Source: Nitrospirota bacterium | GTDB taxonomy: Bacteria; Nitrospirota; UBA9217 | Assembly: GCA_963790205.1 (NCBI GenBank) | Contig: CAWBNQ010000001.1 | Location: 992,001-1,056,000 of the forward strand | DNA: 64,000 bases | Direction of reading: 5' to 3' | Shown: positions 1-64,000 of the stretch, piece by piece | How the letters are laid out: each line of letters begins with the position of its first letter | Numbering within the stretch: position 1 is the first letter of the stretch | The notes under the pieces: model-generated | Database searches by the model: none | The model's input: only the letters and a program-made list of their open reading frames with translations | Told to the model about the DNA's origin: nothing | Position numbers and translations under genes: made by a program

Positions 1-919
1 CTACCCCCGAACGCTGTCTCGGTCGCTTGATGTCCGATTTCTTGCTTTAGCGCTAAAGGCCGCAGGATTGAACGATGTCAAGAACCGAAACGATCTGCCA
101 CTGGTCACGCAATCCATTCTCCATGCGGTGCGCATCGCATGGCCCTCGAATATCGCTGAACAACGCACCATTGCCGAGGCGCTTTCCGATGCGGATGCCC
201 TCATCGAATCCCTGGAGCAACTCCTCGTCAAGAAGCGCCACCTCAAACAAGGCGCCATGCAGGAACTGCTCACCGGCAACAAGCGCTTGCCGGGGTTCAG
301 CGGGGAGTGGGAGGTGAAGCGGTTGGGGGTGGTTGGTAATTGCCTGCGAGGCGTAACGTATAAAGGTGACAGAGACCTCTCACCATACGACACGCCACAT
401 ACGAAACGTCTACTTCGCTCAAACAACGTTCAAAACGCCACAATTGTGGTCACGGACATTCAATTCGTGAATGACGCACGGGTGTCTGAGAACCAGTTGC
501 TCAGAGACGAAGACATTCTCATCTGCATGGCTAATGGAAGTAAGGCTCTGGTAGGCAAAGCAGGATTGTTTAAGGTGAGTGATGGCTACGAATATACATT
601 TGGGGCGTTTATGGGTTGTTTCCGTTCCAATTCCGTAGAGTCCAATTCTACGTTCGTCTTTTTCCTGTTTCAGACAGGGCGCTACCGAAACTACATCAAT
701 AATCTGCTTGCCGGTTCCAGCATCAACAACCTTAGCCCGAGTAGCATCGAGTCTCTTGAGTTTCCAATTCCAGCACATCCCGAACAAACCGCCATCGCCG
801 CCATTCTCTCCGACATGGACGCCGAGCTTGCCGCGCTGGAAACCAAGCTTGCCAAGGCCCGCAAGGTTAAGCAGGGCATGATGCAGGAATTGTTGACCGG
901 GAGAATTCGGCTGGTATGA
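1..919 (+). CDS. hsdS: Type I restriction-modification specificity subunit (5' truncated by window)
   Basis: Frame open from base 2; two copies of the conserved region (EQRTIAEALSD..KQGAMQELLTG; EQTAIAAILSDMD..KQGMMQELLTG); upstream of hsdR. Confidence 0.95.
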   Translation, partial: YPRTLSRSLDVRFLALALKAAGLNDVKNRNDLPLVTQSILHAVRIAWPSNIAEQRTIAEALSDADALIESLEQLLVKKRHLKQGAMQELLTGNKRLPGFSGEWEVKRLGVVGNCLRGVTYKGDRDLSPYDTPHTKRLLRSNNVQNATIVVTDIQFVNDARVSENQLLRDEDILICMANGSKALVGKAGLFKVSDGYEYTFGAFMGCFRSNSVESNSTFVFFLFQTGRYRNYINNLLAGSSINNLSPSSIESLEFPIPAHPEQTAIAAILSDMDAELAALETKLAKARKVKQGMMQELLTGRIRLV

Positions 920-1773
920 GCGAAAAGAAACCTGACGGAGCGGACGGCGTGCATAGGACTGAGCGGCCTGATCAGCAGGATCAGACGGATCGGACGGGAG
1001 CACTTGCCCGCCCGAGAAGAATCCGTCCGAGCGGCGGGTACCGGAAGCTGCGCTCCTTTCAGACCACCACGGTGATCTACGACGCCACAGTGTCGTTCTG
1101 CGAACGGTTCATGGACAAGCGTTCGCGCACGGTCGACCAGATGGTGCAGGCGGCGCGGAGCGGGCGGCAGAACATCGCCGAGGGCAGCCGGGCGACAGCG
1201 ACCTCTTCGCAGACCGAGCTGCGGCTGATCAATGTCGCCCGGGCCAGCCTTGACGAACTGCTGTTGGACTTCGAGGATTTTCTCCGTCAGCGCGGGCTGC
1301 GGCAATGGGGCAAGGACGATCCGGAGGCGCGGGAAGTGCGGGCGGTGGGTCAAAAGAAAGATCGGTCGGATCAGGCGGATCGGACGGATGGTGAGGCTTA
1401 CTCTCGCTGGCTTGCCGGCAAAGACCCGGCAGTGGTCGCGAACACGGTCATCTGCCTGATCCACCAGGCCAATTATCTGCTGGACCAGCAGATCGCCGGA
1501 CTGGAGCGGCAGTTTGTCGAGGGCGGCGGCTACAGCGAACAATTGGCAAAGGCGAGGATTGAGAAGCGGGAAAAAGATCGGACCGATCCGACGGATAGAA
1601 AAGCCTTAGTCTGCCCGCTCTGCGGGAAGTTGATGGCCCTGCGGACCGCCCGGAAGGGCAAGAGCGTTGGCTCGCAGTTCTGGGGCTGCACGGGTTACCC
1701 GGAGTGCAAAGGGACTATGAGATTGGACGGATCAGGCCGATCTGACCGATCGGACGGAGAAAAGCATGCATGA
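916..1773 (+). CDS. Four-helix-bundle (suffix domain) protein with C-terminal topoisomerase-type C4 zinc finger
   Basis: GGYRKLRSFQ..DQMVQAARSGRQNIAEGS..ARASLDELLLDFEDFLRQ; GGYSEQL suffix; CPLCG..FWGCTGYPEC. Confidence 0.88.
   Translation: MSEKKPDGADGVHRTERPDQQDQTDRTGALARPRRIRPSGGYRKLRSFQTTTVIYDATVSFCERFMDKRSRTVDQMVQAARSGRQNIAEGSRATATSSQTELRLINVARASLDELLLDFEDFLRQRGLRQWGKDDPEAREVRAVGQKKDRSDQADRTDGEAYSRWLAGKDPAVVANTVICLIHQANYLLDQQIAGLERQFVEGGGYSEQLAKARIEKREKDRTDPTDRKALVCPLCGKLMALRTARKGKSVGSQFWGCTGYPECKGTMRLDGSGRSDRSDGEKHA
952..1759 (+). repeat. Four clusters of 9-bp tandem units (GATCRGACG-like) inside the four-helix-bundle gene
   Basis: Clusters at about 952-999, 1360-1389, 1576-1599 and 1721-1759. 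Confidence 0.75.
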
Positions 1774-4700
1774 TGTCGGCAAACCCGAGCGCGCTACGCA
1801 GAACCGCATCATCGCTCTTTTTCGCGATGAGCTGGGCTATCGCTATCTTGGCGACTGGACGGACCGCGAAGGCAACAGCAACGTCGAGGAAGCGCTGCTC
1901 ACGGCCTGCCTGAACAAGCACGGCTACACGCCGGCGCAGATCAGCGTGGCTTTGCACAAGCTGCGCACTGAGGCGGGCCATCACAGCCGCACTCTCTACG
2001 GCAACAATCAGGCGGTTTACAGCCTGCTGCGCTACGGCGTGCCGGTGAAGATAGAGGCGGGCAAGGTCACGGAAACGGTCCACCTCATCAATTGGGGCGA
2101 ACCGGAGAAGAACGACTTCGCCATTGCCGAAGAAGTGACGCTCCAGGGCAACCAGGAGCGGCGGCCGGACCTCGTCCTGTATGTGAACGGCATTGCCGTC
2201 GGCGTACTGGAGCTGAAGAACAGCCGCGTCACCATCGGCGACGGCATCCGGCAATTGCTCTCCAACCAGCAGAAAGAGTTCAACGAGTGGTTCTTCTCAA
2301 CCGTCCAGATCATTTTCGCGGGAAACGATTCGGAGGGGCTGCAATACGGCGCCATCGGCACACCGGAGAAGATGTTCCTCAAGTGGAAAGAGGATGAGCA
2401 GGACAACACCGGCTTCAAGCTCGATAAGTACCTGCGGAAGATCTGCTCCAAGTCGCGGCTCATCGAGTTGATGCACGACTTTGTGCTGTTCGATGGCGGC
2501 ATGAAAAAATTGCCGCGCGTGCACCAGTACTTCGGCATCAAGGCTGCGCAGGAGCATGTGCATCAGAAAAAGGGCGGTATCATCTGGCACACCCAAGGCA
2601 GCGGCAAGAGCATCGTGATGGTGCTGCTCGCCAAGTGGATCCTTGAAAATAATCCGCATGCCCGCGTCGCTATCATAACCGACCGCGACGAGCTCGACAA
2701 ACAGATCGAACGCGTCTTCACCGAGGCGGGCGAGCCGATTAAGCGCACGAGCAGCGGGCGCGACCTGATGAAACAGCTTGGCCAGACCACACCGCGCCTT
2801 TTGTGCTCGCTGGTGCACAAGTTCGGGCGCAAGGACGTGGACGACTTCGAAGCCTTCATCAAGGAGCTGCAAGCGCGGCCCAGTCCAACGGTGGGCGAGG
2901 TGTTCGTTTTCGTGGACGAATGCCACCGCACGCAGAGCGGCAAACTGCACCGGGTGATGAAAGCGATGATGCCTAATGCGGTATTCATCGGATTCACCGG
3001 TACGCCGCTTTTGCTGCAGGACAAAGCAACGAGCCTTGAAGTGTTCGGCAGATACATCCATACCTACAAGTTCAGCGAGGGCGTGGAAGACGGAGTCGTG
3101 CTGGACCTCGTTTATGAGGCGCGGGACATCGACCAGCAGCTCGGTTCCAAAGAAAAGATCGACGCTTGGTTCGAGGCCAAGACCAAAGGCCTCAACGACT
3201 GGCAGAAAGATGAACTGAAGAAAAAATGGGGCACCATGCAGAGCGTGCTCAGCTCCAAGGCGCGCATGGACCGGGTGGTCGCCGACATTGTCTTCGATTT
3301 CAGCGTGAAGCCGCGCTTGTCGAGCGAGCGAGGCAACGCCATCCTTGTGGCCTCCAGCATCTACGAGGCCTGCAAGTATTTCGCTCTGTTCCAGAAGACG
3401 CCGTTCAAAAACAAGTGCGCGGTGGTTACGTCTTACAACCCGCTAGCGAGCGACGTGACGCTTGAGGAGACGGGGGCCAACTCCGAGACCGATAAGCAGT
3501 TTATCTATAGCACCTACACCGAGCTGCTGAAGGATGTCGATGCCAAACCGGGAATGTCGAAAACAGAGACCTACGAGGACCGGGCCAAGGCGCTGTTCAC
3601 CAAGGAACCAATGAACATGAAACTCCTGGTGGTGGTGGACAAGCTCCTCACCGGCTTCGACGCGCCGCCTTGCACCTACCTTTACATAGACAAGTCGATG
3701 CAGGACCACGGCCTTTTCCAGGCTATTTGCCGCGTAAACCGGCTCGATGGCGAGGATAAGGATTTCGGCTTCATCGTAGACTACAAGGACCTGTTCAAGA
3801 AGCTTGTGAACGAAAAGGGGACCGGCGCCTTGCAGGTTTACTCCTCGGAGCTGGACCACAGCGCCGGCGGGGTCGCCCCGGAGGTGCTGATGCAGGATCG
3901 CCTTCATAAGGGCAGGGAGCGCCTTGACACTGCCATTGAAGCGCTTGTCCTGCTCTGTGAATCGGTCAAGCCGCCTAAGGGCGAGCTGGAGCATATCCAC
4001 TACTTCTGCGGCAACACGGAGATCCCCACCGATCTGGAGCAGCGTGAGCCGCAGCGCGCCGCGCTCTACAAGGCGACAGTCGCGCTGGTGCGAGCCTACG
4101 CAAACATCGCTGACGATCTGGAGCCTGCAGGCTACGGCAGTGTCGACATCGGCCGTATCAAGAAACAGCTCGAACACTACCTGAACGTACGCGAGATCAT
4201 CCGCAAGGCGAGCGGCGAGACGCTCGACCTTAAAGCCTACGAGGCCGATATGCGGCACTTGATCGACACCTACATCGAGGCCGCCGAACCGAGGAAGATT
4301 TCGCCTTTCGACAACATGGGCCTGCTGGAGCTGATCGTAAAGACCGGCATAGCCGATGCCATTGCCCGGCAACTCGGCGGACTGAAAGGCAATAAGAACG
4401 CCATCGCCGAGACCATCGAGAACAATGTCCGCAGCAAGATTATCAAGGAACACCTGAGCGATCCCGCATTCTATGAGAAGATGTCGGCGCAGTTGCAGGA
4501 AATTATCGAGCTGCGGAAGGCCAAGGCAATCGAATATGAGGAATATCTGAGGCGCATCGCTGAATTGGCGAAGAGGGTGGGGGCCGGGCATGCCGGGGAT
4601 ATACCTGATCAGCTAAAGAACAGTCCAGCCCTCCGTGCGCTTTACAACAATTTGAAAGTAACTGGTGGATTGGCTGCAAAGGCTGAGCGAGCGGCAGAAG

Positions 4701-4906
4701 CGTCAGCTGAGGGGATGGTATCGAAAGATCCGCTGTTGGTGTTGGCGCTAAAGATCGATGAAGTTGTTAAACGGGACCGCCCGGACGGCTGGCGAGGCGT
4801 TCAGGCCCGTGAGCAGGTTATCAAACAGTCATTGTATAATATATTGGAAGATGTGGCCGAGGTTGAGCGTATCTTCCTGATTGTCAAAGCGCAGGGCGAA
4901 TATTGA
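1766..4906 (+). CDS. hsdR: Type I restriction endonuclease subunit R
   Basis: RPDLVLYVNG..ELK nuclease motif; HTQGSGKS Walker A; DECHR; FTGTP; LLTGFDAP; QAICRVNR. Confidence 0.97.
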   Translation: MHDVGKPERATQNRIIALFRDELGYRYLGDWTDREGNSNVEEALLTACLNKHGYTPAQISVALHKLRTEAGHHSRTLYGNNQAVYSLLRYGVPVKIEAGKVTETVHLINWGEPEKNDFAIAEEVTLQGNQERRPDLVLYVNGIAVGVLELKNSRVTIGDGIRQLLSNQQKEFNEWFFSTVQIIFAGNDSEGLQYGAIGTPEKMFLKWKEDEQDNTGFKLDKYLRKICSKSRLIELMHDFVLFDGGMKKLPRVHQYFGIKAAQEHVHQKKGGIIWHTQGSGKSIVMVLLAKWILENNPHARVAIITDRDELDKQIERVFTEAGEPIKRTSSGRDLMKQLGQTTPRLLCSLVHKFGRKDVDDFEAFIKELQARPSPTVGEVFVFVDECHRTQSGKLHRVMKAMMPNAVFIGFTGTPLLLQDKATSLEVFGRYIHTYKFSEGVEDGVVLDLVYEARDIDQQLGSKEKIDAWFEAKTKGLNDWQKDELKKKWGTMQSVLSSKARMDRVVADIVFDFSVKPRLSSERGNAILVASSIYEACKYFALFQKTPFKNKCAVVTSYNPLASDVTLEETGANSETDKQFIYSTYTELLKDVDAKPGMSKTETYEDRAKALFTKEPMNMKLLVVVDKLLTGFDAPPCTYLYIDKSMQDHGLFQAICRVNRLDGEDKDFGFIVDYKDLFKKLVNEKGTGALQVYSSELDHSAGGVAPEVLMQDRLHKGRERLDTAIEALVLLCESVKPPKGELEHIHYFCGNTEIPTDLEQREPQRAALYKATVALVRAYANIADDLEPAGYGSVDIGRIKKQLEHYLNVREIIRKASGETLDLKAYEADMRHLIDTYIEAAEPRKISPFDNMGLLELIVKTGIADAIARQLGGLKGNKNAIAETIENNVRSKIIKEHLSDPAFYEKMSAQLQEIIELRKAKAIEYEEYLRRIAELAKRVGAGHAGDIPDQLKNSPALRALYNNLKVTGGLAAKAERAAEASAEGMVSKDPLLVLALKIDEVVKRDRPDGWRGVQAREQVIKQSLYNILEDVAEVERIFLIVKAQGEY

Positions 4907-5622
4907 TGGCGACGAAGCTTCAGCTTGGTGACATAGCGGTGGATGTGGTGCTGAAGGACATCAAGAACATCCATCTCAGCGTTAACCCCCCAACAGGCCG
5001 GGTGCGGATTTCCGCGCCATCACGCATGAGCCTCGACACGATCCGGGTGTTCGCCATTTCCAAGCTTGACTGGATCAGACAACAGCAGCGGAAGCTCCGC
5101 GAGCAGGAACGAGAAACGCCCCGCGAATATCTAGACAGGGAGAGCCATTATGTCTGGGGAAAGCGTTATCTGCTCAAGGTGATTGAATGGGATGAGGCGC
5201 CCGCGGTAGAACTCAAACACAGGCAAATACACTTGCGAGTCCGTCCGCGCAGCAGTGACGAAAAGAAGCAGGCCATTGTCGAAGAATGGTATCGCATGCA
5301 GATCAAGCAGACTGTGCCCAAGCTGATTGCCAAGTGGGAGCCGCTCCTTCGCGTGAAGGTAGCGCGGTTCTTTGTCCAAAAGATGAAAACGAAATGGGGA
5401 AGCTGCAGCCCCGAGGCAAAGAGTATCCGTCTCAATACTGACCTGGCAAAAAAACCGCCAGAATGTCTTGAATACATTGTTGCGCATGAGATGATTCATT
5501 TGCTGGAGCCGACGCATAATAGCCGCTTCATGACTTTGATGGAGCAGTTTATGCCTAATGGGCGGTTTTACCGCGCCGAGTTAAATAGATTGCCGGTTAG
5601 GCACGAGGATTGGCATTATTGA
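4903..5622 (+). CDS. M48/YgjP (DUF45)-like zinc metalloprotease family protein
   Basis: MKTKWGSC..HEMIHLLEPTHNSRF; usual position after hsdR. Confidence 0.9.
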   Translation: MMATKLQLGDIAVDVVLKDIKNIHLSVNPPTGRVRISAPSRMSLDTIRVFAISKLDWIRQQQRKLREQERETPREYLDRESHYVWGKRYLLKVIEWDEAPAVELKHRQIHLRVRPRSSDEKKQAIVEEWYRMQIKQTVPKLIAKWEPLLRVKVARFFVQKMKTKWGSCSPEAKSIRLNTDLAKKPPECLEYIVAHEMIHLLEPTHNSRFMTLMEQFMPNGRFYRAELNRLPVRHEDWHY

Positions 5623-5816
5623 AAAATCAGGGTCCACAGCGGGGCTGATGACAAGAGGCTATATCTTGGGGCCAAGTTTATAATCGTAGATTTTGTCTTT
5701 TCGCGGGAGATTGCGGGGGACCTGGGGTCACGCGGAGGGGCGTTTCGTTGTCCCTGACGTAGTTATCGCGTGCATGACCTGGCGCATAGGGAGTTGATGA
5801 AAGGCAGAGAAGCATG

Positions 5817-6209
5817 CTAAGGCTTGCCGACAGGCTCCGGCTTATCTTTTTTCTTATTTGCCAGTTCCATAAAGGAAATGGTGGGCAGCATCATTGGCGA
5901 CCAGGGGCCGCGACCCATGAGGGTCAGCAAAAACTCTCGCGCTGCGCTGTAGAGGATCGATGAGCCCGTTACTCTGACCATGTCGGCCGCGGGTATCGTC
6001 GTCATGGATGGATCAACGTCAAAGAACCCCACCAGTATTAAAGATATGTCATAGGGGAGAGGCCGCTCGTCGAGCGGCTCCGTTTTAATATCGAGCGTGA
6101 CCTGAAATTTATGCGGATTTTCCTTATGCGTTCCGTCCCGCGTACAATCGTTTTGCGCACTAGGTCGATTTCCGGGGGACCGCGGGTTTCTTTTCCTTTT
6201 TGGCGGCAT
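5817..6209 (-). CDS. SecB-like chaperone, N-terminus uncertain or truncated
   Basis: PYDISLILVGFF..GSSILYSAAREFLLTLMGRGPWSPMMLPTISF resembles the SecB C-terminal half; no convincing start. Confidence 0.65.
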   Translation of the reverse strand: MPPKRKRNPRSPGNRPSAQNDCTRDGTHKENPHKFQVTLDIKTEPLDERPLPYDISLILVGFFDVDPSMTTIPAADMVRVTGSSILYSAAREFLLTLMGRGPWSPMMLPTISFMELANKKKDKPEPVGKP

Positions 6210-6501
6210 CAGGTCGCCTAACATCGACATTATCGGCGACGACGTGGATGTGTACCTTTCCGTTGAGCGCTCTGGTGAGACGGACCATGGAATCGATAGT
6301 GAAATTGACATCGCCTTTAAAGACTTTTGTCACGTACGCCTGACTGTTTTTAAGAGCGCGTGCCACGTCCGCTTTGGTCTTACCCCGTTGTTTCATGAGT
6401 TGAAAGAGGTCAGAGGTAAACTCCAGTATCGCCTTGCTTGTCCAGTAGGTGTCTTTTGTTTTCGCTGATTCAAACAGCGCGTCGAGAGATTTCTTTTTCA
6501 T
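6160..6501 (-). CDS. XRE-family HTH protein (HigA-like antitoxin)
   Basis: MKQRGKTKADVARALKNSQAYVTKVFKGDVNFTIDSMVRL; GGGGAA RBS before ATG at 6501. Confidence 0.85.
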   Translation of the reverse strand: MKKKSLDALFESAKTKDTYWTSKAILEFTSDLFQLMKQRGKTKADVARALKNSQAYVTKVFKGDVNFTIDSMVRLTRALNGKVHIHVVADNVDVRRPDAAKKEKKPAVPRKST

Positions 6502-6529
6502 CGTTTTATTCCCCATCATTAATCGGTAC

Positions 6530-6558
6530 ATTATATTAACCTATAGGTTAATAGTCAA
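6530..6558 (-). promoter_or_regulatory. Sigma70 promoter TTGACT-N17-TATAAT overlapped by perfect palindrome TATTAACCTATAGGTTAATA (6534-6553)
   Basis: Read directly from sequence; 29 nt upstream of the HTH start. Confidence 0.85.
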
Positions 6559-6715
6559 GGGGAATTACGCGTTTATTTTTTATAGCCTGGAACTCCTCTA
6601 CTTCATACGGCTTTAGGAAAAACACGGTAAATGACGAGATTTTTTTAGGCCGGGAAAAAATTCATCGGGGTTTGTAACGGGTGCGTCTCGGATCGCAACG
6701 TCATAGCGAACATCG

Positions 6716-8647
6716 CTATTCGCCTCTCAATCCCTCGAAAAATTTCCTGAACTCTTCCCGTTCATCGGTGATCCGGCACTTCGGGATCGATTTCAGGAAC
6801 CACTTTCCGTAATTCTTCGTCATGATGCGCGAATCGAGCACGGCAACCGCTCCACGATCGGTTTTCGTGCGGATGAGCCTGCCGAAGCCCTGCCGGAAGA
6901 GGAGCGTTGCCTGCGGGACTTGATACTCGAAGAACGGGTTTTTCAAGAGCTCCATCCGCGCCTCGACGATGGGGTCGTCGGGCACGGCGAACGGAAGTTT
7001 GGCAATGACCACACATTGCAGCGCGTCGCCGGGGATATCGATGCCCTGCCAGAACGACGCGGTCCCCAGAAGGACCGTGTTCGGGACCGCTTTAAACTGT
7101 TCGACCAAACGATACGCCGGCATCTCGCCCTGGCAGAGAACGCCGAGCCCGGGCAGCTGCTGCCTCAGCGTCTCGGCGCTTTTCCTGAGCTGGCCGTAGC
7201 TCGTAAAGAGCACAAGCGTCCTTCCCTTGGCGATGGACAGCACTGCCTTTAGTTCCCCGTCGAAATTTTCCTGGTATCCGGAGGCTTGCTGGTCTTCAAG
7301 CCCCGAAGCGATGTAGAGCATGGCCTGCTCCTCGAAATCAAAGGGCGAGTCGAGGAGCAGCTCCGTGGGCGCGTCGAGCCCGAGTCTGTTCCTGATGTAC
7401 GTGAACGTTCCCGCGGACGAGAGTGTGGCGGAGGTGAGCACCACAGTGTCCTTGCCCCCGAAGAGGTTTTTCCGCAGCGTCTCTGCCACGTCGATGGGCG
7501 AAGCAACGAGGCGATAGCGCGTATTCTCGCGCTCGGCCCAGTACACGAAGCCCTCTTCCTTCTGGCCGAGGTTCATGCGCACCGCGCCGGCGAACGCCTG
7601 GGCCCGCGAGGCGAAGGCCTTCACCTCGAGCTCTTCTTCATGCGTCTCCACCTCGAGTTCGAGGAGCGCGTCCCGGAGCTCAAGCAAAGGATCGCTCAGG
7701 AGGTCGGGGACGATGTTCGCCTTCCTCACCCGGAGCACGGGCTCCTTTTGCACGAAGGGGTGAAGGTTCAGGAAAAAATTGTCCGCAATGACCCGCAGCC
7801 CGTCGACCATGCCGCGGATGAGCTGCACCTCGTGCCCCTGCGACCTGACGCGCGTGAGCATGCCCTTGCGCGTACGTTGGGAGAGGAGCGTGTCGAGAAG
7901 GTAGCGCACCGAGGCATTCGAGACCTCGACGCCGAGGTAGTCCGTGGCCACGTCTTCGACCTGGTGCGCCTCGTCGAAGACCACGGCTTTGTGAACGGGG
8001 AGGACGTTCCCTCCGGTGGCCATGTCCGCGAAAAAAAGATGGTGGTTTGCCACGAGGATGTGGGCCTGCTGCTCCACTGATTTGGCCTTCAGGTAGAAAC
8101 AGTCCCTGTAATACGAGCAGTCCCTGCCGAAGCAGAGGTCCGCCTGGCGGCAGGCCTTGGCCCAGAGAGCGGGTGACGGCTCGATATCGAGGTCGCTCCG
8201 GAGTCCGGTGCGCGTCTTTGTGGACCATTCGAAGATCCGGTTCAGCGCTCCTACCTCGTTCTGTTCGTAGAGGTCGGCCATGCGGAGCTGGTCGAACCTC
8301 CTGAGGCAGAGGTAGTTCTCGCCGCCCACGCAGAGGGCGTAGCGGAAATCGCCGAGCACTTTTTTCAGAAACGGCAGGTCCTTGTCCACGAGCTGCTGCT
8401 GGAGCGCTTTCGTGTACGTAGCGACCACCACGCGCTGGTTCTCGTTGCGCGCCCAGACAATTGCGGGCACGAGATAGGCCAGGCTCTTGCCCACGCCGGT
8501 GCCGGCCTCAACAATGAGATGGGCCTTCGCGCCAAGGGCCTTCTCCACGGCCCCGGCCATTTCGATCTGCTGGGGACGGTGCTCGTAGGCGACGCGCATG
8601 GCCTGCGCGATCATGCCCGTTTCGCCGAAGATCTTGAGTGCATTCAT
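6716..8647 (-). CDS. DinG/YoaA-family ATP-dependent DNA helicase
   Basis: EAGTGVGKS, Fe-S cysteines, DEAH, TSATL, FWQGIDIPG, QGFGRLIR. Confidence 0.95.
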   Translation of the reverse strand: MNALKIFGETGMIAQAMRVAYEHRPQQIEMAGAVEKALGAKAHLIVEAGTGVGKSLAYLVPAIVWARNENQRVVVATYTKALQQQLVDKDLPFLKKVLGDFRYALCVGGENYLCLRRFDQLRMADLYEQNEVGALNRIFEWSTKTRTGLRSDLDIEPSPALWAKACRQADLCFGRDCSYYRDCFYLKAKSVEQQAHILVANHHLFFADMATGGNVLPVHKAVVFDEAHQVEDVATDYLGVEVSNASVRYLLDTLLSQRTRKGMLTRVRSQGHEVQLIRGMVDGLRVIADNFFLNLHPFVQKEPVLRVRKANIVPDLLSDPLLELRDALLELEVETHEEELEVKAFASRAQAFAGAVRMNLGQKEEGFVYWAERENTRYRLVASPIDVAETLRKNLFGGKDTVVLTSATLSSAGTFTYIRNRLGLDAPTELLLDSPFDFEEQAMLYIASGLEDQQASGYQENFDGELKAVLSIAKGRTLVLFTSYGQLRKSAETLRQQLPGLGVLCQGEMPAYRLVEQFKAVPNTVLLGTASFWQGIDIPGDALQCVVIAKLPFAVPDDPIVEARMELLKNPFFEYQVPQATLLFRQGFGRLIRTKTDRGAVAVLDSRIMTKNYGKWFLKSIPKCRITDEREEFRKFFEGLRGE

Positions 8648-9014
8648 CAGGTTGACAGATTAACACAGCAGGGGCCGGAAAGCAAATGTCAGGTTCATTC
8701 ATGAAAAAATTCGGGAGACAATATATCACTATGGCCGCAGAGACAGGGACGAAAGTTAAAATTTCAAAATCAAAATGTCAAATCAAACCTCAATCGGCCA
8801 ATGCCATCTGATTTGCAAAGCTTTGTCATTTATTCTCCGTGTTGCTGCAGGCTTTGCCAACAAATTATATTTCTAACCGGGTGAACCGCCGTGGTTGCAT
8901 AACACGACAACACCGGGTTTCAAGCAACTCGAACTTGTATTACCCGGTTTTTTTTGGGTTTTTCCCGCCTTTTCCTTGCGCAAATCTTGTTGTTGTGTTA
9001 CTATAACACCTCGT

Positions 9015-10028
9015 ATGCGGACGGTGATTAAGCTCATTATTTTGTGTCTCCTGATGCTGCCCGCACCGGCCTTGCCCGCGGAAAATGGACTGACGGTCAA
9101 GGGGGTGCGGTATTTTTCCTATGCCTCCTTTACCCGTATTGTATTCGAGGTCGAGGCGGCCGCGCCCTACGTCCTTACCAGGGCCACGGATGGCCAGAGC
9201 CTCCTGCTCTCCGCCTACGATGGGACCTTTACGCTCAAGTCACCGCTGCCGTCGGTCCGGGACAGTGTAGTGAGCGGCGTGGAAAAGAAAGAAGACGCCG
9301 GCAGGACCGTTGTCGTCATCCGCCTTGACGCGACTGCCGGCGAAGTGAAGGATTTCGTGCTCCGCGGACCGGACCGGATCGTGGTGGATATCGCCAACGG
9401 CGCGGCCCTTGCTCCCGTACCGCAGCCGGGCAGGCCCGTGGTGGTCGCACTCGATGCCGGCCACGGAGGGAACGACACGGGCATTGTAACGGCGCAGGGC
9501 CAGGAGAAGACGATCACGCTGGAACTGGCGCAGGCAATAAAAAAAATCCTGCAGAAGGACCCCCGCGTGCAAGTGGTCCTGACCAGGGAAAAAGACCTGG
9601 CGCTTTCGCTCAACGAGCGCGCAGCTGCCGCGAACATTGCGGGGGCGTCGGTTTTTGTGAGCATCCACGTTGCTCCGGGAACGAACGACCGGATCTACAT
9701 TCAGGACCCCGGCGAAGACATGGGTGCGCAGGCAGTGCAGCCCATGAGCAGAAATTTCCTCAGCTTCGAAGCCGGCAACGAACAGCGGGAGATGCTCTGG
9801 GGCAGACAGCAGGCCGCGCATGCCCAGGAGAGCAACGCACTCGGCCGCCAGCTCGCGCGGCAACTCAACGGCAAGGACAACGCGCAGCCCTTGCAGGCGC
9901 CGCTCGCGGGCTTGAAGGCAGTTGATGCGGCGGCGGTCATGATCGAGGTCGGGGCGGGGTGCGACCGCGCAAAGGCCGTTGAGGCCGCTGCAAAAGGGAT
10001 CGAGCAGTATGTCCGAGAGAATCGATAG
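9015..10028 (+). CDS. N-acetylmuramoyl-L-alanine amidase with AMIN-like domain
   Basis: Signal peptide; TRIVFE/PDRIVVD AMIN motifs; LDAGHGG, EK, SIH, IEVG zinc-amidase motifs. Confidence 0.9.
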   Translation: MRTVIKLIILCLLMLPAPALPAENGLTVKGVRYFSYASFTRIVFEVEAAAPYVLTRATDGQSLLLSAYDGTFTLKSPLPSVRDSVVSGVEKKEDAGRTVVVIRLDATAGEVKDFVLRGPDRIVVDIANGAALAPVPQPGRPVVVALDAGHGGNDTGIVTAQGQEKTITLELAQAIKKILQKDPRVQVVLTREKDLALSLNERAAAANIAGASVFVSIHVAPGTNDRIYIQDPGEDMGAQAVQPMSRNFLSFEAGNEQREMLWGRQQAAHAQESNALGRQLARQLNGKDNAQPLQAPLAGLKAVDAAAVMIEVGAGCDRAKAVEAAAKGIEQYVRENR

Positions 10029-10605
10029 AAGGATCAATGGCAGCCGGTCGCTGATCTGGTTGCTTGTCGCGATTTTCGCTGTTGCCGCTGCCGGGGTTTT
10101 CGTCTGGCTGCGTCTGAACGCACCGAACCCGCAGCAGAATCAGACGGCGCAGGCACCATCGTTGCTCGCGCAGCCGGCACGTCCCGCTGAGCCGCTTACC
10201 ATAACGCTCTACTATCCCGCGGACGGCGCGCTCGCAACGGGAACTGCCGCGGTCACGCGACAGCCCGACCCGCAGGCGCAGGCGCGCGAGGCGTTGGGTG
10301 CCGCGCTCGCGGACCCGCGCGTGCTGCAGACTGCGGTGTTCAGGGAACTGAAGATCAGAGAGCTCTTTCTCGACGCCTCAGGCACTGCTTATGTCGATCT
10401 CTCTTCCGCCCAGCAGAACGGCGTAACGGCATCGGCCTGGGAAGAGCTCCTGGCGATCTATTCCATGGTAAACACGCTCAGGCAGAATTTCGAGGAGATC
10501 AAGCAGGTCCGCTTTCTGCTCGAGGGCAAAGAGGCGCAGACGCTCGCGGGACATATGGACCTGTCGAGAAAGTTCGACAAGCGGATGGATCTGGTGAAGC
10601 AATAA
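10009..10605 (+). CDS. GerMN domain membrane protein
   Basis: N-terminal TM; TAYVDLS..ELLAIYSMVNTL..VRFLLEG..TLAGH. Confidence 0.88.
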   Translation: MSERIDRRINGSRSLIWLLVAIFAVAAAGVFVWLRLNAPNPQQNQTAQAPSLLAQPARPAEPLTITLYYPADGALATGTAAVTRQPDPQAQAREALGAALADPRVLQTAVFRELKIRELFLDASGTAYVDLSSAQQNGVTASAWEELLAIYSMVNTLRQNFEEIKQVRFLLEGKEAQTLAGHMDLSRKFDKRMDLVKQ

Positions 10606-10755
10606 ACCTGAGACCGGAAACCGGTCTCAGAAACTCTCAGCACCAAGCGCGAAATCCTAAATAATTATCAAATTCTCATGTGATAAAGAATTTCGGACTT
10701 ATTTTATTTGATAGTATTCAGGGTGTCGAATTCCGGATTTAGAATTTCAGGGACT

Positions 10756-11559
10756 ATGCAAAAAGCAATCGGCATATTCGATTCCGGCATCGGCGGGCTC
10801 ACGGTGCTCAAGGAGATCGTGGCGACGCTGCCCCGGGAGAACATCATCTATCTCGGGGACACGGCGCGCGTTCCCTATGGCATCCGTTCGCCCGAGACCG
10901 TCACGCGCTACAGCTTCGAGAACACGCAGTTCCTGCTTTCCCAGGAGATCAAGATGCTTGTCGTCGCCTGCAACACCGCATCGGCTGTCAGTCTCGGAGC
11001 GGTGAAGAAGGAGTACCCCCTTCCGGTCGTCGGCGTGCTCGAGCCCGGGGCGCGGGCCGCGGTGGCGGCCACGAAGACCCGGAAGGTGGGCGTGATCGGC
11101 ACGGAGGCCACGATCAACAGCGGCGCCTATGCGAAGGAGATCAAACGGCTGGCGCCCGATATCGAGGTCCATAGCCTTGCATGCCCGCTTTTCGTCTCGC
11201 TGGCCGAAGAGGGGTGGACGGACAACGACGTGGCTGCGCTCGTGGCCGGGAAGTATCTCGCGCCGCTGCGGGGCACGGGCATCGACACGCTGGTGCTCGG
11301 CTGCACGCATTATCCTTTGCTCAAGGCGGTGATCAGCAGGGCCGTGGGCCCGGAAATAGTCTTGATCGATTCGGCGACTGAAACAGCCAAAGAAGTTGCG
11401 GACGTGCTCGAAAAGCTCAAGTGGCGGGGGAACGGCCGGGGCGAGGGTTTGCGGAAATTCTACGTGACCGATTCGCCGGCGCGCTTCGAGACCATCGGAA
11501 AGCGGTTCCTCGGCGATCCCTCGCTTCGCGCCGAGCAGGTCAAGGTTGGGGGGGTGTAA
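10756..11559 (+). CDS. murI: Glutamate racemase
   Basis: IGIFDSGIGG, VACNTAS, LGCTHYP. Confidence 0.97.
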   Translation: MQKAIGIFDSGIGGLTVLKEIVATLPRENIIYLGDTARVPYGIRSPETVTRYSFENTQFLLSQEIKMLVVACNTASAVSLGAVKKEYPLPVVGVLEPGARAAVAATKTRKVGVIGTEATINSGAYAKEIKRLAPDIEVHSLACPLFVSLAEEGWTDNDVAALVAGKYLAPLRGTGIDTLVLGCTHYPLLKAVISRAVGPEIVLIDSATETAKEVADVLEKLKWRGNGRGEGLRKFYVTDSPARFETIGKRFLGDPSLRAEQVKVGGV

Positions 11560-11630
11560 TGGACCGGATGCGAATTGAACATGATCCACACCACAAGACA
11601 AGCAGTCATAAGCTTGATAAGGCGAGCTCC

Positions 11631-12497
11631 ATGAAAAAGGAATGCGCCACTACCAGGAAGTCGCTGCGCAAATACCTGCACGGACATTTGTTTAAGCTCC
11701 AGAAGATCAGGGTGGAACGGCACCTGAAGACCTGCGTGGTCTGCTCCTCCGAGTACCAGGCGCTCAAACAGGAAAGCGAAACCCGTCAGATACTGAAGGA
11801 CATTACCCCGCCCGAGGGCCTGGTACAGCAATTGAAAGAGGGCGCGTCCGCGCTGGCAAAGCTCAAGAAACTTTTGTACCGGCCGCTCTGGCTTGCGGCG
11901 ATCGTCGGCATCGTCGCCCTTGTCTCCGTAAACCTCGCGTCCCGCCACAGGGACCTGGAAATCGAGAACCTCGAGAAGTCCTTGCCGCCTCCTGCTGCGC
12001 CTTTAGCGGCGGTCGCGTCGGCGCCGACCGTGACGCATGCTGCCATGCCTGTGCAGCCGGCTCCCGTACGTCCGGCTGCGGCACCGCCATCCGCTCACAG
12101 GCCTGTTTCGGAAGCACCGGCCGTCGAACCCCTCGTGATCACGGTCACGCCTGAGAACGAACAAACCGCCATACCGCGTATCAATGAGGTCATGAGGCGG
12201 CACGGTTCGCTCCGGAAGCTCCAGTTCAGCGATACCGTTCGGGAGATTTCCGGGAGTCTGACGGGGAAAGAAATGGCTACGTTCTTTAACCGGATCGAAT
12301 CAGCCGGGAAGGTGACGTATAGCCGGAAGAAATCCGAATTTATTCAGAGCGTGCACCCCATCCCTTTTATCATGAAGCTGAAGCCCGCTTCCAAAATCGC
12401 CGGGCCGTCGTCGACCCAGGCCGCACCGATGGAGTATAAACCCGCGGAAACGTCGGCAGAGCCCGCATCAACTTCTACGCCAACGTCCCTCCCGTAA
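11631..12497 (+). CDS. zf-HC2 (anti-sigma-like zinc finger) membrane protein
   Basis: C..HLKTCVVC (HxxxCxxC), one TM, Pro/Ala linker. Confidence 0.75.
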   Translation: MKKECATTRKSLRKYLHGHLFKLQKIRVERHLKTCVVCSSEYQALKQESETRQILKDITPPEGLVQQLKEGASALAKLKKLLYRPLWLAAIVGIVALVSVNLASRHRDLEIENLEKSLPPPAAPLAAVASAPTVTHAAMPVQPAPVRPAAAPPSAHRPVSEAPAVEPLVITVTPENEQTAIPRINEVMRRHGSLRKLQFSDTVREISGSLTGKEMATFFNRIESAGKVTYSRKKSEFIQSVHPIPFIMKLKPASKIAGPSSTQAAPMEYKPAETSAEPASTSTPTSLP

Positions 12498-12544
12498 GCG
12501 ACCGGGGAGGGGAAGACAAAAAATGAAACGGATTGCATACGAGT

Positions 12545-13891
12545 ATGCCCCCTGACAGTTCATACCGGGAAACCATCGAGTATCTCTACGCGCTCCAGAA
12601 GCACGGCATCAAGCTCGCTCTTTCCAACAGCGTGACGCTCATGGAAGTCATGGGCAATCCGCACCGGAAGTTCCGCTCCGTGCATGTTGCCGGTACAAAC
12701 GGCAAAGGATCGACTTCAGCGTTCATGGCGAGCATGCTTCGCGCCGCCGGATACCGCGTCGGGCTCTACACCTCGCCGCACCTGGTCAGCTTTACCGAGC
12801 GGATCAGGATCAACAACGTGCCGATCACCGAGGCAAGGACGGTGGAGCTGGCGCAAAGAGTCCGCGAGGGGTATCAACGGCCCTCAACCGGCGGGACCGC
12901 GGCGCTCAATCCGACGTTCTTCGAGGTGACGACGGCGATGGCGTTCACCTGTTTTGCCGAAGAAGGCGTGGATATCGCCGTGGTCGAAACGGGAATGGGC
13001 GGCCGGCTCGATGCGACGAACGTGATCACGCCGCTCGTAACGGTGATCACGAACGTCGACCTCGAGCATACCGAGTTCCTCGGCGACACGCTTGAGCTGA
13101 TCGCCGGTGAGAAGGCCGGCATCATCAAGTCCGGCGTGCCCGTGGTCACCGGAGCGGTGCAGCCTGCGGTCATTCGCGTTATAATGCGCGAGGCCGCGGC
13201 CCGGCAGGCCCCGGTCTACCGGCTGCCTGACGATTTCAATTGCGAGCGTATTTCATCGGGGCGCGAGCAGCGGTTTCATTACCGCGGCATCAAGGCTGCC
13301 TGCGATGGACTTACGATCACCCTGCCCGGCAGCTATCAGGTGGACAATGCCTGTCTCGCCCTGGCCTCGATAGAATGCCTGCGCGAAACGGGCATCCCGG
13401 TCGATGAACACGCGCTGCGTTTCGGCCTCGAGCAGGCGCTATGGGAAGGCCGCTTGGAACGGGTCGCGCACAAGCCGGACCTTTATCTCGACGGAGCGCA
13501 TAATCCCGCATCGGCACGGATGCTTGCGGACGCTGTACGCGATATGAAGCGTGCATACCAACGCCTCGTCCTGGTTATCGGGATACTCGGAGACAAGGAT
13601 TACCGGGGGATCGTATCCGAGCTTGTTCCGCTTGCTGACCACGTGATCGTCACCAAGCCGGAGTATTCGAGGGCCATGGACGTCGCCGCACTCTCCTCGG
13701 AAGTGCGGACACTGCACGGTTCTGTGGAGACGGCGGAGACCGTGAGCAAGGCGATCGTTGCGGCGCAAGCAATAGCCGCTCCGGACGACCTGATCCTGAT
13801 CACCGGATCGCTGTACGTCGTGGGAGATGCCCGGGCGGCAATCGTTGAGCACGATCGAAAGGCGCAGGCACTCTCGGGCTTGAAGGGATGA
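12545..13891 (+). CDS. folC: Folylpolyglutamate/dihydrofolate synthase
   Basis: HVAGTNGKGS, YTSPHL, ETGMGGRLDATN, DGAHNP. Confidence 0.97.
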   Translation: MPPDSSYRETIEYLYALQKHGIKLALSNSVTLMEVMGNPHRKFRSVHVAGTNGKGSTSAFMASMLRAAGYRVGLYTSPHLVSFTERIRINNVPITEARTVELAQRVREGYQRPSTGGTAALNPTFFEVTTAMAFTCFAEEGVDIAVVETGMGGRLDATNVITPLVTVITNVDLEHTEFLGDTLELIAGEKAGIIKSGVPVVTGAVQPAVIRVIMREAAARQAPVYRLPDDFNCERISSGREQRFHYRGIKAACDGLTITLPGSYQVDNACLALASIECLRETGIPVDEHALRFGLEQALWEGRLERVAHKPDLYLDGAHNPASARMLADAVRDMKRAYQRLVLVIGILGDKDYRGIVSELVPLADHVIVTKPEYSRAMDVAALSSEVRTLHGSVETAETVSKAIVAAQAIAAPDDLILITGSLYVVGDARAAIVEHDRKAQALSGLKG

Positions 13892-14129
13892 GATAAGGCA
13901 ATGCCCCGGCAGAATTTGTCCGGACGGCGCTCTGCCGCGTAAAACGTAGAGCAGAGTTGAAAGCCTTCTGTACATGCGAAGCATGGTAACTGCCCAGGGA
14001 AGCTACTTCGCCCCGGCGCAAGGCGCGCTTGTTTGTACCTGTGCTCAACTCCGGCCTGAGTAATTGCGAAACATGATGGTTTTCGATTTCTAACGAGGTG
14101 ACCGGAATGCGGAGTGAAAAAGTAATGAT

Positions 14130-16181
14130 ATGACGCGCGGCACCGTGCTCATTCTGATAGTTCTTTTATTCACCGGCTTAGTGGCCGGTCTGCCCCTGCA
14201 CGCCCGCGCCGATGAAATCCCGAAGAAGATCCTCGTCACCGTGAATGCCGACAAGCTCGACTATGACCGGGCCAATGACGTGTATGTTGCCGTGGGACAC
14301 GTGCGGGTCGAACAGGAAGGGATGAGGGTAGAAGCGGACAAGATCGTCCTGAACAATAAGACCGGTGAGGCCGTGGCCGAAGGCAAGGTGTACCTCCAGG
14401 AAAAGGGGGACATTATCCGCGCCGACAAATTGCAGATCAACATCAATACCAAGTCGGGGGTAATCTACAACGGCGACCTGTTCATGAGCAAGGATAATCT
14501 GCACATCAAGGGCGAGAAGATCGAAAGGAAATCCGAGACCGAGTACCATGTGGAGAAGGGTACGTTCACGACCTGCGATGAGGGCGAGTGGTACCTCAAG
14601 GCGGACATAATCGACCTGGACATGGACCGGTATGCAACCGGCAGGGGCGTCTCGTTCAACATGGGCGGAGTCCCCGTTCTTTACACTCCCTATCTCCTCT
14701 TCCCGGTGCGGAGGCAGACCGGTCTCCTGATTCCCGAAGCCGGGTACAGCAGCAGCGAGGGGTTCCTGATGAAGAACTCCTTTTTCTGGGCCCTATCGGA
14801 CTCCCAGGACATGACCTTCTATTCGGACTATCGTGCCCGGCACGGGCTCGGTACGGGCGTTGAATATCGTTACATCAACTCCCGTGATTCCAGCGGCAAG
14901 GTCTTTTATAACTACTTCGACACCTTCAGCCGGTTCCGGGACCTCAATACCCCCGGTACCCCGAATGACCGCTGGCAGTTCTCGTTCGAGCACCATGAGG
15001 AGATCGCCGAGGACCTTTCCGTCCGGGCCGATATCAATCTGGTAAGCGATTTCTCCTACTTCACCGACATCGAGACGAAGAGTCTCGAGCTGCGGTCCCG
15101 GCCCTACCTCGACTCGAACCTTTTTTATATCGAGCGATGGGACACGTCGTCGCTCAATCTCCTGGGACAGTACGCCATTGATCTCACACAAAAAAGCAAT
15201 GAAAACACGATCCAGAAACTGCCTGAACTGCGCTACAATATTTTTGAAGAAAAAATCGCCGGACCGGTTTACTTGAACTTCGACGGCTCGGCGGCCAATT
15301 TTTCCGCGCCGGCCGGGGTGAGCGTCATGCGCGCCGATTTCAACCCCAGGCTTTCGGCAACCTTCGGCAGCGGCTTGACGTTCACGCCGCGCGCGGGCGT
15401 GCGGGCTACCTATTACGACCGGAGCCTCACTTCGTCGGAACCCGCGGAGCGCAAGTTCTATTACGCGGGCGCCGATTTGAACGCACGGTTCTCCCGCGTC
15501 TACGGCACGGACAGCGACCTGGGGATCGGGCGCGTCAGGCACTCGGTCGAGCCGAGCATCTCCTATAACTACATACCCGAGTTCGACCAGACGAGCATAC
15601 CGCAGCTGGACGTCGTCGATACCGTCACTCCGCAGAACCTCGCCAGCGTCTCGCTCATCAACCGACTGACCGCGCATTATAAAGATGCCGCGGGATCGAG
15701 GTCCTTTGACCTGATGGTATTCAGGCTTTCGGAGTCCTACGATCTCAGTAAAGCGAGGAGCGCCGATGCCGCAGCCGCGCAGCCACGCTCGGAGCTTCGC
15801 GGAGAACTCTACATTAAAACTCCTAAACTGTTGACCCTTTCGGCTATAGCGAACTATAATACTTATACCCGTGAAGTTGTTTCGTCCTCCGAGGGCGTGA
15901 GTATCGCCACCGACCCGGTGAAGTTTAATGTCACCCACCAGTATCTTCGCGAGCCGGAAACAGAATATCTGATCGGCAGCACGGATATCAAACTCGGGAA
16001 ATGGGACGTCCTCGGGCAGATATGGCGCGATCTGGTGCTGGAAAGGAACACCCAGCAGGAGTATCAACTCCACTACGCCTCCCAATGCTGGGGCCTCGGC
16101 ATCATGTACGTCGCCAAGCCGGGAGAGAAGCAGTATCTGCTGACGCTCGATCTCAAGGGGCTGGGAGCGCTGAAGTTTTAA
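14130..16181 (+). CDS. lptD: LPS-assembly protein LptD
   Basis: Signal peptide, OstA-like N-domain, FTTC, RQTGLLIP, barrel strands, SQCWG, C-terminal F. Confidence 0.9.
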   Translation: MTRGTVLILIVLLFTGLVAGLPLHARADEIPKKILVTVNADKLDYDRANDVYVAVGHVRVEQEGMRVEADKIVLNNKTGEAVAEGKVYLQEKGDIIRADKLQININTKSGVIYNGDLFMSKDNLHIKGEKIERKSETEYHVEKGTFTTCDEGEWYLKADIIDLDMDRYATGRGVSFNMGGVPVLYTPYLLFPVRRQTGLLIPEAGYSSSEGFLMKNSFFWALSDSQDMTFYSDYRARHGLGTGVEYRYINSRDSSGKVFYNYFDTFSRFRDLNTPGTPNDRWQFSFEHHEEIAEDLSVRADINLVSDFSYFTDIETKSLELRSRPYLDSNLFYIERWDTSSLNLLGQYAIDLTQKSNENTIQKLPELRYNIFEEKIAGPVYLNFDGSAANFSAPAGVSVMRADFNPRLSATFGSGLTFTPRAGVRATYYDRSLTSSEPAERKFYYAGADLNARFSRVYGTDSDLGIGRVRHSVEPSISYNYIPEFDQTSIPQLDVVDTVTPQNLASVSLINRLTAHYKDAAGSRSFDLMVFRLSESYDLSKARSADAAAAQPRSELRGELYIKTPKLLTLSAIANYNTYTREVVSSSEGVSIATDPVKFNVTHQYLREPETEYLIGSTDIKLGKWDVLGQIWRDLVLERNTQQEYQLHYASQCWGLGIMYVAKPGEKQYLLTLDLKGLGALKF

Positions 16182-16201
16182 TCGTCACTCCGGGTTGAAT
16201 T

Positions 16202-16265
16202 CCCCGCCGCTTGCGGCGTAATGGGTTTTGATACGGTTCTTAATACCCCGCTGCTTGCGGCGAGG
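16202..16265. repeat. Two REP-like hairpin units CCCCGCYGCTTGCGGCG
   Basis: Direct copies at 16202-16218 and 16246-16262; degenerate copy near 18231. Confidence 0.55.
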
Positions 16266-16337
16266 AAGTTTATTTGTTGGATAGTATCCGGTATTTTCGG
16301 TTCCGGATTATGAAAGCACGCAGTTTCAGGAGGAGAC

Positions 16338-16658
16338 ATGGCGGAGGAGATCATCGTATTGATAACGGCGAGTTCCAGCGAGGAGGCGGCAACAATTGCC
16401 GGGGCCCTCGTGAACGAGCATATTGCGGCCTGCGTGAATATCGTGCCTGAGGTGCGTTCCCTGTTTTTCTGGGAGGGAAAGACGCAGAACGCGGGCGAGG
16501 TGCTCCTCATCTGCAAGAGCAGACAGCCTCTCCTGGAAAAACTCATCGGTCGCGTGAAGGCGCTCCACTCCTATGCAGTACCCGAGGTCATTGCCCTCCC
16601 GATTATTGCTGGCTCCCGGGAGTACCTCGACTGGGTCAGGGAGAGCACAAAGGGATGA
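16338..16658 (+). CDS. cutA: Divalent-cation tolerance protein CutA
   Basis: AACVNI..FWEGK..HSYAVPEVIALPI..YLDW. Confidence 0.95.
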   Translation: MAEEIIVLITASSSEEAATIAGALVNEHIAACVNIVPEVRSLFFWEGKTQNAGEVLLICKSRQPLLEKLIGRVKALHSYAVPEVIALPIIAGSREYLDWVRESTKG

Positions 16659-16783
16659 TTCGATTGCGAATTCTTCTCACATTCCGTTCATCCCTTTTGA
16701 CGCCAACAGCTGGTAAAATATTTTTTGAATCACACAACATATTGTAAACAAATTAAATTTTTATAAAAAAATATATTATGACC

Positions 16784-16813
16784 TTGACATTGAATAAGGC
16801 TTTATGTTACGCT
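16784..16813 (+). promoter_or_regulatory. Sigma70-type promoter TTGACA-N18-TACGCT with extended TG
   Basis: AT-rich intergenic region upstream of M23 gene. Confidence 0.55.
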
Positions 16814-16846
16814 TTGTAAGTCGTATGGGCTTTTTTTGGAGGTAGG

Positions 16847-17782
16847 ATGAGGGCACGAAAGTCAAGAAATACCAAGAAAAAAGAGTACTTTACCTTCATG
16901 TTCCTGCCCGGTCCCAACGAGCGGGTCAGAACTTTAAGCATTTCCAAGTCCGTCATCAAGTCAGTTCTTATTGCTCTTGCGGCAGTAGCCGTTCTCTCAT
17001 TTTATCTTGTTTACGAATACAATGACGTGAAAGGCAAGGTGGGAGAACTGCAGTCCATGCGCGAGGAGCTCATGCAGCAGAAAGCACAGGTGCAGAACTT
17101 TGCGCTCAACCTCCTCGATTATAAGCGCCAGATGTTCCTCCTCCGCGACCTCGATACGAAACTCCGCCGTGCCGTAAGCCTCGGGCCTCGGGACAAGGCG
17201 CAGCAGGTGCTCGGCATCGGCGGCCCTGATGAGCTCGGCCTCCAGAACCTGACCGCCATGGGAGAAAAGAAGCAGGATGAGGCGCTCAAAGAAATGCATC
17301 AGGAGTTGACGCAGCTCAAGGGCGCGGCGACCAGGCAGGAGACCAGCCTCCAGATGCTTATCGAGTATTTCGAGGACAAGCGTTCGCTCTATGCCTCCAC
17401 CCCTTCGGTTTGGCCCGTCCGGGGATGGGTGACCTCGCCCTTCGGCAACAGGACCTCGCCGTTCACCGGCATTCCCACATTTCATGAAGGTATGGACATC
17501 GCCGCTCAGACCGGCACTCCCGTCGTGTCGCCCGCCGACGGAGTCGTGATAAGGGCCGGCTTTGGCACGGGATACGGAAACATGGTGGAGATCAGTCATG
17601 GCTACGGCGTCAAGACTATCTATGCCCACAATTCGCGGCTGAATGTCAAAGCGGGTCAGCGGGTCAAGCGCGGTGACGTGATCTCTTACGTGGGAGATAC
17701 CGGATCGAGCACCGGTCCTCATCTGCACTACGAAGTACGGGTGAACGGGTTGCCCGTGAATCCTGTCAGATATCTTAATTAA
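16847..17782 (+). CDS. M23 family metallopeptidase (TM, coiled coil)
   Basis: HEGMD, YAH, STGPHLHYEV. Confidence 0.93.
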   Translation: MRARKSRNTKKKEYFTFMFLPGPNERVRTLSISKSVIKSVLIALAAVAVLSFYLVYEYNDVKGKVGELQSMREELMQQKAQVQNFALNLLDYKRQMFLLRDLDTKLRRAVSLGPRDKAQQVLGIGGPDELGLQNLTAMGEKKQDEALKEMHQELTQLKGAATRQETSLQMLIEYFEDKRSLYASTPSVWPVRGWVTSPFGNRTSPFTGIPTFHEGMDIAAQTGTPVVSPADGVVIRAGFGTGYGNMVEISHGYGVKTIYAHNSRLNVKAGQRVKRGDVISYVGDTGSSTGPHLHYEVRVNGLPVNPVRYLN

Positions 17783-18007
17783 GAGGTCCCTACGGTAATC
17801 AAATCCACCCTCAATTCTATCTTGCCTATGTCTTCTCATCCTTTCTCATATAAATATAAAAGGAAATGTCTATTGGCCGGGAAAAGGGCGTGGGGGAGTG
17901 ACTGGCTCTTTCCCTTTGTACTAAAACCGTGTACCGCCATGAGGTGACCGCGATACAGAGCCGGCATCCGACGACAGCGGACACAAGTCAAGGAGGGAGT
18001 AAGCATT

Positions 18008-18220
18008 ATGTCTACCGGGAAAGTGAAGTGGTTCAACGAATCGAAGGGGTACGGTTTTATCGAGCCGGAAGGCGGCGGAAGGGACGTCTTCGTGCACTAT
18101 TCGGCGATCCAGGGAGAAGGATATAAGACGCTTTCCGAGGGGCAGTTTGTGGAGTTCGAGATCACGCAGGGTGAAAAAGGCCCTCAGGCAGCCAATGTAA
18201 TGAAAGCAGCAGCATCCTGA
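18008..18220 (+). CDS. Cold-shock protein (CspA family)
   Basis: [27 protein letters not shown]. Confidence 0.97.
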
Positions 18221-18280
18221 AAAATGATCACCCCGCAGCTCCTCCGCGAGGTTGAAAAATGTTTTAAGCGCGATAATGAC

Positions 18281-18306
18281 CCCGGGACCCCCCAGCCCGG
18301 GTTTTT
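18281..18306 (+). terminator. Intrinsic terminator after cold-shock gene
   Basis: CCCGGG stem, loop, CCCGGG, TTTTT. Confidence 0.6.
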
Positions 18307-18558
18307 ATTTGGCTCGCTCAGGCTCTGTCATGGTTCAGGTGAGAAAATTATCCAGCTCTAGCCCCGGAGTCCACCCCGCTAGCAATAGTATTATCCAACG
18401 GGGCCGGCAGAGATACGGAAAGTGAAATTCCAGATGACAAAGCCCTAAGTTCCAAGGAATATCAAAACGATAAAAATGTCTACTGGTATTTGATTTGGCA
18501 TCTGGATTTTAAAATTTAAACTCAGAATTTATCAGTAAGTATATTCCTCTGAACAAAT

Positions 18559-18591
18559 AAAAAAAAGAGGGGCTGGGGCCGCCCCTCTTTT
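18559..18591 (-). terminator. Intrinsic (possibly bidirectional) terminator
   Basis: AAAAGAGGGGC/GCCCCTCTTTT stem with A8 tract on the + strand. Confidence 0.75.
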
Positions 18592-18609
18592 GTGTCCGTT
18601 TACCGGAGC

Positions 18610-20008
18610 TTAGAACAGAACGTCGAAGGTCAGATAGAGGTCCTTCGCGTCCTTGAGCGGTGCCAGCATCTGCTGCGTTGCCGGATTCGTTGTACTCAGG
18701 TCGGAAATTTTTACCGGCGCTCCGACCCAGTTGTTGCTGCCGGTATAGTCAAACTTGTAATATTGGTAGCCGAGCCGAACGAATGCCTTGCCTTTTTTCG
18801 AAATAGGCTTTCTATTCAGCTCCTGGATGAGATAGACCTCGTAGACGCTGCCGCGGGTCCCGAGTTTGCTCGTCCAGATGTCATCGCCTGCCGGGACCAT
18901 GCCGACCCAGAACTCTGAACCCCGGTTATACTCGGCGCCGATCTTTGTGCCTGAAGAGTTGAAATCATAGCGGCCGCCCAGATACATGGCGAACCCTGTC
19001 TGCCTTTCGGCAGGGCTGCCGGCATTAAAGAGGAGGCCTGCCTGGCCGCCGCTCAACTGGCCGTTGGGATAGGCTGTGCTCTGCGCGGCAGACAAAAAGA
19101 GATTGAGACCGCCCATCTTGCCCATTGCAACGCCGCCGATCCAGTCTATGTTGCCCAGATTCGCGGATACCGGCAAGTTCTCAGTCGTATTCGCACCACC
19201 TCCTGCCGGCACCGTCATGTTGATGCCGTCAGAGGGGCGGTCGAAGATGTTCACGCCTTTTTGATATTGCAGTTCGATATGTGCATTCTCGGTGTCGATA
19301 AGCGCCATATTGATGCCGTAGAAATCGGTGTTATTGAGCGTGGCCCCGGGATCCTGAAAGCCGGTATCAAAGCCGCGGCCGTAGCAAAGCTTTGCAAACG
19401 CGCCCGGTAAGGCCTCGATATACGGAGCATAACCGAGGGTCGCACCGTCAAAAGCGTAATCAACCAGAATGTTCGGTATGCCGGCCGTCCCGATCTTTTC
19501 CCGGTCCTGCCGGATGTTGCCGGGAATGCCGCTTGTGGACGGCCGGCGTCCGATAGAGAACCAGGCGGGAGCGCCGAAAAGATTGCTTACCGTGGCATAA
19601 GCATAATCGACCCGCAGGGTGCTGTCCTGCGGCACGTGGCCTACGGTGCCGTCGTTCGTGCCTCCGAACCGGTCAGCAAAGAAATTTCCCAATGCAGCAT
19701 TGGGAGTTTCTTGGCCCCATACCTTATACATAACGAAGCGTGCTTTTACACTCACATCCTCAAGGGCATCTGCCCTTAAATTCAGTCCAAAACGGTTGAG
19801 GAGCAGGGAGCCATTTTTTACCGCATATTCAGGAGTAGCAACACCGGATGGTGTGCCATCTGCCTGTACATAATCATGCACCGTACCCCTGAGCGAGTCA
19901 AACCTGAAGCGGTAGTCGCCGCCGATCTGCAGCCAGGAAGCCTCATCAGCTGCCGCCATGCCCGGTCAGGAAAAGCATCGAGAGAACTACCGGAAGGACC
20001 TTCTTCAT
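18610..20008 (-). CDS. DUF3373-like outer-membrane beta-barrel protein; one extra base near 19962 separates the signal peptide
   Basis: GGDYRFRFDSL, SIGRRPST, WTSKLGTRG, C-terminal F; MKKVLPVVLSMLFLTG with RBS lies one frame off. Confidence 0.75.
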
Positions 20009-20140
20009 TACAGAATACCTCCTTTTAAATGTGGTGTCGTGATTCGAAAGCGTCTTAAATTAAGTCCCTGATGAACTGTTAGATTGTTGAAACTATGCGG
20101 GCAAAAAAAGAGAGGTATAAAATGTTCCGTGAAGACTTAT

Positions 20141-20473
20141 CTATACCCCGGAGATCGCTTTTTTCTTGGCGGCGTGTTGCTCGAAGAGAACTTCTTTCAT
20201 CAAGGAGCAGGCCTCGATGACCTTCGGGTTCGATACGCGGTAATAGATGTTGACCCCGGCCCTTCTCGTCGACAGAATGCCCTTATGCCGCATTACAGCA
20301 AGGTGTTGGGATACGTTGGCCTTGGACGCCCCCAGAGCGGCCACGAGTTCGGTCACGGTTTTTTCCTCGGTTCTGAGGGTATTGAGGATTTCGATGCGTT
20401 TGGGGTTGGTGAGGGTTTTGCAGATCTCAGCCTGCATTTCGAAAATCGATTTGTCGGTCAAGATGGTCTTCAT
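20141..20473 (-). CDS. ArsR/SmtB family regulator
   Basis: CKTLTNPKRIEIL..ANVSQHLAVMR..RRAGVNIYY. Confidence 0.92.
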   Translation of the reverse strand: MKTILTDKSIFEMQAEICKTLTNPKRIEILNTLRTEEKTVTELVAALGASKANVSQHLAVMRHKGILSTRRAGVNIYYRVSNPKVIEACSLMKEVLFEQHAAKKKAISGV

Positions 20474-20914
20474 GTCTTTTTGTACACTTAACGCCATTTT
20501 TTGTCAAGCAAGAAATGGTGCACCATCTGGCACCTTTTCGCTGTTCTTATTTGGAATAGCCCGGCAACGCGAAAGCAGAAGGAACGCGTCCTGCTCCATC
20601 GCGACCTCGGCGGCATGATCGCAAAGCGTGTTTGTATCCGAGCTATCGCTGAAAAAGGCTTCGGCCGTAAAAGCGTTCGGCACGGAGACTGTGGCGCACC
20701 GTGGCAGAACAGCATTCGTAAACAGCAATATCCGGTGGCTTCGGAAGATTATTTTCTTGAATTCCTGCATAAAAATGATAATATGAAAAACCATGAAAAA
20801 GTCAGCGTGCTCTGTTCGATCGTAAGAGAACGCTGCTGATCAATATACAATACACGATACACGTTTGAGAACTCCGTTCTCTGACGAAGTTTACCGCAGG
20901 TGGAGATGAACCAG

Positions 20915-23548
20915 ATGATCGGTATGATCCTGAAAAAAGTATTCGGAACCGCGAACGACCGGGAATTGAAACGCATCCAGGTGCTGGTTGATAAGATCAA
21001 CGCGCACGAGACCGCAGTGTCCGGGCTCCCTGACTCCGGCCTGCGGGCCAAGACGGACGAGTTCAAGGGGCGGCTGGAGCAGGGCGAGACGCTCGACGAT
21101 ATCCTTCCCGAGGCCTTCGCCGTGGTGCGCGAGGCATCGAAGCGGACGCTCGGGATGCGCCATTTCGACGTGCAGCTCATCGGCGGCATCGTGCTCCACA
21201 GCGGCAGGATCTCCGAGATGAAGACCGGCGAGGGCAAGACCCTCGTTGCCACGCTCCCGGTGTACCTGAACAGTCTCAGCGGCAAGGGCGTCCATGTGGT
21301 CACGGTGAACGATTACCTCGCCCGGCGCGACGCGCAATGGATGAGTCCCGTCTATACCTTTCTCGGCCTGACCGTGGGCGTCATCGTTCACGGCCTCACC
21401 GATGAAGAGCGGCAGCAGGCCTACGGCGCGGACGTGACCTACGGAACGAACAACGAGTTCGGCTTCGACTATCTCCGCGACAACATGAAGTTCGACCTCA
21501 AGGAATATGTCCAGCGCGAGCTCAATTACGCCATCGTGGACGAGGTGGACTCGATCCTGATCGACGAGGCCCGCACCCCGCTTATCATCTCGGGCCCCAC
21601 GGAAGACTCCACGGACAAGTATTACAAGATCAACCGCATCATTCCGAGCCTCAAAAAGGAGGAGGACTACACCATCGAGGAAAAGACCAAGACCGCGGCC
21701 CTGACCGAGGAGGGAAACGTCAAGGTCGAGAAGATGCTCGGCGCGGGCAACCTGTACGACCCGTCGAACGTCGACCTCGTGCACCACGTACACCAGGCCC
21801 TGAAGGCCCACGCCCTGTTCCATCGCGACGTAGACTACGTGGTCAAGGACAACCAGGTCATGATCGTCGATGAGTTCACGGGCAGGCTCATGCCCGGCAG
21901 GCGCTGGAGCGACGGCCTGCACCAGGCCATCGAGGCGAAAGAGGGCGTCAAGATCGAGAACGAGAACCAGACCCTGGCCTCGATCACGTTCCAGAACTAT
22001 TTCCGGCTTTACGGCAAACTCGCGGGCATGACCGGCACGGCCGAGACCGAGGCGGCCGAATTCGCGAAGATCTACAACCTCGACGTCGTCATCGTCCCCA
22101 CCCACCAGCCGATGATCCGCATCGACAATCCCGATTTTATTTACAAGAACGAGCAGGCCAAGTTCAACTCGGCGATCAAAGAGATCGAGGAGCGGCACAA
22201 AAAAGGCCAGCCCGTGCTCGTGGGAACCATCTCGATCGTCAAATCCGAGACGCTGGCGTCCATGCTCAAAAAAAAGGGCATCAGGCATTCTGTGCTGAAC
22301 GCCAAGTATCACGAGATGGAGGCCGAGATCGTGGCCCAGGCCGGCCGCTACGGCGCGGTAACGATCGCGACGAACATGGCGGGCCGCGGCACCGATATCG
22401 TCCTGGGCGGCAACCCCGAGGGGCTCACGCGCCAGGCGCTCAAGAGCAAAGAACATTCAAAGGAAGAATGGAACAAGACCTTGGAGCAGTTTAAGGCGCT
22501 CTGCGCCGGTGAAAAGGAGAAGGTCATTGGGGCGGGCGGCCTTCACATCCTCGGCACGGAACGGCATGAAGCGCGCCGGATCGACAACCAGCTCCGCGGA
22601 CGCTCGGGCAGGCAGGGCGACCCCGGCTCGTCGCGGTTCTACCTTTCGCTTGAAGACGATCTTTTGAGGATCTTCGGCTCAGACCGCATTTCAGGCCTCA
22701 TGGGCAAGCTCGGCATGGAAGAAGACGTCCCCATCGAGCACCGCATGGTGTCCCGCGCCATCGAGAACGCGCAGAAGAAGGTGGAAGAGCACAACTTCGA
22801 GATGCGCAAACACATCCTCGAATACGACGATGTCATGAACCAGCAGCGGAAAGTAATTTACGAGCAGCGCCGGCAGATCCTGGCGGGGGAAGACCTCAAG
22901 GACGATGTGCTCGACCTGGCCGAAGACATGTGCGACGGCATCCTCGATTTCTATTGCCCCGAGAGCGCCTATCCCGAGACCTGGGACGTTACGGGCCTCA
23001 AAGACGCGCTTGCGGCCAAGTTCTCCTTTCGCCTGACCGATATCGACCCGCAATCCCTCCCGCGGGAGGATTTCCGCGAAAAGCTCTGGGGAGCCCTGCA
23101 ACAGAGCTATAATGACAAGGAGAAGGAGATCGGCCCCGAGCTCATGCGCCACCTCGAGAAGGTGTTCATGCTTCAGGCCGTGGACAACCAGTGGAAAGAC
23201 CACCTCCTGGCCATGGACCATTTAAAGGAAGGCATCGGGCTCAGGGGCTACGGCCAGAAAGACCCCCTCATCGAATACAAAAAAGAAGGGTTCGACATGT
23301 TCGAGGAGATGAAGCTCCGCATTGTCGAAACGACCGTCGAGAACCTGTTCAGGATCAAGGTCGCGGCAAAAGACCAGGGAGAACAGATCGAGCGGCGTCA
23401 ACGTCGCCAGATGGAGAAGCTCAGCTTTGCCGGGGCCGGCGCAGCAGCGGCGGTCCCCGCGCCCGTGCACGCGGCACAGAAGGTCGGCAGAAACGATCCC
23501 TGTCCGTGCGGAAGCGGGCTCAAGTACAAGAAGTGCCACGGGAAATAA
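20915..23548 (+). CDS. secA: Preprotein translocase subunit SecA
   Basis: [49 protein letters not shown]. Confidence 0.99.
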
Positions 23549-23651
23549 TCAACAACGCGGAGACAAAGAGACACGGCGAAGAGGATACGTGCGAACGCAG
23601 ATTCATGATTTAAGGTCCCCCCTGTCTCCTGTTCACTAAGTCTGATAAACT

Positions 23652-24458
23652 ATGCGAATAGCGGGCATACAGATAAGCGCCGGTCCGGACCTCGAGCGGA
23701 ACATCCGGCGCGCCATTGAGATGGCGGAGGTGGCTGCTGAAAAGGCCGCGAAGATCATCTGCTATCCCGAGCTCTTTCTTACGCACTGGTTCCCGAAGAA
23801 CGAAAACAAGTCATCCTTCTCTTTGGCATTAAGTTCGCTGAGCGGTACGTTAAGCCGGTTCCAGCAAGTTTCGGAGAACACCAGGACTGTACTGCTCGTC
23901 CCTTTCTTCGAATCCCTGGGCGGAAAATATTACAACAGCACGGCAATGTACGACTCCGGCAAACTGCTCGGGGTCTACCGCAAGATCCACCTGCCCGATA
24001 TCCCGCTCTACCGTGAACGTTACTACTTTTCACCCGGCGATACCGGCCTTCCCGTTTTTGACACGTCGCAGGGGAAGATCGGCATTCAGATCTGCTGGGA
24101 TAACCTGTTCCCCGAGGGCAGCCGCGTTCTGGCGCTCAAGGGCGCCGAGATCGTGTTCGCCCCTACGGCTGCCGCGCTCAACAACCACCGTCATTGGGAA
24201 ACTGCTATTTCGGCAAATGCCTTCGCCAACAACATATTCATTTTCCGGGTGAACCGTGTGGGCAAGGAGGACGGCATCTCGTTCTACGGCCGGAGCTTCT
24301 GCGTCGATCCCTGGGGTGAACTGGTCTCTGAGCTTGCCGGCGGCAAAGAAGCGATCGTCCTCGCGGACATCGATCTTTCCGAGCGCGTGGCGGCCTCCGA
24401 GACCTGGGGTTTCCTCAAGCACCGTAGGCCGGAAGAATACGGGGACCTGGCGAAATAG
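23652..24458 (+). CDS. Carbon-nitrogen hydrolase (nitrilase family)
   Basis: E-K-C triad: YPELF, YRKIHLP, ICWD. Confidence 0.92.
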   Translation: MRIAGIQISAGPDLERNIRRAIEMAEVAAEKAAKIICYPELFLTHWFPKNENKSSFSLALSSLSGTLSRFQQVSENTRTVLLVPFFESLGGKYYNSTAMYDSGKLLGVYRKIHLPDIPLYRERYYFSPGDTGLPVFDTSQGKIGIQICWDNLFPEGSRVLALKGAEIVFAPTAAALNNHRHWETAISANAFANNIFIFRVNRVGKEDGISFYGRSFCVDPWGELVSELAGGKEAIVLADIDLSERVAASETWGFLKHRRPEEYGDLAK

Positions 24459-24549
24459 CGGTTCCACGATGCTTCCCTCTCAATAATCTGATCGTTTCGT
24501 TCTCTTCGGCACAAGGCCTCTTCGCAAACGCCAACACGAGGTGAAGTAC

Positions 24550-25578
24550 ATGAAAGCCATGGTGTTGAGGAAAACCGCCAGCCTCTCTGAAAATAAATCA
24601 CCCCTTGAATCCGCCGATCTTCCTATCCCGGTTCCGCAAGAAAAAGAAATCCTGATAAAAGTCTCGGTCTGCGGCGTGTGCCACACGGAACTTGACGAGA
24701 TCGAAGGAAGGCTGCTGCCGTCGAAATATCCGATCATTCTTGGTCACCAGATCGTCGGCCGTGTGGAGCAACCGGGGAAGAACGCGGACAGGTTCAGGAT
24801 CGGCGACCGGGTCGGCATTGCCTGGATTCATTCAGCCTGCGGGAAGTGCAAATACTGTCGCCATGGCATGGAAAATCTCTGCAACGAGTTCAAGGCAACG
24901 GGCAGGGACGCTGATGGTGGTTATGCGGAATATACGACCGCGCCTGAGGACTATGCGTACAAGATTCCGGATGTATTTTTCGATGCCGAAGCAGCGCCGC
25001 TTTTATGCGCCGGCGCGATCGGATATCGTTCGCTGCGGTTGACGAACCTGAAGGACGGCGAGAACCTTGGGTTAACCGGGTTCGGCGCCTCCGCTCATCT
25101 GGTGCTCACGATGGTGAAACATCGGTACCCTCGCGCGAAAATTTTCGTTTTTTCAAGGACCGGGGCGGAGCAAGTGTTCGCCAAAGAGCTCGGCGCTGTC
25201 TGGGCGGGCAATACCGATGAAACAACGCCCGAGAAGCTCCATGCGATCATCGATACGACTCCGGCATGGGACCCGATGAAGGAGGCTCTCAAGAACCTCG
25301 AGCCGGGCGGACGGCTTGTGATCAACGCGATACGAAAAGAGGAAGCGGACAAGGGCGCCCTGCTCAAGGTCGATTATTCCCGCGACCTCTGGATGGAAAA
25401 GGAGCTCAAGAGCGTGGCGAATATTACACGAAGGGACGTAGAAGAGTTTCTTCGCATGGCCGCGGAGATCCCGATCAGGCCCGAGGTCCAGGAATACCGG
25501 CTTGAAGAAGCAAACACCGCTCTGCTTGAACTGAAAGAACGAAAGATCCGCGGGGCGAAGGTATTGAGAATCGGATAG
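24550..25578 (+). CDS. Zinc-dependent alcohol dehydrogenase family protein
   Basis: CGVCHTEL, GHQIVG, CGKCKYC..C, GFGASA. Confidence 0.93.
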   Translation: MKAMVLRKTASLSENKSPLESADLPIPVPQEKEILIKVSVCGVCHTELDEIEGRLLPSKYPIILGHQIVGRVEQPGKNADRFRIGDRVGIAWIHSACGKCKYCRHGMENLCNEFKATGRDADGGYAEYTTAPEDYAYKIPDVFFDAEAAPLLCAGAIGYRSLRLTNLKDGENLGLTGFGASAHLVLTMVKHRYPRAKIFVFSRTGAEQVFAKELGAVWAGNTDETTPEKLHAIIDTTPAWDPMKEALKNLEPGGRLVINAIRKEEADKGALLKVDYSRDLWMEKELKSVANITRRDVEEFLRMAAEIPIRPEVQEYRLEEANTALLELKERKIRGAKVLRIG

Positions 25579-25591
25579 GCCCATTTTAATA

Positions 25592-26518
25592 ATGCCCATG
25601 ACCGTCATGATTGTACTTATACTGGCGTCCCTGATTTTGTTGGTATGCTATGTTGCCCGCAATGAGGAACGGGAAGAACTCTCCGATAGTGTGAGAATAA
25701 AAGCCCCGGGAAAATTCGTACGGCTGCCGGACGGATCCGTGCACTATGAACTGGCAGGTCCCGCGGACGGGGAGACGGTAGTTCTGGTGCACGGCTTCTC
25801 CACCTGGTCCTTTACCTGGGACGCCACGTTTCATGCGCTTGTCGACTCAGGATTCCGCGTATTGCGCTACGACCTCTACGGCCGGGGCTACTCCGAACGG
25901 CCCGCCGTCGTCTATGATAAAGACCTCTTCGACCGTCAACTCTACGGACTCCTTGCTGTTCTTGATATCCATGGCCGGGTCGACTTCGTCGGCAACTCCA
26001 TGGGGGGCCTCATCACTACGACCTTTGCGGCCCGCCATCCTGAAAAGGTCAGGACGCTGACACTGATCGATCCGGCCTTTTTCTTTCTCGAACGCGTACC
26101 GTTTCCCCTCGGGATGCCGCACATCGGAGATTACGTGGGGCGTGTGTACGTTGTTCCTTTTATTGCAAAGGCCCAGACAAAGGACTTTAAACACCCGGAG
26201 CGATTCTCTGAGTATGATCGCATTTACCGGATCCAGATACGGTATAAAGGTTTTTCGCGCGCGATCTTGTCGACGATCCGAAGCTTGCCGCGCTGGAATG
26301 CCGCGGAGGACCTCAAACGAGTAAGCCAGACAAACACCCCGGTACTCTTGGTATGGGGCAGGGAGGACAGGACCGTTCCGCTTGCCGTGAGCGACAAGGT
26401 GAGGGCGATCGCGCCCCGCGCGGAATTTCACGTGATCGATGACGCGGCCCACATGCCCCACTACGAACGGCCTGAGATTGTCAACCCCGTCATCATTCGA
26501 TTTCTGGCTTCAAAATGA
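25592..26518 (+). CDS. Alpha/beta hydrolase with N-terminal anchor
   Basis: HGFS, GNSMGG, EDRTVP, AAHMPH. Confidence 0.9.
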   Translation: MPMTVMIVLILASLILLVCYVARNEEREELSDSVRIKAPGKFVRLPDGSVHYELAGPADGETVVLVHGFSTWSFTWDATFHALVDSGFRVLRYDLYGRGYSERPAVVYDKDLFDRQLYGLLAVLDIHGRVDFVGNSMGGLITTTFAARHPEKVRTLTLIDPAFFFLERVPFPLGMPHIGDYVGRVYVVPFIAKAQTKDFKHPERFSEYDRIYRIQIRYKGFSRAILSTIRSLPRWNAAEDLKRVSQTNTPVLLVWGREDRTVPLAVSDKVRAIAPRAEFHVIDDAAHMPHYERPEIVNPVIIRFLASK

Positions 26519-26537
26519 AGGAGGACATTCGCTGATC

Positions 26538-27041
26538 ATGGACTTGCTCGAAGGGATCTATACGCGCCGGAGCATCCGGCGTTATACCAACCAGACGATC
26601 GGACGGGAGCAATTGCTCGAGGTCATCAGGGCCGGGATGTGGGCGCCATCGGGCCTCAATAACCAGCCGTGGCGGTTCGTCATCGTGACGAATGAAGAAG
26701 TTCGAACGAAGCTCGCACAGCAGACGAGATATGACTTCATCATCAAGAAAGCCCCGGCATGCATCGCCGTGTTCCTGGATAAAAGCGCGATGTATCATGA
26801 GGTCAAGGACCATCTGGCAATGGGCGCCTGCATAGAGAACATGCTGCTCGCGGCCCATGCACTCGGGCTGGGGGCGGTATGGCTCGGCGAAATATTGAAA
26901 AACGCCGATGCCGTAAGAAGGCTCCTCGGAGTTCCGGAAACAATGGAGCTCATGGCGATCGTGGCCCTGGGCCATCCTGAGGCGCGGAATCGGACATCGA
27001 TCCGAAAAGAAATTTCCGAGGCAGTACTCAGGGAATTGTAG
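26538..27041 (+). CDS. Nitroreductase family protein
   Basis: RRSIRRY, WAPSGLNNQPWRF, LGLGAVW. Confidence 0.93.
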   Translation: MDLLEGIYTRRSIRRYTNQTIGREQLLEVIRAGMWAPSGLNNQPWRFVIVTNEEVRTKLAQQTRYDFIIKKAPACIAVFLDKSAMYHEVKDHLAMGACIENMLLAAHALGLGAVWLGEILKNADAVRRLLGVPETMELMAIVALGHPEARNRTSIRKEISEAVLREL

Positions 27042-27129
27042 TTTCTCTCTGCGGCAGCTTCCCAACGCATTCGATAATAGCGATTCACCCTCTCACTCCA
27101 AGCCCTCAAGCGACGCACGTTACCGCACG

Positions 27130-27148
27130 GTATTCGAAAATCGAATAC
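27130..27148. promoter_or_regulatory. Inverted repeat GTATTCGA-N3-TCGAATAC, candidate enhancer (UAS)
   Basis: Perfect 8-bp arms about 130 bp upstream of a sigma54 motif. Confidence 0.45.
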
Positions 27149-27275
27149 TTTTTTTCGATAATCAAATAAGAACCCCCGGTCTCCGACCCATCCACATTGC
27201 TCCGTCTAACCACAAGCATTTGTATCAAAAAGACATTTCTCTCATCAGTTCCGGTTCTATTCATATAATTTTGCT

Positions 27276-27292
27276 TTGGCATGACGGATGCA
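27276..27292 (+). promoter_or_regulatory. Sigma54 -24/-12 promoter TTGGCATGACGGATGCA
   Basis: GG-N10-GC spacing in TGGCA..TGCA context, upstream of the PP2C start at 27350. Confidence 0.7.
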
Positions 27293-27349
27293 CTGTAATG
27301 GCTCGATGAGATTAAACAGAGTATTCGTTTGGCAAAGCAGGAGCCGGTC

Positions 27350-28273
27350 ATGATACCTGAGTCGATAAGCTGTCTAAAAAAGATCATGGGTGTAAAAGAA
27401 GAGCAGAAGACAAAAACAGTGAGTCATGAGAAACCCGGCGAAGCGAGCCGGGTGCTTCAGCCAGCATATACGTTGAGGCTCAAACCTGAGTCGGAGGCAC
27501 AGGCGGCGTCCGCTGAAACCGTGCAAACAACAGAAGCCCGGACTGTTCCTCTGAACATCTCGTGGAACGGCTGCACGGCGATCGGTATGATGAGAGACCA
27601 TAACGAGGACAATTATGCTTACCTTCTTTTCGGAGAAAAATCGCTCTTTGTGGTCGCGGACGGCATGGGGGGGCACGACGCCGGAGAAGTTGCGAGCAGG
27701 ATAGCGGTGGAGACCGTGTGCGAGGAAATGAGAAAAGGAGCGAAGACGGACCGCGATCCGCAGGGGCTTGTCGAGCTCGCCGTTCAGCGGGCCAATAATG
27801 AGGTGCGGCGCGAAGGCGCAAGCAAAAAGTCGGACATGGGCACAACGTTGAGCGTCGCACTGATCGCCGATAATACCGCGTATATAGCGAATGTCGGGGA
27901 CAGCAGGGTCTACTGGATAGAAAATGGATCGATCACCCAGATAACCGAAGACCATTCCCTGGTGGCGAAACTGGTCGCCGTGGGAAAGCTGACGCGGGAA
28001 GAGGCCAGGGGCCACCCCCGATCGAACCTGCTCTACCGCACCATCGGAAACGATGAGACCGTCAAGGTGGATACATTTCAAGTGGCGCTGAAAAAGGGCG
28101 GCAGCCTCCTGCTCTGTACCGACGGGTTGTGGGGAGAGGTGGCCGATCAAGAAATTCACAAAGTTTTCGCTGCGGGAAGCGATGCAAAGACCGCCTGCGC
28201 CACGCTGGTGCAGATGGCAAACGAGAACGGCGGGAAGGACAATATTACGGCAATGGTGGTGAAAGTATTTTGA
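27350..28273 (+). CDS. PP2C-family Ser/Thr phosphatase (Stp1/PrpC-like) with N-terminal extension
   Basis: RDHNED, VADGMGG, MGTT, NVGDSR, CTDGL, GGKDNIT. Confidence 0.95.
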   Translation: MIPESISCLKKIMGVKEEQKTKTVSHEKPGEASRVLQPAYTLRLKPESEAQAASAETVQTTEARTVPLNISWNGCTAIGMMRDHNEDNYAYLLFGEKSLFVVADGMGGHDAGEVASRIAVETVCEEMRKGAKTDRDPQGLVELAVQRANNEVRREGASKKSDMGTTLSVALIADNTAYIANVGDSRVYWIENGSITQITEDHSLVAKLVAVGKLTREEARGHPRSNLLYRTIGNDETVKVDTFQVALKKGGSLLLCTDGLWGEVADQEIHKVFAAGSDAKTACATLVQMANENGGKDNITAMVVKVF

Positions 28274-28341
28274 GATGCAGGATATAACCAACTCCAGCAT
28301 GCAGCATGGATCATGAGGTATTGATAGAAGGAGGAATCAAA

Positions 28342-29613
28342 ATGAAAAGCGATCTGGATGTACGAAGCGTTATGAGCAAGGACTCGCTGTTGACCGTGGG
28401 TACCGAACAGGCGGTCTATGCACTGGTGAAGATCCGCCCCGGGGGCGGAACCGCGCTCGGCGAGATGCCGGCGAATTTCGCCCTGGTCCTGGACCGGAGC
28501 GGTTCCATGGACGGCGAGAAGATGGACAATGTAAAGGAGGCGGTTGGATACGTGGTGGACCACCTGAACGATACGGACCGTGTCTCGATCACGATCTTCG
28601 ACGATCAGGTGGAGACGCTGGTACCGAGCCGGTCCGCGAAGGACCGGGAAGAGATCAAAGGCAAAGTCGCCGCCGTGATCGCGCGCGGCGGCACCCAGAT
28701 ATCGGACGGCCTCAAGGCAGGCCTGGCGGAGGTGAGAAAGGGATACGCGAAGGACCGCGTCAACCGGATACTCTTGCTCACGGACGGCCAGACGTGGGAC
28801 GATGAAGACGCCTGTATGAAGCTTGCCGACGAAGCGGGGAAGGAAGGCATCGCGGTCACGAGCATCGGCATCGGCGAGGAGTGGAACGAGAAGCTCCTGC
28901 TCCAGATCGCCGAACGATCGCACGGCGACTCGCACTGGATCGAGAGCCCTCTCTCCATCCTCGACGCCTTCCGGCAGGAGGTGGAGGGCATGCAGTCCGT
29001 AACGGCTACGAACCTCAAGGTCACGGCCCGCATGAGTCCCGGGGTGAAGCCGGTAAAGGTGTACGCCACGGTCCCGATGATCGTTGATGTGAGCAAAAAG
29101 GCCGTGAGCGGAAGCAGCGTCGCAGTGGACCTGGGAGCTTTCGACGGTAAGAAGGGCCAGGCAGTGCTGATCGAGGCGCGCATCGCGCCGCAGAAAGAGG
29201 GCAGGTTCCGCCTGGGTCAGGTGGAAGCAACCTATGACGTCCCGTCGCAGGGCGCCATCGGACTGAGCGTGAAGTCGGACCTCTTTGTAACAATGACCGG
29301 CGACGCAGCGGCCGCAGCGAAGGTGAACGCCGAGGTGATGAACCTCGTGGAGAAAGTGAGCGCGTTCAAGCTGCAGACCAGGGCGCTCACCGAAGCAGAG
29401 GCAGGGAACATCGCGGCAGCCACGCAGAAGCTGCAGGCTGCGGCCACGGTATTTCTGAACATGGGAGAGGATGACCTCGCGGAAGCGGCGGAGCAGGAGA
29501 TCCTCTCGCTCAAGAAGACCGGCTCGCTCACCGCTGCGGGCACCAAGAAGCTTGAATACGGCACGAGGAAGCTGACCCGGGCGATGACGGAGAACATGAA
29601 AAAAACCGCATGA
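28342..29613 (+). CDS. VWA domain protein
   Basis: MIDAS DRSGSM, GGT, LTDG; helical C-terminal tail. Confidence 0.92.
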   Translation: MKSDLDVRSVMSKDSLLTVGTEQAVYALVKIRPGGGTALGEMPANFALVLDRSGSMDGEKMDNVKEAVGYVVDHLNDTDRVSITIFDDQVETLVPSRSAKDREEIKGKVAAVIARGGTQISDGLKAGLAEVRKGYAKDRVNRILLLTDGQTWDDEDACMKLADEAGKEGIAVTSIGIGEEWNEKLLLQIAERSHGDSHWIESPLSILDAFRQEVEGMQSVTATNLKVTARMSPGVKPVKVYATVPMIVDVSKKAVSGSSVAVDLGAFDGKKGQAVLIEARIAPQKEGRFRLGQVEATYDVPSQGAIGLSVKSDLFVTMTGDAAAAAKVNAEVMNLVEKVSAFKLQTRALTEAEAGNIAAATQKLQAAATVFLNMGEDDLAEAAEQEILSLKKTGSLTAAGTKKLEYGTRKLTRAMTENMKKTA

Positions 29614-29712
29614 GCAAAGGACAGAACGTCCTGTGCGGACCACCCCTCATCACTGCCCTCCTCTGAGAGGAGGAAGGGGAGAGGGAACGTGAAAAAAAAG
29701 GAGAATATTGCC

Positions 29713-30150
29713 ATGAAATGCAAAGAATGTCAGATGGAAAACATCGAAGGAGCGCTCTTCTGTGAAGAGTGCGGAGCAAGGTTGACGGAAGAACCGGAGG
29801 TCCTCGATACCGGCGTCGAACCGGAGGTCGAGCATATGGTTCTTGCGACTTCTGACGGAAGCACGCTGGAGATCCCGGCCAAGGACGAGGTCGTGATCGG
29901 CAGAGAAGATCCGATCAGCGAAGTGTTCCCTGATGTGGACCTCACGGGCCTGGGCGGCATGGAGAACGGCGTTTCCCGGAAACACGCGGTCATTCACCGC
30001 ACGGGCGCGGACTATACCGTCGAGGACATGGGTTCCACGAACGGTACTTACATCAACAGGAAGAAGCTCCAGCCCCACGCGCCGCAGGCCATCAAGCCTG
30101 GCGACGAATTGAGGTTCGGAAAGTTGTCGCTGAAGCTAAAGGCGGCGTAG
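29713..30150 (+). CDS. Zinc-ribbon plus FHA domain protein
   Basis: CKEC..CEEC; IGR, VSRKH, STNGT. Confidence 0.92.
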   Translation: MKCKECQMENIEGALFCEECGARLTEEPEVLDTGVEPEVEHMVLATSDGSTLEIPAKDEVVIGREDPISEVFPDVDLTGLGGMENGVSRKHAVIHRTGADYTVEDMGSTNGTYINRKKLQPHAPQAIKPGDELRFGKLSLKLKAA

Positions 30151-30258
30151 GGAATCAACGAAAGGACGATGACGACGGGAGTTGCAACGTCGTCTCTCGT
30201 CAGCGCGAGCAGGGCGCACGCTCGTCTATCGTCCCTCGTTCAAGGAAGGGAGGCAACC

Positions 30259-32502
30259 ATGCCCAGAACATCAAAAATAGTATTCTACGCCCTCGCGGGC
30301 GCTTTCGGCGGGGCCGCGGCGTGGGTGTTCGTGCTGTTCCTGTCAAGCGTCTCCGAAGGAGGGCTCCGAACAGAGGTCCTGCTCGGCGCCCTTTCGGGCA
30401 TGTTCATAGGCGCGTTCATCTGGAGCCATGAGATGATCACAGGAAGGCAATTCAAAGCCGCGGTCAAACGCGCCGGTTTCGGCGCCGCAGCAGGGATCCT
30501 CGGCGGAGCCCTGGGTGCGGCACTGGGCAATACGATCTTCACGGCCCTCGGCAAATTCGTTGCCGATGCCGGAGGAATCCGGGCCTCAGCGGGCCTGGCC
30601 CTTGCGGTAGGCCTCGGCTGGTCCGTCCTCGGCGCAACCGTGGGCCTCTCCGGGGGTCTGATGGTGCGTTCCCGGGAACGTACCCTCTATGGACTGGCAG
30701 GCGGCTCGCTCGGCGGGCTTATCGGCGGGCTCGTGTTCTACGGCCTGTCGGCAACCTCGCTCTGGTCGTCCCTGGCAGGCTTGTTCCTGCTCGGAATGTC
30801 GATCGGGGCTTTCATCAGTCTCGTTGAAGAGGCGTTCGTATCGGCAAAGGTGAAGGTTATCAAGGGAAGGCACATCAACAGGGAGTTCCCGCTTTTGAAG
30901 GAATTAAACGTCGTGGGCAGGGACGACCGTTCCGACGTCTGTCTCTCGGGCGCGGAAGGGGTCGGCATGCACCATGCGATCATCAAACGGACGAACGGTC
31001 ATTTTGCCGTCGAAAGCGACGAGGAGGGAAAGGTCGTGTACGTGAACCAGAAAATGACAACCAGCAGCAGCCTTCGTGACGGCGATGTGATCCGCGTCGG
31101 CAGCATCCTCCTTATGTTCAACGCAGTAAGGAAGGCCGCGGCAGTCGCGATCGCCGCCGGTATCCTGTTCATCGGCCTGAACAGCTCGACTGCGGGAGAG
31201 CCGGCCCGGATGCAGATCACCCAGTTCGACCTTTCGGGCTTTCCCACGGTCAAGGCTTACGTATCCATCCTGGACAAGGACGGCAAGCCCGTGCGCGGGC
31301 TCGACCAGCGCATCCTGTCCCTCAAGGAGAACGGTCTTCACGCGGACATCCGCGATATGAGCATGGCGGGGATCAACGGACAAAAAAAAGAGCCGCTGTC
31401 AATAGCCCTGGTGATCGACCGGAGCGGTTCGATGGCAGGAGAAAAGCTGGCCCGGGCAAAGGAGTCAGTCATCAGGTTCCTTTCGCTCATGGAAAAAGGC
31501 GACCGGGCGGCCCTTTTCGCGTTCAGTGACCGGGTGACGGAACTCGTGCCGCTCACCGACAATGTCGAGTCGCTGAAGACCTCGGTGTCCGCCATCGAGG
31601 CGGACGGTCATACGGCGCTCTATGACGCCATTTCCCAGGGCGTGGATTCCCTCAAGGCGGAACCGGGCCGCAAGGCAGTGATCGTGCTCACCGACGGGAT
31701 CGCGAACCGGGGCGTGATCGACATCGCCCAGGCGATCACGGCCGGGTTCAAGTCCTACGTCTCGGTCTACACCATCGGCATCGGCGAGGACGTCCGGACG
31801 GACCGGCTCGAGCGGATCGCGGAAGAGACCGGCGGCACGTATTTCTTCACACCGTCGCCCGACAGGCTGGTATCGATCTATGAAACCATCAGCCACCGGA
31901 TCAAAAACGAGTACGCGATTACGTACGGCACGGACCGGCGCAAAGAGTTCCTCCGGACGGTATCGCTCGAACTGAAGGGCGGGCCTGTTGCCGAGCGGGC
32001 ATACTTCCAGCCGCAATCGTCGCTTTTCGGCGCGGCCGGAAAACCGCCCCGGTGGGCATATGGTGTTCCCCTTTTGGGACTCCTGGGACTCGTTGCCCTG
32101 TCGCTCAGAAAGATCGAGCAGGAGTATGAGACCGCCCACTTAAGTCTCGTGCGCGGCAGGGGAACGAGAAAGGACATCGACATCAGGGACACGGTGACCA
32201 TCGGCAGGGACGAACGAAACACCATCGGACTTTTTAAGGACGACCTTATCGCGCAGCAGCATGCCGAGTTCATCAATGAGAACGGACGCACTGTTGTCGC
32301 GGACAAGGGGTCCGCAACCGGCACGTTCGTGAACAAGAAAAAGGTAACGGGCAGGCAGGCGCTCAAGGACGGCGACGTCATTGACGTTGGAAAGGCCACG
32401 ATCGTGTTCAGCGAGGGAAGCACGAGGACCTGCAAGGACTGCGGAGAGCCGGTAAGGGAAGGGGCGAAGTTCTGCCCAAAGTGCGGGGTGAAGGCGGCGT
32501 AG
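30259..32502 (+). CDS. Multi-pass membrane FHA-VWA-FHA-zinc ribbon protein
   Basis: Gly-rich TMs; VGR..HHA FHA-like; TM; DRSGSM/LTDG VWA; TM; IGR..QHA..SATGT FHA; CKDC..CPKC. Confidence 0.88.
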   Translation: MPRTSKIVFYALAGAFGGAAAWVFVLFLSSVSEGGLRTEVLLGALSGMFIGAFIWSHEMITGRQFKAAVKRAGFGAAAGILGGALGAALGNTIFTALGKFVADAGGIRASAGLALAVGLGWSVLGATVGLSGGLMVRSRERTLYGLAGGSLGGLIGGLVFYGLSATSLWSSLAGLFLLGMSIGAFISLVEEAFVSAKVKVIKGRHINREFPLLKELNVVGRDDRSDVCLSGAEGVGMHHAIIKRTNGHFAVESDEEGKVVYVNQKMTTSSSLRDGDVIRVGSILLMFNAVRKAAAVAIAAGILFIGLNSSTAGEPARMQITQFDLSGFPTVKAYVSILDKDGKPVRGLDQRILSLKENGLHADIRDMSMAGINGQKKEPLSIALVIDRSGSMAGEKLARAKESVIRFLSLMEKGDRAALFAFSDRVTELVPLTDNVESLKTSVSAIEADGHTALYDAISQGVDSLKAEPGRKAVIVLTDGIANRGVIDIAQAITAGFKSYVSVYTIGIGEDVRTDRLERIAEETGGTYFFTPSPDRLVSIYETISHRIKNEYAITYGTDRRKEFLRTVSLELKGGPVAERAYFQPQSSLFGAAGKPPRWAYGVPLLGLLGLVALSLRKIEQEYETAHLSLVRGRGTRKDIDIRDTVTIGRDERNTIGLFKDDLIAQQHAEFINENGRTVVADKGSATGTFVNKKKVTGRQALKDGDVIDVGKATIVFSEGSTRTCKDCGEPVREGAKFCPKCGVKAA

Positions 32503-32574
32503 CTTTTTGCCACGAAGGCACCAAGTTAAATGAATTTGAGTTTCTTCGTGTCTTTGTAGCTCAAGTATTTTACC

Positions 32575-33774
32575 ATGAAAAAGCTTCTCAAAAAAAGATA
32601 CGAGATCAAGGGCGTGCTCGGCAGGGGCGGGATGGGGTGCGTGTACAAGGTCGTGGACCGTTCCGAGAGAGGAAGGGTTCTGGCAGTCAAAGAGCTCCAG
32701 GTCGGAACTATCAGCACGGAAAAGCTCCAGGAAGCCGTCACTCAGTTTCAGACCGAGGCAAGAATCCTTGCGCGGCTCACGCATCCGAACATCCCGAAGG
32801 TCTATGATTACTTCTCGCTCCGCGGCGCGTACTATATCGTCATGGAATATATCGAAGGCACGACGCTGGAACAGCTCCTTGCAGCGCGGCAGGGCAAACC
32901 GGTCAATGAGCGTCTGGCGCTTTCGTGGGCGCTTCAGATCTGCCGTGCCATGCACTTTTTGAGCGTGCAGAAGCCGCAGCCGATCGTTTTCCGGGACCTG
33001 AAGCCTTCGAATATCATGATCAGCCGCGACGGGAGGGTGAAACTGATCGACTTCGGCATCGCCCGCTTCTTTAAAGAGGAAAAGCTCGAGGACACGTTCG
33101 TGTACGGCACGCCGGGCTATGCCTCGCCCGAGCAGTACGGTTCCGGCCAGACCGACGCGCGCTCGGACATCTTCTCTCTGGGCGCGACGCTCCATCACGC
33201 TCTCACCGGAAGGAGCCCGTCATTGAGCCCCCTGGATTTTCCGGACCCGCGGGAATTGAATCCGAAGCTGAGCCGGGAGACATCGGCCATTATCAGGAAG
33301 GCGCTCTCGCCGCATATGGAAAAACGATATCAGAGCGCGTTGGAAATGAAAATGGCTGTCCAGAAAGTACTGCTCGCCTTACCTGCTACGGTAAAGGGAA
33401 CAAAAAAGATCATTTACGCCAGACCGGGGAAAATGGTCAAGCTTCCGTGGTGGAGAAAGGTCTCCTGGGTGAGCGTGCCGGTGATGACGCTCGGCTTGAG
33501 CGGGACCACGGGGACCCTCACGACGGACGATCTGTGGATAAAGCCAAGGATGGGAGACTTCGGCCCGTCCGCAGCGCGGCTGCTGTTTCGCGTGGAGACC
33601 GGCATGCTGAAACCGGGCAGGCAGTACCGGCCCCACATCACGATACGGACCGACGCGGGGACCATCCGGCCCCAGCTCCTGTTCAGAAAGCCGTGGCCGT
33701 GGTCCCTTATCGGAGCAGCAGTGGGAGCAGCAGTGATCGCAGTGGCGCTCGCGCTTGCCGCCATGATGAAATAA
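32575..33774 (+). CDS. Hanks-type Ser/Thr protein kinase with C-terminal TM
   Basis: GRGGMG, AVK, FRDLKPSN, DFG, GTPGYASPE. Confidence 0.96.
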   Translation: MKKLLKKRYEIKGVLGRGGMGCVYKVVDRSERGRVLAVKELQVGTISTEKLQEAVTQFQTEARILARLTHPNIPKVYDYFSLRGAYYIVMEYIEGTTLEQLLAARQGKPVNERLALSWALQICRAMHFLSVQKPQPIVFRDLKPSNIMISRDGRVKLIDFGIARFFKEEKLEDTFVYGTPGYASPEQYGSGQTDARSDIFSLGATLHHALTGRSPSLSPLDFPDPRELNPKLSRETSAIIRKALSPHMEKRYQSALEMKMAVQKVLLALPATVKGTKKIIYARPGKMVKLPWWRKVSWVSVPVMTLGLSGTTGTLTTDDLWIKPRMGDFGPSAARLLFRVETGMLKPGRQYRPHITIRTDAGTIRPQLLFRKPWPWSLIGAAVGAAVIAVALALAAMMK

Positions 33775-33907
33775 GAAAATGTCTTCTGTTCCCTGCATCT
33801 TCTTGTGCGCAGTTTCCGCGGGCCCTCTTTATTTTTCCCCTTGTCTTTTCCCGCTGCTTATAGTAGTTTCTTTGAAAAGAACGGTTCTCCGAACGCTACA
33901 TTTAAAA

Positions 33908-34744
33908 ATGGAAAACGAAAGGAGATTGGACGTGTCTCATCGAAGAAAATTTACGGCAATAGCAATACTGTGTTTTGTGTTTGCGAGCGCGGAAAGCGGT
34001 TTCGCCGAAGAATTAAAGAAATATACAGGGGAAGTAGGACCCGAGATATCGTATTTTGCATATGAGGAACCTCATTTTGCGGAAACCAGGGGTTTTCTCG
34101 CGGGAATAGCCGGTTCCTTCACGTATCATGATAAGCTCATGCTAAAGGCGGAGGGCCGGTTCAGTTTCGGCAGCCTCTATTACACTTCTCCCGACAGCGG
34201 AACGATGGAAAACATACCGGATTATATAGGGGAGTTCAGGGGGTTAAGCGGTTATGATTTTTCGCTCCAGTCCGGATCCATCCTTACGCCGTATCTGGGT
34301 CTAGGATATCGATACTTGAATGACGACAGCTCCGGGAAGGTCACTTCCCTGGGCGCTCTTGGATATGAACGGGAATCAAATTATTATTACAGCCCCGTAG
34401 GAGTAAAGTTTACTACCAATACAAAGACCGGCTGGTCGACCGAGGCAACGGCCGAGTATGACATTTTCTGGTGGGGAAAACAGATAAGTCATCTGAGCGA
34501 CGCCAATCCCGGTCTGAATGACCCTAAAAACCGCCAAAAACGGGGTTACGGTTTGAGAGGCTCGGTAGCGTTTCGAACGAAGGTCGATGATTTTGCTTAT
34601 TCGATAGAGCCTTTCATACGATATTGGAACATCAAGGACTCCGAACTCGCTACCTTGACCTATTTGGGCTCAATAGCCGGCGTGGGGTTTGAGCCGGCAA
34701 ATCACTCCGCAGAATACGGTGTCAACTTTTTGGTTCGGTTCTGA
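33908..34744 (+). CDS. Outer-membrane beta-barrel protein
   Basis: Signal peptide, alternating aromatic strands, C-terminal VRF; start uncertain. Confidence 0.7.
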   Translation: MENERRLDVSHRRKFTAIAILCFVFASAESGFAEELKKYTGEVGPEISYFAYEEPHFAETRGFLAGIAGSFTYHDKLMLKAEGRFSFGSLYYTSPDSGTMENIPDYIGEFRGLSGYDFSLQSGSILTPYLGLGYRYLNDDSSGKVTSLGALGYERESNYYYSPVGVKFTTNTKTGWSTEATAEYDIFWWGKQISHLSDANPGLNDPKNRQKRGYGLRGSVAFRTKVDDFAYSIEPFIRYWNIKDSELATLTYLGSIAGVGFEPANHSAEYGVNFLVRF

Positions 34745-34911
34745 ACCCGTGAGAGGCTGCTGGAAAACTTTTTGAACGTCATTGAGCGGCGCCTTTTTAC
34801 GACGAGGCAATCGTGAAGCGATCGTCTTCATGAACAGAACGATTGCGTCGCTTCTCCCGCAAAAACACCTTTCCCGGCTTTTCACGGGAGATCAAGATTA
34901 AGGGAAACATC

Positions 34912-36258
34912 TTAGTCCCTCATCCCGTACTTCTTTATCTTTTCATACAGGGTGGAATAGGCAATGCCGAGGACCTTCGCTGCTTCGGTCTTGTTTCCGG
35001 AGACCGACCTGAGCGTAGCGTGGATCGCGGCCTTTTCGATCTCCTCGAGCGTTTTACCGCTCAGGCCTTCGAGGGTGTCCGTTTTCCTCCCCTGGGACAG
35101 GAAGAGGTCCCTGACCTCGATCCGGCTGCCGTTGCTCAAAGCCGCTGCGCGACCGAGGACGTTCTTGAGCTCGCGCACGTTGCCCGGCCACGGGTACGCG
35201 CGAAGCGCTTCCGCGGCTTCCGGCGAGAGTCCCTGAAGTCTCTTGCCCGTGTCGGCAAATATCCCGTCAAGCAGCTGCTCGGCGATCGGCTCGATGTCTT
35301 CCTTATGTTTTCGGAGGGGGAGGAGAGAGACGCTGACGGCGGAGAGACGGTAAAAAAGGTCTTCGCGAAAACGACCGGCCTTTACTTCTTTTTCCAGATC
35401 GCGGTTGGTGGCCGCGACCACCCTCACGTTCACCTTGAGCGCCTGATCGGCGCCGACCCGCTTCACTTCGTGCTGATCAAGGGCGCGAAGAAGCTTGGGC
35501 TGAAGGGCCGGCGTAAGCTCGCCGATCTCGTCCAGGAACAAGGTGCCGCCATCAGCCAGTTCGATGGCCCCCTGGCGGGACTTGACCGCGTCGGTGAAAG
35601 CCCCCTTTTCGTGGCCGAACAGTTCGCTCTCGATCAGGGTCGGGGCCACGGCGCCGCAGTCGAACACGACAAACGGCTTGTCGGCCCTGCGGCTGCTGCT
35701 GTGGATGGCCCGCGCCGCGAGCTCTTTTCCCGTACCGGTCTCTCCTTGGATGAGCACGGCGATGTCCGTGGGCGCTACGCGTTCGAGGATGCCGAAGATC
35801 TCCCGCATGGGCAGTGACGGGCCGATAAGATCGCCGAAGCGGTCCGCGGAGCTTTGCACGGTCTCGATCCGTTCCTCCAGAGGAGAAAAAGCTATATCCG
35901 TCTCTCCCAGTCGGATCGCGGAGCCCGCGGCCAGATATCCTTCCCGTATCCGCGCGCCCTCGAGGAACGTGCCGTTGGTGCTGCCCAGGTCGCGCAGAAC
36001 GTAGCCATCGGCTTTTTCTTCAACTACAGCATGATGTCGGGAAATCGTGGGATCGGTGAGCACGAGGTCGTTCTCGGGAAGCGTGCCGATCGTGACAAGT
36101 GGTTTCTGGAGCACGATCTCCTTGCCCTTGTCCTTACCCCTGGTCACAACGAAGCGCGCCTTTTTCAGGATCAGCGGCCTCTGGATGGCCGCGGGCAGGA
36201 GTCGGGTCTGGTCACGGTCCTTCCCGGAGGTATCGCTTTTTTCGCTCTGTTTGGCCAT
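34912..36258 (-). CDS. FHA-domain sigma54-dependent transcriptional activator
   Basis: FHA (ISRHH, STNGT); GETGTGKE, ESELFGHEKGAFTDA, LFLDEIGE, WPGNVREL; Fis-type HTH. Confidence 0.95.
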   Translation of the reverse strand: MAKQSEKSDTSGKDRDQTRLLPAAIQRPLILKKARFVVTRGKDKGKEIVLQKPLVTIGTLPENDLVLTDPTISRHHAVVEEKADGYVLRDLGSTNGTFLEGARIREGYLAAGSAIRLGETDIAFSPLEERIETVQSSADRFGDLIGPSLPMREIFGILERVAPTDIAVLIQGETGTGKELAARAIHSSSRRADKPFVVFDCGAVAPTLIESELFGHEKGAFTDAVKSRQGAIELADGGTLFLDEIGELTPALQPKLLRALDQHEVKRVGADQALKVNVRVVAATNRDLEKEVKAGRFREDLFYRLSAVSVSLLPLRKHKEDIEPIAEQLLDGIFADTGKRLQGLSPEAAEALRAYPWPGNVRELKNVLGRAAALSNGSRIEVRDLFLSQGRKTDTLEGLSGKTLEEIEKAAIHATLRSVSGNKTEAAKVLGIAYSTLYEKIKKYGMRD

Positions 36259-36466
36259 GTCACAATTGTATCATACTGGGCCGGAGAGAACAAACTGTTC
36301 CTGGCGTCATTTTTTGCGGCGAATTGGAGGGAACCGATAATATCTCTTGACATGAACGGCAATTCAATTAAACTATTGTCAATTGTCCTAGCGACCAGTT
36401 TATGATAACAAGGATTTGAGGAAATAGGGTGACACTCCAAAGTTAGGTTTTGAAAGGAGTGTCATC

Positions 36467-38014
36467 ATGAAACCAGAAAAGAGTATACAGCAAGTAGGCA
36501 GGAAAAGGAAGTTCCCGAAACGAAGCAAGCGGTATGGACCGGATTTCAAGCTTCAAGTCGTCAAAAAGTTTGTTGAAGAAAGCGTCCCTGCTTCGGTGAT
36601 TCGGCAGGAATGCGGATTGAGCAGTGGGACGGTCGGGCGCTGGGTGCGCGACTATCGTCGTCATGGCGAAGCGGGGCTCGCAACGCATTACAGAGGTAAG
36701 GGGCGCAGTCTTCCTTCTCCGGTAAGGCAGAAGATCGTCGAGGTAAAAGAAGCCAACCCGCTCTTCGGCATCAAGCGCATTTCACAGGTTTTAAAGAGGG
36801 CGTTTTTTCTTTCCGCCAGCCCTGAAACAGTCCGCAAGACCCTTCACGATTCATCCCTCATCAAGTCCCCGCCTAAGAAGCGTCAGCGTAATATCACCCG
36901 TCCCCGTTTTTTCGAACGATCAACGCCGAACCAGCTGTGGCAAACGGACATCTTCACGTTCCGTCTTGGCGGCCACTATGCGTACCTGATCGGCTACATC
37001 GATGATTACTCCCGCTACATCACGGGGCTCGAGCTTTTCCGCACTCAGACGGGCCAGAACGTTATCGAGGTATACCGCCGGGCGTCCTCCGAGTACAACC
37101 CGCCGAAAGAGATGCTCACGGATAACGGGCGGCAGTATACGAGCTGGCGCGGGCACAGCCGTTTTGAGCTGGAGCTCAAGAAAGACAAGATCCACCACAT
37201 CAAATCCCAACCACACCACCCTATGACCCTGGGCAAAATCGAACGGTTCTGGAAGACGATCTACCTGGAGTTTCTTGTCAGAGCGCAGTTCGATAGCTTC
37301 GAGGACGCCGCCGAGCGGATACGGCAGTGGGTGAAGTATTACAACCACAAACGACCGCACCAGGGGATCGGCGGCCTGTGTCCCGCGGACCGGTATTTTG
37401 AGATCCAGAGCGAGCTCAGGAAGACGATCGAGCATGGCATCCAGGAGAATCTCCTCGAGATGGCGCTCCGCGGGAAGCCCAAGCTGCCGTTCTACATGGT
37501 GGGCCGCATGGAGGGGCAGTCGGTAGTGCTGCGGGCGGAAAAGGGCAAGCTGCGTCTATCGGTTGACGATGAAGAGGATGACACCACGCAGGAAGTAGTC
37601 TACAATCTAAACGAAGAAGGGGCCGGCCATGGAAAAAACGGAGAAGATAAAAAGCGAGAAGAAGCGGCAGATGACAAACCACGGGGCGATGGAGAAATGC
37701 CGGGCGGTTCTCTCAATATGGACGGAGCGGCGGAGGCCGGCGGAAGTATGCCGGGAGATGGGGATACCGTGGATGGTGCTCTCCCAGTGGCAGAAACGGG
37801 CGATGGAGGGAATGCTCCAGGCTCTGGAACCCCGGGTGATCCTGGACAAGGGGCCGGCGCTCAGCCCGCGGCTGCAGACGATGCTGGAGAAAAAGCGCCT
37901 GATGCTCCCGGTACAGAACAGGCTGGAAAAGACGCTGTCGAAGGCGCAGGAAGCAAGGAAACCGGAGAAGCTAAAGGACCTGAAGCCCGAAAGCTCCCCC
38001 CTGCGCAAGGCTGA
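36467..38014 (+). CDS. DDE transposase (HTH plus rve integrase core)
   Basis: PNQLWQTD, IDDYSR, TDNGRQY, GKIERFW, YNHKRPHQG. Confidence 0.92.
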   Translation: MKPEKSIQQVGRKRKFPKRSKRYGPDFKLQVVKKFVEESVPASVIRQECGLSSGTVGRWVRDYRRHGEAGLATHYRGKGRSLPSPVRQKIVEVKEANPLFGIKRISQVLKRAFFLSASPETVRKTLHDSSLIKSPPKKRQRNITRPRFFERSTPNQLWQTDIFTFRLGGHYAYLIGYIDDYSRYITGLELFRTQTGQNVIEVYRRASSEYNPPKEMLTDNGRQYTSWRGHSRFELELKKDKIHHIKSQPHHPMTLGKIERFWKTIYLEFLVRAQFDSFEDAAERIRQWVKYYNHKRPHQGIGGLCPADRYFEIQSELRKTIEHGIQENLLEMALRGKPKLPFYMVGRMEGQSVVLRAEKGKLRLSVDDEEDDTTQEVVYNLNEEGAGHGKNGEDKKREEAADDKPRGDGEMPGGSLNMDGAAEAGGSMPGDGDTVDGALPVAETGDGGNAPGSGTPGDPGQGAGAQPAAADDAGEKAPDAPGTEQAGKDAVEGAGSKETGEAKGPEARKLPPAQG

Positions 38015-38024
38015 GACCCCATAA
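37629..38024 (+). CDS. Small HTH-like protein overlapping the transposase 3' end
   Basis: KCRAVLSIW..PAEVCREMGI..LSQWQKRAMEGMLQAL, similar to the next ORF. Confidence 0.6.
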   Translation: MEKTEKIKSEKKRQMTNHGAMEKCRAVLSIWTERRRPAEVCREMGIPWMVLSQWQKRAMEGMLQALEPRVILDKGPALSPRLQTMLEKKRLMLPVQNRLEKTLSKAQEARKPEKLKDLKPESSPLRKAETP

Positions 38025-38041
38025 CGGAAAGGTCGGTGTGC

Positions 38042-38422
38042 ATGAGCGACTCAGAAGACAAGGAGCTTGCCCGAAAGCGGACTGCGGTGGTGTTTGCAGT
38101 GCGCAGCGGCCAGATCACGGCCGAGGAAGGCGCACGGAGGCTCGGCGTGTCGCGGAAGACCTACTACGAGTGGGAGCGCCGGGCATTACAGGCGATGACC
38201 GAGGCCATGGAGGATAAATCCCCTGGAAGGCCGAGTATACCGCAGGACGAGGAGAAACAGCGTTTACAGGAGCAAATCGCTGAGCTCCAGAACAAGCTCT
38301 TTGTCGCTAAGAAAACGGTAGAAGTGCGGGACATGCTGCACGCGTATGAACTCCACAATGCCCGTGTGAAAAAAAGAGCTGACGAGTCGGAGGAAAAAAA
38401 ACGAAAGCGAAGGAAGAAATGA
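38042..38422 (+). CDS. HTH domain protein of the element
   Basis: TAEEGARRLGVSRKTYYEWERRAL..PGRP, then coiled coil. Confidence 0.8.
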   Translation: MSDSEDKELARKRTAVVFAVRSGQITAEEGARRLGVSRKTYYEWERRALQAMTEAMEDKSPGRPSIPQDEEKQRLQEQIAELQNKLFVAKKTVEVRDMLHAYELHNARVKKRADESEEKKRKRRKK

Positions 38423-39459
38423 TAACCAGTATGCTTGCCGTTGTTGACCGGATGAGAGAGAAAACCGGTATGCACTACCAGGAGATCTGCAGTGCCGTGA
38501 GGCTCCCCTACCCGAGCTTTATCCGTTGGCGTCTGCGACAGAAGAACGCCACGCCCCTCGTGCGGCAACCGGGTCCTCCCAAGGTCAAGCCTCCGGATCT
38601 TGAGGGGATTACAGGGGATATCGCAAAGCTGTCTCACGGGCAGAGCCGCACGCAGGGCACGGGCGCATTATACGGGAGCCACGCGTCCTCTGTGTCACGG
38701 CGAGACCTGCAGAGCATCGCTATGGCGAGGCATGACCTCAATACACTCCATCGTCAGAATCTGCGGCGGATCAGCTGGAACGTGCCAAACGTCGCGTGGT
38801 CAATGGACCCCTGTGAATACAAACATCGTGACACAGACGGTGGCAAGGTGTACCTGAACCATATGCAGGACCTCGCGTCTCGCTACAAGTTCACTCCTAT
38901 GACGGGAGATGTGCCCTGCGGCGAAGAGATATCCGGCTATCTCGCAGCGACCTTCGATCGCTTCGGTGCGCCTCTGTTCCTCAAGCGCGACAATGGCGCG
39001 AACCTGAATCATGCAGCGGTCAATGCTGTGCTCGCCGACTACTTCGTCCTGCCGTTGAACAGTCCAGTCCATTATCCGCCCTACAACGGCGCGATCGAAG
39101 AGGCACAAACCGAGCTGAAGAACGGGCTTGCTGCAAAACTCTTGTATAAGTCCAGTTGTCCGCGCGAGCACATGGAGGCATATGCATCGACGGTTGAACA
39201 TGACCTTAACCACCAACCCCGTCCGTGCCTGCATGGCGGCAACGCCTGCCAAGTGTACTTCACGAACAAAAAAACGTTTACCAAATGGGAAAGGAGCGCT
39301 GCCTATGACTGGATGACAAACTTGCAAGGTGATATACTATGCAGTGATGGTAGTGTTCAGTCGCAAGCAGCCTGGCGGATCGCCGTCGAGGCCTGGCTGA
39401 GGATGAAAGGGTTTATTACCGTTACGATCAACGGAAAAGTGTCACCCAATTTTCTCTAG
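38419..39459 (+). CDS. Second integrase-core (DDE) protein
   Basis: PNVAWSMD, QDLASRY, KRDNGAN, YNGAIE. Confidence 0.82.
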   Translation: MITSMLAVVDRMREKTGMHYQEICSAVRLPYPSFIRWRLRQKNATPLVRQPGPPKVKPPDLEGITGDIAKLSHGQSRTQGTGALYGSHASSVSRRDLQSIAMARHDLNTLHRQNLRRISWNVPNVAWSMDPCEYKHRDTDGGKVYLNHMQDLASRYKFTPMTGDVPCGEEISGYLAATFDRFGAPLFLKRDNGANLNHAAVNAVLADYFVLPLNSPVHYPPYNGAIEEAQTELKNGLAAKLLYKSSCPREHMEAYASTVEHDLNHQPRPCLHGGNACQVYFTNKKTFTKWERSAAYDWMTNLQGDILCSDGSVQSQAAWRIAVEAWLRMKGFITVTINGKVSPNFL

Positions 39460-39600
39460 GATTTTTATCATAAACTGCTAGCGTGCACATGGTCACGGCA
39501 CTCATTTTTGCACTCTGTTGGCTCGGGGAAATATGTTTTGCAGGTTTTTAAAGAAAGCGAGAGTTTTACGTCTTAGTCAGTTGGTTGTGCAAGCGAAAAA

Positions 39601-40023
39601 ATGACGGATGAATGTCTACAAGTCAAAAAATTATTTAAAGAATTGTGCGCACAACCTGTGTTGCCCTTCCCTCAGGCCCGCAAGCAAGTGGAGGCACCAT
39701 CAAAGCCAGGCGTTTACATCATTCGCAAGGATGGTGCTGTTCTCCATGTCGGAAGAACTCTGCGCGGGAAAGGCGGACTCTTTCAGCGTCTCATGGACCA
39801 CCTCTATGGTGCATCTTCATTCACAAATGAGTATCTTAAAGGCAGGGGAAAGACTCTCCGGAGGAAAGGATATACCTATCAGTTTCTCGCACTAAATAAT
39901 CCAAGGGTGCGAGCATTTCTCGAAGCCTACGCTGTGGGAACACTCTGCCCCAAGCACATCGGCCTAGGCGAGGCGAGTCACAATAAGTCGTCCCACCGGA
40001 CTTGGTCACGTCTGCAAGCTTGA
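39601..40023 (+). CDS. Hypothetical protein, GIY-YIG nuclease-like
   Basis: PGVYII..LHVGRT..LFQRL..H..LEA. Confidence 0.6.
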   Translation: MTDECLQVKKLFKELCAQPVLPFPQARKQVEAPSKPGVYIIRKDGAVLHVGRTLRGKGGLFQRLMDHLYGASSFTNEYLKGRGKTLRRKGYTYQFLALNNPRVRAFLEAYAVGTLCPKHIGLGEASHNKSSHRTWSRLQA

Positions 40024-40124
40024 CCTTTAGCATGTTTCAGTCAGCATTTCGCAACATTTTCTCTGAAGCGCCACTGCACATATTACACAAGCAGGCTGCG
40101 ATAAACTGCATCTCCACTACGATA

Positions 40125-41420
40125 TTACTTCTCCTCTCGCACCATCTCCGCTACGCATTCTATGTGGTACGTGTAGGGGAACATATCCACGGGCTGGAGG
40201 CGGTCGAGGCGGAACCCGAAAAGGTGAAAAAATTTCAGATCACGCGCGAGCGTGGAGGGATTGCACGAGACGTAGACGATCTTCCGGGGCACAAAGGCGA
40301 GCACGCGCTCGAGCGTTTTGAGGGTGGCGCCGGCCCGCGGCGGGTCGAGGACGATCAACGTCGGCGCGCATCTTTCTCTGGATCAGGGTCTTCAGACCTT
40401 TCTGCAGGTCGTCGGCGATAAACTCCGCGTTCTCGATCCCGTTCAACAGTGCATTTGCTTTCGCGTCTTCGATCGCCGAATAGCCGGACTCGATCCCGAT
40501 GACCGTACCGGCTTTTTTTGCAAGCGGCAGCGAGAAGTTGCCGATGCCGCAGTAGAGGTCGAGCACGGTCTCCGTTCCCCGTGAGCGCGGCGAAATCCAG
40601 TACGGTACGCACCATGTTCCTGTTCTGCTCCCAGTTGACCTGAAAGAAGTTGCCTTCCGTAGCGCGGAGCGCAAGGCCTTCAACCTCGAGCGAAAGCCGG
40701 TTCCTGCCGAGGGAAAAAACTTTTTTTCTCCCGGCGAAACCGGTCAGGCCGATGACTTCCGGGGCGAGGTTTCTGAGCTTTGCGAAAAAGGTTTCCATGG
40801 GCGGAAGCGGGCTCTGTTCACTGAACAAGAGGATGTGCGCCTCGCCGGCGGGCGAGGCATTGATATGGATTTCCGTGAGCAACGGGAGCTCGTTTGAAAG
40901 AGACCTGATGCCTTTCAACACCTTGTCGATAAGCGGGTGGATCAGGAACGCCTGCTCCACTTCGATCAGATCATAGGAGCCCTGACGAAAAAAACCGATC
41001 CGCTGTACGCCGTCTTTCACCCGAACGTTGAACTGCGTGCGGAGGCGGTAGTGGTCAGTGCGCGGAGAGGGAAGGATCGGAAGGGGACGAGCCGGCTCCA
41101 TGCCGCCGATCCGTTTGAGCGTGTCCAGGAGGATTTCCTGTTTGTATCTGAGCTGGGCCGGATAGGAGATGTGCGGCCAGGTGGCGCCGGTACACTGTTT
41201 CTCACCGAGGCAGGGAGGGGCGATACGGTCCGCGGACGGGGAAATAATTTCAACGAGCTCGGCCTGGAGAAACCCTTTTTTCCTTCTCTTGATCTCGACG
41301 GCGACCAGCTCTCCCGGGATGCACGCCGGGCACGAAAACCGCCTGGCCATTATCGAGCCTTGCCAGGCCGCTGCCGCCATGGACGAGTTTTTCTATCAGG
41401 ACTTCCGTTCGTTCGCTCAT
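40125..41420 (-). CDS. rlmD: 23S rRNA (uracil-C5)-methyltransferase; three single-base insertions as sequenced (about 41325, 40575, 40360)
   Basis: TRAM start [52 protein letters not shown] in successive frames; removing 3 nt restores one frame. Confidence 0.85.
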
Positions 41421-41767
41421 CCGAGGATCTTCTTTATCGTCTCACGAAGCAGCGACGTGTCCGCTGATTTCACGACATAGGCGTCCGAGCACCAGCTTCC
41501 GAAATCGTGCTTGTATTCCTCATAGGCCGTGCAGATGACGATGGGCAGCGTGCTGTCCTTTTCCTTCATCTTGCGCAGGGTCTCGATGCCGTCTATGTCA
41601 GGCATGCGCATGTCGAGGGTGACGAGATCGAATTTCGCGGTGTCGATCACGGCGAGCGCTTCGGCGCCGTCGGCGACCGTGGTCACCTCGTAGCCCATGT
41701 CCTCGAGCTCTTCCCGGTAGAGTTCTCGGATATTCGCTTCATCGTCTACTACAAGGATCTTTTTCAT
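41417..41767 (-). CDS. Single-domain response regulator
   Basis: ILVVDDE, LDMRMP, CTAY, VVKS. Confidence 0.93.
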   Translation of the reverse strand: MKKILVVDDEANIRELYREELEDMGYEVTTVADGAEALAVIDTAKFDLVTLDMRMPDIDGIETLRKMKEKDSTLPIVICTAYEEYKHDFGSWCSDAYVVKSADTSLLRETIKKILG

Positions 41768-41870
41768 CGTTGCCTCCCGTGCAGTGTGTGCATCCCGCGG
41801 ACTGTTTTTTTCAACTACGATCACGCGCAGAGCGCATAAAAAAATCCGGGGATCATCCTGCGGCCTGCTC

Positions 41871-44259
41871 CTATCTTATACCGCCCTTCGCTCCGTACGG
41901 CAGCTTTATCGTAAACGCCGCGCCGCCGCCCTCTTTGTTCCGCATCTCGATCCTGCCTTTGTGGGCCTTCACGATCCTGTTCGTGATCGGCAGCCCCAGC
42001 CCCGTGCCGCGCGGTTTCGTCGTGTAGTAGGGGTTGAAGATGTTGTGCATCGCCTTGGCGGAAATGCCGGGGCCCGTATCGCTTATTTCGATCGCGGTCT
42101 CGCCGGTCTCGGGAACGTCATACGTCCTGAGCGTGAGCGTCCCGCCGTTCTCCATGGCCTCCATCGCGTTCTTCAGGATATTGATCACCGCCTGCTTCAT
42201 CTGCTGTCCGTCGAACGCCTGCCGCGGCAGGGACCGGCTCAGGTCCTTCTCAGTCCGGATGCCGCGCTGCGCCAGCTCGTCCTCATAGAGCGTGAGAATG
42301 TCCTGGAGCACCGCGTTGATATCTCCTTCGGTCATCTGAGGGGCGATTTCCTTGATGTACGAAAGGTTGTCGTGGATGATCCCTTCGAGCCTGCCGACCT
42401 CGCTCAGAATGATGTCGATGTATTTTTTGTCCTCGGCGTTTTGAAGCTTTTTGGCCAGCCGCCGCGTGAACCCGCCGATGGAAACGAGCGGGTTCCTGAT
42501 CTCGTGGGTGATCTCGGCGATCATGGCGCCGAGGGCCGCCATCTTTTCGGACTGGACGAGCTGCTCGTGCATGGCGCGCATGTCCTTGTTCATGGTCTCG
42601 AGGTTCGAGTGAATGATGGCGTTCTCGATGGCGAGGGCCGCCTGGTGCGCGAACATGGTGAGGAACCGCATGTCTCCGTCGGTGATGGGCCGCTGGTTGA
42701 ACATATTGTCGACCAGGATGACCCCGATGACCCGGTCCTTTGCCACGAGCGGAACAGTGGCGAAGCTGTCCACCCGAAGCGTGTCGCGAAGCCATCGTGG
42801 CACGATCGGGTCCGAGGCGGCATTGATGATATTGTACGGCTGTTTATCAAGCAGCGGTGAGCGCAAGCACGCCTGCAGCCCGCTCCAGGGACACCCTGAT
42901 CCCCTTCGCGAGCGTGTTGAGCGCCGAATCCCTGTGCTCAAAAAGCTCGCCGGTCTGGATCCACTCCATCAGGCTCTTGTGCTTCATTGCGACCTCGCTC
43001 CAGGCGCGGGACGCTTCTTCCCAGCTTGCGGGGCCGATGCCCATCATGCCCTGGAGCGTATTGGTGCGATCGTTCGTGAGCAGGAGAATGGCCCGGTTGA
43101 ACCCCAGGCCGCTGCCCCCCATGGTGGCCGCCGTCAGGATGATCCTGAGCAGGCGGTCCAGGTTGAGGGTCGTGCTCATGGCCGCGCCGATGTCGTAGAG
43201 GATCGAGAGCTCCTGCGCGCGGGTGCGCGCCTCGTTTGCCAGTTTCTCCATGCGTTCGAACAGGGCGGCGTTCTCCACGGCCACCGCCGCGCCGCTGGCC
43301 ACGGTCGCAAGGAACTGGAGATCGTCTTCTGTGAACAGGTGCTCTTCCCGCTTGTTGTACAGCGTGATGACGCCGATCACGCGGTCATGGAATATCAGCG
43401 GAACGCTCATGAGCGAGCCGGCGGACAACCCGTTGCCCTTCGGCAGAGAGGGCTCCTTCGTCACATCGTGGATGAGCAGCGGTTTTTTATCCCGCGCCAC
43501 GCGTTCCGCGATCGTTTCCCCGATCACCGCGTCCAGGTTTCCGATGAGGTCGCCGATGAGGCTGAACGATGAATAGGTCTTGCCCGACACGATCTCGGGC
43601 TGGTTCATGAGCCGGATGGCGCAGCCCTGCGCGCGGAGCGACTGGGTGCTGTTTTTGGCGATGAGCGCAAGGAGCTGCTCAAGATCCAGCGTGGAAGTGA
43701 GCGCCATGCCGATCTCGTAAATGGTGGCGAGCTCGGACAAGCGCTCCTGAATCTTCTGGAACAGTTGTGCATTCTTGATAACGCCGCTCAACTGGTTGGC
43801 CGTGGTCGTCAGCAGCGTGAGCTCCGAAGACGCGGCGCTCCAGGCCGAAAGCGAGAGCACGAAGATGACGCCGAGGCAGCGGTCTTCGTCCATGATCGGC
43901 GCCGCCACGAGTGATTTGAATTTCTCGATGCCCGACTCGGGAACGTACTGAAAGCGCGGGTCCGTGTAAGGGTCCTCGAGCGCGAGGGGCACTTTCTGCT
44001 CCGCTACCCAGCCCGCGATGCCCATGCCGAGGGGAAAGCTCATCTTTCCGATAGACTCCTGGTTGAGGCCGACAGCTGCGGCCAGCGTGACCGTCTTGCC
44101 GGAGCGGTCGATGAGGAACACGGACGCGCCGTCCTTCCCCATGCCTTTCGCCACGACCTCGACGATGCGCCGGAGCTTTTCAGGCAGGTCGATGTACGAG
44201 TTCGAGATCCGGCTGATCTCGCTCAGGATGCCCAGTTCTGTTTTTTCGATCGCTTCCAT
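41871..44259 (-). CDS. Multi-GAF sensor histidine kinase; one extra base near 42853
   Basis: GAF repeats; HEIRNPL, NAMEAM, DTGPGI, GTGLGL; two ORFs join on removing 1 nt. Confidence 0.88.
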
Positions 44260-44366
44260 AGATAAATTCAGTAAGACAGGAGACAGAAGTGAGAAGACAG
44301 ATAAGCAGATAAGGCGTTCGCTCTCGCCGTTCTCTGACTTCATGTCCTCCGCTGCTGTGTACTCTG

Positions 44367-45816
44367 CTATTTTTTTCTCATCGCTTTCCGGTACACCTTG
44401 ACGTATTCCCCGGCCGAGCGTTTCCAGGAAAAATCCTGCTTCATGCCGGATTGCATCAGTCGTTTCCATTTCTTCCCGTTGCCGTACAGCGCGAGGGCCC
44501 GTTTAAGACACTCGACGAGCGACGATGCAGTATAGTCCTCGAACACGAAGCCGGTCCCGCGGCTGGTCCGCCCATTGTAATCCTGCACCGTGTCAACGAG
44601 GCCGCCGGTCTTCCTGACGACCGGGACCGTGCCGTACCGGAGCGCGATCAGCTGGCCCAGGCCGCAGGGCTCGTACTGCGAGGGCATGAGGAACAGGTCG
44701 CACCCGGCGTAGATGCGTTTGGCGAGCCGGTCGTCATACCGGAGCAGCACGCGCATCTGTCGCGGATACAGGGCGGCCGCTTCGGTGAGGATGCGATGAT
44801 ACTGCTCCTCGCCCGTGCCCAGGACCACAAGCTGTACGCCCAGGGCCATCATCTCCGGCAGGGAGTCGGCGAGGATATCAAGCCCTTTCTGCGTCACAAG
44901 GCGCGTCACCATGCCGATGAGCGGCGCGTCGCACGGCCGGCAGGCCGACGGTCTTCAGGAGCTCTTTTTTACAGGCTGCTTTACCCGCGGGCCTCAAAGC
45001 GCTGTACTTCTTTGCGATCGATGCGTCGCGGGCCGGGTCCCATTCCGCGTAGTCGATCCCGTTCACGATACCATAGAGGTCCCCGGCCCGCTTCGCGAGC
45101 ACGCCCTCGAGTCCGTGGCCATAATATTCCGAGGTCTGGATCTCCCGGCTGTAGGTCTTGCTCACGGTCGTAATGACGTCGGAGTACACGAGGCCGGCCT
45201 TCAGGAAGCTGATCTTGCCCCAGAACTCGATGCCCTCGGGCGTAAAATGCTCCCAGCCTATGCCGAGATAGCGCATGTCCCAATGCCAGAACGTGCCCTG
45301 GTATCCGAGGTTATGCACCGTAAAAACGCTCTTCGTTCGTTCAAAGGGGGCCTTTCCCCCGTAAAGCGTTTTTAGAAAAAAAGGCACCAGGCCTGTTTGC
45401 CAGTCGTTGCAGTGCACGATCTCGGGGCTGAAGTCCAGCTCCCGGCAGAGCTCAAGCACTGCCCGCGAAAAAAAGGTAAACCGCTCGGCGTTGTCCGGGT
45501 AGTCGGCCTGCGCCGTACGATAGAGCTCCGGCCGGTCGTAGTAAATGTCCTTGTCGATGAAATAGACCGTGACGTTCTTTCCCATCCGGCCCTGTAGAAC
45601 ATCGCAGCGCTCCTGCCACGACCCGAGCGGGACATTAAAGGTCGCGACCTGCTTCAGGTCGAAACCTTCCGGGTCCGCGCTGCGGTAGCGCGGCATGACC
45701 ACGCGCACATCGTGGCCGAGGGCGGCGAGGGCGAGGGGGAGGCTCCCGGCGACGTCGGCCAGCCCCCCGGTTTTCGCGAAGGGGACCGCCTCAGATGCCG
45801 CGAATAATATTTTCAT
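44367..45816 (-). CDS. glgA: Glycogen synthase; one extra base near 44933
   Basis: KTGGLADV, HCNDWQT, TVHNLGYQG, QKG, PSQYEPCGL. Confidence 0.92.
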
Positions 45817-46104
45817 GATTCGATAAACCCATAAAAGCGGTTTCACCACAGAGGCACGGAGAGGAACAAGAAAGTACGAACTTGAGAAGGTGAGAAATTG
45901 GGAAAATTCAATTCACACCTTCTTAATTACTCGTTTCTTTTTTTCAAGATTTTCTCCGTATCTCAGCCTGTGCCCAGCGCCTACGAGGTCCCTGATTCCC
46001 GTCTCGCGATTTTCAGCGAGATGGTACGACAATGAGTCTAAGCCTTGTGCTCTGCGCGAGTACAGGGTATGTCTCCGTGGCGGACGTTAATTTTTTACGG
46101 CTGC

Positions 46105-47105
46105 TCACAATTTGATTTCGCGGAGGAACTTCGCCGCTTCCTCCGGCGGCGTGGGGTTGATGTAAAATCCGGAACCCCACTCGAACCCGGCGACGTTCGT
46201 GAGCTTGGGCATGAACTCGATATGCCAATGGTAGTACTCGTTGCGCTCGTCCCTGAAGGGCGACGTATGGACGACATAGTTGTAGGGAGGGTTCGAGAGC
46301 GCTTTGTCGGTCCTCTTCAAGAGGTTCTGCAGCATGCCGGCAAGGTCCCGGTAGTCCTCGTTCGTAGAGCAGGCGTAGCAGGAAACGTGCTTTTTCGGCA
46401 TGATCCATGTCTCGAAGGGGAAACGGGGCGCGTAAGGCGCCAGTGCGATGAACAGCGGCGTCTCGAGGACCACGCGCGTTCCGGTATGGAGCTCCTGCCG
46501 GATGATATCGCAGAAGATGCACCGCTCCTTGAGCTCGTAGTGACGTTTGCAGCCGTCGAGCTCCTCCTGCACCTGGATCGGCACGATGGGCAGGGCGATG
46601 AGCTGCGAATGGGTGTGCTCGAGCGTAGCTCCCGCGGTCAGCCCCTCGTTCTTGAAGATCAGCGTGTACTGGAACCGGGTGTCTTTCTTCAGGTCTTCCA
46701 TGCGGTCCCGGTACGCCCAGAGCACCTCTTCCACGGCCTTCTGGGGAAGGCTCGCGAGCGTGGCGTTGTGGTCCGGGCTTTCGATGATCACCTCGTGGGC
46801 GCCGATGCCGTTCATCTTGTCGAAGATGCCTTCGCCCTGCTTGTCCAGGCTGCCCTCGATCTGGAGCGCGGGGAACTTGTTCGGCACGACCCGCAGCCTC
46901 CAGCCCGGTCCGTTCGGCCGATCGCGCTTCCGTCGCGATACGCGAGCACTTCGTTCGGCGTCGTGCGCTCGTTGCCCGCGTCGAAGGGACAGAAGCCCCC
47001 CCGTTTTTTGCCGCGCTGGTCCTGAAAGTCCGTCGGCCTTTTGCCGCGCTCGGACGAGATAATGACCCAGCGGCCGGTGATCGGATCTTTTCGCAATTCT
47101 GGCAT
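46105..47105 (-). CDS. galT: Galactose-1-phosphate uridylyltransferase family; frameshift near 46925
   Basis: MPELRKDP..RGKRP, VPNKFPAL, GATLEHTHSQ, AGFEWGSG. Confidence 0.88.
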
Positions 47106-47209
47106 AGACGAGCTCCTCTGTCCGCAATCACGGTGAAAACGCAGGTTCTTTTATTATATCCGGCTTGTTCTCTGTTGTCAAAAGAAGTCTTGATATGCTA
47201 AGATGATCC

Positions 47210-47694
47210 ATGGCGAAGAAGCTGGACAAACTGTCCTCCACGCTCGGGAGCATGCTGAAGGCCCGCGGCCTTCAGGGCCATCTCAGCGAGTACCGCATCT
47301 TCGGGCAATGGGAGCAGACCGTCGGCGCCGTGATCGCGCGCCATGCCCAGCCGCAGGCCGTGCGGGGCAAGAAGCTTTTTCTGTCCGTGGACAGTCCGGC
47401 CTGGATGCAGCAGCTCTCGCTCTGAAGCCCGAGCTCATCGAGAAAGTGAACAGGAGCCTCGGGAAGGACGCCATCAAGGAGATCGCGCTCAAGCTTGGCG
47501 AGATCGTTTCGACGAAGGGACCTCAGGCGGAAGAGGCGCCGGCCCGGCTGCCTCTTAATGCTGAGGAACGGGAGAAAATAGAACAGTACGTGCAGCATGT
47601 CCAGGATCCCGACGTCAGAGCTGCCATACGTCGGGTGATCGAGAAGGATTTTCAGATCAAAAAGGGGGCTGCGGGGAAGGGGACAAAGAAATAA
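47210..47694 (+). CDS. DUF721 (DciA-like) protein; one base missing near 47422
   Basis: WEQTVGAVIARHAQP..L.VDSPAWMQQL, then LKPELIEKVN in the next frame. Confidence 0.75.
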
Positions 47695-49112
47695 AACTGC
47701 AACCTACAGGCTTCGTAGCCAATCTAAGGCATTTTGTTCTTTAGTAAAAAAGTACTCACTTTCAGAAGCCTTGCCGTTCGTGCAACGCAACGCGTGTAGC
47801 AATGTTCCGAAAGTGAACGAAGATTATTTAAAACTTAAAGCAGCTTTATTCAATTCACGTGCTAAACGAATCACATGGCCGACGCTATTATCATTTCTTT
47901 GTTCCTCCGCCAGCCATGTACTTGCTTTTTTGATATACTCTAAAGATTTTTTGTCACGATATTTATGCCAGTATTGGAGCGAATGATCTGCATATGTCAT
48001 CGCATGAAATGTCTTTCTAATGTCGGATGAGTAACATTCCTCTAGCGAATTCATACTTTCATCCAGTGCTTTGCGTACTTCAGCACTATTCTCTCTGCTG
48101 ATATTGGCTCGAAATTTAATAATAGCATATGAATTTTTGATTGACCAATTCTTAGACCCTGCTGTGGAAATTGCCTCGTCAATCACTTTAAAGGCATCCT
48201 GATGGTCGCCACGACGGCTTAAATATAGAGCCTTTTGTTGTAAATTGAAAGGCGATTGATGTTTTTTATAAATAACATCATAAACCCGGGCACCATCTTT
48301 AACATTCGGAAATGCTCGTTCAAAAAGCCTCGCATCATATGCTCTTCTTTTGAAAGCTTCAAAATTGGGGATACTATATCTGCTTACATTATTATAAAAA
48401 GTAGTAAGCATTTTTGCTAAATCTTCAGCAGGTGCGATCTTATATATCAAATCTGCAAGCATATTCGACCTTATATTGAAATAGTCTTGATCCTGCTCTA
48501 CAAGTTCACCTGCATATTCAGTGATACTACTGCCTAGAATATCTATAAGATCGTAAATATCTTTATAGTTTTTTGCCGAGGTCGAAAAATAACTTAATAG
48601 TATATCCATTGATGCAATGCTTCGTGAGGTATGTAAATAACAAATAAGTAAAAATAAACTTACAAGGTCATCATTTTTGGACCTAAGATCTTTCATTACG
48701 CTGCTAAACCTGCTTTTGATGTTAGGTGATTTACAGTTTTTTTCTATTAATTCGAATAGTGAATCTCCTTCACTAAATTTATGAATATTATTCGCTTTAA
48801 TGTCTGATGGAATATTGCCAATTATCTTCTGGGCGTCTGCTTCATCTAGTTCAGTCACATCGTAAACTGACATTGACTTAGACAAAAAAGGGCTACTTGA
48901 TGAAGAGAGGTATGCATAATCTCTTTCGGAAATAACTAATCTAATGTTTTCTTTTTTTGAAAGTATCTCTAGTGCGTCAATCGATGACTGGAACTCATCT
49001 ACAAATAAGATTGCAGGGGCTAGGCCAATTCCAGATGCAATAGTCTGTGCTTTCTCTTTAGAGATAGCTTTTATGAATAATTTAAACCCTGCAAAGTCAT
49101 AAAAGGCTGCTA

Positions 49113-50213
49113 ATACAAACGCACTAAGTAATGTTACAAAGTCGCCTGACTTTGTGCTTTGACCACGAGTCAAGCGTCCTTTGGACCGTTGCCCAGATTG
49201 CGTCAAGGTTATCGAACCACCGGTTGGTAGTTGATTCATAGCGAATCTGGCGCCATATGCGCTCCTGCATATTCAAGGCAGGCTGATATGGTGGTAAGTA
49301 CACAATCCGGAGTCGTTTATGCTTTCTGAGAAACTCCCGGATTGGGTCACCCCTATGCCAACGAGCTCGGTCAACATACAGCCAGATAGTGTAGCCACGA
49401 AGCTGGCTATAAAGGTGCCGCAGCACTTTGAGAAAACCTTCTCGGTTGCCACGTTCCGTTTGGATGACGCCGGCACGAGCCAGAAGAGGAGCCACCCAGC
49501 CGGAAACATTCAAACGTTTCTGATGCTGGCTGGTTGTCGGCACTTTCAACCGTTTCCCGATGAGCGCCCAGCCGCGGCCAAGCCGAGGGTGCAGAGTAAA
49601 ACCGCATTCGTCCTGAAAAACCACAGTTTCTTTAGGACCCAGCGTTTTGAGTTTTTTTTAGGCTCCTGGCAAACTTCTTCGCGTCTTCTGCCTTTGCCTG
49701 GAGATAAACGTGATTGGCTCGCTTTAACCGATACCCAAGTTGATGCATCCAGTATTGGGCCTGACGGACTTTCAGCTTTATCCCGAACTGGCGCTGTAAA
49801 TGAGTTGCCAAAGTGGGGCCATCCCATCGAATACGATTTAAGCCGAACTTCTGGGGCGATTCCTCCAGTTGAAGCTCTAGCTGAGCTACGATCTTAGGAG
49901 TCATCCGAACTGGACGGCCTGACTGCTTTTTCGGGACAAGGGCTTCTACTCCGTCCTTGTTTACCGCCCGCGTCCAGCGGTTTACGTTCATCCGGGTCTG
50001 GCCTAGGACTTCTGAGATCCACCCCGGTCGTTGACCCTCCATTACCAAGAGGAGGGTAGCTATCTTTATGCCGATCCAAGCTCCTGGCACCTTCTCTGCG
50101 AGGGCCAGCAATTGCTCTTTGGACACCTTTATTGGGCTTGCAGGGGATGTTTTCATGCCCCCAGAATAACATAAAGTATGGTTAAAGTGTAACAATATTT
50201 ACTGCGTTTGTAT
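49113..50213 (-). mobile_element. IS630-family insertion sequence
   Basis: 25/28 inverted repeats including flanking TA (49111-49112, 50214-50215); reconstructed target CTAG. Confidence 0.93.
49124..50156 (-). CDS. IS630 transposase in two frames (50156-49632; 49624-49124) joined at an A8 run
   Basis: HTH part GRP..RWDG; catalytic part FQDECGF, YVDRARWH, LPPYQPALNMQERIW. Confidence 0.88.
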
Positions 50214-51341
50214 TAGTTGCATCAATAAAGTAGTCTTTCCTATTGCAGGTCCACCCGTTATTAAAATATTTTTATTGCTATTTATTTTTTCTACTATTTT
50301 ATCGTAGAATCGTACTCTGCATACTCTTGGAGAGTAAATGTCACTCCAGGTTGGGGACGCGCCTTGAAAATAGTCTTGAATTGATCTATGTTCGACGGCA
50401 GAATTGCTGGGAATGGAGTATTCGGGATATGGGTGTTGAGGGTGCCCTGTCGATTCTTTATCGCTGATTTTACTACTTTTAAATTTTTCAAGGTATTTAA
50501 GGAATTCCGCGGTATCTGCTTTAATTATGTTTAGACCGAGTGATTTATAATAATCTATTTCTCCGTCGACTATATATTTTGGAGCAAGAATTATCCACGA
50601 TTCCTTATGATTATGTTCCTTTAAAGCATTGGCAAAGACTTGTAATGTCCCTGCATCTTTTAAAGCATAGCCCCAAAACAATGTTGGGAAACGACTCATC
50701 AAAGATGTTAAATAATTCCATCTCGCTGGGTCACGGGAAAAAGCACTCGCAATATCTAAATCACCAAATACTAAAGGCGACCCTTTGTCTAAAACTGAAC
50801 CATGCATATAATAAAAATCAATGGCTTGTTTGTCTTGAAAGCTTGCGCCATTAAGGTTCGCATCATTAATATATTTAGAGGGGCTTGATTCAAATATCTT
50901 CTGAAAGAGATTGTCTATGTTAGTGGTAAATACATTTTTTATCGAGACATATTCAATATTATTGTAAAGACTGTCGAAAGTACATACAGAAAACCTATTG
51001 TGCAAGTAATTATAAAGCTCTTCTTTTTTTGTTCGCGATATTAAAGTGCATAATTGGGGTAACTCTAAGGCATTCGGTGCTCCTGGAAATGCTGCAATGA
51101 GCTCAGTCTTCAATGCACTTCCTGCAGGTAAGATTCTTTCTGAACAATCTTTTGCAAGAACAGAAAAACCAGCGCCTGTAAACAGATTTATGCCCGATTG
51201 CAGACGTTTTTCAAAGGTATTAATAAATTCGATTTCCATAAGTTCTCCTAACGAGTCCAACTTGTCTAATACGGGTAACAAAGAATCAGGCGTGCAGGCT
51301 ACTTACGCAATCCTTGGGACATTACTTTATTAAGCCAGTAC

Positions 51342-51374
51342 ATTTAATCATGTTTATCTTTGCATGTCAATGTT
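51342..51374 (-). promoter_or_regulatory. Promoter-like 33-bp repeat, copy 1 (TTGACA-N17-TTAAAT)
   Basis: 30/33 identical to 53168-53200; upstream of the SIR2 gene. Confidence 0.6.
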
Positions 51375-51681
51375 TATGACTTACAACGCGCAGGCGCGGG
51401 CGACTGTCGCCCGCGTAGCCGGGATGCCCCTGGGGATGTTGTTGTTGAAATTGCGGCACTGCTTAGTCACGCAACACGTGCAACAGCGTCCCTCTGGATT
51501 TATTTTTAAAAATCACGGTGGCAGGCAAGATTTCAGAATTAGTTTTAAATTATCTACCTGTTTCAATCCTATGTCAACGCCGTTGAACGGGAATGATTTG
51601 CAGGGTGTAAGCCAACAAATTCAGAATGAATTTTTATGAATTTTAGGGAATGGAAACAATAACGACTTCAGAAGCATTGCC

Positions 51682-52131
51682 TCAATAAGACACTCTATTT
51701 CGATGCGGATGTCCCTTATCGAGATGCTTTTTAACAGCGGCAATTATGTCATCCAGTCTTGTTGGCTTAGTGATAAATTCTGCGGCACCAAGTTTCATTG
51801 CCTGTTTATATAAACTTTCCGAACCATAAGCAGTATAAATAATGACGGGAATTCTCGAATTGATTTTTTTTATTTCAGTCATCAGCTCTATTCCGCTTAT
51901 TCCAGGCATCATAACATCAGTTATTACAAGATCGAATTTATCTAATTTAAAAAGGTCAAGACCTTCTTCCCCGCTGCTTGCACAAGTGACAAATTGATCT
52001 TCATTGCTAAGGATTTCTTTAAAAATATCTCGATTTAATTCCTCATCATCAACAAATAATATATTTCTTTGCTTTTCTTGGGTTCCTGCAAGTTTTTTTT
52101 GATGCTTCCAAAGCGGTTTCCAAAATATCAT
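51682..52131 (-). CDS. Response regulator receiver protein (AT-rich)
   Basis: ILFVDDE, TDVMMP, YTAY, ITKP. Confidence 0.88.
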   Translation of the reverse strand: MIFWKPLWKHQKKLAGTQEKQRNILFVDDEELNRDIFKEILSNEDQFVTCASSGEEGLDLFKLDKFDLVITDVMMPGISGIELMTEIKKINSRIPVIIYTAYGSESLYKQAMKLGAAEFITKPTRLDDIIAAVKKHLDKGHPHRNRVSY

Positions 52132-52168
52132 ATTTTTCTAAAAATCATTCAGATTCAAATGAACATAA

Positions 52169-53011
52169 TTATTTTGGCACATTATACTCGACTAAAATTT
52201 TATGAATCGCAGAGACGATCAAGTCTAGTTGAATTGCTACGTGCCCAAGAAGAGAAGAATCATTTGAATCTTTAAATTTCGAATAAGTAAATTCCGCATT
52301 TATACTTGCTGCGGAAGCCTGCGCTTTTAGGTCGTGACATGCCAATCTAACATTTCGGTCATCGATTAATTTAGTTGCAAACATATATTTTTGAGCCGAT
52401 ATTATAAGTTGATTGAGCAATCTTATTGATCGCTCAAATTCGCTATGTCGATAAAGGATAGAGTGATCAGACCTGAATGGTAATCGATAAGCCTTGAAAT
52501 ATAAGCGAGACATTTCTGACCACGCTTCGAACAATTCCTTTTTTACGGATTTTTTTGAAATGGTTTCAAGAGTAAGCTTGGTATGGGTTTTCGTTAAAAC
52601 TGCAAAGTATCCACCCTTTAGGGGCAAGGGTAGCGATTCATAATCTACTTTAGAAAAGAGAGGATGGCTTTTGAGTTCAATTGAGAGCAAGTCTAAAAAT
52701 TTATTTTCAGAAAGAGGAATCAAGGAAAGACTATTTCGTGCAACGTCTGTATATATGATTTCTAAACCGGAAAGCGCTTCTTCATATCTCGGTAGTTCGT
52801 CCTTGGATAAAGTAATTTTAGTTGCGTCCCTTCTACTTTCCTTCTTTAACTTCTCATTTTGTAGTTGTAAATTTCTAATATGAAATAAGTTCTTTAAAAG
52901 AGCTATAAGACCTGAAACTGCAAGAGCAGAAGCGGTCAATAATGCCCAGTGTCCAACTATATATTTTTTAAAATCGAATAAAGTCATTTTGAAAAGAACA
53001 AATTGCATCAA
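52169..53011 (-). CDS. Hypothetical protein with N-terminal TM
   Basis: 280-aa AT-rich ORF, no recognised motif. Confidence 0.55.
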   Translation of the reverse strand: MMQFVLFKMTLFDFKKYIVGHWALLTASALAVSGLIALLKNLFHIRNLQLQNEKLKKESRRDATKITLSKDELPRYEEALSGLEIIYTDVARNSLSLIPLSENKFLDLLSIELKSHPLFSKVDYESLPLPLKGGYFAVLTKTHTKLTLETISKKSVKKELFEAWSEMSRLYFKAYRLPFRSDHSILYRHSEFERSIRLLNQLIISAQKYMFATKLIDDRNVRLACHDLKAQASAASINAEFTYSKFKDSNDSSLLGHVAIQLDLIVSAIHKILVEYNVPK

Positions 53012-53167
53012 TTACGAGGCGTAATCTGTAGCAGCAACTTATAGCCACCCCGCAAACTTCAGGAGGAAGAATAAAAACGAATGATGCTTGAACTCTTCAT
53101 CCTTTATTTCTGTGCTTACTTAGTCGGTATGTTTAAAAAAGTGATTTTCACGAAACATGCGTATTTT

Positions 53168-53200
53168 ATTTAACCATGTTTATCTGTGTATGTCAATGTT
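53168..53200 (-). promoter_or_regulatory. Promoter-like 33-bp repeat, copy 2
   Basis: 30/33 identical to 51342-51374. Confidence 0.6.
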
Positions 53201-53408
53201 AAATAGTGGAATATAGGGTTGAGCAGAACAATTGCACGATTTTCTACTAAGAGGGACGGAGGCATTGCCCTTGGGTTTATCTATATTAACTATATCTGCA
53301 ACGAATTTGTATTTCCGTTTATGCGGAAGTTGAATATAACAGTATTTGTTAAAACAAGAAGTTATTTGAAACTTGATGGGGTAGGTAGGAGGGGCCAGAT
53401 GTTTGCTT

Positions 53409-53951
53409 CTATCTCTTCGGATAAGTGATGGTCAGGCCGCGTACCTCGGCAAAGGCAGTGAGCTTGTGTTCTTTCACCGACGTCTTGCTCATGATGTCCA
53501 TCACAACGATCTTGCGCGCGAGCAGGGCATCGCCGATGAGGGAGCGGTGGCAGCGCCAGGGAACTGCCTCGGCGCACATGATCGCCGTGGGTTTCATTTT
53601 CGCCTTTTCGATTAGTGCGCTCAAACTATTTTCAAACTCCTCTGTCTGCATGTAGTCCGCAAAACCACGGAACGAAGCATTTTCCCAGGCTGTATTAACT
53701 GAATCTTTCTTCGCATGGCGAAGCCCTCCGAGGCCGGGCATATGCTCATAGCTGATAGCGCGTTCGTGCAGCGCCGCAGCCAGGGTGTCGCTGTTATATC
53801 GGGGGTTACGACGGGATTTCGGAATGGTCCTTACATCAGCGACGAATTCAATACCATGGGCTTTCAAGATATCCACAAACTTTTCGATCGGATGCGTGGA
53901 ATGTCCGATCGTAAAGATCGTTACGTTGGATTTCGTGCGCTCTTCTGCCAT
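53409..53951 (-). CDS. DUF488 domain protein, copy 1
   Basis: IFTIGHS, DVRTIPKS, LGG, MCAEAVPWRCHRSLI. Confidence 0.9.
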   Translation of the reverse strand: MAEERTKSNVTIFTIGHSTHPIEKFVDILKAHGIEFVADVRTIPKSRRNPRYNSDTLAAALHERAISYEHMPGLGGLRHAKKDSVNTAWENASFRGFADYMQTEEFENSLSALIEKAKMKPTAIMCAEAVPWRCHRSLIGDALLARKIVVMDIMSKTSVKEHKLTAFAEVRGLTITYPKR

Positions 53952-54015
53952 GGGGAGGTCTGGCCCCGAAGACACAGCGGAAACAAAAGTTCTTTCTGCC
54001 GCATTGAAGCTGCCG

Positions 54016-54366
54016 TCATTTGGCCGTGAATGTCTTTAAAAGCTCGATCACCGCTTTTTTGGCTTTCTTCGATTTTATACGCCGGTACAACTGCAAGAGC
54101 ACGGCCTCGTCTCCCGGCGTTTTTTCGTATGCTGCCGGGGCCTCCGCCACGGTTTCCACCGCCGGGAAAAACAGCGTGATCGGCACATTGACGGCCTTTG
54201 CGATCTGCTTCAGCCGCTCCACGCTGATATTGCCGCTGCCCTTCTCATACTTCTGCACCTGCTGATACGAGACGCCTATCAGCTCCGATAATTCCATCTG
54301 GGTCAGGCTGCGCGTTTTTCTGGCTTCTTTGATGAGCTGCCCGATGCGCTTGCTTTCGCTTTTCAT
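54016..54366 (-). CDS. XRE-family HTH regulator
   Basis: LTQMELSELIGVSYQQVQKYEKG. Confidence 0.92.
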   Translation of the reverse strand: MKSESKRIGQLIKEARKTRSLTQMELSELIGVSYQQVQKYEKGSGNISVERLKQIAKAVNVPITLFFPAVETVAEAPAAYEKTPGDEAVLLQLYRRIKSKKAKKAVIELLKTFTAK

Positions 54367-54425
54367 GAGTGTACTTTAGAAAAGATCGCCGAAAAAGTCT
54401 ATCAACTGTAGGTTGTATTTTAATC

Positions 54426-54454
54426 TTGACCATAACAACCAAAAGTAGCATAAT
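54426..54454 (+). promoter_or_regulatory. Sigma70 promoter TTGACC-N17-CATAAT in the divergent XRE/regulator interval
   Basis: Read from sequence; CAAC-N5-GTTG palindrome just upstream. Confidence 0.55.
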
Positions 54455-54581
54455 ACGCTGTCCTTATCAGCATCACGGAAGGGGCCGGTCTCTCGCAGGA
54501 GAGTACAAGCCGTCAGCATAAGGGGGTCGCTTCACCACGGCGTTCCCTCAAGTCCGGTTCTTACTCCGAAGGAGGGAAGAG

Positions 54582-54950
54582 ATGGAAGGCAAAAGGACCG
54601 TTCTGTTTATTGAAGACGCTACGCCTCTCAGAAAGACCCTGTGCGACCTGCTGCAGGCCGACGGGTTTCATATGCGCGGCTGCAATGACGGGACATCTGC
54701 CCTGGAAGCCTCGGCGGAAAAGGATTTTCACATCATCATCATCGATTACAGTCTGCCGGACATGAACGGCGCGGACGTGACAAAGCGCCTTCGCAAGCGG
54801 TTCCCCTCGGCGATCATCATTGGGATCAGCTTGAGCGACAGAAGAGCGGCTTTTCTCGCGGCGGGCGCGAACACTTTTTTGGAGAAACCGTTTGAGTACG
54901 ACGAGCTCGTAAAACTGTTGAACGAGGGCCCTTCAAACCTTCAGCCGTAA
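54582..54950 (+). CDS. Single-domain response regulator
   Basis: LFIED, IDYSLPDMNG, LEKPF. Confidence 0.88.
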   Translation: MEGKRTVLFIEDATPLRKTLCDLLQADGFHMRGCNDGTSALEASAEKDFHIIIIDYSLPDMNGADVTKRLRKRFPSAIIIGISLSDRRAAFLAAGANTFLEKPFEYDELVKLLNEGPSNLQP

Positions 54951-54986
54951 CATTAGAGCGCAATCATCAGGTTGGCCGATCGGAAG

Positions 54987-55586
54987 TTACAGAGACGGTG
55001 CTTTCCTTCGCTTGGGAAGAGGTTCGTGGGCGGATTCAGCTGATTCCGTCTTGGGATAGGTTATCGTTGTTCCCATGACATGGGCCCAGGGCGTCATCGT
55101 ATGGGCCTTCGCCGACGTCTTACTCATGATATCCATGACGATTAACCCGCGTGCGAGCAGGGCATCGCCGATGAGCGAGCGGTGGCAGCGCCATGGCACC
55201 GCTTCAGCGCACATGATCACGGTCTTCTGCTTCCCCGCAATATCGATCAGCTGCATCAGGCCTGCCTCGAATTCTTCTGTTTGCATATAATCGGCGAATC
55301 CCCGGAACGAAGCATTTTCCCAGGCGGTATTGACCGAATCCTTCTTCGCATGGCGGAGCCCTCCGAGGCCGGGCATGTGCTCATAGCCGATAGCGCGATC
55401 GTGTAACGACGCAGCCAGGGTGTCGCTGTTAAATTGAGGGTTATGACGGGATTTCGGAATGGTCCTTACATCAACGACGAATTCAATGCCATGGGTGTTC
55501 AAGATCTCCACGAATTCTTCGATCGGATGCGTGGAATGTCCGATCGTGAAGATCGTCGCACTGGTTTTTGCGTGGTCTTTTGCCAT
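54987..55586 (-). CDS. DUF488 domain protein, copy 2
   Basis: Same motifs; long identical DNA stretches shared with copy 1. Confidence 0.9.
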   Translation of the reverse strand: MAKDHAKTSATIFTIGHSTHPIEEFVEILNTHGIEFVVDVRTIPKSRHNPQFNSDTLAASLHDRAIGYEHMPGLGGLRHAKKDSVNTAWENASFRGFADYMQTEEFEAGLMQLIDIAGKQKTVIMCAEAVPWRCHRSLIGDALLARGLIVMDIMSKTSAKAHTMTPWAHVMGTTITYPKTESAESAHEPLPKRRKAPSL

Positions 55587-55703
55587 GGGAAGGACCCGTA
55601 TGCCTGAAGGTCTTGAGCATGCGTGTATATAAAAAGAATGCCTGTGAAGCTTTGTTTCTTCACAGGCACGATATAACGTTCTTCAGGCTCCTACAGCATT
55701 ACC

Positions 55704-56312
55704 TTAGACCGCCTTCTTCATCACTCCTGGGAACTGTTCAAGCCGGTTCTCCACCATGGCCCAGTTGACGTTTTTCATGAACGCTTCGATATACTCTGCC
55801 CGTTTAAGCCCATAGTCCGTCAAATAGGCGTGCTCGAAGACATCCATAACAAGGAGCGGATTGCAGCCCGCGGGGTGCGACACGTCGTGCTCGTTGATCC
55901 AGAAATTGATAAGCCTGCTGTCCGCGGTGTCCTGGTACAAGACGCACCAGCCGATGCCGCGCATGGAGCCCGTGGCCTTGAAGTCCTTTTCCCAGTTTTC
56001 GATGCTTCCAAAATTATCAATCAGCTTCTGAACGAGCTTGCCGTTCTTATTCAGCGGCGACTTGCCTCCGAGGTTGTCGAAATAGAGTTCATGGAGCCTC
56101 ATGCCGTTGAACTCCCAGCCGAGCCTCCGTTTGAGTTCGGCGTACTCCGGATTTCCCATCTTCCCGTCCTTGAGCATCTGGCTGAGAATGTCCAGCACTT
56201 TGTTCGTGTTCGTCACGTAACCCTGGTAGAGCGTGAAATGGTTTTTCAAGAGCGTTTCGCTGAAGCCCTGTATTCCTATCAGTTTCGAATAGTCTCTGGC
56301 GACGTACGGCAT
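55704..56312 (-). CDS. Fe/Mn superoxide dismutase family protein
   Basis: NHFTLYQGYV, LHELYF, MDVFEHAY. Confidence 0.92.
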   Translation of the reverse strand: MPYVARDYSKLIGIQGFSETLLKNHFTLYQGYVTNTNKVLDILSQMLKDGKMGNPEYAELKRRLGWEFNGMRLHELYFDNLGGKSPLNKNGKLVQKLIDNFGSIENWEKDFKATGSMRGIGWCVLYQDTADSRLINFWINEHDVSHPAGCNPLLVMDVFEHAYLTDYGLKRAEYIEAFMKNVNWAMVENRLEQFPGVMKKAV

Positions 56313-56440
56313 GGCTGATACCTCCTTTATTGTTATCGGCATTCATGGTGTGTAATTTTGTAAATAAAAAAGTTTTTCCCTTCTGCTCTCTCGGGAGCAG
56401 CAGTCAACCTGTTTTGTCCGTCATCACCTCCTCATGATGG

Positions 56441-56782
56441 CTAATGACTGAGCACCTCCTTCAGGACGACAGCGTTGGCATGTTCGCTATCCTTTGCCGC
56501 GAACACAAGGGTTACGGTTCCTTTTTTTGCATCCTGCCGGAGTTGTTCGACGAGCTCCTGCTTGGTCCTCAATTCGCGAATGTAACGGTTCCTGAATTCC
56601 CTCCATTTCGACGGCTCATGGCCGAACCAGGTGCGCAACTCGTTGCTCGGCGCGATATCCTTTACCCACGAGTCGACGCAGGCTTGCTCTTTTTTTATCC
56701 CCCGCGGCCACAAACGGTCGATCAATATCCGCTTCCCATCGTCCGGGGCAGGAGGGTCATAGACTCGCTTTATCTTTATCAT
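56441..56782 (-). CDS. YeaO-type DUF488 family protein
   Basis: IKRVYD..DGKRILIDRLWPRGIKK..APSNELRTWF. Confidence 0.92.
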   Translation of the reverse strand: MIKIKRVYDPPAPDDGKRILIDRLWPRGIKKEQACVDSWVKDIAPSNELRTWFGHEPSKWREFRNRYIRELRTKQELVEQLRQDAKKGTVTLVFAAKDSEHANAVVLKEVLSH

Positions 56783-57106
56783 GAGGAACTGCTCCCTTCT
56801 TGAATGGTGAAATGCTGCATCAATTACTGCGTGCGAGTGGACGACATTCGGATGACTTGCGGATAAGCAAGCTGGATGCGATCCGCACCTATCCTCCCAT
56901 CATACGAAAAAGGTCGCAACGCGCCCCTTCCGCCCTCTTATCACTCTGCAAGTCTTCATGATATTTATGCTGAGGAAGGAACTATTTAAACATAGCACCG
57001 CTTCAACAGTTGTCAATATCCTGAAAGTATTATGCAGCGGTGCTAATTCTCGTGCGATCAGGCGGGTTACGCGATAGTTTATACCGCGACCTCTCTGCAG
57101 CGCCGG

Positions 57107-57679
57107 CTATACCTCGGGCCTCTGTCGTGTGACGATGGAGAGGAATTCGTTGCGGGTCGAGGGATTGTCGCGGAACACGCCAAGCACCGACGACGTCACG
57201 AACAGGGAATTCTGTTTCTCGACGCCCCGCATCATCATGCAGAGATGCCGCGCCTCGATCATGACACCCACGCCGTCCGCGTTGATCGAATCCTTGATGG
57301 CATAAGCGATCTGCTCCGTCAGGCGTTCCTGGATCTGGAGCCGTCTCGCATACATATCGACAAGGCGGGCCAGCTTGCTGATGCCGAAGACCCTTCCCCG
57401 GGGGATATACCCGATATGGCAGCGGCCGTAGAAGGGAAGCAGGTGATGTTCGCAGAGGCTGTAGACCTCGATGTCCTTTACTACTACCATGCTGGTCGTT
57501 TCCTGCGCGAAGCAGGCATTATTGATCAACTTCTCAACGTCGGCCCGGTAGCCGGACGTCAAATAGCCCAGGGATTCGGCGACTCTTTTTGGCGTTTTGT
57601 CCAACCCCTCCCGGTCGGGGTCCTCGCCAATCTCGATCAAAAGCTCCCGGACCAGTTTTTCGACTTTTTCAGCATTCAT
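57107..57679 (-). CDS. folE: GTP cyclohydrolase I
   Basis: [32 protein letters not shown]. Confidence 0.97.
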
Positions 57680-58194
57680 GACGTGATCTCCCGTATCAAT
57701 CGACTGGTATAAGCTACAAGCGGCTTCATACCGCCTCGCATTCGCGCCGCGATTTTCGCTATCGGCTCCTTCGAATCAGGCATGATCAGATTCGGCGCCA
57801 GCTCGTAGAGAGGTCCGGCGAGAAAAGGCCGGTTTCGTATCTCCGGGTCGGGAAGGGTGAGTTCTTCGCTCTTTATGACAAGGTTCTCGTAGAAAACCAG
57901 GTCGAGATCGATGGTGCGCGGCGAAAACCGGTCCTTGCCCCGGTCCCTCCCCATCCCGTCCTCAATAGGGCGAAGTATTGTGTGTTTTAATTCCAACGGG
58001 GGGAGGGGCGTATCGATTGCGATGACGCAATTGTAGTAGGCCGGCTGATCAGGCCGTTCTACGGGCTCCGTTAAGTATACCGTGGAAATTCCGACGATGC
58101 GGACCTGCCTCTTGAGAAGCCCGACTGCCTTACTTACATTCTCCTCGGGGTCTATGTTCGACCCCACGCTTACGAACGCTTGCGCCATCATCAA
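57676..58194 (-). CDS. folK: 6-hydroxymethyl-7,8-dihydropterin pyrophosphokinase
   Basis: [20 protein letters not shown]. Confidence 0.92.
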
Positions 58195-58547
58195 ACCTTT
58201 CGGCCGCGTGTAATCTCAACGCCCACGCTGCGCGCGAAGCGAAGCGCCAGGGGTTTCTCCACCCGTACCCGCACCTGCGCCACGGCCGGGTGTTCAAGGC
58301 ACAGAGAGGCCACGGCCTCGGCCAGGGCTTCCACAAGGGAGAACCGCGAGTTTTCAGCAAGCGCCATTACCCGTTTTTTAAGATCACGGTAATCGACAGC
58401 GTCCTCGAAGCGGTCGCTTTTGCCGGCCTTTCCGAGGTCCGTCGAGATCGACAGGTTGATCACTACGTCCTGCTTTTCGCGCCTCTCGTCCTCGTTCACG
58501 CCGATGATGCAGCGCACGAGCAAATCACTGATCAGGATCCGGTCCAT
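58191..58547 (-). CDS. folB: Dihydroneopterin aldolase (FolB/FolX family)
   Basis: IIGVNEDER..Q, VDY, LVEALAE, VEKP. Confidence 0.88.
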   Translation of the reverse strand: MDRILISDLLVRCIIGVNEDERREKQDVVINLSISTDLGKAGKSDRFEDAVDYRDLKKRVMALAENSRFSLVEALAEAVASLCLEHPAVAQVRVRVEKPLALRFARSVGVEITRGRKV

Positions 58548-59316
58548 TACCGCCCTCCAGAAGGTGCCGGCCGCCGTCAACGTAGATGACCTGGCCGGTC
58601 ACGAAATCGCTCTTGAGAAGATAGAGGACCGCGTCCGCTATGTCCCCGGGCCCCCCGTGGCGCTTGAGCGGGATCGATTGCGCCAATTGGTTCAGATACG
58701 CCTCGTCCTTTCCCGACGGCGGAAGGATAAGTCCCGGCGCGACTGCGTTCACCGTGATGTCCGGCGCGAACTCGAGCGCGCACATGGCGGTAAGAACCGA
58801 GAGCATCTGTTTGCTCAGGATGTAAGCCACGTGCTGCCGGTCATAGCCGGTGATCTTCGTATCGAGGAGATTGATGATCTTTCCCCGGCCCGCGAGCCGG
58901 GAAAACGCGCGGCTGATCACAAAAGGCGCCCAGGCGTTCACCTGAACATGCTGCGTCAAGCCCGAGAAATCGACGTCTTTGAGCGTGTTCGGGCGAAAAA
59001 CGGAAGCGTTGTTGATCACGATGTCGAGGGCTCCCGCCGTGGTCAGCGCCCTGCTTACCAGCGTCTCGTATTCCTCCGGCTTTTCCAGATCGGCAATGAC
59101 TTTCCACGCTTTCGCGCCGCAGCCGGCAACCTCCTCGCAGACCTTGGTCGTCTCCGTTTCCAGGGCGCGGCGATCATGGGCTACAATATGAACACCCTCT
59201 TCTGCGAGCGCGATGGCGATGGCGCGGCCTATGCGCCTGCCGGCGCCTGTGACCAAGGCGATCTTGCCCTCTAAATCAGGCTGGATTGCATTCCGGGTCT
59301 CGGTATGGTGTGTCAT
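58525..59316 (-). CDS. SDR oxidoreductase, pteridine reductase (FolM/PTR1-like)
   Basis: TGAGRRIG, NNASVF, YILSK, NAVAPG; inside pterin cluster. Confidence 0.85.
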   Translation of the reverse strand: MTHHTETRNAIQPDLEGKIALVTGAGRRIGRAIAIALAEEGVHIVAHDRRALETETTKVCEEVAGCGAKAWKVIADLEKPEEYETLVSRALTTAGALDIVINNASVFRPNTLKDVDFSGLTQHVQVNAWAPFVISRAFSRLAGRGKIINLLDTKITGYDRQHVAYILSKQMLSVLTAMCALEFAPDITVNAVAPGLILPPSGKDEAYLNQLAQSIPLKRHGGPGDIADAVLYLLKSDFVTGQVIYVDGGRHLLEGGNGPDPDQ

Positions 59317-59338
59317 AGGGACATGTCCGTGGTGTTCG

Positions 59339-59662
59339 TTATGCCGCCAGGAGGTCTATTTTCGCGGCCAGGATAAAGTCGTTCAGGGACAGCCCGCCGA
59401 TCTTGTGCGTTGAAAGAGTGAGTTGCACGGTGTTATAGAAGATGCCAATATCGGGGTGGTGGTCCTGCTCGTTCGCGGCCGCGGCGATCTTATTGACGAA
59501 AATCATGGCCTCGCGAAAGTCCTTGAACCGGAGCTCTCGCCGTATCTCTTTTTCACCGAGCGACCATGCGGGAATTTGCGACATCAAAGCCTCCGCCTCC
59601 ATATGCGAAAGAGGCGGGGTGCCCTGTTTGATGGGGTTACAGGTCATTTCCGCGAGTTTCAT
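59339..59662 (-). CDS. Pterin-4-alpha-carbinolamine dehydratase
   Basis: FKDF..DHHPDI..LSTHKIGGLSLNDFILAAKID. Confidence 0.93.
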   Translation of the reverse strand: MKLAEMTCNPIKQGTPPLSHMEAEALMSQIPAWSLGEKEIRRELRFKDFREAMIFVNKIAAAANEQDHHPDIGIFYNTVQLTLSTHKIGGLSLNDFILAAKIDLLAA

Positions 59663-59738
59663 GATGTGAACCTCCGTGGTGTTTTTTCCTAACCTAGCCC
59701 GGACAAGCCGGAACCAAAAGGGCAAAGGAAAAGGCGTC

Positions 59739-59840
59739 TCTCGCAAAGGACGCAAAGAGAAGCAATGCGATACAAGAAAGCAAAGCCTTTGGTTTTTCTT
59801 AAGACTAAGATTTAAGCTTTCTTTTGCGCCCTTTGCGAGA
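59739..59840. repeat. Empty inverted-repeat element of the family that flanks the GxxExxY gene
   Basis: TCTCGCAAAGGACGCAAA ... TTTGCGCCCTTTGCGAGA (17/18) around about 60 bp of non-coding DNA. Confidence 0.7.
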
Positions 59841-59881
59841 AAAATTCTTTCCGACTTGAGAAGAATTCGATTCCGTAGTCG

Positions 59882-61085
59882 CTAATGAATCAATCCGCGC
59901 AATCTTTCTTTCGTCACCTGCTCGCCTCTGCGGATCAGCTCGCGCGCGGCCTCCACTTTTTCCCACACGTTGCACATCATCGCGCCCCTGACCTTGCCGT
60001 CCCTGAGGTAGTATATCACGCCCATGTCGTTCTCTTTCTGCCAGTCCGCGAACGTTTCGAGCCGCGAATCGATCTCTCCCACGGCCTCGTACCCGAACTC
60101 GAAGAGGTCCGAAAAGAAGTACGGCATGTGCGTGTAGGGTTCATGCGCCCCGGCCATGTTCCTCCCCGCCTGTTTGCCCTGGCTCAGCGCGTTGTCCCAG
60201 TGCTCTACCCTTGTCTGCTTCCCGAGCGCCTGATAGGGGAAGAAGGCGTTGTCACCCGCCGCAAATATGCCGGGAAGCGACGCCTGGAGATATTCATCGA
60301 CGATTATTCCGTTGGCCGTCTGGAGGCCCGCTTTCCGCGCCAGTTCGAGGGACAGGGCGATGCCGATGCCCACGATCACCATGTCCGATTCGATCTCCTT
60401 GCCGCTTTCCGTGCGCGTGACGAACCTTCCGTTCCTTTTCGCAAAAGAGGCAGGTTTTTCACCGTTCAGAATAGTAATGCCGCGCTCCCGGTAATGCCGC
60501 TGCAAGGACATTCCCAGGCTCTCCGGGAAGATCCGGCCCACGAGGTAAAGATCGGGGAACATCATCATTACCTTGACGTTGTTGATGGCGAGCGCGGCGG
60601 CGATCTCAGAACCGATGAACCCGCCGCCTACCACCACGGCTGACTTGCCCGCGGACGCCTCCTGTCTCATCCGCAGGTAATCGTCGAGGTACCGGTAGTA
60701 GTAAATGCCCTCGAGATCCCCTCCGGGGATCGGACAGGACCCTGGGCGCGCCGCCGGTGGCCAGCAGGAGCTTCTCGTAGCGATAGGTCCTGCCGTTGTC
60801 GGCGGTCACGGTCCTGTTTTTTGCATCCACCGTTTTGGCGGTAACGCCGGAGGCAAATATGACGTTGTTCTGCCTGTAAAAATCCTGGTCATGAAGAAAG
60901 ATTTCCTCGACCTTCTTTTTGCCGAACCAGAGCTTTTTCGTAAGGGGCGGCCGGTCGTAGGGCAAGTGCTTTTCAGCGCCGAGCAGGAGAATCGGGCCTT
61001 TTTTGTCGAGCTCCCTGATACCTTCGATTGCGGACGACCCCGCCAGTCCGGCGCCGACGATGATGTAAGTGTACTGTTCTGCCAT
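59882..61085 (-). CDS. NAD(P)/FAD-dependent oxidoreductase (ferredoxin reductase-like); one extra base near 60735
   Basis: GAGLAG, PYDRPPL, LATG, GGGFIGSE, AAGD, RVEHWDNA, PYFFSD. Confidence 0.88.
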
Positions 61086-61220
61086 GGCAGTCCTCCTTCC
61101 GGGATCACGACGCGCGAAACCTTTGGCGCGCATGATGTTTGGTCGAGTCCGACTGTTTGTCGACAACTACCTCAAATATATCACAAGTTATCCGGGGGGT
61201 GTGGCGGAGAATCCTCAGCT

Positions 61221-61952
61221 TTAAGGAAGGTCGTAGATTCGTCGCATCTCTTCGGTATATATGCCATCATTCTTATGAATGACGAGAGGGGGCAGGACTT
61301 CAAGGCCGATGCCTGACGCCTTGACCGCTTCCATCAATACGAGCGAAGCAGGCTTGTCAGCGTGAGGATGAACGAGACGGAGGCATTTAGGCTCGAGTTT
61401 GCGAGAGCGGAGTGACGAGATCAGCTCCGCCAGCCGGTCGGAAGGAAAGACCATTACATAACGACCCTTATTCTTGAGAAAGACCTGAAGGTCGAGCCAG
61501 ACCTTGAGGTCTCCGAGCAGGTCATGACGCGCGGACAAACGCCCGGCATGAGGACTCTCTTTGCCCGTACCGGACCGTGTATAGGGCGGGTTGGCAACAA
61601 TGACATCGAAGGTCGAAGGCTTCAGGACCCTTGCCAATGTCCTGATATCATTCTCGAAAAAAAGAACACGACTGTCAAGACCGTTGTCCAGGATGTTCTG
61701 ACGACAGAGTGCCGCAGCCGCCGGCTGAGTCTCCACGGCAACAACGGCGGCTTCGGGGAACTTTTTTGCGAGGAGAAGGGAGATGATGCCGGTTCCGGCC
61801 CCCGGTTCGAGAATCGTATCCTGCGATTTAACACGGCAAAAGTCCGCGAGGAGGAGGCTGTCAACGGTGAAACGGGCGCCTTCTTTCTGCTGGCTGATGG
61901 TCACGATGCCGGCGCCGCGGAGCGAGATGCTGTCGTGGGTAGTTACTGTCAT
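61221..61952 (-). CDS. tRNA1(Val) A37 N6-methyltransferase-like protein
   Basis: DSLLLADF, EPGAGTG, ANPPY, SARH. Confidence 0.85.
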   Translation of the reverse strand: MTVTTHDSISLRGAGIVTISQQKEGARFTVDSLLLADFCRVKSQDTILEPGAGTGIISLLLAKKFPEAAVVAVETQPAAAALCRQNILDNGLDSRVLFFENDIRTLARVLKPSTFDVIVANPPYTRSGTGKESPHAGRLSARHDLLGDLKVWLDLQVFLKNKGRYVMVFPSDRLAELISSLRSRKLEPKCLRLVHPHADKPASLVLMEAVKASGIGLEVLPPLVIHKNDGIYTEEMRRIYDLP

Positions 61953-61954
61953 AC

Positions 61955-62396
61955 GTTTCTCGCAAAGCTCGCAAAGCAAACCAGGGCTATAAACCATTTA
62001 CAATACGAACAATGCCGTCCTTTATGAATTCAGAGTTAAAATTGACGAGTAAGCCGAGTTTTATTCCGGAAAGCCTGAGATAGGTCAGCAGTTGTTTCTT
62101 GTGAATAGGTAAGATGTTTTCTAAGGATTTCAATTCAATGATAACTTTTTTTGCTACAATAACGTCTGCCTTAAAGCCGATACCCATGCTGATATTTTCA
62201 TATAGTACCGGAATTTCAACCTGCCTCTCGCAGGCGAGGTTCTTTTTGCTGAGTTCGTAACATAAGACCTCTTCATACACGGACTCGAATAAACCAGGGC
62301 CTAACTTCTTATGGATTTGATAGAAGCAATCAACAATAATTTTGGATAGCTCATTTTCATCCATGTTTTTTTCTCTTTGCGGGCTTTGCGAGAAAC
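61955..62396. repeat. 22-bp inverted repeats bounding the GxxExxY gene
   Basis: GTTTCTCGCAAAGCTCGCAAAG (61955-61976) vs CTTTGCGGGCTTTGCGAGAAAC (62375-62396), 21/22. Confidence 0.85.
61987..62364 (-). CDS. GxxExxY protein (PD-(D/E)XK-like)
   Basis: LGPGLFESVY, ADVIV..IIELKS, QLLTYL, GLLVNF. Confidence 0.93.
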   Translation of the reverse strand: MDENELSKIIVDCFYQIHKKLGPGLFESVYEEVLCYELSKKNLACERQVEIPVLYENISMGIGFKADVIVAKKVIIELKSLENILPIHKKQLLTYLRLSGIKLGLLVNFNSEFIKDGIVRIVNGL

Positions 62397-62400
62397 AAGG

Positions 62401-62793
62401 CTATTTGACCTTTTCCACGTACTCGTTTGTCAGGCGCTTGGGCCTGCCGCTTGCGTCCACGTACACGACCTTGGCCCTGCACTCCACAAAAACGCGTTGT
62501 GATGTCTTTTCCCGCATGACATGTTCGAACATCATCGTAGCTCGTGTCACGTCCCGTACCCAGGTCTCGATTTCTATGATGTCGCCGTACCTGGCCGGGG
62601 ACTTGTAGTCGATCTCAACGCGGAGCACCATGAAGATGGTGCCCTCGTCCATGAGCTTTTTGACGGAATATCCCCGGCTTGCCAGGTATTCGGTCCGCGC
62701 GTGCTCCATATAGCGAAGGTAGTTGGCATAGTACACCACGCCGCCGCAGTCCGTGTCCTCGTAGTATATCTTGATGTCCATGGTATGATTCAT
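62401..62793 (-). CDS. YbgC/FadM-family acyl-CoA thioesterase
   Basis: YYEDTDCGGVVYYANYLRYMEHAR. Confidence 0.92.
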   Translation of the reverse strand: MNHTMDIKIYYEDTDCGGVVYYANYLRYMEHARTEYLASRGYSVKKLMDEGTIFMVLRVEIDYKSPARYGDIIEIETWVRDVTRATMMFEHVMREKTSQRVFVECRAKVVYVDASGRPKRLTNEYVEKVK

Positions 62794-62797
62794 GATG

Positions 62798-64000
62798 CTA
62801 CCCCTTTAATATCTTCTCGGCTGCCACCTGCGCCTCATGCACGCAGTCGCCGATGCCGATACCTTTGTACGAGCAGCCGATGAGGTGGAGGCCCGGATGG
62901 GTGGAAAGCATCCTGTCCAGAAGGGTGATCCGGTCGAGATGTCCTACGGTATATTTCGGCATTCCCTTGTTCCAGCGGTAGACTTTTGAGAATTGCGCGT
63001 TCGCCTTGAGGCCCACAATCGCATCGAGCTCTTCGAGGACCATCTTGACCATGCCGCTGTCGTCGAGGTCGTGCACAAGCTCCTCGTGATGTCCGCCTCC
63101 GACAAAAACGCGGGCCATGATCGTATCGTCGGGCGCGCGAAAGGACCACTTGATGGAGCTGTAGGTGGCCGCATTGACGCGCCTTCCCTCGACACGGGGG
63201 ACGATAAAGCCGAAGCCTCTGAGCGGGACCTTCACATCTTCTTTCTTGAACGCGACAGAGACCGTGGCGGACGAAGACCATTCGATCTTGTTCATCTGCG
63301 CAGCGAGCGTTTCATCGAACCCCTTGACCATCGCGGCGGCATCATAGGCCGCAGAAGCGATCATAACATGGTCCGTATCAAGGGTTTCTCCGCTCTCGAG
63401 GATCACGGCATATCCCTTGCCTTTCGGCTCGACGGCCTTGACCCCGGCCCCGAGGCGGATCGACTCTTTGCCGATGTAATCGGCGCATGCCTGCGACAGG
63501 GTCTGCATGCCGTTCTTGAAGCTCATGAAGTAGGTCATTTTCGTCGCGCCGGGTTTTGGGGGCGGGCCGGAGAGCGTGGCATGGGGACGGTTCTTCATGG
63601 CGGCGAGCATGCCGAGGATCAGGCTGCCGCTTTTCTGCTCCATCTGCACAAAGCGCGGGAAGGTTGCCAGCACGCTCATATTGTCAGGGTTCGAAGTGTG
63701 GATGCCCGCTACGAGCGGTTCGGCGATCTTCTCAAGGCATTCGCGGCCGAGGCGGCGCGTGACAAAGGAGGCGAGGCTCTCGTCCTCGACGAACTTGCGC
63801 TTCGGCATGAAGACTTCCATGCCCATCCGGAGCTTGCCGGGCCAGGAGATGAGGTGTGATTTTGCCATGGGCCAGAACGATGTCGGGACCATGAGCATCA
63901 CGCCCTCGGGCAGGGAGTGGAGCTTATTTTTCGAGTAGATGAAGGTGCCTTTGAACTCGTCGTTCGAGGGAAGCATCTCGGGCCCGAGGCCGAGATGCTT
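62798..64000 (-). CDS. hemG: Protoporphyrinogen/coproporphyrinogen oxidase (HemY type), 5' end outside window
   Basis: DESLASFVTRRLG, EPLVAGI, GFGFIVP, MPKYTVGH, YKGIGIGDC. Confidence 0.93.
   Translation of the reverse strand, partial: KHLGLGPEMLPSNDEFKGTFIYSKNKLHSLPEGVMLMVPTSFWPMAKSHLISWPGKLRMGMEVFMPKRKFVEDESLASFVTRRLGRECLEKIAEPLVAGIHTSNPDNMSVLATFPRFVQMEQKSGSLILGMLAAMKNRPHATLSGPPPKPGATKMTYFMSFKNGMQTLSQACADYIGKESIRLGAGVKAVEPKGKGYAVILESGETLDTDHVMIASAAYDAAAMVKGFDETLAAQMNKIEWSSSATVSVAFKKEDVKVPLRGFGFIVPRVEGRRVNAATYSSIKWSFRAPDDTIMARVFVGGGHHEELVHDLDDSGMVKMVLEELDAIVGLKANAQFSKVYRWNKGMPKYTVGHLDRITLLDRMLSTHPGLHLIGCSYKGIGIGDCVHEAQVAAEKILKG

Follow-up and report, generated by a model that had tools for sequence, protein, structure and literature searches.

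A conserved Ser/Thr signalling operon of Nitrospirota with an ArnA/ArnB-like core, a predicted sigma-54 promoter and a co-inherited FHA activator

A group of genes for protein phosphorylation in an uncultured Nitrospirota bacterium is preceded by a putative sigma-54 promoter, which raises the question of what switches such an operon on, and whether the locus does so by itself. The window analysed here (64,000 nucleotides of contig CAWBNQ010000001.1) had been described in a sequence-only reading as a self-contained phosphothreonine circuit. Pfam agreed with the domains named there (PP2C; vWA; zinc ribbon plus FHA; FHA plus vWA plus FHA; Ser/Thr kinase; and FHA, Sigma54_activat and HTH_8 on the minus strand) and added a C-terminal zinc ribbon in the membrane protein. 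The features are listed below; the gene starts at 27350, 28342, 29713, 30259, 32575 and 33908 are likely ones, chosen from ribosome-binding sites and orthologue starts.

27130..27148, no strand: enhancer site 1, GTATTCGA-AAA-TCGAATAC, a perfect palindrome with 8-bp arms (17-bp core, 27131-27147)
27152..27168, no strand: enhancer site 2, a degenerate copy two helical turns 3' of site 1, overlooked in the sequence-only reading
27213..27225, no strand: possible, weak IHF site between enhancer and promoter, with 2 mismatches to the IHF consensus
27276..27292, plus strand: sigma-54 -24/-12 box, GG-N10-GC, with a predicted transcription start near 27303
27350..28273, plus strand: PP2C phosphatase, Stp1/IreP-type (NF033484 above cut-off), with a conserved Thr-containing N-terminal motif
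28342..29613, plus strand: ArnB-like protein; intact-MIDAS vWA and inserted beta-sandwich, followed by a C-terminal helical bundle that carries invariant threonines
29713..30150, plus strand: ArnA-like protein; C4 zinc ribbon and canonical FHA
30259..32502, plus strand: membrane protein; about six Gly-rich TM helices, degenerate FHA, TM, vWA, TM, degenerate FHA, C4 zinc ribbon
32575..33774, plus strand: STK1, a Hanks-type RD kinase with a C-terminal beta domain and a tail anchor, without an outside sensor domain
33908..34744, plus strand: gene for an outer-membrane barrel, in a slot of variable content, outside the conserved system
34912..36258, minus strand: sigma-54 activator, Tail-FHA-AAA+-HTH, with GAFTDA loop, Walker motifs, N-terminal D-x-T-x-x-L, and Thr at the first FHA Arg
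36265..36273, minus strand: extended -10 element, 6 nt upstream of the activator ATG; predicted leaderless, sigma-70-type promoter

A cluster search in Nitrospirota relatives found the gene order, the sigma-54 box and the palindrome all kept. The five-gene order from PP2C to STK1 is complete in 27 of 38 relative loci and truncated at contig ends in ten; in one the phosphatase is absent and the promoter sits immediately 5' of the vWA gene. The five genes show 60-78% identity, and their order is fixed across genera. In the sister family the PP2C has a longer form (Zn-ribbon/kinase-like/PP2C). The catalytic residues are intact in kinase and phosphatase. The membrane-protein vWA has an intact MIDAS and is predicted to be periplasmic, from hydropathy averaged over the family. 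The barrel had been counted as a circuit component, and this we withdraw; it is a passenger: no match was found in any fetched locus, and its composition (GC 0.48, GC3 0.52) is unlike that of the neighbouring genes (GC 0.55-0.62, GC3 0.66-0.81). Its autotransporter-type Pfam match is weak (23.1 bits against a cut-off of 26). In some loci the same slot holds toxin-antitoxin-like genes.

The tandem enhancer and the sigma-54 box are both present in all 32 scorable Nitrospirota loci (31 relatives plus the window), a scorable locus having at least 1.3 kb upstream of the vWA gene and the scoring matrices being derived from 28 of the 32. The two enhancer sites lie 20-23 bp apart in 32/32 loci, the site 1 core is nearly invariant among relatives, and site 1 is the top-scoring site genome-wide (31.2 bits; next unrelated site, 19.2). 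Taken by itself, the sigma-54 box does not exceed chance in the window (three matches at up to one mismatch; shuffle mean 2.06, with 35 of 100 shuffles reaching three), whereas the enhancer core has two exact matches 21 bp apart and three at up to one mismatch (shuffle mean 0.20; 0/100 reaching three). We take promoter and enhancer as real on their conservation in the 32 loci. Of 64 genomes, 41 contain the core and 2 match its backwards control; a long pattern with fixed spacing misses the window's own site, and the core pattern was used for these counts. Lone core matches in G022, G055 and G058, without a second site or sigma-54 box, were treated as chance, and a second GG-N10-GC at 27329, found in the window only among the compared loci, was set aside. 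The sister family, too, has a sigma-54 box, together with a tandem site that has diverged.

Such tandem sites 80-200 bp upstream of a -24/-12 promoter, in a genome where rpoN was found, have the arrangement expected for an enhancer-binding protein. Enhancer-to-promoter distances cluster at 130-136, 121-123 and 110-111 bp, in steps of about one helical turn; an 11-bp period scores little better than a 14-bp one (R 0.73 against 0.67), and the loci are kin, not independent. An IHF-like site at 0-1 mismatch to the consensus is found in 7/32 loci against 5.6% of shuffles, and the genome has an ihfA-like gene.

The candidate binder is the convergent FHA-AAA+-HTH protein, with PF00158 (229 bits), a C-terminal HTH (PF02954), Walker A and B motifs and a G-A-F-T-(D/G)-A loop in 22/22 sequences. 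Among 24 activator-like matches in the genome, only this one bears an FHA domain. It is convergent with and adjoins STK1 in 20 of the 31 loci that hold STK1, is not adjacent in six loci with at least 4 kb beyond STK1, and is unlinked to the operon in the sister family. Among 38 family genomes at least 90% complete, 25 have both operon and activator, 13 have neither and none is discordant, counts that overstate the association since the genomes are kin; the failure of activator and motif to co-occur with the operon, which had been named as evidence against the circuit, was not observed. Across 301 genomes of the phylum, the vWA and activator genes occur in the same two families only (0/231 others), and presence is patchy (38/64 family genomes). 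Judged by this conservation, the proposed sigma-54 dependence, enhancer and tie to the convergent activator appear sound, and very probably it is this activator that drives this promoter. The activator gene itself, preceded by TG-n-TA(C/A)AAT-N6/7-start in 19/19 loci, lies outside the sigma-54 loop as far as its predicted promoter tells.

What the activator reads is a separate matter. All of the FHA domains had been proposed to read phosphothreonine (pThr), but the full GR/SxxH/NG set occurs in only two of the five FHA domains of the genome. The first FHA of the membrane protein has GR in 29/29, Ser in 1/29 and no NG, and the second has Arg in 23/29 and Asn in 0/29; both domains, though degenerate, are strongly conserved. 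The activator FHA lacks the GR Arg in 22/22 sequences (19 Thr, 2 Ser, 1 Gly) and so the canonical set, and retains S73-R74-x-H76 and S93-T94-N95 at the SxxH and NG motifs; residues equivalent to these are described as giving most of the phosphate contacts in DgcB (PMC6733907). Before the FHA lies the tail D-x-T-x-x-L, with D-x-T in 20/20 family activators and a hydrophobic residue at +3 from the Thr; two sister-family activators carry D-T-T-L-K-I. GarA/OdhI gave the best PDB matches of the activator FHA, and a profile search with the N-terminal part returned mostly multi-FHA proteins. By analogy with these proteins, the activator is likely gated by pThr.

The middle of the operon has a counterpart in archaea. 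ArnB (8s05_A) is among the top PDB sequence matches of the vWA protein, and ArnA (5a8i, 8s05_C) gives the best matches of the Zn-FHA protein. A model of the former (pLDDT 85) has the ArnB build of vWA, split beta-sandwich and C-terminal helical bundle, and Foldseek matched it to 8s05_A (E 1.7e-26, TM 0.65/0.71), 5a8j (0.57/0.64) and 4fx5 (0.78). Its MIDAS residues D51, S53, S55, T118 and D148 are invariant in 23/23; its C-terminal helices hold invariant T-x-x-L motifs, with T408 and T412 invariant and T393 and T401 at least 90% conserved, and similar C-termini occur in other phyla. In the ArnA-like protein, four Cys, G63-R64, S88-R89-x-H91 and N110 are invariant in 23/23, as in a C4 zinc finger with a canonical FHA. 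The predicted complex of the two scored 0.82 (best control, 0.34), above a mark reached by 116 of 157 solved pairs and 2 of 215 mismatched pairs, a pass that may reflect likeness to a similar complex already solved. At least 69% of contacts are shared between runs, partner pLDDT is at least 78, and zinc-ribbon residues 11-28 are set on residues 12-26, 326-328 and 333-373 of the vWA protein, namely the beta1-beta2 loop, linker and helical bundle that form the three elements of the ArnAB crystal (PMC12852372). The models thus predict an ArnB fold for the vWA protein, and docking of the small FHA protein by its zinc ribbon at the site that corresponds to ArnA's on ArnB.

The locus had been called self-contained, and it is not. 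A second operon, FHA2-PP2C2-STK2, lies on a separate contig (C14) in this genome; in 15 of 18 relatives it is next to the activator and points away from it. It has a sigma-70-type promoter, TTGAC-N18-TA(T/C/G)AT, in 15/15 relatives plus this genome. STK2 occurs in 42/42 genomes with the vWA or activator gene and 1/22 with neither, in a survey of 64 genomes of the window's own family, and a tail Thr motif is found in 14/14 of the FHA2 sequences listed. Separation of the second operon by an insertion sequence (IS) found no support: relatives of genus g3 lack this IS and still show the separation. A genome-wide scan for enhancer plus promoter gave exactly two matches (reverse control, 0), the second being ahead of an exported-protein gene on contig C3, unlinked to the operon. 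This enhancer is lacking in two of seven scorable homologues of the second target. The target's model has a mean pLDDT of 47, its best Z is 7.4 (Omp33, rmsd 3.5, 82 aligned) with none reaching 8, only a C-terminal six-stranded sheet is credible, and Atlas matches are unnamed clusters.

Our main reading, to which as a whole we give a probability of about 0.55, is that phosphorylation of the activator tail opens the operon. STK2, separately encoded and likely a constitutive membrane kinase, would probably phosphorylate the N-terminal Thr of the activator first, its targets by analogy being the D-x-T-x-x-hydrophobic tails of the activator (T18) and of the small OdhI/GarA-like FHA2. Tail-to-FHA binding between activator subunits, as in DgcB, might then promote the AAA+ oligomer, with FHA2 and PP2C2 perhaps setting the threshold, and the activator, likely bound at the tandem enhancer, would open the sigma-54 promoter. 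The induced proteins would assemble at the inner membrane, where STK1 may phosphorylate the C-terminal threonines of the ArnB-like protein so that the ArnA-like FHA locks on, while the induced PP2C, encoded by the first gene, would damp the response. Three features hint at a signal from the cell envelope or from surface contact: the vWA domain predicted in the periplasm, the STK2 tail there, and the export of the second target. A fuller picture, in which a bacterial ArnA/ArnB (Sec23/24-like core) docks by its zinc ribbon onto a periplasm-sensing vWA receptor at the inner membrane and is coupled to a small envelope regulon by a self-phosphopeptide-gated sigma-54 activator, is tentative and rather doubtful.

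Of the alternatives, sequestration without phosphate, as in PspA/PspF, is unlikely: a default-active activator would be held through its atypical FHA, by the membrane complex or by FHA2, and freed upon envelope stress, and the kinases would act on the ArnA/ArnB-like core only. The missing GR Arg and the degenerate yet conserved membrane FHAs fit this, as does the role of ArnA/ArnB as negative regulators in Sulfolobus (PMC12852372), but the tail Thr, invariant in both activator and FHA2 and followed in each by a +3 hydrophobic residue, and the retained S-R-x-H and S-T-N, fit pThr recognition. Somewhat less probable again is a closed loop in which the membrane vWA senses, STK1 phosphorylates the ArnB-like or other operon proteins and the activator FHA reads the mark, giving positive feedback without an outside kinase. 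STK1 is intact and tail-anchored, the ArnB-like protein has its T-x-x-L motifs, the activator often adjoins the operon, and the STK2 counts are those of the window's own family. However, a sigma-54 operon is silent without activation, and STK1 therefore cannot start the loop unless the promoter leaks; the co-inheritance of STK2 and its place next to the activator in most relatives also stand against it, and the activator has a conserved tail Thr of its own.

A TerY-P-kind anti-phage or tellurite-stress module with added regulation is very improbable. The vWA, PP2C and Ser/Thr kinase genes do share an operon as in TerY-P, presence is patchy and the adjoining slot has its occasional toxin-antitoxin-like genes. 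However, TerY-P is defined by a kinase fused C-terminally to a Zn ribbon/OB fold (PMC11090510), and STK1 has no Cys cluster or Zn-ribbon/OB Pfam match there and ends in a TM helix. PADLOC models gave no match for the vWA, Zn-FHA or membrane protein, and only generic ones for the kinase. The conserved core has no effector gene, its identity and fixed order look like those of vertically inherited signalling genes, and unlike TerY-P it has a membrane-anchored kinase, a vWA protein with the three domains of ArnB, FHA proteins and control by sigma-54. As the nearest kind, TerY-P gives way to ArnA/ArnB by fold, sequence and predicted complex.

It is equally improbable that the palindrome acts as an intrinsic terminator for the preceding gene or serves an unrelated regulator, with the activator linkage historical. 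In favour of this, the window hairpin has a T run behind it and was called terminator-like, the genome has 23 further activator-like genes, and G023 (97% complete) has an intact-looking enhancer and sigma-54 promoter yet no match for vWA, activator or STK2; its promoter may be a leftover, or the site may be open to another activator. Against it, a T run of at least five occurs in only 3/29 loci (the terminator was rejected on this count), and the bases themselves, those of the 3-nt centre too, are conserved and show no compensatory change. The second copy at 20-23 bp, the varying upstream genes and the same arrangement before unlinked genes also count against it.

To our knowledge, it is not well established which genes FHA-type sigma-54 activators control and which kinases act on them. 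The ArnA/ArnB switch is well studied structurally, and its path to transcription is stated to be unresolved (PMC12852372). This locus offers an enhancer sequence, a promoter, an activator, a candidate phosphosite and two candidate kinases, is small enough to rebuild in an rpoN+ strain, and would let one reporter address both matters. Ser/Thr signalling here seems to do a job usual for two-component systems; if the fuller picture given above is true, it would be a complete Ser/Thr-kinase alternative to them and the first ArnAB-type switch with a defined DNA read-out.

A description of this layout was sought in open-access full text and not found, although its four-gene core has precedents. In Deinococcus radiodurans, DRA0331-DRA0334 are described as a vWA protein, a membrane Ser/Thr kinase, a FraH-like FHA protein and PP2C in one operon, the kinase phosphorylation being boosted by the FHA protein and reversed by PP2C (bioRxiv 10.64898/2026.01.23.701218); the gene content is alike by description, and as far as described there the sigma-54 activator, membrane FHA-vWA-FHA protein and second operon set the present system apart. 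Related PP2C-vWA-(Zn-FHA)-(kinase) clusters occur in Chloroflexota and Latescibacterota, and none of those three additions was found in 40 non-Nitrospirota loci. Deinococcus plasmid vWA matches, taken up as possible DRA0331-type operons, turned out to be other loci. For Myxococcus xanthus, Jelsbak, Givskov and Kaiser reportedly proposed in 2005 that enhancer-binding proteins of FHA-AAA+-HTH build connect Ser/Thr kinases with sigma-54. The present activator shares this build; it differs in being a single protein for which a tandem enhancer can be identified, with a regulon of two to three members and two kinases inherited along with it. Like DgcB of Bdellovibrio (PMC6733907) and OdhI/GarA, it starts with a tail whose Thr is conserved and has a hydrophobic residue at +3, and the FHA comes after, but its output is an AAA+ sigma-54 activator instead of a cyclase or enzyme inhibitor, and the Arg equivalent to R61 of DgcB is absent. 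The closest known system is the ArnA/ArnB module of Sulfolobus acidocaldarius, with its kinases ArnC/ArnD and phosphatase PP2A (PMC6509490, PMC12852372): both have a Zn-finger FHA protein beside a vWA/beta-sandwich/helical-bundle protein of the same fold with C-terminal threonines. The Nitrospirota core, at 19% identity, would work like ArnAB but is not the archaellum regulator; its host is bacterial, PP2C takes the place of PP2A, the kinase is tail-anchored, and a motility gene lies behind neither enhancer-promoter match. It also has an extra membrane FHA-vWA-FHA protein, a sigma-54 promoter, an enhancer and a dedicated activator, and this wiring would give an ArnA/ArnB-kind switch its first direct transcriptional read-out.

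The locus is real, and is probably a phospho-switch wired to sigma-54. The window covers 992001-1056000 of contig C1 in genome G000. The genome studied (4.34 Mb, 98% complete; Nitrospirota is the label on close homologues) holds rpoN (a 430-bit match), 24 sigma-54-activator-like matches genome-wide, and five FHA domains, four at the sigma-54 locus and one on contig C14. From linkage, co-occurrence and motif, the convergent FHA-AAA+-HTH activator would drive the sigma-54 promoter of the five-gene operon, a reading to which we give a probability of about 0.85.

Window 27130-27148: palindrome, enhancer site 1
Window 27276-27292: -24/-12 sigma-54 box
Window 34912-36258, minus strand: activator gene
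Contig C14, 238321-240681: FHA2-PP2C2-STK2 operon

In a phylum sample (n = 301), the vWA gene and the activator are confined to the genome's own family and one sister family (present in 4/6 and 5/6 of the latter's genomes, respectively), with 0/231 elsewhere. Of 64 family genomes, 38 carry the vWA gene and 36 (whole-protein query) or 38 (N-terminal-part query) the activator. Both are present in 25 and neither in 13 of the 38 genomes that are at least 90% complete, counting two frameshifted or contig-cut copies as present, so that the co-occurrence expected of activator and operon is borne out; all discordant genomes are 63–88% complete. Counts across kin genomes are not independent, and significance is thus overstated. 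The gene order is conserved, as had been anticipated: 27 of 38 fetched loci have the complete set of five, arranged as in the window, contig ends cut 10, and one has lost the phosphatase, its promoter standing 114 bp ahead of the vWA gene. Locus L022 (G062:C78) is a natural phosphatase-gene deletion that keeps the promoter, the rest of the operon and PP2C2.

Between kinase and activator, linked loci have a slot of 109 to 4432 bp filled by unrelated genes. The beta-barrel encoded there, which the sequence-only reading had made a circuit component, is a passenger, because none of the fetched loci matches its gene, which is also lower in GC, and the slot is variable. A 3106-bp insertion sequence (window 36384-39489; TG...CA inverted ends, two integrase-core ORFs) sits 125 bp upstream of the activator, whose -10 element is untouched; with eight near-identical full copies in the genome, it was recently active. 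A low-GC island (window 47824-51281, minus strand; GC 0.39–0.43) holds a SIR2-like/ATPase ORF with weak PADLOC matches to Dsr1 and ThsA and a 471-aa ORF downstream; together they look like fragments of a single defence-type gene lying in different frames.

Most likely, the activator, STK2, FHA2 and PP2C2 form a constitutive trigger, and the five-gene operon plus an exported target form the sigma-54 response. A much less likely rival is a closed loop within the locus, as first proposed: the activator faces the operon's kinase, STK1, in 20 of 31 kinase-bearing loci, while five loci stop within 1.1 kb and six have no activator over at least 4 kb. The circuit is, however, larger than the window and not self-contained, for STK2 occurs in 42/42 genomes having the vWA gene or the activator (1/22 of the rest) and lies, in the studied genome, on contig C14. 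Its operon stands back to back with the activator in 15 of 18 relatives, some of which have lost FHA2 or PP2C2, and has a sigma-70-type promoter in 15/15 relatives and in the studied genome. Just six or seven bases separate an extended -10 element from the activator's start codon (19/19 loci), so that the gene is likely leaderless and outside sigma-54 control. A conserved E/D-x-E-T-hydrophobic motif lies next to the single transmembrane helix of STK2, whose outer tail is of low complexity. Contig C3 carries a third PP2C-kinase pair (407015-408679) and a lone kinase (332913-333803), with which cross-talk is possible.

By analogy, STK2 would phosphorylate the activator tail, binding of the phosphorylated tail to the FHA domain would promote AAA+ oligomerisation at the tandem sites, and PP2C, once induced, would weaken the signal; as a whole, these steps are rated slightly better than an even chance. 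Phosphate-independent sequestration is another unlikely rival. Pfam confirmed all domain calls except the barrel, which fell below the cut-off, and the supposition that the FHA domains bind phosphothreonine is supported in part by their residues: both FHA domains of the membrane protein lack the key residues, and that of the activator lacks the GR arginine (22/22) but keeps S-R-x-H and S-T-N, whose equivalents in DgcB make five of the six phosphate contacts listed in the available text of PMC6733907. A conserved threonine lies about 20–40 residues ahead of the FHA domain in both the activator and FHA2. Catalytic residues are kept in 29/29 kinase and 34/34 phosphatase sequences, and STK1 is tail-anchored, without an outer domain. 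In the sister family (L076:10544-12151, L077:1503-3074) the phosphatase is about 520 aa long and carries a zinc ribbon and a kinase-like region at its N-terminus; that of Chloroflexota (about 630 aa) has a similar build, and the window's family has a shortened form. The membrane protein runs from about six N-terminal helices through FHA, helix, vWA, helix and FHA to a zinc ribbon with the same spacing as that of the ArnA-like protein; its vWA domain, with MIDAS intact in 29/29, would be periplasmic if the FHA domains are inside. A defence role is a further improbable rival; the system fails the defining test of TerY-P, as given in the available part of PMC11090510.

That the palindrome is not an enhancer is also improbable, and reading it as a terminator does not hold up, since a T run follows in just 3 of 29 loci. 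The sequence-only reading had correctly placed both palindrome and box. Within the window the box alone is equalled by 35 of 100 shuffles, and so is not above chance; the enhancer core is equalled by none of 100 and is above it. Box and tandem enhancer are conserved together with the operon, as predicted, in every one of the 32 loci whose upstream region is long enough to score (the window plus 31 relatives), with 20–23 bp from site 1 to site 2. As 28 of these supplied the matrices, the cases out of sample are the window, three further loci, the sister family and the unlinked sites. The spacing between site 2 and the box falls into clusters of 130–136 bp (21 loci), 121–123 bp (7) and 110–111 bp (2), with one locus at 91 bp and one at the edge of the main cluster; these steps of about one helical turn are suggestive of DNA looping, the statistic not being clean. 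The core occurs in 41/64 family genomes, against 2/64 for a backwards control. Genome G023, with enhancer and box ahead of a small gene, has no match for the vWA gene, activator or STK2, which counts against the activator-promoter link.

Scanning the whole genome for the enhancer-box pair gave two matches, the window locus and C3:364343 (minus strand), and none on the reversed genome. The C3 site precedes a 292-aa gene whose product begins much like a signal peptide, ends in a beta sheet with a terminal Phe, and matches no Pfam family. Its homologues occur in 8/64 genomes, all operon-bearing, and five of seven scorable ones keep enhancer and box. In four relatives, at loci picked by the motif itself, the same promoter precedes a 111-aa two-helix membrane protein starting D-E/Q-T-V-V, whose gene was not found in the studied genome; three further sites have no clear gene downstream. 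Enhancer fragments without a box are duplicated near the 111-aa target (L044:82-145; L061 in G050).

Among known systems, ArnA and ArnB are closest. The vWA protein (MIDAS intact, C-terminal threonines invariant) is modelled with an ArnB build (pLDDT 85), and Foldseek matched 4fx5 (TM 0.78) and ArnB (8s05, TM 0.65/0.71), then Vwa2, inter-alpha-inhibitor and Sec23/24; the small Zn-ribbon-FHA protein has ArnA as its best PDB matches. Co-folded, the two scored 0.82 against 0.34 for the best control (a mark reached by 116/157 solved and 2/215 mismatched pairs), with at least 69% of contacts shared by runs and partner pLDDT of at least 78. In the predicted interface the zinc ribbon contacts the vWA protein at its first beta loop, linker and helical bundle, the same three elements named for ArnAB crystal contacts in the available portion of PMC12852372; as a like complex is already solved, the pass would indicate likeness, not binding. 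Clusters related to the vWA-kinase-FHA-PP2C core occur in Chloroflexota, Latescibacterota and cyanobacteria, and Chloroflexota and cyanobacterial loci (L124, L125, L127, L128, L149, L152, L159) often have two tandem ArnB-like genes, recalling a Sec23/Sec24-like pair. Neither the membrane protein nor any activator of FHA type is present in the 40 fetched non-Nitrospirota loci (2–21 kb each). Locus L108, a 3-kb contig under a Bacteroidetes label, has Nitrospirota-type genes at 71% identity and is probably mis-binned. No description of the layout with operon, enhancer and FHA activator was found in the open-access literature; for the core, the characterised bacterial precedent is that of Deinococcus, as far as the accessible part of the preprint goes (bioRxiv 2026). 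In short, the system works like ArnA/ArnB and is not an archaellum regulator.
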